Of a stretch of 42,302 bases of DNA, positions 1 through 42,302 are shown piece by piece. Source of the DNA: a virus (taxonomy: Duplodnaviria > Heunggongvirae > Uroviricota > Caudoviricetes). Each line of letters begins with the position of its first letter. The first letter of the stretch is position 1. Position numbers and translations under genes: made by a program. The stretch lies in IMG/VR virus record IMGVR_UViG_2713896905_000008. One strand, 5' to 3'. The notes under the pieces were generated by a model. It did no database searches. It had not been told where the DNA came from and saw only the letters and a list, made by a program, of their open reading frames with translations.

Positions 1-759
1 TTAAATTCTGGTCCTTACAATATCAACCTGAAGATTCTTATCTTGTGCAGATTGATAAATGACAAATCTCTTATTTCCTGCATTAAAAGAAGTAGACAAA
101 ACCAGACAATTATCATAACGGGCAAGGACATAATACCAACCATCATTATAATTAATCATTTCATATTCTTTCTTAAACTGTGGTTTGTAATATCCTGTCA
201 GAAATGAAAAAAGCCAAAAGTATGCCACAAAAGAGACCATCACAATCTCAAAAAAATGTTTTTTTATAAATGGCTTATCATAAAAGCATGATACCGATAA
301 AAATCGCCCGTAAAATCTTATCGCAATTGTAACACCCAGTGCAATAGCAGCTGACAGTAGCAAAAGAGGTACCTGAATCTTCTGTCTCAATATAGAAAAC
401 TCAATAATAGCCGGTACAAACAATAATTCCACAGCAAAATAAAGGCGAAATACATTTAGCTCCTGCATAGAGTGTTTTCTTTTCACTGCGAAAAAAAATA
501 CAACGCCAACACCCCAGCCGATAAGAAATATAGCTATGACAATAACTGCAAAAAATAAACTTCTGGCAACATCATCAACACCAGCACCTACAATCCACCA
601 TGGAAAGCCGTAGTAAAAAGAAGTGCCCCAGCCATAGAAATAAGCACTCCCCCACCCAAGGCATCCCATGTAGGCAATAAAAAGTGAAGAACTCCTGAGC
701 AGCGCACCATCCTTCATAACCACCTCAAAACAAGATGATAACATTGATTTACAATTCAT
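1..759 (-). CDS. polytopic membrane protein of unknown function (accessory gene in prophage remnant)
   Basis: Complete 252-aa ORF with stop at 1-3. Translation is dominated by hydrophobic helices (FFAVIVIAIFLIGWGVGVVFFFAV, LLLLSAAIALGVTIAI, IVMVSFVAYFWLFSFL). A+T-rich by eye. No family recognised. Confidence 0.45.
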   Translation of the reverse strand: MNCKSMLSSCFEVVMKDGALLRSSSLFIAYMGCLGWGSAYFYGWGTSFYYGFPWWIVGAGVDDVARSLFFAVIVIAIFLIGWGVGVVFFFAVKRKHSMQELNVFRLYFAVELLFVPAIIEFSILRQKIQVPLLLLSAAIALGVTIAIRFYGRFLSVSCFYDKPFIKKHFFEIVMVSFVAYFWLFSFLTGYYKPQFKKEYEMINYNDGWYYVLARYDNCLVLSTSFNAGNKRFVIYQSAQDKNLQVDIVRTRI

Positions 760-1003
760 AACAAAAGCAATTCAATGCCGTCAAGAGGCTATAGGCTAAA
801 AAACTCTATTACATTGTAGTCAGCATGTTTACTGCACAAGTACAATTCAGAGCATAAAAAAAACCACTCGGCGGCGGGTTTATACATTTCTTATAACATA
901 TCAAATTTGCACAAAATACATGGCTTTCAATCCAGTTTTACAATATAAAACGTGCTTCATTACACCCCTGCATTCAGTAAATGTCTCAGACCTGTTTTTG
1001 ATG

Positions 1004-1246
1004 TCACTCCCACCAGTGATACCAGCTCCTGGTATTCATAGGTCTTACGTCCGCCAGTTCGTTCTTCACACCCTGTGCCGCCAGCCAGATTAACTTCTTC
1101 AGCCGCTCCAGTGTTTTACCTGCAATTTTTCGTGAGCCTGACAGAGCCTTAAACTCGCTCCATGTCCACTGCGTTATGGCAACCTGATGCTCCCAGCGAA
1201 CATTTTCACTGTAACTCCAAAAGAAGTTCTGCCATATAAGACTCAA
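1004..1246 (-). CDS. hypothetical protein (prophage remnant)
   Basis: 80-aa ORF downstream of rusA on the same strand. No motif recognised; may be a gene fragment. Confidence 0.2.
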   Translation of the reverse strand: MSLIWQNFFWSYSENVRWEHQVAITQWTWSEFKALSGSRKIAGKTLERLKKLIWLAAQGVKNELADVRPMNTRSWYHWWE

Positions 1247-1249
1247 ACA

Positions 1250-1675
1250 TCATTCATTCCCCAGTTCGGTGATGGTCAGTTCCAGCTTCCCATCTTTGGT
1301 AACAGGCATATTCACAACACGGTAATCAACGACCTGAGTATCATCCAGCCAGAAACCTGCTTTGGTGAGTGCATCAAAAGCGGCTTTTTGCAGATTATCC
1401 AGGTCACGGCGACGACGATCCGGCATATGGCACTCGATGCAGATTTTCACAGGAGTAACCAAACCCGATATCCAGCATTGAGTCTTTGATGATTCGGGCA
1501 ACGTTATCGCGGTATGCCTGCCCTTTTGCACTGATGTGCGTGCGCCCGCAATTATGCGATAGTAGCGATTATTGATCGACGGCCAGGGTAGTGTGATGTT
1601 GTAAGTATCCACACCTTGATTACCTCCTCTTTCAGCCAGATAACCAACTTTCTCGCCATACCTTCCTGTGCGCAC
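1250..1675 (-). CDS. rusA: RusA-family Holliday-junction resolvase, probably disrupted
   Basis: N-terminal [17 protein letters not shown] and C-terminal [38 protein letters not shown]...ELGNE match RusA as I recall it. The central ~31 codons match RusA only when read in another frame ([31 protein letters not shown]), implying two compensating frameshifts. True start is probably internal to the ORF-track span. Confidence 0.65.
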
Positions 1676-1857
1676 TCTTTTGCATACCCAGCGTCAACAA
1701 AGTGTGTGCGGTGATCGATGCTACATTTCACGTCTGAGTGCTGACTACTAACCAGTTCCACAATCTCAACACTGGTCATGGATGCCTTGTCGTTAAAAAT
1801 TTCTGTACTCACTCTTCCTCCTTTGGGATAAATTCTTTTGATAACGTGCGCATCCAC
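1552..1857 (-). CDS. YbcO-like (DUF1364-type) prophage protein, N-terminus atypical
   Basis: C-terminal [30 protein letters not shown] resembles the nin-region protein that precedes rusA in DLP12-type prophages. Overlaps rusA start as in that arrangement. Confidence 0.45.
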
Positions 1858-1930
1858 ACCTATTGGTGCCGAACCCGTCTTAAGTTATCCTTATGATTTA
1901 TATAAATAAAATAATCAAAGAAGGTTCGAC

Positions 1931-2182
1931 ATGGATTTTGCAACAATTACAAGTAGTGTTGTGTTGAGTGCATGTGTCGCAGGCCTGGCTTCGCTGATTA
2001 ATAGTGCCTGGCAGCGCAAATCAGAACGAAAAATTGAAGTAGAGCATCGGGCTGCAGAAACTCGGGCAAAAATCAGAGAAATGGCTCTTACCCTTGCATT
2101 GAAGGAATGGGAATCTCACCAGGCCGTATCGAAAGCTAAAGGCGGGACGGTCAGCGGCCCGGAAGTTTACGTATTTCGATAA
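1931..2182 (+). CDS. small membrane-anchored protein, unknown function
   Basis: 83-aa ORF with an N-terminal hydrophobic helix (ITSSVVLSACVAGLASLINSAW) followed by a charged helical region. Preceded by AAAGAAGG SD-like sequence. Confidence 0.3.
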   Translation: MDFATITSSVVLSACVAGLASLINSAWQRKSERKIEVEHRAAETRAKIREMALTLALKEWESHQAVSKAKGGTVSGPEVYVFR

Positions 2183-2633
2183 CTTCGTATGCTCAACTCG
2201 ATAGATTCATGATTGAGAATCTCAGACAGACTCAATACGACGCGATGTGCGCAGTCGCAGTGATTCAGGCAGAGATCGAGCGATATCGTGAGAAAAATGG
2301 GCTACTAATGCCATAACCACAGTCAGCGCTTGTCATCTTTCCAAATTCTCATATCAGACTTGCGCCCGATAAACCGACGAAAACTATTTAAAACCCATCG
2401 AGTGAAATAATCTCTAAAACCAAAGAGATACCAGGTGAAAATATTCACGATAAAATGCCCGGTCAGAGCCCCCGATACCGCATGCAAGAACAGTAAAAAA
2501 ATCATATGTGTTCATAAATATCAGCCCTCATCGTTTTGCCTGGCATATCCTTTACCGGCAATCTTCTGTATGCGCTAAGCCTGGATACCACATCACACTT
2601 GATTTAGATCTGTCACGGCGAACTGCCGTTCAA

Positions 2634-3134
2634 GATAAATGCGGGATGCTACTTGCTCTTGTTACTGGACAACGTTTAGGCGATATCTGCAATTTGAAAT
2701 TCTCTGATATCTGGGACGACATGTTGCACATTACTCAGGAAAAAACCGGTTCAAAACTTGCTATTCCGCTTAACCTGAAATGCGATGCTCTGAATATTAC
2801 CCTTCGTGAAGTTATATCTCAGTGCAGGGATGCTGTTGTTAGTAAATATCTGGTCCATTACCGTCACACAACCTCTCAAGCAAACAGAGGGGACCAGGTT
2901 TCTGCAAATACTCTGACAACGGCTTTTAAAAAGGCCAGGGAAAAATGTGGCATAAAATGGGAGCAAGGAACTGCGCCCACATTTCATGAGCAGCGATCTC
3001 TGTCAGAACGGTTATATCGGGAACAGGGTCTGGATACGCAAAAGTTGTTAGGTCATAAATCCAGAAAAATGACCGACCGATACAATGATGATCGTGGTAA
3101 AGACTGGGTTATCGTAGATATGAAAACAGCATAG
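2634..3134 (+). pseudogene. 5'-truncated tyrosine integrase (paralogue of the int at 41175-42302)
   Basis: Translation LLALVTGQRLGDICNLKFSDIWDD...HEQRSLSERLYREQGLDTQKLLGHKS...DRYNDDRGKDW aligns with the C-terminal ~165 aa of the full integrase at the window end. The N-terminal two-thirds are absent; the upstream ORF sequence is unrelated. Confidence 0.8.
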
Positions 3135-3144
3135 AAAATAGCCA

Positions 3145-3180
3145 GTTTTGGGGAAGGGTTTTGGGGAAAGTTTTGGGGAA
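3145..3180. repeat. three tandem copies of GTTTTGGGGAA between the truncated integrase and the icd terminator
   Basis: cagTTTTGGGGAAGGGTTTTGGGGAAAGTTTTGGGGAAga read directly. Confidence 0.7.
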
Positions 3181-3190
3181 GATTTTACAT

Positions 3191-3224
3191 CATCATAAAA
3201 CAACGGGCGTGTTATACGCCCGTT
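3191..3224 (-). terminator. intrinsic terminator following the icd 3' end
   Basis: Perfect stem AACGGGCG/CGCCCGTT with loop, followed on the minus strand by GTTTTAT. Lies about 20 nt past the icd-like stop. Confidence 0.6.
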
Positions 3225-3240
3225 TCAATATTTAACACAT

Positions 3241-3414
3241 GTAGTGATTACATATTCTTGATGATCGCGTCACCAAACTCTGAACATTTCAGCAGCTTAG
3301 CGCCTTCCATCAGACGTTCGAAGTCATAGGTTACGGTCTTCGCATTGATTGCGCCTTCCATACCTTTAACAATCAGGTCTGCGGCTTCAGTCCAGCCCAT
3401 ATGGCGCAGCATTA
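3241..3414 (-). pseudogene. icd: duplicated 3' end of isocitrate dehydrogenase gene (icdC-like att-site duplication)
   Basis: Minus-strand translation [54 protein letters not shown] is the Icd C-terminus. Homology stops abruptly at about 3414, where A+T-rich phage DNA begins. Confidence 0.85.
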
Positions 3415-3471
3415 GTTAGATAACTAAATCGTAACTATTTGACATAGCAGCATAATTTTACTAATTTGCAT

Positions 3472-3506
3472 ATAACTCATTAGCTCTTAGCATTTCCATA
3501 ACTCAT
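3472..3506. repeat. two direct copies of ATAACTCATT next to the att junction (candidate integrase arm-type sites)
   Basis: cATAACTCATTag at 3472 and cATAACTCATTga at 3497, within 100 bp of the icd/phage boundary. Confidence 0.35.
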
Positions 3507-3645
3507 TGATTATCAACATGTGTTTTTGAGTTTTGATAACCATTTTTAGCATAAAAATAGCAGTTAACATTTGCAGAAGTTAAGATCAGAGAAAATTTTT
3601 ACCCTGTAGGGTATTACGTCTTAAATGTGACTTTAATAAACAATT

Positions 3646-4479
3646 TTATTTCTGTAATCGATTTATATTAACGTAAAGCATCTCGATTAGTTCTTTTGCA
3701 TTTTTACTATAGTGCAATTCTCTATGGCAATTCGGACAAAGGGCAACACAGTTATCTGTTGTATCAGCACCACCTGAAGACAGGGGAATTACATGATGCA
3801 CTTCCAAGTATGGGCTTCCATCATTTAAATAAAACGGAGCATTTTTACCACAGTTTTCACATATACCTTTACTTTGCTGTAAAATCCAAGCTTTTACCAT
3901 CGGATCTCGGACATAAACTTTTTGTAGTCTTTCTACCTCAACTGGTTTCCTGGAGCCCTCGGGCTGACTCAACGTTTTCTTAATTAATTTACTAACCCTC
4001 ATATTCAGAAGCGATTCATCATCTGTAGGCTGAGAAAGCTCTGATAGTTCTCCACGTATTATAGACACCCAAAAACTGTCACTATAAATACCTGGAACAT
4101 TTATCAATATTCGTTTCGTTCTATTGCCGGAAGGAATTTCCTTTCTCCCCGTACGACTAAAATAAGCCTGATAACCACACATCTTCAAGCGTATATCGCG
4201 GGGGCTATTACCAATCAAAGTAAAATATTCACCAGGATGGATTTTTCTTTCATCCAAAGAATGCATATGTTTTCTGACTGATGATGACGCCAGATATACT
4301 ACGACTTGGGATACACCAGAATCAACCAACCGTTCAATGATATAATCAAGAGCGATATTGTAATCTTTGTTTCTGTCACCCGGCCCCCACGACTCAAGGA
4401 TTAGACCATAAACACCATCCTCTTCACCTATCAAACACTCAGCTTTCAGTTCAATTCCATTATTATCAAAAACATGCAT
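3646..4479 (-). CDS. mcrA: McrA, type IV 5-methylcytosine-specific restriction endonuclease (HNH)
   Basis: 277-aa translation matches E. coli McrA essentially end to end as I recall it (MHVFDNNGIELKAEC...CENCGKNAPFYLNDG...HHVIPLSSGGADTTDNCVALCPNCHRELH). Same position as in e14, next to pin. Confidence 0.9.
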   Translation of the reverse strand: MHVFDNNGIELKAECLIGEEDGVYGLILESWGPGDRNKDYNIALDYIIERLVDSGVSQVVVYLASSSVRKHMHSLDERKIHPGEYFTLIGNSPRDIRLKMCGYQAYFSRTGRKEIPSGNRTKRILINVPGIYSDSFWVSIIRGELSELSQPTDDESLLNMRVSKLIKKTLSQPEGSRKPVEVERLQKVYVRDPMVKAWILQQSKGICENCGKNAPFYLNDGSPYLEVHHVIPLSSGGADTTDNCVALCPNCHRELHYSKNAKELIEMLYVNINRLQK

Positions 4480-4585
4480 AATATTAATCTTTAATCAATT
4501 TTTTACGACAATACTACTTTTATTGATAAAATTGCAACAAGTTGCTGTTGTTTTATTTTCTTTTGTACACAAAGTGACTTTAACT

Positions 4586-5147
4586 TTATTTATCCCCTGC
4601 AGGAAACATCTTATACAAAGTTGACACACCAACATCATAGATGATCGCCACCTTCTGGCGAGGAACTCCTGATGCAATTAATCGTCCGGCCTGTTCCCAT
4701 TGTTCTGGTGTAAGTTTGGGACGACGTCCACCAATTCGTCCCTGTGCGCGAGCAGCTTCCAGTCCAGCTTTTGTTCGTTCAACAATCAGTTCACGCTCCA
4801 TTTCAGCCAGGGCACCCATCACATGAAAAAAAAAAGCGCCCCATTGGGGTACTGGTATCAATTGAATCCGTCAGACTACGAAAGTTAATGCCTCGTTCGC
4901 GCAACTCCTCCACCAGCACGACAAGATGCCGCATACTGCGCCCCAGTCGGTCCAGTTTCCAGACCACCAGCGTGTCACCTGCCAATAATGTCCTGAGCAG
5001 TTTTTTCAGTCCTGGTCTGTCGGACTTAGTTCCACTGATTTTATCCTCAAAAATCCGCTCACATCCCGCGCAGTTCAGTGCATTACGTTGCAAATCGGTG
5101 TTCTGGTCATTTGTTGACACGCGTACATAGCCAATAAGCATGATCAT
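4586..5147 (-). pseudogene. pin: Pin/Gin/Hin-family serine DNA invertase, interrupted by a +1 frameshift
   Basis: N-terminal ORF 4803-5147 (MLIGYVRVSTNDQNTDLQRNAL...SIDTSTPMGRFFF) and C-terminal ORF 4586-4861 (FFFHVMGALAEMEREL...) are consecutive parts of Pin. The frames diverge in an A10 run at 4826-4835; with nine A's the reading is continuous. Confidence 0.85.
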
Positions 5148-5168
5148 CCCTCTGAATAAAAACCAGAG

Positions 5169-5702
5169 ATGATGCCAGTTAGCCGTTATTTCTGCATTTT
5201 CATAAACGTTGGTTTGGGAGAAGGTTCGGCATTACCCGTTGGAGTGCCTGTTCCGTGGCCTTCTGCCACTCCGCCAACAGGCTGGCTGAAATGCAACGGT
5301 GCGGCATTTTCTGCTGAAGAATACCCGGAACTGGCAAAGGCTTATCCGGCAAATAAATTACCTGATTTACGCGGTGAGTTTATTCGTGGCTGGGATGACG
5401 GGCGTGGAGCTGACAGTGGTCGGGGATTATTAAGCTTTCAAAAAGCCACTCTGGTTGAAAGTTTTGGTCTGGTCAGATCACCAACCACTGGCTCTTATCG
5501 TCTGGTTACCAGACCGACAGAAACTGTTTCTGATAATACGTCTAACTATATGACGACTGATTATGATTCCCGTGAAGGTTTATATTCCCCTGCAACAGCA
5601 TACCCCTCTATCGAATTGCCACCAACTGGAGCAGGCGCAGGGGCTGGTTTTAGGGTTCGACCAAGGAATATTGCATTTAACTATATTGTGAGGGCTGCAT
5701 AA
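5169..5702 (+). CDS. alternative tail-fibre C-terminal domain (S'v-like), not joined to the constant region in this orientation
   Basis: Reads in frame through the hix-like site (INVGLGEGSA versus [10 protein letters not shown] in the expressed fibre). Followed by a Tfa-type gene. Confidence 0.7.
   Translation: MMPVSRYFCIFINVGLGEGSALPVGVPVPWPSATPPTGWLKCNGAAFSAEEYPELAKAYPANKLPDLRGEFIRGWDDGRGADSGRGLLSFQKATLVESFGLVRSPTTGSYRLVTRPTETVSDNTSNYMTTDYDSREGLYSPATAYPSIELPPTGAGAGAGFRVRPRNIAFNYIVRAA
5197..5222. promoter_or_regulatory. left recombination site of invertible segment (hix/gix-like, inverted relative to 7057-7082)
   Basis: Reverse complement TTCTCCCAAACCAACGTTTATGAAAA shares the half-site TTCTCCCAAACCAA with the site at 7057-7082. 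Presumed crossover dinucleotide at 5209-5210. Confidence 0.7.
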
Positions 5703-6304
5703 TGGATAACGCCATATTAAATAGCGAGATTATCGCCACCAAAGCAGGGAATATTACAGTATATAACTATGATAGTGAAACCCGGGAATATATTTCCACT
5801 TCAAATGAATATCTTGCTGTGGGTGTCGGTATTCCTGCATGTTCCTGTTTAGATGCACCAGGCACATATAAGGCTGGTTATGCTATCTGCCGTTCGATGG
5901 ATTTAAACTCATGGGAATATGTGCCAGACCATCGCGGTGAAATCGTCTATAACACCGAAACGGGAGACGCCAAAGAAATCACAACTCCGGGTGATTACCC
6001 CGAAAAAACAACCACTATCGCCCCGTTAACGCCATACGATAAATGGGATGGTGAGAAATGGGTGACGGATACCGAGGCACAGCATAGCGCCGCAGTAGAC
6101 GCGGCAGAAGCACAACGTCAGTCACTGATTGATACTGCAATGGCTTCCATTAGTCTGATTCAACTGAAATTGCAGGCCGGACGGAAGTTGACGCAGGCAG
6201 AAACAACCCGACTTAACGCCGTGCTGGATTACATTGACGCGGTGACGGTAACAGATACCAGCACCGCGCCGGATGTCATCTGGCCTGAACTGCCGGAGGC
6301 GTAG
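5702..6304 (+). CDS. tail fibre assembly protein (alternative copy, U'-like)
   Basis: 200 aa. C-terminal region (LQAGRKLTQAETTRLNAVLDYIDAVTVTDTSTAPDVIWPELPEA) is typical of the Tfa family and parallels the ORF at 6276-6719. Confidence 0.8.
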   Translation: MDNAILNSEIIATKAGNITVYNYDSETREYISTSNEYLAVGVGIPACSCLDAPGTYKAGYAICRSMDLNSWEYVPDHRGEIVYNTETGDAKEITTPGDYPEKTTTIAPLTPYDKWDGEKWVTDTEAQHSAAVDAAEAQRQSLIDTAMASISLIQLKLQAGRKLTQAETTRLNAVLDYIDAVTVTDTSTAPDVIWPELPEA

Positions 6305-6719
6305 GCCATTCAATATCTGGAGCACTGGAAGTATCGACCAGTTCCAGTGCGTCCAGATAATCCAGCCACAAATTATATTGCGCCAGTTCCTCACCTTTCA
6401 GACGACCAATAGCGGCTTTACCGGGCCATTGCTTACTGTTCATGTGTTCGTTGGCCTGATTAAGCAATAATTTTCTTTCTGATTCTGCCTGTTGAATAAG
6501 TTCTTCATGTGATGGTTGAGGTATTTCAGCCCATGTGGGAAAACCATTTACCCCTGCAACTCGGATTTTCCCTTGTGGCGGTTCCGCTATATATTTTACA
6601 GAAATGTTATCAGGAATATCTAATGCATCAGCGGGCCATGTTCCATTTACTTCATAAGTATTTTTTAAATTAACAGCATAAAATGCATTTTCCGAAGGGG
6701 AATAAATATATTGATTCAT
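6276..6719 (-). CDS. tail fibre assembly protein (U-like, in expressed orientation)
   Basis: 147 aa. C-terminus AIGRLKGEELAQYNLWLDYLDALELVDTSSAPDIEWPTPP is Tfa-like. Directly follows the tail-fibre gene. Confidence 0.8.
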   Translation of the reverse strand: MNQYIYSPSENAFYAVNLKNTYEVNGTWPADALDIPDNISVKYIAEPPQGKIRVAGVNGFPTWAEIPQPSHEELIQQAESERKLLLNQANEHMNSKQWPGKAAIGRLKGEELAQYNLWLDYLDALELVDTSSAPDIEWPTPPAVQAR

Positions 6720-6720
6720 A

Positions 6721-7359
6721 TTATCTTCCTATTGCGATAATCATAGTTCCATACAAACCATTTCCGGTTGATACTTTTAAGGTTACTGATGTCCTTGTTG
6801 TCGTGTACCCCATAAGTTTAAAGGTCGGAGCAGCCGTTAATGTGCCATCAGACCATAAGGCACTAACAGCCAGTGCACCTGAAGGAAATGCAATAGGGAA
6901 ATTACCAGTAGTTCCGTTAGTGTCCGCCCCATAAACATTCATCGAAAACATTTGAACAATATGACCACTTGGTAACTGAAACCAGTTTTTGCCAGATGGA
7001 AATGCAGACATATCTGGTATCTGATTTTCTCCTGTTCCCACATTCCGTTTTGCCGCTTCTCCCAAACCAAGGTTTTCGAGAGCCGTTTTCACCGTGCCAT
7101 CCGATTTGATATCGCCAAACGGATTATTGCGGCTTAACAGCAGCGCGCGAAGTGCGGTAAGCAACTGATCGTGCCGCCCCTTCTCCAGGCTGGCACCGGA
7201 TGCCTCCACCACGCTGCAAAGCTCCTCCTGCAACATGTCAAAGTAGTCATCATCCAGATCGGTGGCAGGCGTGCCGGTCTGGGGGTTACCACGGGTAAAA
7301 CCGTTCTTACCCGCGCCGAACTTATCCTTCTGCGCGGTTTTCGTGTCTATACGATGCAT
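6721..7359 (-). CDS. tail fibre protein (constant N-terminus joined to currently expressed variable C-terminus; stfP-like)
   Basis: 212 aa. The hix-like site lies in frame at ALENLGLGE. Sits between the gp48-like gene and tfa, as in e14 and Mu S. Confidence 0.8.
7057..7082. promoter_or_regulatory. right recombination site of invertible segment (hix/gix-like)
   Basis: TTCTCCCAAACCAAGGTTTTCGAGAG; imperfect dyad around a central AA, reminiscent of 26-bp hix/gix sites. Located inside the tail-fibre coding region. Confidence 0.7.
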
Positions 7360-7362
7360 GGA

Positions 7363-7947
7363 TTACTCCGGATATTTAAAAATTACGTAGGTATGCGACG
7401 GGCAGAGTTTGTTAAGCACACACTCGACAACGGTGTCACCCCAGATACGCAGTGCGGAATCACAGGGATCGCCACATGTCATCCAGGTGGTGTTGGCGGC
7501 GGCTGGCATGTTGACCTGCCAGTAATACCGCCATTCCGGCGCATTCACAGCGTCAGTACAGGCCGATGAGCAGGTGAACGTGCTTTTGTCGTATCGCGTG
7601 ATGGTGGCATCCGGTCTGCCCAGGGCAGCAAGCTGTGCAAGATAAAAATCCTCGTTGATGCCGCCCGCCAGGTTAACCTTCGCATCCAGCCGTTGCTGAC
7701 GCTGGCGAAGGGTCTGTGTCCCTGCGGGAATACATTCATCCGGCAGACCGCACAGACGCTCCCAGCGGTTTATCAGTTCATTGGTGGTGCGCGGATCCAG
7801 CTCCCGCATCAGGGCATCCGCACGCTGATGAACGCGGGTTAATGACGGTGCCGCACCGGCAATCGCCGGATCGCTGGCTGACCACGCCGGACCGGGGGGC
7901 AACAGTGCCGACAACAGACGGATGTAATCATCGTTTGTCACGTCCAT
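7363..7947 (-). CDS. Mu gp48-like tail protein (YmfQ-like, DUF2313-type)
   Basis: 194 aa, between the baseplate J-like gene and the tail fibre; this length and position match e14 ymfQ. Confidence 0.7.
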
Positions 7948-8996
7948 GAAATCGTCCCCAGTACCGCCAGTTCATTTTTTGCAATGGAGATATTGTCTGC
8001 CGGTGCAAGCAACTGATGGCTGTATTCCCCGTTCGCACCGGAAATCGCCTCACTGATACGCGATACCTTCAGTTCTCCCTGCGGATAACCATCACGCAGC
8101 AGGAACGAACGCAACTCCGCGGTAATGGCAGCCCGTATTTCCGGTGTGTCCGGCGTCACACGGATATGAAAATCCACCGTATGTGCCACCGGCCTGAATA
8201 CATACAAATCAGAGCCTGCCACCGGGGCCAGTGGCCCGATATGTTGTCTTGCTGCCGTTTCCGTTGATTCTTCCGGAATGGGATTAATCAGGTCACTGCT
8301 GGCAATCATCACACCGACAGTTCCCGTTCCCATCCAGTGACGGTATGTCCATGCGCGGGTAATGCCGGGCACTTCTTTAGCCCAGACGACATAGTCCCCG
8401 TCAGCCCCGCCCTGAGGCGTCCAGTAATACCGCTCAATGACGCGGGCGCGCCACGTTTCCAGCTCTTCAGTATCAAATCCACCTGTCAGGGTATCTGCCA
8501 CGCCGGAAGACGGCAGACCATTAACCGGCGTGACCAGGATTAATGCCGTACCGTCGTCAGCGTTACCGACCGCGCCTGCACTTGAGCAGGCGATCGGCAC
8601 GCGCAGGACACCACCGGAGCTGGTTGCATCGGCAGTTGCCGTGTACTGAACCAGGTCATCGCGCTGAATAACACTCCCGGCGGTCACCTTCAGGCCATCG
8701 CTGACACCTTCCCAGCGCATATACCCGCTGGCAGCCGTGGCCCCCTTGCGCGGACACCGTTTCATCGCAGCATGTCGCGCCAGCCAGGACTCATCGCACA
8801 GGTCAGGCAGCATGTTCATTGCCAGATAATCGATGTATCCGTAAACCGTATGCAGCGCCGCCGCATACACCTTTGCCCGCACGTCTTCATCCATGCGCCG
8901 GAGCGTGTCGCTGACGTCCAGCCTGGCGAATAAATCGTTACGGAGCATACTGATATTTTCTGCCAGCGTCGGGCGCTGAAATTCACTGTCCGCCAT
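7938..8996 (-). CDS. baseplate J-like protein (Mu gp47-like)
   Basis: 352 aa; position in the Mu-like baseplate gene order. Confidence 0.75.
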
Positions 8997-9411
8997 GCGT
9001 TATCGCACTCCACAGATCATCAAAAGAAATCATTACCGGTCCGTCACGACGCCAGAGAGTGATACTGTTACCCAGTTCATTAATCCCGGTGCGGCGGATA
9101 TCCAGATCAATACGGGACACCACGCCGTCATCAATCATCCATTGCAGGCATTCGCGGATATACCCCCTTACCGTCAGCACCAGCTGATTGGTCAGTTTGC
9201 TGCGCTGAAGCAGCCACAGCCGGGAGCCGTAACGGTCATTCTGTACCGCAGGCCAAGTATCCCCCCACCATCCCATCGGGACGTCGGCGTTGTCATCAGG
9301 CTCCGCCCGCCGCCAGGTAAACAGGGAAATCACCACGGCGCGGGTCAGCGGATCCAGCGGTGCGCTGGCGCAGGTGCGTTTACCGTTCACCGTCAGCCAC
9401 AGTTCCATCAT
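8983..9411 (-). CDS. baseplate protein, Mu gp46-like
   Basis: 142 aa between the gp45-like and gp47-like genes with overlapping stops and starts. Confidence 0.6.
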   Translation of the reverse strand: MMELWLTVNGKRTCASAPLDPLTRAVVISLFTWRRAEPDDNADVPMGWWGDTWPAVQNDRYGSRLWLLQRSKLTNQLVLTVRGYIRECLQWMIDDGVVSRIDLDIRRTGINELGNSITLWRRDGPVMISFDDLWSAITHGGQ

Positions 9412-9956
9412 GCCTCCATCGCTTTATCCGGTTTGTCGGTGTTACTGCCCTGACCGTTCTCTCTGTGACGATGCCCGTTATAGGCAAGCCGCATCGCTGA
9501 CATGGTGGTGCCGCCGGAGTCGCACAGGTCTTTCACCTGTCCTGTCACTTCCAGGTCCATTTCAAAACGTGCTTTAGGTGAATTGCGAAACGTGATCGTT
9601 TTACCTGCACCGTCCACCACGATCCCCTCCCGGGTCAGCGTCACGGACTGCCCCTGATCGTCATAGACCGCCACCTCACCCGTCTGCAGCCCTTTCAGGC
9701 GGTAGCGCCGGTCCGACACCGTAACAACCACCGCATGAGAACGGTCGCCATCCGGAAACAACACCACCGCTTCCGCACCGCTGTTTGCCCTTGCGGTAAA
9801 ACCGTAGGGTTCAAGATGTTCAACCCCGGCTTTGGGTTCACCGGCAATCAGGGACACATCCACGGTCTGACATTTCGTGGCGGCACTGATGCTTTTCACC
9901 ACTGCCCGCCCAATCAGGCCGAGAAGTTGTCGCTGCATGGCTTCAATCGTCCTCAT
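9408..9956 (-). CDS. baseplate assembly protein V / spike (Mu gp45-like)
   Basis: 182 aa; position after the hub-like gene; translationally coupled. Confidence 0.65.
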   Translation of the reverse strand: MRTIEAMQRQLLGLIGRAVVKSISAATKCQTVDVSLIAGEPKAGVEHLEPYGFTARANSGAEAVVLFPDGDRSHAVVVTVSDRRYRLKGLQTGEVAVYDDQGQSVTLTREGIVVDGAGKTITFRNSPKARFEMDLEVTGQVKDLCDSGGTTMSAMRLAYNGHRHRENGQGSNTDKPDKAMEA

Positions 9957-11035
9957 CAGAACGGGTCCTCCTGTACTCTGGCTTTTTTCTTTTTCCGCGC
10001 GCCGGGGTCTTCAGGTTCAGGCAGATAAGCATCAGGCGGGCCGACACGGATTTCCGTCAGGGTGCCGTTCTGGTCCTGAGTAAACGTGACTTCCGAAACA
10101 AGCAGTTCGGTATTGTCAAAACCACAGACCGGATCAAAGACAATCACCCGCTGGTTGGGTTGCCACAGCGTACCGTTACCCTGTCGCCAGCCCTGCACCA
10201 CATAGGTGGTTTCATCCGTCCGCGCCGCCCGTTGCCGGGCTTCAAAGTCAGCACGCGCAATACAGCCTGCCCCCGTAGCCTGCCCTGTCTGCCTGATATA
10301 CATCGGACGGTAACGGGCAATAAATGCGTCCTCTGTGCGGGCCCGCAGCGCGGTGGTGGTGGCCTCACCGAAATCATCGTCGTTTCCGGCACGCTGCCCC
10401 GCCACCTGGTAAACAGAAAACCGCTCCCGGATACTCTTCTCCGTATCGCAGGAAAGGATGTTTTCCCCAAGTACCAGCGCGGTATGTGCCCGCGTTGAGC
10501 CAATACCACCAATCACCAGCCTGCCGTGCGGGTCGTCGTAAGCCAGCGCCTGCTGCTGACCGAGTATTTTGTTGATCACCTCAATCACCGTTTCACCGTG
10601 ATCAGGCTGGACATCAGGAATAACACCCGACGGCGCACCGCTGTTCACCACCTCAATGCCGAAAGGCGCAGCAAGCGCCTGCGCAATCTGTACCAGCGAT
10701 CGTCCGTTAAACTGTGTCGGTTCGGCTGCACAGTCAATCAGGTCAGCGGTCAGACTACGTCCGGCAATACCGGTGCTGACCGAACGGGCATCGTAACGAA
10801 CGGGCGTCGCCTCCACCCAGCCGGTGATCACCAGCTCATCACCAATCAGCACCTCCACTTTTGAACCGTTTTTAATGCGCGACTGAAGCGTGGTAATACC
10901 CTCATCTCCCGGCCACTGGCGGGTGATCTCCACACTGAAATCCCGCGCCAGTCGTTCAACACCGGCACCGATGCGCACCGATGTCCAGCCATTCCACTCC
11001 CGGCCATTTACCCGTAGCGTGACGTTATCGTTCAT
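9956..11035 (-). CDS. baseplate hub / late-control D-like protein (Mu P, gp44-like)
   Basis: 359 aa with N-terminal TLRVNGREW motif and C-terminal lysine-rich tail; position after the DNA-circulation gene. Confidence 0.7.
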   Translation of the reverse strand: MNDNVTLRVNGREWNGWTSVRIGAGVERLARDFSVEITRQWPGDEGITTLQSRIKNGSKVEVLIGDELVITGWVEATPVRYDARSVSTGIAGRSLTADLIDCAAEPTQFNGRSLVQIAQALAAPFGIEVVNSGAPSGVIPDVQPDHGETVIEVINKILGQQQALAYDDPHGRLVIGGIGSTRAHTALVLGENILSCDTEKSIRERFSVYQVAGQRAGNDDDFGEATTTALRARTEDAFIARYRPMYIRQTGQATGAGCIARADFEARQRAARTDETTYVVQGWRQGNGTLWQPNQRVIVFDPVCGFDNTELLVSEVTFTQDQNGTLTEIRVGPPDAYLPEPEDPGARKKKKARVQEDPF

Positions 11036-11057
11036 TGCACTGGCACCTTCAGAGGGA

Positions 11058-12329
11058 TCACCGGCACAAAGCCGGGATGCGTAATGGCATTACGCCGGAT
11101 AATGTCCGCGTCACGCGCCGCGTTATCAAACCAGGTCGCCGCCAGCACCAGCGCGGGTAAAACCTCACCCGGCGCAGCGCCAGAAACAGCGCATCACTGG
11201 TTGTACGGGACAACTCCTTATCAATTGCCGTATTCAGTGTGTCGCGAATGTCGGTCAGTTCTTCCCACGTTGGCAGGTCAACCGTGTTTTTCACCGCCGG
11301 TGCATTGTTCAGTGCCGGATGCGTGACAGAAGGCCAGCCGGTGCTCTGCGCGGGTGTTGTTGACTGCCCCACTGTGGCATTCTGCATCACCGCGGAAGTT
11401 GTGGGCGCAGGCAATCGTGTGACGGCATACGCCGCTTCGCTGATTGCGGTCGTACGAAGGGTGCTGGCAACCACGTTACGCTGCTGCGTCGCCGTGGCGG
11501 TGGTTTTACTGTCCGTTTTCCAGACGCCGCGCGGTTGCAGATCGCTGCCGAGGCTGACACCGGAAAGCGTTTTGATCATGGTGACCAGGTCGCTGGCGTT
11601 ACCATAAAGGCGTTTCCCGGTACGCCACATTTTCTGCACCTGCTCAACGAAATTTTTGCCTGACGATGGCGGCGGCAGAAGTACCGAGATATCCCCCTGC
11701 AACAGCCTGGCGGCATCCGATACGGCAGAATCCACCACTTTCATCGCATCAGAAACATACCCAAGCATTGTGCTGGCATTACCGACGACGTCGTTCTGCA
11801 CAAAATCTGCCACGCCATCGATACTGAAACCACTGAAGCTGTCACTGATGCAGTCATCCAGTGCAGAACAGGATGACATCAGCGTCTGCGCCGTCGCCGC
11901 ACCTGAAGTGGGGTAAGAGAGTTCTCCCGCTTCGACAAACTTCAGGTCAAAGCGGACAATACGCCCTTCACTCTTCGATGTGCTGACCCGAACTTCCCCG
12001 TCAACACAGACTTTCAGCTCACCGTAAGTCGGATGGACAAGCGTGCCGGGACCGGGTTTATTCAGCGCGTCAATCAGGCGATCGCGCTGGTCAAAGCAGT
12101 CATCTCCCACCACATAAGCTGTGATGGACGGGCGGAAAGTGATTTTCCCCAGGTCTTCGGTATAGGGTTTGTCGCGGTTCGGATATTCGTGTGTTTCCAC
12201 ACGACGGCCGGTTCCCGCACTTTCTTCTTCAACCTTAAACGGCACACCGCGAAATGACGCGTCCTGAAGTCTGTCTTTCCACGTCATATAAACTCCGTAC
12301 ATAAAAAATCCCACCGGAGTGGGACTCAT
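11058..12329 (-). CDS. DNA circulation protein (Mu N, gp43-like)
   Basis: About 410 aa downstream of the tape measure gene. N-terminal WKDRLQDASFRGVPFKVEEES is characteristic. Start is probably an internal Met. Confidence 0.65.
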   Translation of the reverse strand: MSPTPVGFFMYGVYMTWKDRLQDASFRGVPFKVEEESAGTGRRVETHEYPNRDKPYTEDLGKITFRPSITAYVVGDDCFDQRDRLIDALNKPGPGTLVHPTYGELKVCVDGEVRVSTSKSEGRIVRFDLKFVEAGELSYPTSGAATAQTLMSSCSALDDCISDSFSGFSIDGVADFVQNDVVGNASTMLGYVSDAMKVVDSAVSDAARLLQGDISVLLPPPSSGKNFVEQVQKMWRTGKRLYGNASDLVTMIKTLSGVSLGSDLQPRGVWKTDSKTTATATQQRNVVASTLRTTAISEAAYAVTRLPAPTTSAVMQNATVGQSTTPAQSTGWPSVTHPALNNAPAVKNTVDLPTWEELTDIRDTLNTAIDKELSRTTSDALFLALRRVRFYPRWCWRRPGLITRRVTRTLSGVMPLRIPALCR

Positions 12330-12347
12330 TAACAGATTAATTTTTCA

Positions 12348-14183
12348 TTACCTGCCAAAGCGCGTATAGCCAACATCATGGCTGACATCAAAACCGCTGG
12401 ATCGCGTTTCCATAACCCGCATCCCCGGAGGCGAATTCACAAAAGAGACCTTGATCTCACCATCAACTTTTGGCGCAGAAGCTTTGTTAATCATGAAGGG
12501 ATTCGAGCCTGTGGCATCGGAGGCGTTGTTTGACTGAGCCGGATCCACCGCCGGATAAGGTGTGTATCCCCGCGCCGGTATTCCCGTCCCATAAGCATCA
12601 TAAGCACCCGCGCCCCACTGCGCAGAGTTAATGGCATCGACCGTGTCACCGGAACTGTCGGTAAACCACTCAATAATTGGCTTCAGCTTGTCCCACATAT
12701 CCTGAAACCACTTAACAACCGGTCCCCAGTTATTGATCACCATCCCCAGCGGCGACCAGGCAAAAACCTTCTTAAGAAGTTCCCAGCCAGTCTCAAAATA
12801 AGGACCAATGGTTTCCCAGAGTTTCTTAAAATAAGGTCCGACAACATCCCAGTTAGTGATAATTAATCCCGCAGCCAGGGCTATCGCCGTCGCAATCATG
12901 CCAATCGGCGTCATCGACATGATCCTGCTGACAATACTGATGGCACTGCCCACGCCCATCAATCCCAGTTTCAGAATCGCAAGACCGGCAGCAAGCCCGA
13001 CGACGCCGCGAATAACCCGGGGATTTTCATCCGCAAACTTCATGAATTTTTCCCCCAACTCCCCCAGCCATTGCGTGATATTTTTAGCGTCACCAGAAAA
13101 TGCGCCGCCAATAGCTGCAAGACCGTTAGTTGCGGTCCCCGTCATTGCCTCCCACAGGTTGGACAGCGTACCAAGCTGTGCCTGAACACGTTTATTCAGG
13201 CTGGCCTGTTTATTCATCTTCTGCTGGATCTGATCGTAACCATCCTTTCCTTTATCGATCAGGGCATTGACCACCTGAAGGGTTTCGGCATCATCACCAA
13301 ATATTGCCTTAAGTACACCTGTTCGCTTAACGTCGGTCAGTTTTCGCAGCTTTGCCAGTTGCTTAAACATGTTATCAAGACCGCCAAAACTCCCTTTGCT
13401 GTCAGTAAAATCGAGCTGCACCCCGAGTTTCTGGCGGGCCATGACTTTATTGACGTCCCTGATTTTCTTAACGCTTAATCCGGACTGGATAACTTTTCGC
13501 AGGGCATTACCTGCCGACTCCCCATTCATCCCCATCTGATCCATCATGACGCTGATAGGGGCAAGGCTCTGTGCAGCCTGAAGACCGTCCTTATTCACCA
13601 TCTTCAGAACAGAACTGGTTTTAGTGAAGAAGGACAACATGTTGGTATCGTCAACGCCCAGATAAAACGCCTTCTGGATAGTGTCGAACAGCCCCATCAT
13701 GTCTTCTGACGCCGTTCCGGTAGCATCCTGCATCTTTGCAGCAAACTCAGCAGCCGCTTCCGGTGTTTTTTTCAGTTGTACCGCAAGATAAGCTGTCGCT
13801 TTACCCACACCACCCAGAATGTTTTCTGCCGGGATCCCCTGACGCACCAGCATCTGCATCATGTTCTGGAAATCAGCCGTTGTACCGGGTAGCTGGTTAC
13901 CCAGACCAATAGCCAGTTTATTGATGTCCTGAAAGCTCTTTCCAACCTCGCCGTTCGCATCCATCATGGCGACTTTCAGCCCGGTGGCGGCGTTTTCCTG
14001 ATCGGCATAAGATTTCAGGGAAAGCGTCAGACCCGCTGCCAGTCCGCCACCAAGCGCCAGCCCACCCTGTGACGCTTCTTCCGCCTGGCGTTTAAATCCC
14101 CGGATTTTCTTTTGCATTTTCGACAGCGCGGGAGAAAGCCTGTCGACACCGGTGATCAACGCCTTAAGCTCAAATTCAGCCAT
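12348..14183 (-). CDS. tail tape measure protein
   Basis: 611 aa, Ala/Gly-rich helical with C-terminal hydrophobic segments. Follows the frameshifted chaperone. Confidence 0.8.
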   Translation of the reverse strand: MAEFELKALITGVDRLSPALSKMQKKIRGFKRQAEEASQGGLALGGGLAAGLTLSLKSYADQENAATGLKVAMMDANGEVGKSFQDINKLAIGLGNQLPGTTADFQNMMQMLVRQGIPAENILGGVGKATAYLAVQLKKTPEAAAEFAAKMQDATGTASEDMMGLFDTIQKAFYLGVDDTNMLSFFTKTSSVLKMVNKDGLQAAQSLAPISVMMDQMGMNGESAGNALRKVIQSGLSVKKIRDVNKVMARQKLGVQLDFTDSKGSFGGLDNMFKQLAKLRKLTDVKRTGVLKAIFGDDAETLQVVNALIDKGKDGYDQIQQKMNKQASLNKRVQAQLGTLSNLWEAMTGTATNGLAAIGGAFSGDAKNITQWLGELGEKFMKFADENPRVIRGVVGLAAGLAILKLGLMGVGSAISIVSRIMSMTPIGMIATAIALAAGLIITNWDVVGPYFKKLWETIGPYFETGWELLKKVFAWSPLGMVINNWGPVVKWFQDMWDKLKPIIEWFTDSSGDTVDAINSAQWGAGAYDAYGTGIPARGYTPYPAVDPAQSNNASDATGSNPFMINKASAPKVDGEIKVSFVNSPPGMRVMETRSSGFDVSHDVGYTRFGR

Positions 14184-14324
14184 GTGTGCGTTTCTCCTGC
14201 TCTATCCTGTTTGCCTGACTGACCAGCAAGGGAATTTCACTGATCGGCATATTCAGCAATTCGAAGGGATTAATGCGCCAGTAGCTGGCGCAGTCAAAGA
14301 AGCGATCAGTGAGGTATTCAGCCG

Positions 14325-14594
14325 TCAGGCCTGGAGGAAAAAACCGGCCACAAGCCACGCCGCTGCATTCAGGTCTGCCGGAGACATCTGGTCGACAGAG
14401 CTTTGCGGCACTTTCGCCAGCCGCACAATGTATTTCGACACCACATGCGCCAGAAGTCTGACGGACTCATCCTGATTCATCTGGTAGGGATACCCCAGCT
14501 CGCGGACATCCTTCCCGGTGGGTTCATCAAACTCCAGTACGGAGAGTGTCTCGCCATGAGCAATAATCGGTTTCTTTAACTCAAGCTCTTTCAT
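14325..14594 (-). CDS. tail assembly chaperone (upstream frame of a -1 frameshift pair)
   Basis: 89-aa ORF between tube and tape measure. The overlapping -1-frame ORF 14176-14358 continues to the tape measure start. Confidence 0.7.
   Translation of the reverse strand: MKELELKKPIIAHGETLSVLEFDEPTGKDVRELGYPYQMNQDESVRLLAHVVSKYIVRLAKVPQSSVDQMSPADLNAAAWLVAGFFLQA
14335..14341 (-). promoter_or_regulatory. slippery heptamer T TTT TTC for programmed -1 ribosomal frameshift
   Basis: Minus-strand GCC GGT TTT TTC CTC in the chaperone frame; the -1 frame is open downstream to 14176. Confidence 0.6.
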
Positions 14595-14950
14595 TACTGG
14601 TAATCCCCTTCTTCACCGTGGAACTCAAGATCAACCGTGCCTTCTTCGGCATTATGGTTCGCTTCGCCGTGCAGCCAGGCAGACGACAGTACATAGACCT
14701 GACCGTTCGCCAGCTCGGCAGTGATTGTCATCTCATCAGACGAGGTGATTTTGCTCACCGGAAAATTCTTCGGCACCTTGAAGGTCCCTTTGACATAAGG
14801 CGCACGGTGAGTTTCCTTGCGGTCCACTGAACCGTCCAGGCCGATGATGTCATCATTGACCGTCCTGTTCATGGGCACCTCAATGCCGCCGGTCAGCGAT
14901 AGCTGCTGACCGTCAATTTTGAAATAACAGGTTCCCCCGATACGGGCCAT
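14594..14950 (-). CDS. tail tube protein
   Basis: 118 aa immediately after the sheath gene; overlapping stop and start. Confidence 0.8.
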   Translation of the reverse strand: MARIGGTCYFKIDGQQLSLTGGIEVPMNRTVNDDIIGLDGSVDRKETHRAPYVKGTFKVPKNFPVSKITSSDEMTITAELANGQVYVLSSAWLHGEANHNAEEGTVDLEFHGEEGDYQ

Positions 14951-16446
14951 TATGCGGACTCCTCTGAATACTGAAGACGGAACTGGTTAACCACGGCAAA
15001 GACACGCAACTGGTTAACATAGTCAGGCGGGAACAGCGTGTTCAGGCGGTTCGGATCGCTGGCATCACGCTCCACAACCAGGTACTGCTTAAAAAGTTCG
15101 TAGTTTTCCACGATCCCCGCACGCTCAAGCTGACGGTAGGTTGCCAGCAGTTCCCCTTTGATCACCGCCGGGGTGACAATCGCCTGACCGGGACCAAAGC
15201 GGGTACCGTCGCTGGCAAGCTTGTGACGCCCGTACTTACTGGTAATGACGGATTTCAGTTTGCGCAGTACATACGCACTGGTATGCAGCGTCTCGCTGTC
15301 GAGGTAGCTGTTATCCGCAACCCCGTAAGCATTTTCCCTGTACGTGGTGACATCACGCTGAATGCGCAGCACCCCGCTTTCGACATACGCCGTTGCCACG
15401 CCATGAGACAGCAGGGTCTGCTGCTCGGTCATCGTGAACCGTTTCCCCTTCGGCGCAGGCAGCATACCCACCAGCTCACCGGTCTGCGTGGGACGTGCCG
15501 GATCGTTGCGGATAAACACCGCTGCGCGGGCGGTACGGCTTGCCGCCAGCTCGTCGGCAGGCGTCTGGGTCTCTTTTTCGTACCCCGCCAGGGTGATGTG
15601 CTGCTGGTTAAACTGGTCACCTGCGGTCACCAGTTCTGACAGCGTGCCGATCTTTGCCGTATACACATGACCATACAGCTGACGCGCATAGCTCCAGCGA
15701 CCGCTGGTATCGTTCATCTCGGTCACCAGCGTGTTAACGGAGGCCGTGTCGTTGAACGGCAGACCGATATAATCAAACGGCTCATCCGCCATTGCAGCCA
15801 CCGCACCGGTGAGAACCGGAGCGCCCGTTCCGGCGGTCCCCGTCGCCACGGCAATCTGTACGCCCGCTGGCAGCACTTCGCCCCCACCAAAGCCGTAGTA
15901 ATTGAGGCTGACAGGAATTTCATTCCCGCAAAGCCCCTTATGACGCGCGGTCAGTGTGACCACGCCTGCCGAAGATGAGGCCGTAAACGGCAGGGCCGGA
16001 ACGGCATTGATGGCATCCTGGATACTGCTGGCAATCGTCGTGACGTTATCGCCGTTGGTCACCGGTGCCTGCACGCGGGTACGTCCCACATAAACATTCA
16101 CCGTGCCGGTTTCGGTTGCTGCTCCGGTCACCGTCAGCGTAACCGTTGCCGCCGCGCCTGTGGCTTCCGGAACGGCAATCACATACAGCTCGCCAAACGG
16201 GTCGGTCTGGCGATAAGCCTCGACCATACGCGCCAGCTGACTTCCCGCACCACAAATCTGGCGTGCATAGTCTGCCGACGGCATCAGCACCAGACTGTTG
16301 GCAACAATCTCTGCACCGTTATTGGCGTGACCAATCAGCAGCGATGCTCCGCTGTCCTGTGCAGTATTCGCCGCCTGGTTATCCATTTCCGCATAAAACA
16401 GCGGAACCAGCGTATTCGACGGAATGGTGTTAAAGCTTATCGTCAT
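14950..16446 (-). CDS. contractile tail sheath protein
   Basis: 498 aa; largest protein upstream of the tube gene in the myovirus-type order. Confidence 0.85.
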   Translation of the reverse strand: MTISFNTIPSNTLVPLFYAEMDNQAANTAQDSGASLLIGHANNGAEIVANSLVLMPSADYARQICGAGSQLARMVEAYRQTDPFGELYVIAVPEATGAAATVTLTVTGAATETGTVNVYVGRTRVQAPVTNGDNVTTIASSIQDAINAVPALPFTASSSAGVVTLTARHKGLCGNEIPVSLNYYGFGGGEVLPAGVQIAVATGTAGTGAPVLTGAVAAMADEPFDYIGLPFNDTASVNTLVTEMNDTSGRWSYARQLYGHVYTAKIGTLSELVTAGDQFNQQHITLAGYEKETQTPADELAASRTARAAVFIRNDPARPTQTGELVGMLPAPKGKRFTMTEQQTLLSHGVATAYVESGVLRIQRDVTTYRENAYGVADNSYLDSETLHTSAYVLRKLKSVITSKYGRHKLASDGTRFGPGQAIVTPAVIKGELLATYRQLERAGIVENYELFKQYLVVERDASDPNRLNTLFPPDYVNQLRVFAVVNQFRLQYSEESA

Positions 16447-16600
16447 CGGTGTTCACCTTTTTATTCACGCGCCGGATATCACCCGCGGCTTCACGGCGCA
16501 GCCAGTAGTTGTTCTCATCAACATTTCGCCCCTCGGCGGGCAAAAGGTCGCCGCGGGCAGGGTCAGGAACTGACCGCCCTTTAACAGGTTTCACAAACAT
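16430..16600 (-). CDS. small tail-associated protein (not in the ORF track; about 56 aa)
   Basis: Minus-strand ATG at 16600 gives MFVKPVKGRSVPDPARGDLLPAEGRNVDENNYWLRREAAGDIRRVNKKVNTDDDKL*, overlapping the sheath start. Confidence 0.35.
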   Translation of the reverse strand: MFVKPVKGRSVPDPARGDLLPAEGRNVDENNYWLRREAAGDIRRVNKKVNTDDDKL

Positions 16601-16608
16601 GAAGATTC

Positions 16609-17169
16609 TCAGGAAGGAAGGGTTATTTCGGTGTGATGTTCGATATCGCCGTCAGGCCCGTTACCGGGCTCGAGATAATCAACATCAATCGCCAGCGTTT
16701 GCAGTTCATCCAGACTGTTCAGATCATCCTGCTGGCGGGTATCGTCTTCAGTCAGCTCGCTGATGACCGAAAAATCGAACTGATAAATCAGCTCATGACG
16801 ATTCAGATCCAGCAGCGTGCCGCCGTCATAGGTAATCGGGTTACCGCACGCCTCCGGGTTCCAGCCCAGCAGAGCCTTAAAGAGCATCTGCCGGACATCG
16901 TCCACCACATCATACGAGGCAAACTGACCGCGCTCATCACGCCCGTTACTCAGTATGACAACCACGGAGAAACCCTCTTTCAGCTCCTGCCAGTAGTCGG
17001 TCTGGCTTTTGTTTTCTCCCGGAGAATCATCACCCGGTACAACATATGCCGCCGGGAGTTTCAGCTTTCCGACCTCCGGCAGATTTTTGAACTGGGCCGC
17101 GCCTGCAACCCGGTTTTCAAAATACGGACAGCGGGCACGCAGTGCAGCAATAACAGGCGTCAGTTTCAT
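16609..17169 (-). CDS. tail-associated protein (Mu gp37-like)
   Basis: 186 aa between the morphogenesis gene and the sheath gene. Confidence 0.45.
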   Translation of the reverse strand: MKLTPVIAALRARCPYFENRVAGAAQFKNLPEVGKLKLPAAYVVPGDDSPGENKSQTDYWQELKEGFSVVVILSNGRDERGQFASYDVVDDVRQMLFKALLGWNPEACGNPITYDGGTLLDLNRHELIYQFDFSVISELTEDDTRQQDDLNSLDELQTLAIDVDYLEPGNGPDGDIEHHTEITLPS

Positions 17170-17672
17170 CTGTGTCGTCGCTCCGGCTTCAGTGATTTAC
17201 GCAATTCCCGCGCCAGAAAATAGCGTGTCCAGCTGCGGTTCTTTTCAAGCGTTTCCACCATGAAGTTATTACGTGGAGCCAGTCGCCAGCCGCTGCCACC
17301 GGATGCACCACGATGATGGCTGCGACGACGCTTTGCCCCTCGCCTCACGCCATAGAACAAAAAAGCCGGATAAAAATCACCGGTGATACGGCGGTTTCCC
17401 TCACCATTACGCTGGTTAGGGGCTATACGTGCCATAAAACCAGGGCGATGTTTACTGGCTCTGGGTACCATGTAACCAATCGAACGAGCCAGGCGTCCGG
17501 TCTGATAACCGGGGTTTTCACCCGGTGCCGACCGCGCACGGCGCATCACCAGCCGACGGGCATCACGCATATGACGCTGACCAATCGTGACAAACGCCCG
17601 CCGGACACGGGCGCGGTTAAAGCGCATCTCCGCGGGCTGCTGAAAATCAACGTGCGAAAAGGAAGTCGTCAT
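17166..17672 (-). CDS. virion morphogenesis protein (Mu G-like)
   Basis: 168 aa, very basic; position between head-completion and tail genes. Confidence 0.55.
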   Translation of the reverse strand: MTTSFSHVDFQQPAEMRFNRARVRRAFVTIGQRHMRDARRLVMRRARSAPGENPGYQTGRLARSIGYMVPRASKHRPGFMARIAPNQRNGEGNRRITGDFYPAFLFYGVRRGAKRRRSHHRGASGGSGWRLAPRNNFMVETLEKNRSWTRYFLARELRKSLKPERRHR

Positions 17673-18057
17673 TGTTGCCTCCGTGACTCTGCCTACATTC
17701 GCCCAGCTCCGTACACTCCAGCAGCAGAAAGCGCCGCGCCCCGTTCAGATCGCGCTGACGTTTCACCCGGTACACACTGTCACCGCAGACCACCTCATAA
17801 TCAGCGGTGATCCCCCGGCGATAACGAATGGTGATGTAATGGGTGATGGCGTCCCCTGTCTGCGCGGTTTCCTGCCAGGTGGTGGCACTGGTCTGGATAA
17901 CCTTCGCCCATGTCCGGAACGTAACCGGGTATTGAGGCTCCACGCCAAAGTTATCCGCGGGCATATCCACCCGCAGGCGGATCAGGACGCGTTTATTCAG
18001 TTCACCGGGGTCCGGCAGAATGTAGGTTGCGCTGGTCTGCGCCTGACGAATTTTCAT
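17647..18057 (-). CDS. head-tail joining / head closure protein
   Basis: 136 aa, between the connector-like gene and the morphogenesis gene. Confidence 0.45.
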   Translation of the reverse strand: MKIRQAQTSATYILPDPGELNKRVLIRLRVDMPADNFGVEPQYPVTFRTWAKVIQTSATTWQETAQTGDAITHYITIRYRRGITADYEVVCGDSVYRVKRQRDLNGARRFLLLECTELGECRQSHGGNNDDFLFAR

Positions 18058-18377
18058 TGCGGAAAGTACCTGTACGGGCCGACAAGCCAGCCAAAACTCT
18101 GCGGCATGTCGAGTTTCTCCACTTCCGTAACCGACGAGCGGTTTTCGTAAAAATGGCTGATAAGCATCAGCATCCCCAGACGAATATCATCCGGCAGGTG
18201 CAGCCCGTCCGGATCGCTGTCCGGAATGGATTCATCCGGTGCATAGAGCTTCCGGTTCAGATACGTTTCCGTCCGCTTTTGCGCCGCACAGGCCAGCAGT
18301 TGCAGATGGCGGTCATCAGCATCGAAATCCTCATCCAGCCGGAGTTGGGCTTTAATCTCTTCCATTGTCAGAAGCAT
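18054..18377 (-). CDS. head-tail connector protein (gp6-like)
   Basis: 107 aa, acidic; downstream of the major capsid gene. Confidence 0.5.
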   Translation of the reverse strand: MLLTMEEIKAQLRLDEDFDADDRHLQLLACAAQKRTETYLNRKLYAPDESIPDSDPDGLHLPDDIRLGMLMLISHFYENRSSVTEVEKLDMPQSFGWLVGPYRYFPQ

Positions 18378-18379
18378 AC

Positions 18380-18580
18380 TCAGCTCTCTTTACTGGTCGT
18401 GGCTTTTTTCTCTTTTGCCGCTTTACTGCTTTTTGCACTGGTTCCGCGCTCAGCTAACCCGGCCTGAAGTGCAATCTCCTGCACCCGGGCAGGAAGCGCC
18501 CCGTCGTCATACTCACCGGCCCGAATGACCTCAACACGCATACCGTCCGGTGACCATTTCAGATCTTGTTTCAGGATCAT
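18380..18580 (-). CDS. small head-associated protein, unknown
   Basis: 66 aa with Lys/Ala-rich C-terminus, directly after the capsid gene. Confidence 0.3.
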   Translation of the reverse strand: MILKQDLKWSPDGMRVEVIRAGEYDDGALPARVQEIALQAGLAERGTSAKSSKAAKEKKATTSKES

Positions 18581-18629
18581 GATTCTTCACCCGTCAGGAC
18601 AGGGGGCGCGGTTCCGCGCCCCTGAATGA

Positions 18630-19835
18630 TTACGCCGCTGCAATCTTCAGCAGTTTGATGGCCTGCGAATCGACCAGCATCCCGCCGGTGCGCTTGGTGG
18701 TATAAAAACCGACAAACGGTTTATTGGTGTACGGATCACGCAGAATGCGGGTGCCGATACGGTCAACGATGGTGTAACCCCGTTTGAAGTTACCAAATGC
18801 AATGGCTTTCGCATCAGCGGCGATATCCGGCATCTGTTCGTTTTCAGCGATACCGTAACCCGCCAGAGAGGACGGCTGCCCCAGTTCCAGCCCCGGACGC
18901 CACAGATAATTACCCTCGGTGTCTTTCAGCAGACGGATGGCAAACAGGCTGTTGTTGTTCATCATGAACTTCGCGCCAGTGCGGTGTGCCTTTCGCAGCG
19001 TGTAAATCAGTTTGATAATGGCGTCTGCGGTCACCGCAGTCGCGTCGCCGGATACAATATGCTGAAGTTTGCCGAACGCCCGGACCTTATCGGTTTCATC
19101 AGTGGATTCATACGCCAGGAACCCTTTTGGCTTCTTGGTACCATCGCCGGTGGTAAAGGCAATTTCTTCCTGTTCGGCAAATTCGGTTGCCAGCTCGCTG
19201 TTGATCCAGGCCTCCACGTTGAAAAAGGCATCATCCAGCATTTTCTGGGTGGCCTGCGGGTTACCGTAGATTTCCCCCATGAAAGGTTCAATCAGCCCCA
19301 GTTTTGAGGTGGCAGTCTGGGAGCGCGCGTCAGTCTCGCCAACCCATCCGGAAGCCGTGCCGCCCAGATTCACCAGTTTTTTGTAGTCGGAACCACCAAC
19401 GGTGATCACCGTGGCTTCCTGACGCATCACCACTTCATCTTTCAGCAAGGTCAGAATGTTGCGATCCAGCGCTTCCGGCACGGCATAGCCACCGTCTTCA
19501 TCGGTGCCCACCTGTAATGCCTTGCGCTCCAGATCGCGCAGACCATCTTCACGGCCTTTACGCAGGAAGCCCACAAACGCTTCTTTATGCTCGGTGGCCA
19601 GTTTATTTTGCGCACCACCTGCCGGACGTTTCAGCTCAAGCAGCTCTTTTTCAAGGTCGCTTTTGAGATTTTCCAGCTCGCTGAGTTTTCCGTTCAGGGT
19701 TTCCACCTGCCCGGCAAGTTTGCCTTTTTCCTGCTCAATCGCCTCAACGCGCTTGTCGTTCTTTGCTTTGAAGTCGTCAAACTTCTGCTGCAGCTCCTGC
19801 GCGACCTGTTCGACATCTTTAATATCAACCGCCAT
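18630..19835 (-). CDS. major capsid protein, HK97 family
   Basis: 401 aa with an N-terminal coiled-coil delta-like domain (KLAGQVETLNGKLSELENLKSDLEKELLELK). Follows the prohead protease. Confidence 0.85.
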   Translation of the reverse strand: MAVDIKDVEQVAQELQQKFDDFKAKNDKRVEAIEQEKGKLAGQVETLNGKLSELENLKSDLEKELLELKRPAGGAQNKLATEHKEAFVGFLRKGREDGLRDLERKALQVGTDEDGGYAVPEALDRNILTLLKDEVVMRQEATVITVGGSDYKKLVNLGGTASGWVGETDARSQTATSKLGLIEPFMGEIYGNPQATQKMLDDAFFNVEAWINSELATEFAEQEEIAFTTGDGTKKPKGFLAYESTDETDKVRAFGKLQHIVSGDATAVTADAIIKLIYTLRKAHRTGAKFMMNNNSLFAIRLLKDTEGNYLWRPGLELGQPSSLAGYGIAENEQMPDIAADAKAIAFGNFKRGYTIVDRIGTRILRDPYTNKPFVGFYTTKRTGGMLVDSQAIKLLKIAAA

Positions 19836-19849
19836 CGTATTTCTCCTGA

Positions 19850-20536
19850 TTAGAAGTTCAGATTTTTCAGTGCATTCAGTGCAGAGCCCACATCCTCAGC
19901 GTCGCGCAGGGACAGTGCGCCATAGCCCCCGGCCATGAATGCTTTGGCCTGGGTACGGGAGAGTCCGACATCACGCAGGACTCTTTCGATTTTTTTCTGT
20001 TCGGGGATTTCCCCGCGGGCCAGTGCGTTCTTGACGTCGCTGATCCGCGCCTCGTCGTTAGACGGGAATGTCACCAGACTGACTTCCCAGAGGTCGATTT
20101 CTTTCAGCAGAAAGGCTTCTTTCGTCCGGTCGTATTCCCAGTCCTTCAGGACGTACCCAATAGAAAGGCCGGTTAACGAACCGGCCTTCATGTGTGCATG
20201 TGCGCGTTTTGCGAGGGGATCATCATCAATGAGCAACCGCCCCCTGACGTAAAGCCCGACATCGTCTTCCTTCATTTCGGTGTAAACACCGATGGGCTCA
20301 TCCATGCGGTGCTGCCAGAGCAGCGCAGGTAACGCTTTTCTGTCACTCCACACCCGCAGGGAAGCAGCAAATGCCCCGGACATCACCACATCATCGTGGC
20401 TGTCCTTTACACCAAAGACGGAGCCATACCCTTCAAACTCACCGGAGTCACTGACAGATTTCAGACTCAGCGGTACATCAAGACGTTGTTTCGTCTGCAT
20501 TGGCGTTATCCTTCTGCTTACCGGCTTTACTGCCAT
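19850..20536 (-). CDS. prohead protease, HK97 family
   Basis: About 215 aa between portal and capsid. Start probably at an internal Met. Confidence 0.75.
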   Translation of the reverse strand: MAVKPVSRRITPMQTKQRLDVPLSLKSVSDSGEFEGYGSVFGVKDSHDDVVMSGAFAASLRVWSDRKALPALLWQHRMDEPIGVYTEMKEDDVGLYVRGRLLIDDDPLAKRAHAHMKAGSLTGLSIGYVLKDWEYDRTKEAFLLKEIDLWEVSLVTFPSNDEARISDVKNALARGEIPEQKKIERVLRDVGLSRTQAKAFMAGGYGALSLRDAEDVGSALNALKNLNF

Positions 20537-21719
20537 CGGAGGGTTTCGTGGTCATGTTCATCGGTGTGAGATAGACATCACCACCGGGACGCGGATTCAT
20601 ATCTTCCAGGTCGCGGCAGTCATTGGGAGAGTAAATTCCCCAGTTGATCCCGGTGGCGTAGGCTTCAAAACGGGACTTCATATCCCCGCGCAGTAACGCC
20701 CCGGCGTTAAATTTGGCGTAATAAACGCCCTGCTTACTTTTTCGTACCAGTCCGGTGTTGATCCGCTGTTCGATGCGGGTCAGATACGGCACCAGTGAAT
20801 AGTTGATAAATCCCAGCCCCAGCTCTTCGATATTGTTGAAGGTGGCTCGATCGGTGTTCTGCACCATGTGCAACGGCACCCGGAACAGACGACAGATTTC
20901 TTCAAGCTGAAACTTGCGGGTTTCCAGGAACTGGCTGTCCTCGGCGTTCAGCGCCATCGACTTCCAGTCCAGCCCCATCTCAAGGATCATCGGGCGGTGA
21001 GCATTGCCAAGCCCGGTGTGACGCTCCTCAAAATCTTTCTTCAGGCGCTCATAAGCCTGATCTGACAGCGTCTGCTCTGTACGCAACACACCCGACGTCA
21101 CCGCGCCATTGCTGAACAGTCTGGCCCCGTGCTCTTCGGTCGCTGCCGCCAGCGATATTGCCTCGCGGGCATAGGCGACGGGATTCAGTCCCACCAGACC
21201 GTCCAGCGTCAGCGTGCGCACATGCCAGATATCCTCCTGGCTCAGTACATCCGTGGAGCCGTCCGGGAATGTGACCTGATAGACCGGCTCCCAGCTACTG
21301 TTAAGCTTCGGTACCACACAGCCGGGATCGACGGGCAGCAGTTCAGCCACTTCGCCAAATGCTTTCACTTTGTAGGCGTAAAAGTTTCCCCGCAGGCACA
21401 GACAGGTGACCACCAGCTCCCAGAACTCCTGCGGCGTCATATAGCCATTGGGATGCGTGGAGATCAGCTTATGCAGACGCTCGCCGGTGGCTCTCTGTTT
21501 CAGGCTGCCGTTCAGGTGATACAGATTGCAGGGCAACATCCCGACCGACTCTGCCAGCACCCTGACGCAGGAAAAAACCGCCGTCAGTCGCATGGCCCGC
21601 TGGCTGCTGATCTGCTTTCCGGTATAGGTGTCGTAGGACAACCCGATAGCATCCGCCAGCTCTGCTGGCGTGGTCACCGGTGCGTCACTTTTTCGTTGAA
21701 ATAATCCCGAAAAGAACAC
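20478..21719 (-). CDS. portal protein
   Basis: 413 aa between terminase and protease, with an acidic C-terminus. Confidence 0.85.
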   Translation of the reverse strand: MFFSGLFQRKSDAPVTTPAELADAIGLSYDTYTGKQISSQRAMRLTAVFSCVRVLAESVGMLPCNLYHLNGSLKQRATGERLHKLISTHPNGYMTPQEFWELVVTCLCLRGNFYAYKVKAFGEVAELLPVDPGCVVPKLNSSWEPVYQVTFPDGSTDVLSQEDIWHVRTLTLDGLVGLNPVAYAREAISLAAATEEHGARLFSNGAVTSGVLRTEQTLSDQAYERLKKDFEERHTGLGNAHRPMILEMGLDWKSMALNAEDSQFLETRKFQLEEICRLFRVPLHMVQNTDRATFNNIEELGLGFINYSLVPYLTRIEQRINTGLVRKSKQGVYYAKFNAGALLRGDMKSRFEAYATGINWGIYSPNDCRDLEDMNPRPGGDVYLTPMNMTTKPSDGSKAGKQKDNANADETTS

Positions 21720-21901
21720 TATTTACCTCCGCCGACAGACGACTGTGTACGGTCGAGATATCGCGCCACCAGCCACGACCAGAACAGGCACAACGCCCCG
21801 GCAACAACAAACCCCGCCGGGGGATAAATCAGCCAGGCACCATACGCCAGCAAAAGCGCCCCCAGCACGCCCACCAGAGGCGCGAGAATCAGCATGATCA
21901 T
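21719..21901 (-). CDS. small membrane protein
   Basis: 60 aa with two hydrophobic helices; between terminase large subunit and portal. Confidence 0.35.
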
Positions 21902-21912
21902 AATTACCTCAG

Positions 21913-23646
21913 TTAAAGCGAGCGGATCCCATAGGACTCAATGTGGTCAGACAGCGTGTCTTCTTTCTCGTACAGCATGGCTCTGCCAACCGCCATAATC
22001 AGCGCAACTGCACCATCGATTTTGTTTTCCGCCTGCTCTTTGACGGGCTTCACCACATCATCGTTACCCGGAATGGTTTTGCCGACCACGTTGCCGATAC
22101 ACCAGGTCATGATGGGATTGCCATCATGATGAAAGCGCCCCGATTCAATTGCCGCTTCCAGCTCTTTCATCGGGTCGGACATGTTGGTGTAGTTCTGAAT
22201 GATAGTGATGGGGTTCAGGTCTTCATCAGCAAGGTCATGTGACAGCCCGGTCGCCCCGAAGGGGTCGATGGGTGACTCACTGACCGGGCTGATTTTGTTC
22301 GCCGCTTTGGCCTCCTCGAGGATGTAGCGATAATCCACTTCCGCACCATCGGTAACGGTCAGAACGCCCATTTCCACCCATTTCTGAAAGCGTTCGGCTG
22401 TCCGTCGATCTTCATTTTTCTCGACGCTGTACACCGTGTCATACGGTACCCAGAAACGCGGGGCCACACTGTAGTAATGCGTTTTACCGTCAATCTCGCG
22501 GGTATAAAGTCGCGCCATGCTGTTCATATCCAGCTTACGCGCCAGGTCAAAGGCCAGAATGCACGGCTGCCCCTCGAACTGCTCAAGGGTCAGTGATTTA
22601 TCCTCGCAGCTCTGCCAGCTCACCAGGTTGAAATAAGCCGAACGCGCCGACACCCAGATATTGAGGTGTTTTGTTTTAAAGACGTTTGCCAGACGGGCGT
22701 TATTTTTCGCACGCTGCTGCTGACTTAACAAAAATTCGCGATAAACCGACACGCCAATATTTGGATTGGCTTTTTCCAGCACCTGCGGGTCGGTCCAGTC
22801 GTCACCTTCATCAACGGTATAGATGATCCCGAACAGTTCATCGTTAGGCACCGAGCCGTTGAGCATCTCGATGACTTCCCGCCGTTTGTCGTAGCACGGC
22901 CCCTCAATGTTGTACCCGGCGGTAGTGATAGCCCACATCAGTGGCTGACGTCGCGCCCCCATCCCGGTAAGCATCGTGGTGTAAAGCGCATCGGTGGCGT
23001 GCTCGTGATATTCATCCACCACCGCACAGTGGGGTGATGATCCATCACCGGGGTTACCGATCAGCGGTTCAAACCGCGCGCCATCCTCCGGACGGTTCAT
23101 GTTTGAGGCGTTAACCTCAATCCCGAACGCTTCCGTCAGCATGGGTGTGCGTTTACACATCAGTCGCGCCGGGCGAAAGACTTCCCACGCCTGTTTCTCT
23201 GTCGTGGCACCGGAATACACTTCCGCGCCAAACTCGTTATCACAGGCAAAACAATACAGGGCGACACCGGCAGAGATTGCCGATTTGCCGTTCTTACGGG
23301 GGATTTCGGTATACACCTCACGGAAGCGGCGCAGCCGGGAGCCTTTATTGACCCAGCCAAACGCGCAGCAGATCACAAAGAGCTGCCACGGCTCCAGCGT
23401 GATGGGCATCCTCTTAAATGCCCACTCACCCTTGGTGTGCGGCAACAGCTGAATAAATTTGGCGGCCCGTTCAGCCAGGTCCTTGTCGAAGCGGTAACGA
23501 AACGACTTACTTTTTTCCGCCATCAGGTCATCAAGATGGCGCTGGCAGGCCTGAATCACAAACTGGCAGGCCACAATCTTTCCGCGCACGACATCACGGG
23601 CATACTGATTGGCAGCATTTACGTTGGGGTAAGATTTCCGGCTCAT
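21913..23646 (-). CDS. terminase large subunit
   Basis: 577 aa; ATPase-type N-terminal region and nuclease-type C-terminal region; overlaps the small subunit stop. Confidence 0.9.
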
Positions 23647-24146
23647 GACTCGATGATTTTCAGAAACGGGTTAGTTGCTTTTTTCTGCCCCGCCAGGCCA
23701 ATCAGACGCTGGCGGCTGCTGGGGTCGAGTCCGAGCATTGCCCCCGTGCTGCTCATTTCGGACTCCTGTTCTTTTTTGGCGGTCAGCTCCGGATTTTTGA
23801 CCATGCCGCCCATTGCACCGGTGATGGTGTTGCCCTGTCTGGCAATATTTTTCACGGCACGTCGCCAGAACTCATAGGCCACGCACCACCGCTCAAGTAC
23901 CGCCAGGTCAGTCACGCACAGCAGGCCCTGACCGCAGAGTTCTTTGGTTGTCAGTTGCCACATGATCGTGGCGAGAGGGAGATCTTCTTCTGCGAACCAC
24001 TCCGGTGGCTCAACACCTTTGATGGGCGTAAAAACAGGTTCATCTTTGTTCAGGGCTCGCTTGCCGGGGTTTCCGGCCAGCGCCTTGCGCGCCGTTGGCT
24101 TGGGGCGACGCCCGGAACGCCCCGCCGTTCCAGCCATATGCGGCAC
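23643..24146 (-). CDS. terminase small subunit
   Basis: 167 aa with basic N-terminus; immediately upstream of the large subunit. Confidence 0.8.
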
Positions 24147-24186
24147 TCCTGGTTAAATTTCATTTTTCGCGGGTATAAAAAAACGA

Positions 24187-24235
24187 TGGGGCGGGCAGTC
24201 CGGAAGACGTCAGGCCGCAGGGATTTGACCCGCCC
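24187..24235. other. GC-rich inverted repeat between HNH and terminase genes (candidate cos / packaging-site structure)
   Basis: GGGGCGGG ... CCCGCCCC flanking about 33 bp that include a GACGTC palindrome. Confidence 0.3.
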
Positions 24236-24262
24236 CTCCCCTCAGGCAGTTGAGAATTATTA

Positions 24263-24676
24263 TCACTTCAACCGTTCACGGGCCGTCTTCGCCTTATGAC
24301 ACGGCCAGCACAGACTCTGCAGATTACAGTCGGCATCAGTGCCGCCATGCGCTTTAGGGATGATGTGGTCAACGGTTTTCGCCTCGCGCACCACACCAGC
24401 ACGCAGGCACAACTGGCACAGGCCTTTGTCACGCTTGAGCACACGTTCACGGATAACATCCCATTTCGAACCATAACCGCGCTGGTGTCGGGACTGGCCT
24501 GGCTTGTATTGCTTCCAGCCTTCGCTTTTGTGGCTTTCGCAGTAGCCTGACGGGTCAGTAGTGGTATGGCGGCAGCCGCGAACACGGCAGGCTTTTGGGG
24601 TTCGTAGGGGCATTGCATAATCCTCTTGGATGGTTCGCGTACGATACGTGGCATCCTTCTCAGAATCGAATCGCAC
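24263..24676 (-). CDS. HNH homing-type endonuclease (terminase-associated)
   Basis: Cys/His motifs CRVRGCRHTT...GYCESH and DHIIPKAHGGTDADCNLQSLCWPCH. Start probably at MPLRTPKAC. Confidence 0.8.
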   Translation of the reverse strand: MRFDSEKDATYRTRTIQEDYAMPLRTPKACRVRGCRHTTTDPSGYCESHKSEGWKQYKPGQSRHQRGYGSKWDVIRERVLKRDKGLCQLCLRAGVVREAKTVDHIIPKAHGGTDADCNLQSLCWPCHKAKTARERLK

Positions 24677-24745
24677 TCCATTCCGGTTTTGCCATAAACG
24701 ATCTTTTATGCTTCGCTGGATGTAGTTGATAGTTGTTGAAACTCA

Positions 24746-25099
24746 ATGAACAGGAGTTCACAAATGAATAGTTATGAATGGGAATGGCTTTTGAACAAAG
24801 ATGACACCCTATACTTTTTCCCCGTAGGCCATTCTGTAGAAGGTAATTACAAAATTCACTTTGAGTTGAGCGGTAGTTGTAACCTTAGAGTCTCAGATGC
24901 TGAATGGCATGGTAAACCTGTACTGCTGTTCGAATACTTCGATGAAGATGATGACCGCCCTGCAATAATCGAAATATTAGAAACAACCACTACAACTGTG
25001 GAGGCGATGATCGCACATCTGAATAGTATCGATAGTATTTACCATGAACCGATTTACAAAGCTGTTTACGAGTGGGCTGTAAAGTTTTTCTATCGATGA
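24746..25099 (+). CDS. hypothetical acidic protein (opposite-strand cargo)
   Basis: 117 aa, A+T-rich, on the strand opposite the late operon; contains DEDDDRPAIIEILETTTTTVEA. Confidence 0.5.
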   Translation: MNRSSQMNSYEWEWLLNKDDTLYFFPVGHSVEGNYKIHFELSGSCNLRVSDAEWHGKPVLLFEYFDEDDDRPAIIEILETTTTTVEAMIAHLNSIDSIYHEPIYKAVYEWAVKFFYR

Positions 25100-25142
25100 T
25101 ACTTCGTTATCTTTCTGGTATTCACAATACCTTTACATATTA

Positions 25143-25769
25143 ATGACATGCCAGCACAATACTGTCACTTACAACCGTTCGGATTACCTAGAGAAAAGTA
25201 TGATTCAGGATTTACTGATCGAAGCAATTAGTCACGATAGGATGCATAAAAAGTTAAATGAACTGAATGGCTACTTCTACAATCGCAAACATGAAACACA
25301 AATACGTGATGAGTTAGTTGTTATACTCAATCAAATCAGCACACTAACTGCTTTAAGTGAGCATCCAAAACTCGGTATCGGCGCTGTTGACATATCACTT
25401 TATAACCAGTCGATATTAACGTCTGAACATAATGGCAATGTTGCAACCATCGAGATAAAACACCATTACCCAAAGGATTTACTTTATCGGCAAGTTCAAG
25501 AAGACATCATTTCCGATATTTCAAGAGTAATAGTTTCACCAACTACACATTTTATCCATATAATCCAGCAAAGAACCAGGATTAATACTCCTTCTTTTGG
25601 CCAAGTGAAATTCCTTGAACGTGATGCAAGTGATATCAGCACTTATGTGCAATACCTTGAAGAGCTAAGTTCATTTCCCAGTAATTTTCATAAAAAAAGT
25701 ATATGTATTGAGGTACTTGGTGAAATTATGTCGACATATACCTTTAACGTATATTCATTTGACAACTGA
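25143..25769 (+). CDS. hypothetical protein (opposite-strand cargo, co-oriented with 24746-25099)
   Basis: 208 aa, A+T-rich, no family recognised. Start may be at an internal Met. Confidence 0.5.
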   Translation: MTCQHNTVTYNRSDYLEKSMIQDLLIEAISHDRMHKKLNELNGYFYNRKHETQIRDELVVILNQISTLTALSEHPKLGIGAVDISLYNQSILTSEHNGNVATIEIKHHYPKDLLYRQVQEDIISDISRVIVSPTTHFIHIIQQRTRINTPSFGQVKFLERDASDISTYVQYLEELSSFPSNFHKKSICIEVLGEIMSTYTFNVYSFDN

Positions 25770-25790
25770 TCAATTTGACAATTTTATTGC

Positions 25791-26048
25791 TTAATGGTTA
25801 GTTCTCTCTGCATCTATTTTACGAATATCAGCTTTATCCCGATTGCAGTTAGCCAGTGCAGACAACAGACTCACATTCAGCTCCAGGCTGGCACCATACG
25901 TCAGAGGATTTGGTATGAACGGTACAGGTGTTTCAGAAGTCAGACTAGTCGGTAATGTTGTAGCCGGAGTGCTCACGTAAACTGTCCGCGTACTTCCGCA
26001 ACCGCTCAGCAGCGGCAGCAGGCACAAGGCGTGCAGCACAATCATCAT
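25791..26048 (-). CDS. Rz1-like outer-membrane spanin lipoprotein (overlapping Rz in another frame)
   Basis: Lipobox LLPLLSGCGS after a signal-like MMIVLHALCLLP; Pro/Thr-rich mature part. Confidence 0.55.
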   Translation of the reverse strand: MMIVLHALCLLPLLSGCGSTRTVYVSTPATTLPTSLTSETPVPFIPNPLTYGASLELNVSLLSALANCNRDKADIRKIDAERTNH

Positions 26049-26325
26049 CCGCAACAGCCACTTTGATATCTTTCTGGGTTCTCTGTGACTCCAGTGCGAT
26101 CTGCTGTTTTGCATGCTGGTTAACCTCTATAACTGTATTGACGATTTGCAGTGATTGCAGGACGTTACGGGTAATGGCTGTTGCAGATTCAGCATTTTGT
26201 ACAGCCTCATCAGCACGTTTCTTTTCGTGCTGATATTTGCTGTAGTAGTGGTTGGCAGACCAGATGAAAGAACCGATGACAGTAAAGATGAATGCAGAGA
26301 TAGCCAGCTTATAGCTCAACTTCAT
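25945..26325 (-). CDS. Rz-like inner-membrane spanin
   Basis: 126 aa with N-terminal transmembrane helix then coiled coil; immediately after the endolysin. Confidence 0.6.
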   Translation of the reverse strand: MKLSYKLAISAFIFTVIGSFIWSANHYYSKYQHEKKRADEAVQNAESATAITRNVLQSLQIVNTVIEVNQHAKQQIALESQRTQKDIKVAVADDDCAARLVPAAAAERLRKYADSLREHSGYNITD

Positions 26326-26785
26326 TTACCACCCCACCAGCCTCTTTAAACCGGGAAATCAGGTCACCGATTTTATGTTCATACTGACCGTAACCTGCAC
26401 CAGGTAACGACGCCCAGATATTGCTGCAACGATCGATAGCCTGACGAATATCGCCGCGATCAATCATCGGTAAAGCGCCACGCTCTTTAATCTGCTGTAA
26501 TGCAACAGCATCCTGGCTTTTAGGAGAGAAGTCTGTCAGCCCTAACTGCTTGCGGTAAGCATCCCACCAGCGCGAAAGAAGTTGATAACGGCCTGCAGCT
26601 GTTGATTTGAGTTTCGGGTTTAGCGTGACAAGCTTGCGAGGGTGATCGGAGTAATCAGTGAAGAGTTCTCCACCGACAATAACATCATAACCGTGGTTAC
26701 GTGTCGGTTGTCGCCCGTTATCCGTTCCTTCTGACCATGCCACCATATCGAGGAAAGCTTTACGCTGGGAATTTAGTACCTGCAT
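26309..26785 (-). CDS. endolysin, lambda R-type lytic transglycosylase
   Basis: 158 aa closely matching lambda R as I recall it (NSQRKAFLDM.AWSEGTDNGRQ.TRNHGYDVIVGGELFTDYSDHPRKLVTLNPKLKST.AGRYQLLSRWWDAYRKQLGL). Confidence 0.9.
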   Translation of the reverse strand: MQVLNSQRKAFLDMVAWSEGTDNGRQPTRNHGYDVIVGGELFTDYSDHPRKLVTLNPKLKSTAAGRYQLLSRWWDAYRKQLGLTDFSPKSQDAVALQQIKERGALPMIDRGDIRQAIDRCSNIWASLPGAGYGQYEHKIGDLISRFKEAGGVVNEVEL

Positions 26786-26788
26786 AAA

Positions 26789-27115
26789 TTACTCCTTAGA
26801 GCCACCAAACTTATTACCGATTACTCTCATTGCAGCCCCACGAATAGCATCGACCCCGATCAGCCCAACGCCGCCACCAATGGCAACAGAAAGAGATTTA
26901 GGCCATCCGACATACTCAAGAGCGGATGCAAAAGTCAGCGTCAGAGCACCACAGAGCAAAATCTCGAGCGTTTTTCGTTTCCAGCCACCACCACCGCCAA
27001 AATAGGCAATGCGCAAGCCAGCCATAACGATCGACATAATCACTGCGCCCAGCGGTGTGTCTCCACGCCACCAGCTCTGGACCAACTCCAGCCAGGTATT
27101 TGGGTTATGAGGCAT
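26789..27115 (-). CDS. holin
   Basis: 108 aa with three hydrophobic segments and a charged C-terminus, immediately upstream of the endolysin. Confidence 0.6.
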   Translation of the reverse strand: MPHNPNTWLELVQSWWRGDTPLGAVIMSIVMAGLRIAYFGGGGGWKRKTLEILLCGALTLTFASALEYVGWPKSLSVAIGGGVGLIGVDAIRGAAMRVIGNKFGGSKE

Positions 27116-27266
27116 TTGTAGTTATCTCTCACCTCGCTGATACAGCAGGTGCAAATTGAGGAAACATCATGTACCGCAAATCAGATGCGGAAACGTCAAA
27201 GAAGCCGAGTCAATGGATAACTGCGGGATAGGCTAGGACCAAGGAATCCCCAGACCCAGAAACGAC

Positions 27267-27290
27267 AAAACCCGCTCGATGGCGGGTTTA
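27267..27290. terminator. GC-stem hairpin between holin and the cargo operon (candidate tR'-like terminator on the minus strand)
   Basis: AAACCCGC-tcgatg-GCGGGTTT; on the minus strand the stem is followed by TTTTGTCGTTTCT. Confidence 0.4.
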
Positions 27291-27406
27291 AGCTGTGTGG
27301 CGAAGTGAGCACACTTAACAGATTACGATATTTTTTGCGTACGCGTTAGTGTTTTGATAGAATTTTCAGCCACATAAAAATTCATTCTTATAATTCGGGA
27401 TATATA

Positions 27407-28582
27407 ATGGATATAACTTGTTTAGAATGTGGCAATGTTCTTGACGACCCAACTGTAGCTTGCGATAAATGCGGCGCCACGCCTCATGTTGTAGTGCTGG
27501 GCAAACAATCGTACTTTCCTATTGGTGCTGTAACAGCAAATCTTGAAAAAAATGATTCAAGAGCATTTGATTATCGATTAGGTGAAGTTTGGGATCTAAA
27601 AAATGAAGTCACATCTGAATTCATAACCAGAATTGAGAAAAAATTTAGCCGAAAAAACAAATTTCATAACTTCCTAGACTCAGATCACAACCCTTCATCC
27701 ATTCCTACGATCCTAAAAAAATACATTAATAAAAATAATGAATTCATTGATTTATCTAGAGCTATAATAGAGAAGCTTAAACATAATGCTAATAACGAAT
27801 CGAGAGTTGCCCAACTTCAGGGGGGGAGCGTTGTTTTCATCCACTATAAGTCTACCGAACCAGAGGATTTGGGAAAACTTCTAATCGTAATGGTTGATAA
27901 ACAAAGCGCCTATGACTTTGATTCGGATAAGTTGACCCCAACAAGATTAAATCCAATTAATACCGATGCCTTACGGCAGGCTGCGATGTTCGATTTAACT
28001 TTATTCGAAGCCAGTTATCCAGAAAACAAGGGTGACTCATATGTACATTTCTTGCAAGGTAAATCTAAAAGCGATTTTTTCAAAGACTCATTAGGTTGCC
28101 GACATGATTCGGACAATAAAAGAAGCATTCAGCAATTATTCAGTGCTATAGATATTTTTGCTAGTAAAAACTCACTCGGTCGTGTACTGCGTGATACTAT
28201 TGACAATGAAGTTAAATCCTTACTGGAAAAAAAATCAAAAGATAAATACGGAAATAAGTCCGTTAAGATAGAGGATATTTCAAAAATAATTGACTCATGC
28301 CTGACTGATTCACACAAATGTAAGGGAACGTTTGTCGATTTTGTTAATCTTAATGGTTTCCAGATTGATCCTCAATTTGAACCAACTCCTAAAGCAGCTG
28401 AAAGCGCGCTTACAATTGAAGTGGCAGATAACGACAATAATTTTAAGTTGAAAATAATGCGTGGAGCTATTGGAGACGAAAAGTCAAATAAGCCTGTAAT
28501 TCTCACTGACAACAAATGCGAAATTGTGATAAAATTGAGTCAGGCAAATTATGATGAACTCAAAAGATATAGAGACAGCTAA
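27407..28582 (+). CDS. zinc-ribbon protein with NdpA/YejK-like (NA37-type) region; first gene of a cargo pair
   Basis: 391 aa. N-terminal CLECGN...CDKCG four-Cys ribbon. Central region aligns by eye with YejK: GGSVVFIHY / GGFVLFCHY and YVHFLQGKSKSDFFKDSLG / [22 protein letters not shown]. A+T-rich. Confidence 0.6.
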   Translation: MDITCLECGNVLDDPTVACDKCGATPHVVVLGKQSYFPIGAVTANLEKNDSRAFDYRLGEVWDLKNEVTSEFITRIEKKFSRKNKFHNFLDSDHNPSSIPTILKKYINKNNEFIDLSRAIIEKLKHNANNESRVAQLQGGSVVFIHYKSTEPEDLGKLLIVMVDKQSAYDFDSDKLTPTRLNPINTDALRQAAMFDLTLFEASYPENKGDSYVHFLQGKSKSDFFKDSLGCRHDSDNKRSIQQLFSAIDIFASKNSLGRVLRDTIDNEVKSLLEKKSKDKYGNKSVKIEDISKIIDSCLTDSHKCKGTFVDFVNLNGFQIDPQFEPTPKAAESALTIEVADNDNNFKLKIMRGAIGDEKSNKPVILTDNKCEIVIKLSQANYDELKRYRDS

Positions 28583-28584
28583 TA

Positions 28585-29799
28585 ATGACAATTGCTGATG
28601 ACTTATCAAGATTAGCGCAGATTATTAACGGAGCCTCAAGCAGAGTTGAGGGCTACTACACTGTCATAAGTCTTGAAGAAAGCATTGTTATTGTAAATAG
28701 TTCTGAAATAATTAGACTGTTACAATCTATAGGTTATAAAAAGGCAACAAACTGCATCGAAAATAATGAAATTTGGCTAGATCGCCAAGCTTCATCTTGG
28801 GATGACGCTATAATTTATGAGAATGTTGAGTCTTTTTGGTCTAGAGTAAACACCCAAAACGCTCTTCCGAAAAATTATATCATCGGAACGCCGTTAATAC
28901 TCCCTACTTCTAAGAATGAAAGCATCGAAAAAATCCATATTTTCTTTATGTGGAAAGATATCCTTTCATTAATTGCTGATCATCATAACAGTGACTGCTC
29001 TGTCTTATTTTTCACCAATGAAGACAAAAGTTATACAGTCGAACTCACGCATTTTTTACAATATAGCGAGATTAATCGCTTATCGAACTCGTCTCTTAAA
29101 TATGAAATTATAAAGGAGCTTCTCGACACAATAAAAATCAATGATTTACACAAAAGCGAGCGCAAGCTCGTTATACGTTCAGCCATAAACGAAGTATTTA
29201 AAGCAAATGGTACATTCAATTTCTTTGACTTGCTTAACTCTACTGAACTCGTCAGAAAAAAATATGATGAACTATATGAGATTTACACAAAGAGGTTTTC
29301 TGTAAATAAAATTCTTAACGAACTCGATGAGAAAAATCTTGAGTTCACGAGTAAAATTAACGAATTCATATCATCTAATCAGACAAAAGCATTGACTATT
29401 CCCGGTGCATTAATAGCAGCTGGTGGCTTAGTGAAGGCTAATGAAACAACCGAAGCAATATTGATTATCGCAGGACTTTGGATGATAAAAAAAGTCAATT
29501 ACATTTCTATTGAGATATTCAATGAAACATTCGACAACTTACGTTCTCGAGTGGAGTCCGCTTTCGATAAGTATTTAAAGTTTGAAGAAAATAAAGAAAT
29601 CAAAGATAATGCAGATAGTATTAAGAGTAGCATTACAGGTTTGATTGATAAAGCTAAAAAAAGGATGAGAACTGTTAAATATCTCGCATCAGCCATGTTT
29701 TATGGAGGCCTTATTTACGTTGGATATAAACAGTTCCCAGTCTTTTTTGAAAAATCGGCAGTAAATCTATTTTATTTTTTATGCCATACTATAAGCTAA
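28585..29799 (+). CDS. protein with C-terminal two-helix membrane anchor; second gene of the cargo pair
   Basis: 404 aa, starts 2 nt after the upstream stop. Hydrophobic helices ALTIPGALIAAGGLV...AILIIAGLWMI and YLASAMFYGGLIYVGY. No enzymatic motif recognised. 3' end overlaps the Q gene stop convergently. Confidence 0.6.
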   Translation: MTIADDLSRLAQIINGASSRVEGYYTVISLEESIVIVNSSEIIRLLQSIGYKKATNCIENNEIWLDRQASSWDDAIIYENVESFWSRVNTQNALPKNYIIGTPLILPTSKNESIEKIHIFFMWKDILSLIADHHNSDCSVLFFTNEDKSYTVELTHFLQYSEINRLSNSSLKYEIIKELLDTIKINDLHKSERKLVIRSAINEVFKANGTFNFFDLLNSTELVRKKYDELYEIYTKRFSVNKILNELDEKNLEFTSKINEFISSNQTKALTIPGALIAAGGLVKANETTEAILIIAGLWMIKKVNYISIEIFNETFDNLRSRVESAFDKYLKFEENKEIKDNADSIKSSITGLIDKAKKRMRTVKYLASAMFYGGLIYVGYKQFPVFFEKSAVNLFYFLCHTIS

Positions 29800-30150
29800 C
29801 ATTGCTAAACAGCCGTCAACAAACCCCATGGCAGTCTGCAATTCCTTCCTAATTGTGCCATCTGAACATCTTCTCTTCTTGGCAATAGTGCGTAATGAGA
29901 TACCAATAACAAAGTGAGCTATGAGCAGCTCATATTCCTCTGGTTTATACTTTCGCAACCGAGCCACACAACCGTCTATCATGATGCCTTCATCATCATC
30001 ACACTGGAGACGTGACTTTTTACCGTGTGGTAAAAGTCCCTTGAAACCAGCCGCTATCGGCTGCCAGTCCACACCACTATTTTCTGCTGCAGCCCATGCT
30101 CCCCAGCGGTCCAATACTTCATACATATCACGCATCAACTTTCTCCACAA
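29779..30150 (-). CDS. late-gene antiterminator Q (QuuD / phage-82 type)
   Basis: 123 aa matching the QuuD family as I recall it (LDRWGAWAA...SIAAGFKGL...CDDD...CSDG). Confidence 0.8.
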   Translation of the reverse strand: MWRKLMRDMYEVLDRWGAWAAAENSGVDWQPIAAGFKGLLPHGKKSRLQCDDDEGIMIDGCVARLRKYKPEEYELLIAHFVIGISLRTIAKKRRCSDGTIRKELQTAMGFVDGCLAMLAYSMA

Positions 30151-30152
30151 AA

Positions 30153-31148
30153 TCAGGCCAGCACGCCAATTGCCAGCGCACGATCGATAAAACGAAATAT
30201 CAGCTCCAGCTGGGAGCCATACTTCTCTTCAAATGCCACGGTATCCGCATGCAGCTCGTCGTGATGCTTTCTGCACAAAGGCAACACAAAAAGGTCATGC
30301 GCTTTTGTTCCCATTCCACCCTGACCGTAACCTATCAGGTGATGGGGATCATCAGCGGGCCTTCCACAACATGCACACGGCTGTGTCTTAACCCAGCGCG
30401 TGTACTTTTCATTAACCCAGCGGCGACGTTTGGGGCGTAACATAAAAGACTCCGGCGACTCCGGATCCACTTTCAGCGCCAGCACCTTTTTCGCCTTATC
30501 CAGGATGATGCTGGTGGCAGGAACCGAAGGCACAAGGTCACTTTCCCGGGTGACAGACGGCACAACAGGCTTCGGTAATCTCAGTGCCTTACGGGCTGCA
30601 CTTTCCGGTAAGGCATCCGCCAGATCATTACGAATCAGCCACCAGCACAGTTCCGGCATTGTCACAACGTGACTGTCATCAAAACCGAGATCCCGACGCA
30701 CAACAGACAACACCCAGCGGGCACAGTTATCCGTTGCCATTGTTTCCAGCCGTTCCGTGAACTGATCGCGCAGCTGGTTATCGCAGTGCCAGCACAGACG
30801 GATTGCGCCCGGAGCGTGCCGCATTGTGGTCATGTTCTCGCTGTGCCAGTCGGAATGAGGCCACTGACAGCCCTTTTCACGAAGTAACCAGCTTTCAAGA
30901 CATTCCACGCCACCAGCACGACGGATCACTGCCTCATAGCGGAACACGGCCCGAACGGCAGGATCATCCGCCAGCGGTTGTGATGCCGCCGGAACGGCAC
31001 CACTGGCGAAAGATGAATAACGTTCTGGCTCAGGCTCCAGCAGGACACGCCCCTGCATAAACAGGGGCATCAGCTCTGTACCTGGTCTGAACAATACGAT
31101 CCCCATACGCGGGGCAATTTCAGGGGTCAGTAGTGCTCTCACGGTCAC
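30153..31148 (-). CDS. DUF968-like protein with C-terminal HNH-type Cys/His motif
   Basis: 331 aa; C-terminus CACCGRPADDPHHL...LCRKHHDELH; nin-region position. Confidence 0.5.
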   Translation of the reverse strand: MTVRALLTPEIAPRMGIVLFRPGTELMPLFMQGRVLLEPEPERYSSFASGAVPAASQPLADDPAVRAVFRYEAVIRRAGGVECLESWLLREKGCQWPHSDWHSENMTTMRHAPGAIRLCWHCDNQLRDQFTERLETMATDNCARWVLSVVRRDLGFDDSHVVTMPELCWWLIRNDLADALPESAARKALRLPKPVVPSVTRESDLVPSVPATSIILDKAKKVLALKVDPESPESFMLRPKRRRWVNEKYTRWVKTQPCACCGRPADDPHHLIGYGQGGMGTKAHDLFVLPLCRKHHDELHADTVAFEEKYGSQLELIFRFIDRALAIGVLA

Positions 31149-31149
31149 C

Positions 31150-31947
31150 TCAATGAACGGTATCGAGCAGCTTTAACAGCTCAGGGAATCGGGATTCGAA
31201 GAAATGCGGCTGCGTCTCGCGTGGATTTGCAGGACTGGTGATGTTCTTGCCGAACATGCAGCCTTTCGCTGTCAGCGACCAGAATTTTTTGATGTTGTTA
31301 ATCGCGGTACGGCTGTATCGTTCGCGCTGCTCGACGATCCCCAGCTTCGCCATCTGGTGATATGCCTGATTAGCCGTCAGGCAGATACCATACTGTTTCA
31401 GCAGTGCACTCAGTGACAGTGTCGGGCGACTTGAGCCATCGTGTGCATCAGCAGGAGCATCAATGGCATAGCGCGGTGCCAGATTCGGTAAGCCAACAGC
31501 CTCCTGGAGTTTCTGACAGGCACCAAGCACTGAAGAGTTAGACAGGTTTAACTCCCGGCGCATAAAGTCCAGCAGGATCACGCCAGCCTGCATCTTGTCA
31601 GCAGCCTGCCCGGATAATTTTTCCGGTGCGCTGGTTACCATGTCGAAAGTACGGATCACCTTCAGATGGAATGACGGGCTGATCCACATTGCATAGGCAT
31701 ACACCAGTTCTTTGCAGACATACGTCCCCTGGTTATTTCCGCCACGAATAACGTTAACTGGCTCTATATTGACCGAGTTGCAAATCTGCAACTCGCTTAT
31801 TAAACGCTCAGTTTGCTCATTGCGGAGCCAGAATGCAGGCTTATGCTTATCCAGAGAACCAGCAGCCCTGTGCAGATCGTTCAGGCTGTAACGCCCATAA
31901 GCATCACGACGAACTTCAATACCATCAATAACCATCAGATTATTCAT
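31150..31947 (-). CDS. KilA-N domain protein (putative)
   Basis: N-terminal MVIDGIEVRRDAYGRYSLNDLHRAAG...PAFWL resembles KilA-N; 265 aa. Confidence 0.5.
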   Translation of the reverse strand: MNNLMVIDGIEVRRDAYGRYSLNDLHRAAGSLDKHKPAFWLRNEQTERLISELQICNSVNIEPVNVIRGGNNQGTYVCKELVYAYAMWISPSFHLKVIRTFDMVTSAPEKLSGQAADKMQAGVILLDFMRRELNLSNSSVLGACQKLQEAVGLPNLAPRYAIDAPADAHDGSSRPTLSLSALLKQYGICLTANQAYHQMAKLGIVEQRERYSRTAINNIKKFWSLTAKGCMFGKNITSPANPRETQPHFFESRFPELLKLLDTVH

Positions 31948-31966
31948 ACTTCGTTTCTCCTCTTAA

Positions 31967-32356
31967 TCAGGCGGCTGCACCCGCCGGTTTCTCATACTTA
32001 CTGATAGTGATCTCGACCTTCCCTTCCGGGATAACCGGTCCCCACTCCACCAGCATTCTTTTCACCTGACTGTCGTCTTCCCACCCCCCCGCGTGGGTCA
32101 GGGCGTCAAACAGCGCCTTGTTATAGTTGTCCAGATCGCGGATCCTGTTATCCGGAGGAAACAACACGATCTCCACTGAAGCAGGTGCCGACGTTGGTTT
32201 CGGCAGACGACGTAACTGTTCAACTATTGCTGCGCACGCCGCGCTCTGGAATTTTCGCCCCGCCGCGCTTATCAGGCTCTTACCTGCAAACGCCCCTTTG
32301 TTGGGGTGTCGCCAGTACGTGTTCACGCTGGGCGGAAACGGCAGAATCAGCTTCAT
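31967..32356 (-). CDS. rusA: RusA-family Holliday-junction resolvase (intact copy)
   Basis: 129 aa with PPSVNTYWR and DLDNYNKALFDALTHAGGWEDDSQV, parallel to the RusA catalytic region. Confidence 0.75.
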   Translation of the reverse strand: MKLILPFPPSVNTYWRHPNKGAFAGKSLISAAGRKFQSAACAAIVEQLRRLPKPTSAPASVEIVLFPPDNRIRDLDNYNKALFDALTHAGGWEDDSQVKRMLVEWGPVIPEGKVEITISKYEKPAGAAA

Positions 32357-32679
32357 ACTTTCAGGCCCCTCTCATGTAACCAGTGGGCTGCACGCAGCCT
32401 GGCGTTTTCCTCACCGGCAAGCAGTGAGCGGATAATCCCGGCCGCCTCGCTGTCGTCGTCCTTCACCGCGGTATGAAGAGTGATACCCCGGGCCACGCCA
32501 CGCTTTATCGTGATGACGCCTTTTTTCTCCAGTGCGCGAAGATGCTCCACCGCTGCATTCACTGAACGGTATCCCAGCATGGTTGCCACCTCCTGATTGG
32601 TTGGCGGAAAGCCACGCTCTTTCTGGTAAGAAATCAGCATATCCAGCACCTGCTGCTGGCATTGAGTTAACGTCGTCAT
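32353..32679 (-). CDS. LexA-like winged-helix DNA-binding protein (no peptidase domain)
   Basis: 108 aa; QQQVLDMLISYQKERGFPPTNQEVATMLGYRSVNAAVEHLRALEKKGVI parallels the LexA N-terminal domain. Confidence 0.55.
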   Translation of the reverse strand: MTTLTQCQQQVLDMLISYQKERGFPPTNQEVATMLGYRSVNAAVEHLRALEKKGVITIKRGVARGITLHTAVKDDDSEAAGIIRSLLAGEENARLRAAHWLHERGLKV

Positions 32680-33362
32680 GCCGCCATCTCCCTGACCAGT
32701 TTTTCTGCCTGCTGGCGAACCTGCGCCAGAAAGGCCTCACCACATGCCTCAAGTTCATCGCGCCCGATGTAGCTGATTGCCGCTCCCTTCCAGGTCTTAT
32801 CGAAAACAGCAATAGCACCAGCGAAGAACGCTCCTGTCGGCACCTGCTTCTCATCCTTCGGGATAAACCAGACAGGCAGTTCAAAACCAATACGCCCGCG
32901 AATAAAAGCAATATGGTCCGCATCTTCCGGCCACCACACTTCGCTGGTGGCAGCTTTGATCAGGAAAACATAGCGCCCGCCCTTATCACGCATGGAACTG
33001 GCATGTTTCATGATGTAACGCATGCCGGTGATGTATTGCCCCTCATGCTGACTGGCGCGGCTGTATGGGGGATTACCAAAGGCAGCACCTTTAAGCTCCG
33101 CAAGACGTTCTGACCAGTCATGCGCCAGCGCGTTATCTTCCGCCGTGTAATACGCGGCACATTTGGCGTTATCACCGTCAGTAAACAGATCCAGAACAAA
33201 CGGGCCAAACAGGGTGTTAATTCCCCAGAAAATGTTGTCCGGCGTGCGCCACTGATCGCCCACTTCCTTCAGTTCATGGGCTGGTTTGTTCCGCAGTTCC
33301 ACCAGCGCCTGGCAATATTTATTACTCATTAAGCCCCCACGTAATTCCCTGACAGATACCAC
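32676..33362 (-). CDS. phage DNA N6-adenine methyltransferase
   Basis: 228 aa with NPPY catalytic motif (AAFGNPPYSRA). Confidence 0.7.
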   Translation of the reverse strand: MVSVRELRGGLMSNKYCQALVELRNKPAHELKEVGDQWRTPDNIFWGINTLFGPFVLDLFTDGDNAKCAAYYTAEDNALAHDWSERLAELKGAAFGNPPYSRASQHEGQYITGMRYIMKHASSMRDKGGRYVFLIKAATSEVWWPEDADHIAFIRGRIGFELPVWFIPKDEKQVPTGAFFAGAIAVFDKTWKGAAISYIGRDELEACGEAFLAQVRQQAEKLVREMAA

Positions 33363-33823
33363 TCTTCACCCGATGCAGCGCGCTTGCTGCTTTTCCGTAA
33401 GCACCGCTCACGACGCGTCAGAAAATTGTTTCGTTCTGGCTGGGAGTGGCTTTCACGGAATGCCGCCATCCACACGGTTGCAGCACGACGGTATAAGCCC
33501 CTTGACTCCAGTTCTTCAGCCTGGCGGGTCAGGCACAAAATCACCCGGGGATCGTTAGTGCCGACATAGAAATTGCGCACAGGTCTGGTTTCTCGAACTG
33601 GTTGTGGTTCCGGTTCCTGCGCTCTCTCAGTCAGGCGCGGGAAATGTCTGCGTGTATCTCCTTCACAACGGTGAGCCACACGCCCACTCTGACGTAACTT
33701 GCTTGCTGACTGCAGAACGCGCTGCCGTGAGTAACCAGCAAAAGCATCCGCAATGTCTCCGGAAGTGCACCCCGGATGGGCTTCAATGAATTTCTGAACG
33801 TCATTTAACAGACTCATGATCAC
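33329..33823 (-). CDS. hypothetical phage protein
   Basis: 164-aa ORF between the replication and methyltransferase genes; Arg-rich. Confidence 0.35.
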   Translation of the reverse strand: MIMSLLNDVQKFIEAHPGCTSGDIADAFAGYSRQRVLQSASKLRQSGRVAHRCEGDTRRHFPRLTERAQEPEPQPVRETRPVRNFYVGTNDPRVILCLTRQAEELESRGLYRRAATVWMAAFRESHSQPERNNFLTRRERCLRKSSKRAASGEEWYLSGNYVGA

Positions 33824-34761
33824 CCCCTAAATCCTGCCGGGATCTGGCTGTAGTCCACGTTGTCGTAACTGGCTTTGAAGTACGGGTCTTCACGTTTTTC
33901 TGTGTGCGTGCTGACGGACGGCGATAAGCGCAGGGAAAGCTCATCCCATTTTTCCCGCAACTTCGACGGGCTGAGCACGTTACGGCACCAGAACGGATCG
34001 CGGCTGACGCGGCTGTACATCTCGCAGATTTGTTTGTGAGTACGACCATCCTGCACACACATCAGGCGAATTTCGTTTGCCCAGGCTGTCCAGTTAGGTT
34101 CTTTGGGACGAACCACCTCGCCGTCACATTCGGCGGCCTGCTCGTACAGGGCGATGATTTTTTTCCAGAGCCACTGTGCGCAGGTCAAATCATCCTGCGT
34201 CCCCCACTGGCGCTTTTTAGGGCTGAATACAACCGCATCAGGATGGCGAGTTAAAAAATCCTGTTCATCCGTCTGCGTGTCCGGTTGCGAAGCGTCCGGA
34301 CGAGAAGGTTTTTTATCTGACGGATCATGTTTTGATTTTACTGACGGATCCCCGCCAGATTCTGACGGGTGAAAACCCGCTTTTTTGCCAGATTTCGACG
34401 CATCAAATTTTGACGGGTCAGATTTTGATGCGTCAGATTTTGACGGGTCAGAATCTGACAGTTGAGAAAATGCCGCTGCCTGAAGCTTCGCAACGTTAAG
34501 CTGATAAACATTCGACGCATTGCGGTTACCCTGGCGACGCGCCTTACGCGTTAACCAGCCTTCTGCTTCCAGCCGTGCGATAGCCGTCCTGACGGTACTC
34601 ATCCCCGCGCCAATCTGACGGGCAATAGTTTCAATTGATGGCCAGCACACACCTTCGTCATTACTGAAATCAGCCAGGCGGGCCATAATTGCCACGCTGG
34701 ATAATTTCATGCCTGACGCTGCGCAACCATCCCATACATAGCCGGTTAATTTAGTGCTCAT
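33820..34761 (-). CDS. replication initiation protein (O-like) containing iterons
   Basis: 313 aa; N-terminal winged-helix-like region; central low-complexity SDSDPSKSDASKSDPSKFDASKS encoded by tandem DNA repeats. Confidence 0.6.
   Translation of the reverse strand: MSTKLTGYVWDGCAASGMKLSSVAIMARLADFSNDEGVCWPSIETIARQIGAGMSTVRTAIARLEAEGWLTRKARRQGNRNASNVYQLNVAKLQAAAFSQLSDSDPSKSDASKSDPSKFDASKSGKKAGFHPSESGGDPSVKSKHDPSDKKPSRPDASQPDTQTDEQDFLTRHPDAVVFSPKKRQWGTQDDLTCAQWLWKKIIALYEQAAECDGEVVRPKEPNWTAWANEIRLMCVQDGRTHKQICEMYSRVSRDPFWCRNVLSPSKLREKWDELSLRLSPSVSTHTEKREDPYFKASYDNVDYSQIPAGFRG
34356..34463. repeat. iteron array (candidate replication origin) inside the replication gene
   Basis: Six or more roughly 15-bp units of CAGATTTTGACGGGT type (CAGATTCTGACGGGT, CAGATTTCGACGCAT, CAAATTTTGACGGGT, CAGATTTTGATGCGT, CAGATTTTGACGGGT, CAGAATCTGACAGTT). 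Confidence 0.6.
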
Positions 34762-34770
34762 GACCGACCT

Positions 34771-35109
34771 CTATTTCCCTGAATTTACGACGAAACTGTT
34801 CGAGCGGGCTGAAGCACTCATGCTCATAGCCTTCACGGAGGTAGATAACCCGTTGTGTTTCCGGCTCCCAACGAATGACTCTGACGGGCACTCCGTAGTG
34901 ATCTTTGAACCAGCGGTTAACTTGTCGCAAAGGACTGTCTCCTTCTGCCGGTTGAAATCACCCACAGCCCACTCAGCAAAGCTGTGGGTTACAATTTCCC
35001 TGTCACCTGGTACATTCACTGCATAGCAATACTCCACCTTCGCTTTTCCACCCGGTACAGGAAGCGCAATCAGTTGCGAGCGACGGTAGTGTGTTGTTAA
35101 ACTGTTCAT
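34771..35109 (-). CDS. hypothetical early protein (YmfM-like by size and position)
   Basis: 112-aa ORF between the CII-like and replication genes. Its C-terminal third also reads plausibly in another frame, so the boundary is uncertain. Confidence 0.4.
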
Positions 35110-35696
35110 GCGTTAGTTTCTCCACAACCAGAAGCAATCGACGCCACGACGCCCGGAGCTGCACACTCGCGGGCGTCATTACTTTCTGAAATGCAAAAAA
35201 TTTTGTAGACAAGTGCTGCATGCTCCTGCAGCTTCGAAATTGAGAGGTACAGCTCGTCGTTAATTGCTGTCTTCTCATGCGGTTCCACTACACCGTCTTC
35301 GATTGCTGAACGAATCTGTTTTGAATAACTGCCGATCTGTTCAATGACTTCCAGCAGACGCTGGTTAATATCGGCGTTGTCCACATCCTCGACGTCAGGA
35401 AGAGACACAAAGACGCCATTTGCAGACTGCGCCACAGCGTCAGCAATGAAGTGAGTGCCACCAGCACGTTGTAAAATCATTGCCCATCCCAGCGGGAAAA
35501 TTTGATCGCCATCGGCACGAAGGCGATTAAATAATGCGTTCTCTGTTACATCCAGCCAGTCAGCTGCTTCAGCGTAACCCCCCGGCAACGCTGCGATAGT
35601 TTTTCTGACAGCTTTCACGTACCACTTAGGCTGTTTTTCTACTTTCCAGTGATGCTTACCCACGGCTATCTCCTTAAAACTGTGGTTACTTTTCAT
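35106..35696 (-). CDS. early regulatory protein (YmfL/CII-like, putative)
   Basis: ORF-track span 35106-35768; likely start at MKSNHSFKE. Second gene of the rightward early operon after cro. Confidence 0.45.
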
Positions 35697-35934
35697 CTGA
35701 TGAATCTTTAATCTTTTGAAAAATATCTGGACGTAATTTTTCTTTTGATATGCCAGTGGTCTTTTCAATGAATATCGAGAGCTTTGCAGGGGGACGCTTT
35801 TCTCTGTTCAACCAGTTCCAGACATGTTGTTGCTTTACTAAATGACCGCTGCTGGCTGTGAGCTTCCGAGCCAATTCTGATTGACCACCAGCCAGAGCGA
35901 TTGCCTCCGATAAGGCTAATTGCTCAGGTGTCAT
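35686..35934 (-). CDS. Cro-like repressor (YdaS-type HTH)
   Basis: 82 aa; helix-turn-helix LSEAIALAGGQSELARKLTASSGHLVKQ; divergent from the CI-like gene across the operator region. Confidence 0.7.
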   Translation of the reverse strand: MTPEQLALSEAIALAGGQSELARKLTASSGHLVKQQHVWNWLNREKRPPAKLSIFIEKTTGISKEKLRPDIFQKIKDSSDEK

Positions 35935-36069
35935 AGCTTTCTCCTTTTTAGGTAGTTAAGTTGTTACGAGTTGCAAGAATACAACATTAACAACTTTTAT
36001 CACAACTTTTAGGTGTTGGAAAGCTAAAACATAAAGTTGTAACCTCATCAAAAAAGAGAGGGATATGTT
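35935..36069. promoter_or_regulatory. OR-like divergent promoter/operator region between cro and cI
   Basis: Multiple copies of the half-site ACAACTT / AAGTTGT (AAGTTGTtacg..., ACAACAttaACAACTTttatcACAACTTtt..., ataAAGTTGTaac) in the 135-bp intergenic region. Confidence 0.6.
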
Positions 36070-36756
36070 GTGAAAACACTGGCAGAACGATTAAAGATAG
36101 GTAGAGAGAAAGCTGGCATGAGCCAAGCTCAACTAGCTGAAAAAATTGGACTTTCACAACAATCTGTAGCCAAAATAGAGAATGGCGAAACTCTACAACC
36201 GCGCAAAATTAAAGAAATTGCAAAAGTTTTAGGTGTATCACAAAAGTGGTTACAACTTGGTATTGAAGACAACGCATCCATACCTGATCTTGTTGTAAAA
36301 GAAGCAGAAAGCACCGCATTAGACCCCGATATTTTCGTAAACATTCCTGTTTTAGATGTCGAGTTATCGGCAGGTAACGGATGTCTGGCTGAAATAGTTG
36401 AATCAGCTATTGACTGGTTTCCGTTAAGAAGAGCAGATTTGAGAAAATCTGGCGTATGTGCATCTAATGCCAAGATCGTAAAAATATGGGGGAACAGTTT
36501 ATTACCGGTTCTCAATAATGGAGATCTTGTTGCCGTTGATATTTCTCAAACCATTCCTATTCGTGATGGCGATCTTTATGCCGTACGAGATGGTGTATTG
36601 CTAAGGGTTAAAATACTTATCAACTTACCTGACGGTGGCTTGATTCTTAGAAGCTTCAACAAAGATGAGTACCCAGATGAAATACTCACCTTTGAAGATA
36701 GACGAGCCAGAATTCATGTTATAGGTAGGGTATTCTGGTCATCGCGAACTTGGTAA
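36070..36756 (+). CDS. CI-like prophage repressor (HTH plus LexA/S24 peptidase-like domain)
   Basis: 228 aa; N-terminal HTH MSQAQLAEKIGLSQQSVAKIENG; C-terminal S24-like region (IWGNSLLPVLNNGDLVAVD). Probable GTG start. Confidence 0.8.
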   Translation: MKTLAERLKIGREKAGMSQAQLAEKIGLSQQSVAKIENGETLQPRKIKEIAKVLGVSQKWLQLGIEDNASIPDLVVKEAESTALDPDIFVNIPVLDVELSAGNGCLAEIVESAIDWFPLRRADLRKSGVCASNAKIVKIWGNSLLPVLNNGDLVAVDISQTIPIRDGDLYAVRDGVLLRVKILINLPDGGLILRSFNKDEYPDEILTFEDRRARIHVIGRVFWSSRTW

Positions 36757-37659
36757 TGCATCGAAAAGCATTTCTTCAGAAATAATTTTAAGTTTTGCAC
36801 CATTATCATCCCTATAAGATATAGCTTTTTCGATCTTCCTTCCGTGACTTGAGAATTTCCAATCACGGGAGGAAAGCGTCCCAATTACTAAAAAATCCAA
36901 CTTTTGAGTAATTCCACTACTGATGTTCCCACCAGCATTTTTAATCAAATTTTCAACTACGGCTCTCTTTCCTGCAACAAAAGTGCCTGTAAGACAATAG
37001 GTTTTACCCTCTAACTCTATCGAAGCCCCTACATCAATAGGCAGCCTGGTCGCCAAACCATCCACCACCCCACTTTCCAAGTCACATCCTGTGAAGTCTA
37101 CTAATGCCTTATGTAGAGTTAAACTCTCATCTTCAGTAATAACCCCATCTTTAAGAATTTCCTTTACAAGTGCATAAAGTTTTTTTCCTGGGTAGTTGTT
37201 CTTCAAAGCTCCATTTTGCTCAAGCCACCAATTAAGATATCTTATTTCTTCTTGAGTTAAGTTCCGATCAGCAATTAATCCTTTACATAGTCCATTAAGT
37301 AAATGGACATCTACATCCTTGGAGTAAAAATCAATTTCAGGGATATCAAGAATTTCCCTCTGTATTTGGAGAAGGCTATTTTTAAGGTCATCACGTTCTT
37401 CTGATGTGATTATTCCATCCGCAAGAATATCCGACACCCGTGCTGATAGACTTTTTATAACTCCATTATTGATAATCTGCTTTGCTTCAAGTAACCATGT
37501 ATCTAAGTAAAGAACCTCCTCTTCACGGACAACTCCATCTGCAATGATTCCATCAATGATGCTAATCAAGTTAGCAAATAACTTGTCCCGGTTCTGTGTG
37601 TAATTAAAAGCGTAAAGCGCGTCTTCCATACAACCTCCTTTTTTTGATAATCCTTGCAC
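36739..37659 (-). CDS. BRCT-domain protein with four N-terminal ~35-aa repeats, unknown function (cargo at rexAB-equivalent position)
   Basis: C-terminus LEGKTYCLTGTFVAGKRAVVENLIKNAGGNISSGITQKLDFLVIG...KLKIISEEMLFDAL parallels the LigA-type BRCT fold. N-terminal repeats each contain ..ADG.IT.EE...L.. A+T-rich; convergent with cI. Confidence 0.55.
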   Translation of the reverse strand: MQGLSKKGGCMEDALYAFNYTQNRDKLFANLISIIDGIIADGVVREEEVLYLDTWLLEAKQIINNGVIKSLSARVSDILADGIITSEERDDLKNSLLQIQREILDIPEIDFYSKDVDVHLLNGLCKGLIADRNLTQEEIRYLNWWLEQNGALKNNYPGKKLYALVKEILKDGVITEDESLTLHKALVDFTGCDLESGVVDGLATRLPIDVGASIELEGKTYCLTGTFVAGKRAVVENLIKNAGGNISSGITQKLDFLVIGTLSSRDWKFSSHGRKIEKAISYRDDNGAKLKIISEEMLFDALPSSR

Positions 37660-37692
37660 TCCTTGACTACACGTTCAAACCACATAAAGTTG

Positions 37693-37721
37693 TTGACAAT
37701 GTTCAAAATCACAACTAAATT
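37693..37721 (+). promoter_or_regulatory. pL-like promoter candidate with flanking operator half-sites
   Basis: TTGACA (37693-37698), 17-bp spacer, TAAATT (37716-37721). Flanked by AAAGTTGT, ACAACT and ACAACTT motifs shared with the OR-like region. Confidence 0.5.
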
Positions 37722-37880
37722 ACAACTTAAAGATGTTAAAAACAACAAACAGGCAGGACGCCCACGAAGTAGCCGCCTGGGGCATATGAAGTCCAGGATG
37801 ATTCGTTAGCAACAAAAAAGCGCCCTACAGGACGCTTAGCTCTTTAACAATCTGGTCCCCATCAACAAGTAACTGATAAC

Positions 37881-38102
37881 TTGAGGAGGTGTGAAATGCA
37901 CAAAACAGAACCAAAAATCGTCGCGCCCGGATACACAAATGAGGAAATTTACGAGTGGATGGCAAAGAAGCTGGCAGCTATAAACCAGCTTCGTGAAGTG
38001 CTGTCTTATCGACAGAAAACAATAGACTCCTTAAAAAAACTGGATCAGGAAATCACGGTTTTATCACAGGATGTTACTTTAGATATTGTGCAGACAAATT
38101 AG
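37881..38102 (+). CDS. small hypothetical early protein
   Basis: About 68 aa from MHKTEPK; first ORF downstream of the pL-like promoter. Not Arg-rich, so not N-like. Confidence 0.35.
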   Translation: MRRCEMHKTEPKIVAPGYTNEEIYEWMAKKLAAINQLREVLSYRQKTIDSLKKLDQEITVLSQDVTLDIVQTN

Positions 38103-38508
38103 GATCCCATTCATTTTCGTCAAAATCATCAAAGTGATGAATTTGTGATCTCCAGTCTCGATAATCTAAAAATTTCTGGGCGGTTACGCTTATTTTATCA
38201 AGTGTGAGTTCATCCTGAATTGAAAGAAGAAGTTCATCAAATTTCATCTCATTAATCTGTTTTGGCATCCAGTGATGCTTCATCAGAATAAGGTGAACCA
38301 GAGCCTTTTTCCCATTCAACTGATTATAGGGAGTGCCGAATTTCTTCCGGTGCTCATGTAAGACAAGGTCCAGAAGAGTAAGTAATGTTGCCCTTGATTC
38401 AACTTTGCTTATTTCGACTGATGACACTACCCCACTGATTTCAATGCCCCGATACTTTCCAACATTTTCACAGTGGGATTTGTACAGCGTATAGATATTA
38501 CCGGACAT
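38074..38508 (-). CDS. hypothetical protein with Rx6H motif (possible HEPN-like)
   Basis: 144 aa, A+T-rich, opposite strand to the surrounding early genes; C-terminal RDWRSQIHH. Confidence 0.4.
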   Translation of the reverse strand: MSGNIYTLYKSHCENVGKYRGIEISGVVSSVEISKVESRATLLTLLDLVLHEHRKKFGTPYNQLNGKKALVHLILMKHHWMPKQINEMKFDELLLSIQDELTLDKISVTAQKFLDYRDWRSQIHHFDDFDENEWDPNLSAQYLK

Positions 38509-38639
38509 TTCTTTTCCTTTTGCGTTGTTGGGGATAACCAGATTAACCGAATCCTTGTTGTTGGGGAATAACCAGGTCCACCTCGCCTGATGTGGCTAAA
38601 AGCAGGCACATAACAGCTAAGTATTTTCAACCAGAGAGA

Positions 38640-38930
38640 ATCCTTAGCGTTGTGGTGAATGCGGCTCAGCGCACGCGGGTAAAGGTTGAGGCTGACAGTC
38701 GACCTTCTGTGGATACCCACCCGCCTGGTGTGCAACCTTCGCTAGGCACCGGGAGGCGCCCGGCACCACAACTTTATGCTGTGTGTAGTCTTGGCGGTAC
38801 CAGCTTGTACCCTTGCTTCCGGCTGGTACCGTCCTTTTTACAAAACAGAGAAGAGCATCACCGGACGACGGGCTCATAACCCAATCCATCCGGGCGGCTG
38901 CCACCGCAGGTGTTCTTCTCTGTTTTGTGG
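38640..38930 (+). ncRNA. candidate structured non-coding RNA / RNA regulatory element (strand uncertain)
   Basis: GC-rich region with no protein-like frame. Nested complementarity GTTGTGGTG (38650)/CACCACAAC (38765) and GCACGCGGGT/ACCCGC..GTGTGC; hairpin GGTACCAGC-16nt-GCTGGTACC followed by GTCCTTTTTAC; stem ACAGAGAAGA/TCTTCTCTGT around a 58-nt insert. Confidence 0.35.
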
Positions 38931-38976
38931 AGAAACCAACCGGCCTTGCAGGGTCGATATGATGAGGAGCAGCAAA

Positions 38977-39339
38977 ATGGCTAGCGAACGCAGTACTGAT
39001 GTGCAGGCATTTATCGGGGAGCTGGACGGCGGCGTATTTGAAACCAAAATCGGTGCAGTTCTCAGTGAAGTCGCTTCCGGTGTGATGAACACGAAAACCA
39101 AAGGTAAGGTCTCACTCAACCTGGAAATCGAACCATTTGATGAGAACCGTGTGAAAATCAAACACAAACTCTCATATGTTCGCCCGACTAACCGCGGGAA
39201 AATTTCCGAAGAAGACACCACCGAAACGCCGATGTATGTCAATCGCGGTGGTCGCCTGACTATTCTGCAGGAAGACCAGGGACAATTACTGACTCTTGCC
39301 GGTGAACCTGACGGAAAACTCCGCGCAGCAGGTTATTAA
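38977..39339 (+). CDS. YfdP-like early protein
   Basis: 120 aa from MASERSTDV with GAGGAG SD 7 nt upstream; precedes a YfdQ-like gene. Confidence 0.5.
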   Translation: MASERSTDVQAFIGELDGGVFETKIGAVLSEVASGVMNTKTKGKVSLNLEIEPFDENRVKIKHKLSYVRPTNRGKISEEDTTETPMYVNRGGRLTILQEDQGQLLTLAGEPDGKLRAAGY

Positions 39340-39404
39340 TATCGTTCTTAATTAACTGATTATTTACCTCATCACTGAATATCTTTATATAGTGAGGACT
39401 TATT

Positions 39405-40229
39405 ATGTCTCAGAACTTAGACGCAACCGCAATTAATCAAATCCATGCCCTTATTTCTGCTCAGGGTGTTAATGAAATTATCAGTAAGATTGGTGCCGAC
39501 GCAGTGGCATTACCTGAAAATTTCCGCATTCATGATCTGGAAAAATTTAATTTAAATCGCTTCCGTTTCCGTGGTGCGCTTTCCACTGCCAGCATCGATG
39601 ACTTTACCCGTTATTCTAAAGATCTTGCAGATGAAGGCACCCGCTGCTTTATCGATGCCGATAATATGCGAGCCGTCAGTGTGCTTAACCTAGGCACTAT
39701 TGATGAACCTGGTCATGCAGATAACACCGCCACTCTCAAACTGAAAAAGACAGCACCGTTCTCTGCTCTGTTGTCTGTTAATGGCGAGCGTAACTCCCAG
39801 AAGTCACTGGCAGAATGGATTGAAGACTGGGCCGACTACCTTGTAGGCTTTGATGCTAATGGTGACGCTATTCAGGCAACAAAAGCGGCTGCGGCTGTCC
39901 GTAAAATCACGATTGAAGCAAACCAGACCGCTGATTTTGAAGATAATGACTTCAGCGGAAAACGCTCCCTGATGGAGTCTGTCGAAGCGAAGACCAAAGA
40001 TATTATGCCAGTGGCATTTGAATTTAAATGCGTTCCGTTTGAAGGTCTGAAAGAACGTCCGTTTAAATTACGCCTCAGCATTATCACTGGCGATCGTCCT
40101 GTACTGGTTCTGCGCATTATTCAGTTGGAAGCAGTCCAGGAAGAAATGGCTAACGAATTTCGTGATCTGCTTGTTGAGAAATTCAAAGACAGCAAAGTAG
40201 AAACCTTTATTGGTACTTTCACCGCCTGA
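39405..40229 (+). CDS. yfdQ: YfdQ-like protein (DUF2303-type)
   Basis: 274 aa; size and position as in the yfdP-yfdQ-yfdR arrangement of the CPS-53 prophage; assignment by family from memory. Confidence 0.5.
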
Positions 40230-40241
40230 TTTCATTACTGC

Positions 40242-40263
40242 AAATGCCCCTGCGGGGGCATTT
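40242..40263 (+). terminator. stem-loop after the yfdQ-like gene (possible intrinsic terminator or attenuator)
   Basis: AAATGCCCC-tgc-GGGGGCATTT perfect hairpin 13 nt after the stop; weak U-tract. Confidence 0.35.
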
Positions 40264-40329
40264 ATGGAAACGTAATTTACTCAATAATCGCCGGATGGTA
40301 AGGGATTCTTTTTACCAGAATTCAGCGCG

Positions 40330-40893
40330 GTGCAGGGCATATACGTGGAGAACAAAATGTCATTTATTAAAACTTTTTCCGGGAAGCATTTTTATTATGA
40401 CAAGATAAATAAAGATGACATCGTTATTAACGATATCGCGGTTTCCCTTTCAAATATCTGTCGTTTTGCAGGACATCTTTCACACTTCTACAGCGTCGCC
40501 CAACATGCGGTGCTTTGCAGCCAGCTGGTACCGCAGGAATTTGCTTTTGAAGCGTTAATGCATGATGCAACAGAAGCATATTGCCAGGACATCCCCGCAC
40601 CACTGAAACACCTTCTTCCTGACTATAAACGGATGGAAGAAAAAATAGACGCCGTAATCCGTGAGAAATACGGGTTACCCCCAGTTATGAGTACGCCCGT
40701 GAAATATGCCGATCTCATCATGCTGGCAACCGAACGCCGCGATCTCGGACTTGATGATGGCTCTTTCTGGCCTGTACTGGAAGGTATCCCGGCAACAGAG
40801 ATGTTCAAAGTGATTCCACTGGCACCGGGTCATGCCTACGGAATGTTTATGGAACGATTTAAAGAGCTGCATAAGATACATAAACAATCCTGA
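40330..40893 (+). CDS. yfdR: HD-domain phosphohydrolase (YfdR-like 5'-deoxynucleotidase)
   Basis: HD motifs SVAQHAVLC and LMHDATEAY; likely start at MSFIKTF. Confidence 0.65.
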   Translation: MQGIYVENKMSFIKTFSGKHFYYDKINKDDIVINDIAVSLSNICRFAGHLSHFYSVAQHAVLCSQLVPQEFAFEALMHDATEAYCQDIPAPLKHLLPDYKRMEEKIDAVIREKYGLPPVMSTPVKYADLIMLATERRDLGLDDGSFWPVLEGIPATEMFKVIPLAPGHAYGMFMERFKELHKIHKQS

Positions 40894-40933
40894 CAGCGAA
40901 ATTAACTAGTGAAATAGTTTTGTAGCAAAAGAA

Positions 40934-41194
40934 ATGAGGTTATCAAAAATGCTTCAAATGCTGACACTTGAGGAATGGGCTGCGGAAAAATTTAGGAGTA
41001 ATCCTCCAAGTGTGTCCACATTGCGTCGTTATGCTAAGCAGAATTTATTTTGTCCACCAGCAATGAAACAAGGTCGACTCTGGCGAGTACGTGAGGACGC
41101 AGAGTTAGTTGGGGAATTAGTTACTCCTGTCATCAAGAAAAGTGATTCTATTATTCTACAAAGGATTTTAAGTAATGGCAGCCAGACCACGTAA
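40934..41194 (+). CDS. xis: excisionase (lambda Xis-like)
   Basis: 86 aa; LTLEEWAAEKF...STLRRYAKQNLFCPPAMKQGRLWRVREDAEL parallels lambda Xis; overlaps the int start. Confidence 0.75.
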   Translation: MRLSKMLQMLTLEEWAAEKFRSNPPSVSTLRRYAKQNLFCPPAMKQGRLWRVREDAELVGELVTPVIKKSDSIILQRILSNGSQTT

Positions 41195-42302
41195 AAATAA
41201 TGTCTCAGTCCCGAACTTGTATCCGCTCTATAGCAGAAAAGTAAATAAAGTCTATTGGCGATATAAGCATCCAGTGACCGGGAAGTTTCATTCTTTGGGC
41301 GCAAACGAAGCTGAAGCCATTGCTATTGCCACTGAGGCCAATACACGCCTGGCTGAGCAAAGAACCCGGCAGATTCTGGCTATCAGTGACAGGATCGCAA
41401 CCAGCAAAGGAAAAGCAATCACAACGTCAACCTGGTTAGATCGCTATCAAGCAATCCAGGATGACAGACTGAAAAGTGGCGATATAAAGCTCAACACCTA
41501 TAAACAGAAAGCCAAACCAGTATCCTTGCTCAGGGAACGAGCAGGAATGAAGTTAATTTCATCCGTTGATGTAAGGGATATAGCACAATTGCTTGACGAG
41601 TATATCACTGCTGGGCAACCGAGGATGGCGCAAGTAGTCCGCTCCGTTCTAATTGATGTATTCAAGGAGGCACAACACTATGGGGAGGTCCCTCCTGGCT
41701 ATAATCCAGCATTAGCGACCAAACAGCCCAGAAGAAAAATTACCCGACAACGGTTAAGCCTTGAAGAATGGCAAAAAATCTTTGATATCGCAGATGCCAG
41801 TCATCGTTATATGGGGAATGCCATGCTGTTAGCACTGGTTACCGGTCAGAGGTTAGGTGATATCTCGCGTATGAAATTTAGCGATATTTGGGATGATCAT
41901 CTCCATATCATTCAGGAAAAGACCGGGAGCAAAATCGCAATTCCTCTTTCTCTTCGTCTCAACGCGATTAACTGGAGTTTACGCGATGTAGTCGCTCGCT
42001 GCCGTGACTATGCAGTCAGCCCATACCTTGTACATTTTTTCCGTACTACTTCACAGGCTGAACGTGGCGCGCAGGTTAAATCCAATACATTGACCATGAA
42101 TTTCAGTAAAGCAAGGGATTTGGCAGGAATCGACTGGGGGGATGGATCGCCCGCAACATTCCATGAACAAAGATCTTTATCTGAACGTCTTTACAAACAA
42201 CAGGGGTTAGACACACAAAAACTACTTGGTCATAAATCACAACAACAAACCGATCGTTATCATGATGATCGAGGTAAAGGATGGAGCAAAGTAGCATTGT
42301 GA
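41175..42302 (+). CDS. int: tyrosine integrase (lambda Int family, e14 IntE-like)
   Basis: 375 aa, complete, with stop at the last three bases of the window. C-terminal catalytic region (HEQRSLSERLY, LLGHKS, DRYHDD). 3' end faces the window edge, where the att site is expected. Confidence 0.9.
   Translation: MAARPRKNNVSVPNLYPLYSRKVNKVYWRYKHPVTGKFHSLGANEAEAIAIATEANTRLAEQRTRQILAISDRIATSKGKAITTSTWLDRYQAIQDDRLKSGDIKLNTYKQKAKPVSLLRERAGMKLISSVDVRDIAQLLDEYITAGQPRMAQVVRSVLIDVFKEAQHYGEVPPGYNPALATKQPRRKITRQRLSLEEWQKIFDIADASHRYMGNAMLLALVTGQRLGDISRMKFSDIWDDHLHIIQEKTGSKIAIPLSLRLNAINWSLRDVVARCRDYAVSPYLVHFFRTTSQAERGAQVKSNTLTMNFSKARDLAGIDWGDGSPATFHEQRSLSERLYKQQGLDTQKLLGHKSQQQTDRYHDDRGKGWSKVAL

Follow-up and report, generated by a model that had tools for sequence, protein, structure and literature searches.

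The GC-rich stretch upstream of a yfdP-like gene in the phage DNA analysed here (42,302 nucleotides, below termed the window) is a real, conserved non-coding RNA locus on the plus strand that comprises three modules, A, B and C. Positions 38616-38976 are non-coding and part of the early-left (pL) transcription unit of a temperate phage of the SfIV/SfV/e14 type. The locus is related to the prophage sRNA family STnc100 but unannotated; it belongs to a divergent kind termed type 2 and is joined to a DicF-like tail and a terminator. Judged from its sequence, its probable product is a regulatory RNA of about 190-225 nt. The best reading, which we consider moderately probable, is an early-operon sRNA of the DicF type with a terminator that doubles as a gate for the genes from yfdP to xis-int. 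The locus and its surroundings comprise the following features:

37693-37721, plus strand: pL-like sigma-70 promoter (TTGACA-17-TAAATT), the best promoter match of the region (10/12)
37744-37807, plus strand: 'pL leader box', about +15 to +80 of the pL transcript; conserved, structured and separate from the locus of modules A to C
38577-38615, no strand assigned: conserved block bordering the RNA on its left; Cronobacter phiES15 and e14 have nearly the same sequence
38616-38772, plus strand: module A, a 5' hairpin and a pseudoknotted multi-helix domain of about 125 nt
38616-38648, plus strand: 5' hairpin P0 (GCUAAG...CUUAGC), present in type-2 elements directly before helix P1; fold z -4.8
38649-38772, plus strand: STnc100-type pseudoknotted domain, type 2, based on the RF02076 match, the 48-sequence alignment A2 and its consensus structure
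38649-38657 with 38764-38772, plus strand: helix P1
38661-38665 with 38671-38676, plus strand: helix P2, A38673 bulged
38682-38688, plus strand: strand S (AAGGUUG), which pairs with the P4 loop to form the pseudoknot
38723-38730 with 38740-38747, plus strand: helix P4; its loop CAACCUU (38733-38739) pairs with S
38749-38753 with 38759-38763, plus strand: helix P5
38773-38839, plus strand: module B, a conserved single-stranded linker followed by an intrinsic terminator with U5; weakly DicF-like
38773-38792, plus strand: single-stranded linker UUUAUGCUGUGUGUAGUCUU, a putative seed; core conserved among lineages
38793-38839, plus strand: intrinsic terminator GGCGGUACCAGC(U)/(G)GCUGGUACCGUC, 12-13 bp, 15-nt loop, U5; -26.3 kcal/mol, z -3.8
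38838-38930, plus strand: module C, within the 5' UTR of the yfdP-like gene: a hairpin with a three-way junction, a basal stem of 22 bp (38838-38859 with 38909-38930) and two apical hairpins; -47.8 kcal/mol, z -7.3
38931-38976, plus strand: rest of the 5' UTR, with the Shine-Dalgarno sequence GAGGAG before the ATG at 38977
38977-39339, plus strand: yfdP-like gene, 120 aa, labelled YfdP in phage records; the first gene past the terminator

The original prediction had named three stems, and all of them are found where it had placed them. These are the perfect 9-bp pair of GTTGTGGTG (38649-38657) with CACCACAAC (38764-38772), the terminator stem GGTACCAGC (38796-38804)/GCTGGTACC (38822-38830) followed by TTTTT at 38835-38839, and the 10-bp stem ACAGAGAAGA (38846-38855)/TCTTCTCTGT (38914-38923) that encloses 58 nt. 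The terminator stem lengthens to GGCGGTACCAGC(T)/(G)GCTGGTACCGTC, and the 10-bp stem is the inner part of the 22-bp stem of module C. The region folds far better than dinucleotide shuffles, the reference also for the segment z values given above: the whole-region z is -5.3 on the plus strand and -3.35 on the minus strand. The sharp contrast in composition with the gene to the left was confirmed, too (G+C 0.555-0.585 versus 0.35-0.415). The left border had to be moved: the RNA does not start at 38640 but further left, with the covarying hairpin P0 from 38616.

When the whole window was compared with Rfam at gathering threshold, nothing was found. A permissive search revealed STnc100 (RF02076; model length 206) on the plus strand as the single such match in the 42-kb window. 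It spans model positions 1-206 of 206 and scores 43.2 bits, with an E value of 5.4e-8 in a 701-nt search and 3.3e-6 in the 42-kb window. This means that the covariance-model scan, proposed earlier as a check, gave an end-to-end match that stays below the gathering cut-off of 47 bits. Among the copies tested, the type-1 relatives score 52-132 bits against RF02076 and the type-2 copies (ST64B, phiES15, phage P1, Qin and others) all fall below the threshold.

The comparative alignment, the second proposed check, supports the fold by compensatory changes and covariation in 48 diverged phage copies (alignment A2). In helices P1, P2, P4 and P5, 95.3% of the cells are paired compared to 81% in shuffles. 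Their covariation score amounts to 0.384 versus 0.123 in shuffled alignments, a value reached in none of 500 shuffles, and drops to at most 0.13 with slid partners. Double-change cells in the shared helices number 150 versus 43 in shuffles. Covariation also supports the pseudoknot, in which the strand after P2 pairs with the P4 loop: the mean complementary run is 7.48 nt for matched and 5.63 nt for mismatched partners, and 0 of 10000 permutations were as high. Two conformers are predicted for type 2, since strand S has two possible partners, a local one and the P4 loop. The P0 stem has been swapped for other complementary arms in phage P1 (AAGAGCAUU/AAUGCUCUU), phiES15 (UGAAGCGCAUU/AAUGCGCUUCA) and ST64B (AAGAG/CUCUU). 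The junction, the loops and P5 are near-invariant across genera, P5 by construction since the sequences for A2 were fished with it (exception: Qin, CCUGG/CCAGG). This near-invariance exceeds what is needed to stabilise the fold and thus hints at a binding partner.

The canonical STnc100 members, EcOnc27/sRNA103 and PasD, are transcribed, Hfq-bound prophage sRNAs (PMC5331693, PMC12711010, bioRxiv 10.64898/2026.05.13.724894). In the literature, a discrete transcript that binds Hfq is documented for type-1 members only: a Northern blot was reported for STnc100_4 (PMC5331693), and Hfq binding of EcOnc27 is cited (PMC12711010). HnrS (EcOnc10-12) is a different sRNA of 66 nt. The window copy shares with STnc100/PasD helix P1, P2 with its bulged A, P4, the invariant P5 hairpin CCGGG-AGGCA-CCCGG, the GAAU junction, the order domain-linker-terminator and the prophage location. 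By contrast, every base pair of P2 is swapped (GCGGC/GCACGC instead of CCCCC/GGAGGGG), an additional helix encloses P3, the additional 5' hairpin P0 is present, the linker sequence is unrelated, and an own promoter is lacking. The genomic position differs, too. Type-1 relatives have a strong promoter and are located in the late region between Q genes (three families) or stx and holin, lysozyme or other lysis genes, with a terminator after them, whereas the window copy resides in the early-left operon.

In most of 46 clusters of the family, the domain is followed by a linker of about 18-33 nt, the range in which linker lengths cluster, and then by an intrinsic terminator. In the window, the terminator starts 20 nt past helix P1. 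The linker core UGCUGUGUG(U/A)AGUCUU is kept in the window, e14, ST64B, phiES15 and L093 despite differing P3, P4 and terminators. Such conservation across lineages that differ elsewhere indicates a sequence-specific role, and the segment UGCUGUGUGUAGUCUU is proposed to bind a partner. When complements to the linker were sought across the window, only its own site was found. The terminator was detected in 81 of 81 yfdP-linked loci examined. Its stem displays compensatory changes in e14 and is replaced by a different stem in ST64B, its 5' arm resembles that of the DicF terminator, and its U tail is short with only 5 U.

Module C is conserved, with three compensatory pairs among the window, e14, ST64B and L134. 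About 47 of the 81 yfdP-linked loci have it but lack module A, and in e14 it precedes xisE rather than yfdP. It can be regarded as a candidate RNase III or stability element. The yfdP-like gene is followed by genes for a DUF2303 protein (yfdQ-like) and an HD phosphatase (yfdR-like), and in related phages by xis and int.

The pL-like promoter at 37693-37721 probably drives the transcript that holds the element. Operator-like repeats shared with the cI-cro intergenic region flank it (12-mer ACATAAAGTTGT at 36029-36040 and 37682-37693), and the same layout is found in e14. The element lies about 0.9 kb downstream of this promoter and, in other type-2 loci, 0.44-1.1 kb downstream of the leader box. 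Type-2 copies are located 0.5-0.8 kb downstream of cI, on the same strand and before early-left genes (SfIV, ST64B, phiES15, L013, L104, e14). A convincing sigma-70 promoter of their own was found for none of the type-2 copies, including the plus strand at 38577-38615; therefore, the 5' end is assumed to arise by processing. Judging by sequence comparison, the block 38577-38615 probably serves as promoter region for the moron gene that diverges on the minus strand, as 5' flank of the RNA, or as both.

This arrangement resembles the dicF locus of the Qin prophage in E. coli K-12, which occupies the same slot: after a cI-like repressor and a few small genes, and before toxic or early genes. Both loci share a domain closed by GUUGUGG/CCACAAC, a linker and a terminator beginning with UUGGCGGUAYCAG, and the distance from the closing stem to the U tract is 191 nt in the window and 190 nt in Qin. 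In Qin and L134, a P5-less relative of the fold with an identical closing stem precedes DicF or the same terminator. Qin additionally carries a true type-2 domain after DicF, between dicF and dicB, i.e. in the dicB 5' UTR. The published 190-nt DicF species of Qin is cut from a polycistronic early transcript and ends at its own terminator, which blocks read-through. Similarly, the window locus combines an early-left operon position with an own terminator. The resemblance of the 3' part to DicF itself is weak: the DicF model (RF00039) matches 38780-38834 with 19.4 bits (E 0.13), compared to a cut-off of 48 and 76.7 bits for true DicF. The DicF loop and 3' arm that pair with ftsZ are different in the window copy. 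The duplex energy of the window linker or terminator with ftsZ (-80 to +60) was no better than that of shuffles in a crude test that also misses the real DicF.

Taken together, transcription from pL would halt at the terminator with a 3' end near 38839 and yield an RNA of about 191 nt counted from helix P1 or about 224 nt from P0. By analogy, this RNA would be the counterpart of the 190-nt DicF species. The structured 5' domain would stabilise and mark it, the linker might serve as an Hfq-dependent seed on mRNAs, and a possible RNase E cut could free the 3' part as in DicF. In cis, the terminator would act as a tL-type barrier, and the genes from the yfdP-like gene to xis/int would only be reached by polymerase that reads through, probably after modification upstream, at the leader box just after pL. 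The proposals 'phage sRNA' and 'structured leader' of the original prediction both fit the full-length, sub-threshold STnc100 match, the domain-linker-terminator layout and the early-left transcription unit. The literature on ymfH and on ST64B sRNAs that was searched contained no expression data for the element. The testable picture is that an early sRNA would be made while xis/int and other early genes would stay behind the terminator.

Two less probable readings concern the role of the fold. According to the first, it is a purely structural cassette that protects the 5' end and defines RNase III/E sites, and the window copy has no role in trans. The type-1 transcript starts exactly at helix P1, so that its 5' end is base-paired; the fold stands before both sRNA tails and mRNAs; and DicF provides a precedent for RNase III/E processing around a related fold. 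We nevertheless regard a purely structural role as rather unlikely, as the linker sequence is kept across lineages that differ elsewhere, and the invariance of the loops and P5 goes beyond what stability alone needs. The second reading takes the fold for a recognition module instead of a passive scaffold. The fold is common to late-operon leader RNAs (STnc100/PasD), the early-left element and the P5-less 190-nt DicF precursor. A host or phage factor, such as RNA polymerase/Nus, RNase III/E or a ligand, might bind it and decide in cis how much transcription ends in a terminated or processed sRNA and how much reads on into toxic early or late genes. Combined with the leader box, it could form an RNA-based control layer of N-less lambdoid phages. 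To this reading we assign a low probability. One fold family with a covarying pseudoknot links STnc100/PasD, an abundant prophage sRNA family of obscure function, with early-left leaders of phages of the SfV/ST64B/e14 type and with the classic dicF locus.

An RNA-based antitermination element had been suggested in view of the missing N gene. Here, the domain would be a cis-acting processive antitermination RNA of the put/EAR type that binds its own polymerase and allows it to read through terminators, thereby replacing N. The element is indeed found in the early-left leader of phages without a recognisable N, right before a terminator; its fold is complex with near-invariant unpaired nucleotides; and ST64B has a non-coding leader of about 0.7 kb with two terminator-like hairpins to be passed. 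Like put, it is a structured RNA in the early-left leader of an N-less lambdoid phage with terminators after it. However, type-1 relatives lie between a late promoter and a terminator before lysis genes. According to the abstract of PMC7547250, the late promoter is constitutive in lysogens, so that an autonomous antiterminator located there would switch on lysis and be lethal. Furthermore, the polymerase-bound put RNAs (HK022, HK639) are about 70 nt long, consist of two stem-loops, with UAAACCAU and CAGGAUGA as conserved segments in the HK022 type, and begin at the transcription start, whereas the window element comprises about 125 nt, is pseudoknotted and lies 0.9 kb from pL, with a different conserved RNA at the put/nut position. 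When the records were aligned, module A showed neither sequence nor structure similarity to HK022 putL/putR or the annotated HK639 putL-like site. The sole put likeness, a GGAUGA hexamer, is common to put and the pL leader box and not to the module A locus. The Qin domain comes after the DicF terminator, and a search of the window for a second copy of the module A element or of the leader box for the rightward operon found none. Antitermination by module A is therefore improbable, and this part of the original prediction was not sustained.

A better candidate for RNA-based antitermination is the leader box at 37744-37807. Its consensus structure is compensatory in 9 of 16 pairs, and 94.8% of the cells are paired versus 82.3% in shuffles (0 of 500 as high); a comparison of the box with Rfam gave no match. 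It is likely the site where RNA polymerase turns terminator-resistant and a candidate for the early antitermination mechanism of N-less phages. As in the lambda N-leader (nutL, RNase III hairpin, tL1), a promoter-proximal leader ends in a terminator, which means that the downstream genes need antitermination, and a long hairpin is located just before the first gene; in contrast to lambda, the window has neither an N gene nor a boxB. A boxA-like sequence upstream of helix P1 (e.g. UGCUCUUU in phage P1) was considered as a nut-like site and dropped: it is found in some type-2 copies only and doubles as the 3' arm of P0. The pR' late leaders 6S and StxS are comparable in that a short terminated transcript doubles as an sRNA there (StxS, PMC7547250), but the RNA fold of the window element is unrelated to that of lambda 6S or StxS.

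A riboswitch or factor-dependent attenuator is equally doubtful. In this case, a metabolite or protein would bind the domain as its aptamer, and the variable 3' part would serve as expression platform, i.e. the terminator here and the ribosome-binding site in tciA of phage P1 and dicB of Qin. Module A has the conserved, aptamer-like domain that is expected of a riboswitch: the pseudoknotted domain is highly conserved, the parts downstream are variable, and the two possible pairings of strand S would provide alternative states. In phage P1 and Qin, 25-35 nt without a terminator separate the end of the domain from the start codon. However, the 5' arm of the terminator forms no covarying antiterminator pairing with the domain or linker. 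The complementary run measures 5.93 nt for matched and 6.12 nt for mismatched partners (28 clusters), and the observed value was reached in 4529 of 5000 permutations, which speaks against the 'attenuator' suggested before. In addition, the canonical members accumulate as Hfq-bound sRNAs, and the genes downstream (lysis genes, yfdP, kil, tciA, esterase) are unrelated in function, which does not suggest a common ligand.

It is very improbable that the RNA is an antitoxin, as put forward previously, or a regulator of its left-hand neighbour, an A+T-rich gene of 144 aa on the minus strand (38074-38508): only adjacency and the contrast in base composition argue for it, while this gene is encoded on the opposite strand, is absent in ST64B and replaced by ymfI in e14 and by an unrelated 95-aa ORF in phiES15, its product has no Pfam or PADLOC match, ToxI-type tandem repeats are lacking at the locus, and members of the family are found in many settings where no such gene is adjacent. 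Pfam and PADLOC gave no match for the 73-aa and the YfdP-like neighbouring proteins either. For the 306-aa neighbouring protein, these searches gave a BRCT domain and a weak PDC-S48 match.

The assertion that the region has no protein-like reading frame is not literally true, since three ORFs (95, 86 and 49 aa) run through it, as does the yfdP frame when extended N-terminally, and database records carry hypothetical proteins over it, among them 'ymfH' in e14. The reading of the plus strand as non-coding still stands. These overlapping ORFs are argued to be spurious because homologues display compensatory base changes in stems as well as stems and loops of variable length (the terminator segment comprises about 50 nt here versus about 70 nt in ST64B). 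Moreover, the G-U pairs work only in the plus-strand RNA, and the annotated frames are not the same between records, so that a decayed or small coding gene, be it one of the hypothetical proteins or YmfH, is hardly credible. Of 5426 complete E. coli genomes, 2779 contain the 365-nt locus at least partly and 1824 contain at least 80% of it. The carriers include K-12, whose e14 has the locus annotated as a protein gene, ymfH.

The stems of the original prediction are exact and the locus is real. Read directly in the sequence, the 9-bp long-range pair is formed by GTTGTGGTG (38649-57) and CACCACAAC (38764-72), the terminator-like hairpin by GGTACCAGC (38796-804) and GCTGGTACC (38822-30), followed by T5 at 38835-39, and the 10-bp stem by ACAGAGAAGA (38846-55) and TCTTCTCTGT (38914-23), which enclose 58 nt. 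The latter two are portions of a 12-13-bp and a 22-bp stem, respectively. Three modules can be distinguished: module A (38616-38772) comprises an extra 5' hairpin, P0, and an STnc100-type domain, module B (38773-38839) a linker and the terminator. Module C (38838-38930), located in the 5' UTR of the yfdP-like gene, is a three-way hairpin composed of the 22-bp stem and covarying apical stems. For the 311-nt stretch, the fold z-score is -5.3 (+ strand) and -3.35 (- strand); single segments yield -4.8 (P0, 38616-48), -3.8 (terminator) and -7.3 (long hairpin of module C). Since G-U pairs and the T tract are present, the RNA is assigned to the + strand. The described contrast in base composition is apparent, too, with a G+C content of ~0.35-0.41 in the left gene and 0.56-0.59 in the element region. 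That the region lacks a protein-like reading frame holds in part: ORFs do cross it and public records place hypothetical-protein CDSs over it, but comparative data show that RNA structure and not a frame is conserved.

At the gathering threshold, Rfam reports nothing for the window. In a permissive covariance-model scan, 38619-38842 (+) aligns with STnc100 (RF02076) over the full model, scoring 43.2 bits (cut-off 47 bits; E 5e-8), the window's sole match at E <1. STnc100 is an sRNA present in multiple prophage copies; EDL933 has eleven, one of them northern-positive (PMC5331693). The Hfq-binding sRNA EcOnc27/sRNA103 overlaps the STnc100 copy located downstream of stx2B (PMC12711010). PasD is related to STnc100, too (bioRxiv 10.64898/2026.05.13.724894). 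The window element is a divergent member of this known prophage sRNA family, below the Rfam gathering threshold.

To sample the family, viral contigs were scanned for the invariant 3' hairpin motif. At least 120 loci were obtained, which provided 129 usable copies in 46 clusters at 88% identity. An alignment of 48 sequences has four consensus helices: P1 (the closing stem), P2 (which contains a bulged A), P4 and P5. It contains the compensatory changes that the original prediction had proposed to look for: 95.3% of cells are paired vs 81% in shuffles, 150 vs 43 cells carry double changes, and the covariation score is 0.384 vs 0.123 in shuffles (0/500 as high; ≤0.13 with partners slid). This contradicts a decayed coding gene. 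Having served as the search motif, P5 is necessarily invariant; prophage Qin of E. coli K-12, however, has a compensatory version, CCUGG/CCAGG. In nearly all copies, the strand 3' of P2 is complementary to the P4 loop with highly varied sequences: AAGGUUG/CAACCUU in the window, UGGUUAU/AUAACCA in P1 phage, AAGGCUGG/UCAGCCUU in phiES15, and CCAGUC/GACUGG and AGACUGACAAA/UUUGUCAGUCU elsewhere in the family. The complementary run averages 7.48 nt in matched vs 5.63 nt in mismatched combinations (0/10000 permutations as high). Therefore, the domain is a pseudoknotted multi-helix fold; the pseudoknot is missing from the Rfam STnc100 consensus line. Across phages of Escherichia, Salmonella, Klebsiella, Cronobacter and others, there is hardly any variation in the GAAU junction, P2 loop and P5 hairpin, which suggests a specific partner.

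Two types of copies occur. Type 1 has P2 = CCCCC/GGAGGGG, and the majority of its copies score above the Rfam cut-off. A strong promoter (TTGACx, 17-18 nt, TAAATT-like) precedes the element in at least 13 of 35 clusters and ends at a fixed distance of 6 nt before P1 (loci L015, L018, L046, L052, L091, L125 and others). These promoter-bearing copies are flanked by a Q antiterminator gene (three families: PF03589, PF06530, DUF1133) on one side and holin/lysozyme genes on the other and are, therefore, read as late-operon leader RNAs with a terminator. In 933W and H-19B, a type-1 copy is located after stxB ahead of an esterase gene. One contig carries four tandem type-1 copies beside tRNA genes (L019 2265-3380). 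Type 2, the window kind, has P2 = GCGGC/GCACGC and, in addition, the 5' hairpin P0 with its covarying arms. All type-2 copies tested score below the Rfam cut-off, and a search for an adjacent promoter found none. Type 2 occupies a slot 0.5-0.8 kb downstream of cI on the same strand, ahead of the early-left genes (SfIV, ST64B, phiES15, e14 and the compared loci L013 and L104). It is also found in the ban operon of P1 phage, just before tciA.

Most of the 46 clusters listed display the domain, a linker of ~18-33 nt and an intrinsic terminator, which is an sRNA layout. The type-2 linker core UGCUGUGUG(U/A)AGUCUU is kept in the window, e14, ST64B, phiES15 and locus L093, while P3, P4 and the terminators differ among them. 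A purely structural stabiliser is possible; for the window copy, however, the conserved linker speaks against it. Terminator and long hairpin are retained in 81/81 loci sharing the yfdP-like gene, and the type-2 P5 motif is missing within 520 nt upstream of this gene in ~47 of them. The one such locus read, L134, contains a different domain with the same closing stem (GUUGUGG/CCACAAC), P2, P3, P4 and a GUAUGG/CCAUAC pseudoknot, without P5. The same P5-less domain sequence is found directly ahead of DicF in Qin (L133 2251-2440 with DicF), where the stretch from the closing stem to the DicF terminator end measures 190 nt. The long DicF species in the literature has this size: the polycistronic dicBp transcript gives rise to a 190-nt RNA with a 5' end generated by RNase III and to a 53-nt RNA generated by RNase E; a longer RNA extending to dicB was not detected (bioRxiv 10.1101/2023.04.14.536235). 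The published species are consistent with reading the P5-less domain and DicF as one 190-nt RNA. The window element comprises 191 nt from P1 and 224 nt from P0 to the U-tract end; therefore, the 190-nt DicF RNA is taken to have its SfIV-type counterpart in modules A and B. The terminator region has a weak likeness to the DicF model (19.4 bits, E 0.13). The window element has a DicF-locus-like arrangement embedded in the early-left operon. Family-level points, i.e. the covarying pseudoknot, the type-1 late-operon leaders and the 190-nt DicF link, may outweigh the single locus. Qin additionally has a type-2 domain between dicF and dicB (L133 2455-2585; 34.4 bits vs STnc100) that ends ~30 nt ahead of the dicB start codon.

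Features upstream of the element
36739-37659, - strand: 306-aa moron-like gene between cI and the element, C-terminal BRCT domain, weak match to PADLOC candidate PDC-S48
37693-37721, + strand: pL-like promoter TTGACA-17-TAAATT, best promoter of the region
37744-37807, + strand: pL leader box, ~65 nt, ~15-20 nt after the pL start, conserved and structured
38074-38508, - strand: A+T-rich, moron-like 144-aa orphan between cI and the element

The pL-like promoter shares operator-like repeats with the cI-cro spacer. Thus, the element is inside the pL unit, ~0.9 kb from its start and upstream of yfdP...xis/int. A 73-aa ORF and the antisense 144-aa moron lie in between. The 144-aa protein has no family match in Pfam or PADLOC, and its slot is filled by unrelated genes elsewhere (ymfI in e14, another gene in phiES15).

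The established basis for a mechanism comprises the covarying + strand fold, the conserved linker, the strong hairpin of terminator type followed by a U tract, and the early-left position. We propose that pL transcripts ending at 38839 would, after 5' processing, yield a stable RNA. Its 5' domain might shield and mark it, and the linker could base-pair with mRNAs, aided by Hfq. The same terminator would be a barrier, and downstream genes would need a terminator-resistant polymerase. In e14, ymfH, xisE, intE and ymfJ belong to one co-regulated group in the 'YmfT iModulon' table (PMC12132413), which fits read-through upon induction. Module C, found ahead of xisE in e14, could function as an RNase III or stability element by analogy with the lambda N leader hairpin. 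The 'ymfH' CDS of K-12-type e14 (L214 2500-2830, corresponding to window 38612-38976), directly upstream of xisE-intE, covers the type-2 element, terminator and module C, and the ymfH ORF is probably spurious. The e14 type-2 element has a damaged P5 (CCGGG-GGCA-CCCGA).

Among the roles originally considered, an sRNA or structured leader fits the STnc100 match, the domain-linker-terminator layout and the early-left position, whereas an antitermination element and an antitoxin are disfavoured. An element that acts as an antiterminator on its own is improbable: its type-1 relatives are placed between a late promoter that is constitutive (PMC7547250) and lysis genes, put similarity is lacking, and no second copy was found in the window. 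For a riboswitch-type attenuator, terminator/antiterminator covariation was sought with a negative result. An antitoxin RNA for the left 144-aa gene fails because this neighbour is not conserved and repeats are lacking.

By analogy, the pL leader box rather than module A is the natural candidate for the suspected RNA-based antitermination. It holds the same position as putL/nutL, in phages without N; its sequence is not put-like and has no Rfam match. The box is found ~100 nt after cI in many temperate phages and is kept downstream of cI genes of differing specificity in SfIV, SfV, SfII, ST64B, e14, mEp237, Pectobacterium ZF40, Yersinia YeP1-3, and phages of Klebsiella, Citrobacter and Aeromonas. 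It consists of a closing stem, wholly swapped to CCACC/GGUGG in mEp237, a small hairpin and a 5-bp hairpin with at least five stem forms beneath a conserved 12-nt loop (GGCAUAYGAARN). Compensatory changes affect 9/16 pairs, and 94.8% of cells are paired vs 82.3% in shuffles (0/500 as high). Among the matches listed, the box lies 0.44-1.1 kb upstream of 19/28 type-2 vs 1/95 type-1 copies, counts that are not independent because many type-2 copies are close relatives. Like the probably spurious ymfH annotation, the box is possibly worth more than the locus itself. Both pL and the box are undamaged in e14 (L214 1700-1813).

A direct repeat, GTTGTTGGGGA(A)TAACCAG, occurs twice (38523-38540, 38556-38574) between the 144-aa gene start and a conserved block; the e14 and phiES15 counterparts lack it. 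It may provide the divergent promoter region with a protein-binding site. The block itself (38577-38615, CCACCTCGCCTGATGTGGCTAAAAGCAGGCACATAACAG) is near-identical in Cronobacter phiES15 and similar in e14 despite differing flanks. There, it resembles a minus-strand promoter (TTAGCC or TTCACC, 16 nt, TATACT or TATGCT); the window has another sequence in place of the -10 part. ST64B has a non-coding leader of ~0.8 kb between cI and the yfdP-like gene (L006 2548-3363) with, from 5' to 3', pL and operators, the leader box, a GC-rich stretch, a type-2 element plus the terminator belonging to it, and module C. The GC-rich stretch holds an additional terminator-like hairpin, GGCGG...CCGCC AGCTTTTT.

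Follow-up and report, generated by a model that had tools for sequence, protein, structure and literature searches.

A CPS-53-type yfdP-yfdQ-yfdR cassette joined to an e14-type xisE-intE arm: an obligate gene pair and a separable HD-domain gene

The stretch of DNA analysed here (the window: 42,302 nucleotides, IMG/VR record IMGVR_UViG_2713896905_000008, a virus of the Caudoviricetes) carries three co-directional open reading frames that are followed by an excisionase and an integrase gene. The genes and the one structural element between them are the following.

38977..39339, + strand: yfdP, 120 aa, 98% identical to K-12 b2359
39405..40229, + strand: yfdQ, 274 aa, 99% identical to K-12 b2360, DUF2303 (PF10065)
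40242..40263, + strand: G+C-rich hairpin AAATGCCCC-TGCG-GGGGCATTT, read directly from the sequence
40357..40893, + strand: yfdR, 178 aa, 95% identical to K-12 b2361, predicted HD-domain phosphohydrolase
40949..41194, + strand: xisE excisionase, 94% identical to K-12 e14 XisE, Pfam Exc at E 2e-12
41175..42302, + strand: intE integrase, 96% identical to K-12 IntE, with Arm-DNA-bind_1 and Phage_integrase domains

Compared by BLASTP with the proteins of the K-12 prophage CPS-53 (KpLE1), 118 of 120 residues are identical in YfdP, 272 of 274 in YfdQ and 168 of 176 in YfdR. The order P-Q-R on one strand is that of K-12, and the intergenic gaps of 65 nt and 127 nt are equal in both. An earlier note, made from the letters of the window, had said that the three genes resemble the yfdP-yfdQ-yfdR block; the likeness stands, while the wording understated it, since these are the same genes at 95–99% protein identity and RefSeq already names all three yfdP, yfdQ and yfdR. 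On these comparisons we regard it as practically certain that the cassette is of the CPS-53 type, with K-12 b2359-b2361 as its orthologues. As such the find is ordinary, for the cassette is already known as an accessory module of lambdoid prophages.

Two gene starts had to be decided. The yfdR frame can be read as 187 aa from GTG 40330 or as 178 aa from ATG 40357, the K-12 start, and YfdP could be extended to 187 aa from ATG 38776. Both longer proteins were dropped for the starts at 38977 and 40357, which agree with those in K-12 and RefSeq, with the Shine-Dalgarno sites and with where homologues have their N-termini. For yfdP, the Shine-Dalgarno sequence GAGGAG stands 7 nt before the ATG; its extended frame overlaps an sRNA-like element described below, where the RefSeq annotation is 'frameshifted hypothetical'.

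At the codon level, yfdQ differs from its K-12 counterpart by 22 synonymous and 2 non-synonymous changes. The yfdR gene has 10 non-synonymous differences, 8 of them in codons 169-178, so that 10 of the 178 residues of the protein differ and 8 of these lie among the C-terminal 10; outside these junction codons the count is 24 synonymous to 2 non-synonymous. The last ~10 codons diverge because they hold the mosaic junction to the e14-type xis-int arm, and matches of phage-record DNA to the cassette stop at about window position 40866. The cassette proteins are evidently under purifying selection, and a decaying pseudogene remnant is ruled out by the intact reading frames and by differences from K-12 that are overwhelmingly synonymous.

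On its downstream side yfdR adjoins xisE directly, as the earlier note had correctly placed it, and the terminator scan gave no + strand terminator in the interval between them. The integrase can be assigned from its sequence to the lambda-type tyrosine integrases of the e14 (icd-inserting) type; in a relative, L001, icd lies ~2.8 kb from the integrase with two cargo genes in between. This is where the window departs from CPS-53. In K-12, yfdR is followed by yfdS, yfdT, ypdJ and torI, and the integrase is IntS with its argW site, whereas in the window yfdR leads straight into e14-type xisE-intE with the junction inside its last ~10 codons. The yfdR-to-xisE junction occurs in 109 of 5426 complete E. 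coli genomes, and yfdS and/or yfdT come after yfdR in 58 of 80 IMG/VR E. coli prophage loci. The slot is variable within the e14 type, as had been proposed, because K-12 e14 has ymfH, ymfI and ymfJ there, together with a repressor unrelated to that of the window.

Upstream of the cassette, three further elements were found on the same strand.

37693..37721, + strand: candidate pL promoter TTGACA-17-TAAATT, from a promoter scan, 10/12 matches
38619..38842, + strand: STnc100/PasD-family prophage sRNA-like element, Rfam RF02076, 43.2 bits, E 5e-8
38840..38928, + strand: long imperfect leader hairpin, inverted repeat I1, 25-nt arms, 84% complementary

The RF02076 match covers the full model at a score just below the gathering threshold of 47. 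The element shares with STnc100/PasD the CACCGGGAGGCxCCCGGCACCA hairpin and the 3' terminator, the latter being a 13-bp hairpin followed by TTTTT at ~38793-38837, immediately upstream of the cassette. STnc100/PasD sRNAs have been described in prophage context (bioRxiv 10.64898/2026.05.13.724894), and among the 80 IMG/VR E. coli prophage loci the element is present at full length in ~36 and as its 3' hairpin part only in 40; a second copy was not found within the window. A put-like antiterminator RNA as in HK022 was considered for the element, which matched the STnc100 family instead. The leader hairpin shares part of its 5' arm with the T-run of the terminator-like hairpin before it, and the RNA from 38780 to 38990 folds at -87.1 kcal/mol (z -4.6). 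K-12 CPS-53 is without the window's yfdP leader, its homology beginning only ~20 nt ahead of the yfdP start codon; K-12 has lost the native leader and the sRNA, which the window keeps. Scanning the interval between the sRNA terminator and yfdP gave no sigma-70-like promoter. The candidate promoter at 37693..37721 is flanked by operator-like ACAACTTTA..TGT repeats, which recur in the cro-cI interval, and the repeats D13, I9, I10 and I11 are common to 35945-36040 and 37674-37741. We infer that this promoter is pL.

How widely is the cassette shared? It occurs in 3100 of the 5426 complete E. coli genomes (~57%) and in 49 phage records, including SfV, SfIV and Stx2c phages, with which window positions 38700-40866 share ~97% DNA identity. 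Members of the lambdoid cluster are SfV orf30-32, SfIV, ST64B gp35-37, LLS gp37-39, the Stx2c and Stx2a phages and mEp460, and one paper describes the yfdP/yfdQ/HD-hydrolase cluster as common in lambdoid early-left operons and of unknown function (PMC12315714). In lambdoid phages the cassette takes the same position as in the window, between a cI-type repressor and xis-int, with mosaic flanks; in 28 loci it lies downstream of an S24/HTH cI-type repressor and has xis or int downstream. From these comparisons the cassette emerges as a mosaic module of E. coli prophages.

Within this module the three genes do not travel alike. Of 80 species-level loci, 79 have YfdP immediately ahead of YfdQ. YfdR is present in 59 of the 80 and absent from all distant ones. 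The pair extends from enterobacterial lambdoid prophages through marine gammaproteobacterial prophages to Xanthomonas CP2-like podophages, for which no integrase or repressor is annotated in the fetched regions. The pattern reveals two evolutionary units, an obligate YfdP+YfdQ pair and a separable YfdR, a division that is new here. The G+C-rich hairpin at 40242..40263, which sits in the 127-nt yfdQ-yfdR gap, is without a T-run and went unflagged by the terminator scan, marks the seam between the two.

The position and spread of the cassette bear on the view that it is a moron-like gene set of benefit to the lysogen, expressed in the prophage state and raising host tolerance to oxidative stress, acid or DNA damage. 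Deletion of yfdQ, yfdS or the whole of CPS-53 was reported to give more sensitivity to H2O2 or acid, and deletion of yfdQ more sensitivity to MMS (Wang 2010 and Rooney 2009, as cited in PMC4776307), and over half of E. coli genomes, as well as K-12 within a cryptic prophage, have kept the cassette intact and under purifying selection. The reported phenotypes are however weak and come from K-12, whose native leader is lost. In addition, the cassette lies in a repressed early-left operon, behind a terminator-like hairpin and without a promoter-like site of its own, and the pair is also found in the CP2-like podophages. We consider this explanation very unlikely.

What, then, do YfdP and YfdQ do? 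YfdP belongs to Pfam PF27127, which is annotated on all homologues, and it matches phrog_204, a family of unknown function, at E 1e-49. Its AF2 model (pLDDT 66) has a long helix and a 3-strand sheet. YfdQ matches DUF2303 with 309.7 bits (cut-off 26.6; E 2e-92) over model positions 2-269 of 269; this family comprises ~1,800 clusters at 50% identity, all of them single-domain proteins of ~270 aa. For neither the YfdP model nor the YfdQ model (pLDDT 77) did Foldseek, in a PDB set without entry 9o7m, return a match at E <=0.001, and in BFVD every match was a DUF2303 protein or an uncharacterised viral one. Searched by profile with both proteins, the PDB sequences gave nothing besides 9o7m, a solved YfdQ homologue entitled 'YfdQ Protein' (E 1e-44), whose sequence maps to Xanthomonas CP2-like podophages; a literature search found no paper citing the entry. 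It holds 36 chains, and therefore a large homo-oligomer is possible, as with many SSAPs.

The neighbourhood of the pair in distant phages offers another hint. In all four distant loci that were examined individually (Xanthomonas phage CP2, Hahella, Kistimonas and Pontibacterium) YfdPQ is found among recombination genes (ERF or RecT, YqaJ exonuclease) and/or SSB genes. Phage CP2 has the order YfdP-like, YfdQ, DUF1351-like, ERF, YqaJ exonuclease, HNH, SSB. In Hahella it is Sipho_Gp157, YfdP, YfdQ and an SSB-like ORF, and in Kistimonas a YqaJ-like exonuclease, YfdP, YfdQ and an SSB-like ORF, the last gene being judged by eye in both; in Pontibacterium, Bet/RecT-like and YqaJ-like ORFs, assigned by eye, precede YfdP and YfdQ. 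A pooled Pfam tally of flanking ORFs counts 4 SSB, 2 YqaJ and 1 RecT. Together with the 36 chains of 9o7m, and with the MMS and H2O2 sensitivity of the yfdQ deletion as cited second-hand, these neighbours are what speaks for the pair assisting phage recombination or the metabolism of ssDNA, for example as a modulator of SSAP, exonuclease, SSB or host RecBCD, and being, in lambdoid phages without a canonical Rec module, a remnant of the Rec block or a stand-in for it. Yet gene neighbourhood is the only link found, and Rec genes are not nearby at most enterobacterial loci. The searches of the PDB gave YfdP and YfdQ no profile or fold likeness to Rad52, RecT, ERF or Gam, YfdQ has a mildly acidic pI of 5.0 and shows no evident motif for DNA binding, and PMC12315714, which notes the cluster also in phages whose four-function Rec module is complete, judged an unrecognised recombinase unlikely. 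To a recombination role we give a small probability.

YfdR can be placed with more precision. In an alignment of 22 family sequences H50, H69, D70 and D119 are invariant and E73 and D78 nearly so, and the metal-ligand residues align with their counterparts in the HD protein Atu1052 (PDB 2gz4), which phmmer matches almost from end to end at E 5e-13. The HD catalytic residues, whose alignment the earlier note had set beforehand as the test of its call of an HD phosphohydrolase, are present, and YfdR is confidently predicted to be a metal-dependent phosphohydrolase with an intact H..HD..D site. The same note had gone further and called it an enzyme of the 5'-deoxynucleotidase type, a part of the claim that does not follow from the sequence. 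Against Pfam YfbR-like YfdR scores 25.6 bits (cut-off 25.9), against HD_3 17.4 bits (cut-off 22.5) and against the NCBIfam YfbR equivalog NF003009 21 bits where the cut-off is 122. An hhalign comparison with YfbR reaches 40% probability across just 36 columns at the HD motif, in which YHDAsEvltgDlPtPvK of YfbR (PDB 2paq) aligns with the segment MHDAtEayxxDiPaPlK, and phmmer against 2paq gives E 0.57. (A three-way YfdR/YfbR alignment by MAFFT misplaced all but the HD motif and was left out of the residue claims.) YfbR and Atu1052, itself uncharacterised, share the metal-binding pattern of the HD superfamily with YfdR, which by these scores is only a distant relative of YfbR and no YfbR equivalog. 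Because the similarity is marginal, the substrate is not inferable from sequence, and the nucleotidase label derives from published assays of the K-12 protein.

A further explanation, along the lines of the earlier note, has YfdR work chiefly on the nucleotide pool or against host defence: early in infection it would dephosphorylate dNMPs from host DNA, or degrade nucleotides that serve defence systems as signals or arise as their products. YfdP and YfdQ would be unrelated passengers. On the basis of the published assays K-12 YfdR carries the annotation 5'-deoxynucleotidase, the window's YfdR matches phrog_318, annotated 'deoxyribonucleoside 5' monophosphate phosphatase', at E 4e-107, its metal site is intact, and it is separable from YfdPQ; YfdR-family genes occur alone in 332 phage records of many hosts, including jumbo phages of 220-280 kb. 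On the other side, the similarity to YfbR is marginal, and the nucleotide affinities of K-12 YfdR are reported to be far lower than those of YfbR (Zimmerman 2008, as cited in PMC4776307). No PADLOC model matches YfdP, YfdQ or YfdR at E 0.01, the library being one of defence and not of anti-defence proteins; a literature search found no paper tying the YfdR family to defence evasion and no link of the cassette to a defence or anti-defence role. We think it unlikely that this explanation is the right one.

A second published activity of YfdR, which the earlier note did not mention, concerns DnaA. In K-12, the binding of YfdR to DnaA domain I depends on Phe46, and YfdR competes with DiaA and DnaB (PMC4776307); multicopy yfdQR together with yfdS or yfdT blocks initiation at oriC (Noguchi and Katayama 2016, PMC4776307). 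With yfdQR alone there was no suppression, yfdS or yfdT being also required; deletion of yfdQRST had no initiation phenotype, and the overexpression phenotype is possibly an artefact according to its authors (PMC4776307). They likened YfdR to lambda P and SirA (PMC4776307). The likeness to the DnaA-directed regulators DiaA, Dps, B. subtilis SirA and lambda P (domain III) is one of functional analogy to K-12 YfdR only: there is no sequence or fold relationship, and the K-12 effect was seen in multicopy only. A DnaA-specific role is not to be assumed for the whole family, because the 332 phage records span many hosts, including those of Bacillus and Caulobacter phages. Homologues of yfdS, yfdT and torI were not found anywhere in the window by tblastn at E 0.01, and with yfdQ and yfdR only it appears to be without the minimal set for the published replication-inhibition effect.

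Can these pieces be joined into one account? In the explanation that we prefer, the prophage is of the e14 type and the cassette would lie distally in its early-left (pL-side) operon, right in front of xis-int. Upon prophage induction, antiterminated leftward transcription would read through the STnc100-like terminator, and the cassette would be expressed together with xis-int. YfdR would then act on host replication and on the nucleotide economy: it may hydrolyse (deoxy)nucleoside 5'-monophosphates, and may bind DnaA domain I in competition with DiaA and DnaB like its K-12 orthologue. By either activity initiation of the host chromosome would be restrained and phage DNA metabolism favoured. 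Besides the low nucleotide affinities of K-12 YfdR and the published need for yfdS or yfdT, it speaks against this that an engineered strain gained no CMP yield from a yfdR deletion. YfdQ, probably with YfdP as a large oligomer, would serve as a cofactor or as a separate accessory of DNA metabolism. This mechanism, which draws on analogy with the K-12 protein, we put forward tentatively, as a possibility that falls somewhat short of an even chance; blended with the firm identity of the cassette, the explanation as a whole stands about evenly balanced.

The cassette as a find matters little: its genes have names and annotations, most E. coli genomes carry them, and the cluster is in the literature. 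YfdP and YfdQ are very widespread in phages, and for YfdR two published activities compete, a weak dNMP phosphatase and a DnaA binder. The present analysis narrows where to look: P and Q are obligate partners and travel with recombination or SSB genes in distant phages, and R is separable. Because the window copy keeps its leader while yfdS and yfdT are absent, it also constitutes a natural test of whether these two genes are needed for the DnaA-directed phenotype. A bolder reading, in our estimate a rather doubtful one, is that YfdP and YfdQ make up a self-contained two-protein phage machine acting on host or phage DNA transactions, to which YfdR is a frequent add-on; possible targets include the initiation of replication, traffic of RecBCD or SSB, and a defence system. 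If that were true, the cassette would hide a new class of early phage effector.

The three genes directly 5' of the excisionase and integrase genes lie on one strand:

38977-39339, + strand, yfdP, ORF of 120 aa
39405-40229, + strand, yfdQ, ORF of 274 aa
40330/40357-40893, + strand, yfdR, ORF of 187 aa from a GTG or 178 aa from an ATG
40949-41194, + strand, excisionase (XisE), ORF 3' of the cassette
41175-42302, + strand, lambda-type integrase (IntE) with Arm-DNA-bind_1 and Phage_integrase domains

In a direct protein comparison with the K-12 CPS-53 prophage, YfdP is identical at 118 of 120 residues, YfdQ at 272 of 274 and YfdR at 168 of 176, the last being the alignment that the earlier note had proposed. 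The gaps between the genes (65 nt for yfdP-yfdQ, 127 nt for yfdQ-yfdR) are equal in both. What that note had described as three co-directional genes resembling yfdP-yfdQ-yfdR upstream of xis-int are therefore, beyond mere resemblance, the same genes. The cassette is a known and already annotated feature: in close relatives RefSeq names yfdP, yfdQ, yfdR, xisE and intE, adjoining icd, the e14 attachment site. The observation is thus confirmed, and its interpretation is supported with the qualifications discussed below. Relative to K-12, yfdQ carries 22 synonymous and 2 non-synonymous codon differences, and yfdR 24 synonymous and, outside the junction codons, 2 non-synonymous ones; both genes are kept by selection and show no decay.

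The block is widespread and its borders are mosaic. A 2.5-kb probe (38700-41200) matches 3100 of 5426 complete E. coli genomes and also 49 phage records, including SfV (orf30-32), SfIV, Stx2c-converting phages, mEp460 and vB_EcoM-689R6. The phage matches begin at 38700 or 38791 and end at about 40866, within the final codons of yfdR, and eight of the ten non-synonymous differences from K-12 yfdR fall in codons 169-178, where the C-terminus reads KELHKIHKQS instead of NDLSELRKCA. Together, these two observations place the seam with the e14-type xis-int arm across the 3' end of yfdR, at 40866-40893 (the last ~10 codons). Beyond it, IntE shares 96% and XisE 94% identity with its K-12 e14 counterpart. 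The earlier note was also right to call this a slot that differs from e14: K-12 e14 has ymfH, ymfI and ymfJ between xisE and an unrelated repressor, where the window has yfdPQR. In CPS-53 the 3' end of yfdR overlaps the start of yfdS, and yfdS and/or yfdT follow yfdR in 58 of 80 IMG/VR E. coli prophage loci, whereas no homologue of yfdS, yfdT or torI was found anywhere in the window. A 241-nt probe spanning the yfdR-xisE junction reaches a coverage of 80% or more in 109 of the 5426 genomes, making this arrangement a minority mosaic that is not unique. At its attachment-site end, the prophage of the close relative L001 (E. coli GF131) carries cargo between intE and icd: a DNA adenine methylase and an AAA family ATPase (7596-10235). 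The window ends at the int stop codon, and the matching region falls beyond it.

New in this analysis is the comparative anatomy of cassette loci. Of 80 loci, with each species represented by a single genome, 79 have a co-directional YfdP homologue immediately 5' of YfdQ, and the 80th is truncated on its 5' side. YfdR occurs in 59 loci, as an adjacent gene in 54, and 21 lack it, among them every distant locus (Marinobacter, Hahella, Photobacterium, Kistimonas and Pontibacterium). The cassette therefore consists of an obligate YfdP-YfdQ pair and a separable HD hydrolase; in the window a G+C-rich hairpin (40242-40263) sits in the gap between the two units. The nearest two + strand ORFs on either side, scanned with Pfam and tallied with all loci pooled, include upstream a repressor of the S24/HTH cI type (28 loci), YqaJ (2), RecT (1) and a T7 gp5.9-like protein (1); downstream were a Rv2179c-like exoribonuclease (9), integrase (7), Exc (5), SSB (4), ParB-HTH (4) and DUF551 (2). 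The repressor likewise precedes YfdP-YfdQ, and xis/int follow the pair, in Stx2a phage WGPS2 and in Pseudomonas phage PG1, an identical layout.

In the cases that are most distant (CP2, Hahella, Kistimonas, Pontibacterium) the pair lies within the recombination block. Xanthomonas phage CP2 (L165, 2639-8241) encodes ORF38, YfdQ, a DUF1351-like protein, ERF, YqaJ exonuclease, HNH and SSB; ORF38 is YfdP-like (hhalign 99.2%), and the YfdP-YfdQ pair heads the operon. Hahella has Sipho_Gp157, YfdP, YfdQ and an SSB-like ORF, and Kistimonas a YqaJ-like exonuclease, YfdP, YfdQ and an SSB-like ORF, both SSB-like ORFs being judged by eye; in Pontibacterium, Bet/RecT-like and YqaJ-like ORFs, assigned by eye, precede YfdP and YfdQ. 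This link is guilt by association only, and a recombination or single-stranded DNA accessory role for the pair seems to us rather unlikely. The proteins themselves give few hints. YfdQ matches DUF2303 along its full length (309.7 bits), and YfdP belongs to the newer Pfam family PF27127 and to phrog_204, a PHROG without a named function. The AF2 models (pLDDT 77 for YfdQ; 66 for YfdP, a long helix and a three-strand sheet) gave no significant PDB fold match, and the only BFVD hits were DUF2303 proteins or phage proteins without a characterised role, one of them from an actinophage. A PDB-sequence profile search found one YfdQ relative, 9o7m ('YfdQ Protein'), an entry of 36 chains that share one sequence; Xanthomonas CP2-like podophages encode proteins 94-99% identical to it. 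Our literature search found neither a paper citing the entry nor a functional paper on DUF2303. The family comprises 1776 clusters at 50% identity, and the best-scoring 150 representatives are nearly all 250-300 aa, with a few shorter fragments. About twenty positions are near-invariant, among them P37, E46, R56, T61, Y70, F82, G97, P102, H104, Q132, E140, D141, R166, E191, R223, E242 and G270, with no recognisable catalytic motif.

YfdR offers more. The HD residues whose loss would have spoken against the enzyme are present. Across an alignment of 22 family members H50, H69, D70 and D119 are invariant and E73 and D78 nearly so. The protein aligns almost end to end with the HD protein Atu1052 (PDB 2gz4, E 5e-13), with matching SVAQH, LMHDAtE..D.P.P.K and KYAD segments. 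As for the proposed 5'-deoxynucleotidase type, sequence comparison does not support membership in the YfbR family proper (25.6 bits against a Pfam YfbR-like cut-off of 25.9; 21 against 122 for the NCBIfam YfbR equivalog; hhalign probability 40% over 36 columns). The name derives from assays of K-12 YfdR, as cited by Noguchi and Katayama (2016, PMC4776307). Genes of the YfdR family are found in 332 records of phages that infect many different hosts, including 220-280 kb jumbo Caulobacter phages and a 156-kb Acidovorax phage, so the family exists independently of YfdPQ and of E. coli DnaA. The earlier suggestion of a pure nucleotide-pool or anti-defence enzyme seems to us rather unlikely. A PADLOC search gave no match for YfdP, YfdQ or YfdR. 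K-12 YfdR also binds DnaA, with DnaA Phe46 important for binding, and multicopy yfdQ and yfdR with yfdS or yfdT inhibit initiation at oriC, both in extracts and in vivo; yfdP can be left out, yfdQR alone are insufficient, and deletion of the genes has no initiation phenotype (PMC4776307). The main weakness of a mechanism acting on host replication is that its only in vivo phenotype is multicopy and needs yfdS or yfdT, both absent from the window.

The upstream region bears on when the cassette would be expressed:

37693-37721, + strand, promoter-like site TTGACA-17-TAAATT (promoter scan)
between candidate pL and yfdP, + strand, ORF of 73 aa
38074-38508, - strand, gene for an ECs1072-family phage-associated protein (NCBIfam NF033230, 158 bits)
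38619-38842, + strand, STnc100-like element (Rfam RF02076), 224 nt, full model, 43.2 bits (gathering score 47), E 5e-8
38840-38928, + strand, imperfect yfdP-leader hairpin, 25-nt arms, 84% complementary

Operator-like repeats of the ACAACTTTA..TGT type and their complement flank the promoter-like site (37674-37741) and recur in the cro-cI interval (35945-36040), an arrangement that fits a candidate pL/oL and a candidate oR, respectively. A further operator-like copy, ACAACTTTATGCTGT, lies at 38768-38782 within the STnc100-like element. The ECs1072-family gene lies between pL and this element and runs antisense to the transcript presumed to start at pL; of 80 related loci in E. coli prophages, only ~10 have it. 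The STnc100-like element sits in the 468-bp gap 5' of yfdP and ends in a strong 13-bp hairpin followed by TTTTT. STnc100 is related to the PasD prophage sRNAs (bioRxiv 10.64898/2026.05.13.724894). About half of the related prophages have only its 3' hairpin part, and in relatives RefSeq places a 'frameshifted hypothetical protein' across it. The 5' arm of the leader hairpin overlaps the T-run of this terminator-like hairpin (fold z -4.6 for the 38780-38990 RNA), and the two may be alternative structures in attenuation or antitermination. K-12 CPS-53 differs in lacking the native leader and its hairpin, its homology starting ~20 nt before the yfdP ATG. In the scan, the stretch from the STnc100-like terminator to yfdP had no promoter-like site, and that from yfdR to xis had no terminator on the + strand. 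Most simply, the cassette and xis-int would be carried together on antiterminated leftward transcripts after induction. A lysogen stress-tolerance function is quite improbable. Immediately past the cI-type repressor, in a rexAB-like moron position, the opposite strand carries a gene (36739-37659, -) for a protein of 306 aa that ends in a BRCT domain. This protein matches phrog_3989 and, weakly (E 3e-7), PDC-S48, a candidate defence family in PADLOC; the gene may be expressed in the lysogen and serve exclusion or defence.

The gap in YfdP and YfdQ biochemistry is field-wide and not peculiar to the window. We tentatively favour, at well short of even odds, a reading of the cassette as an early lytic accessory acting on the host's replication and nucleotide economy, in which YfdR would act as a phosphohydrolase and/or binder of DnaA domain I, and YfdQ, with YfdP, would be a cofactor or a parallel accessory of DNA metabolism.
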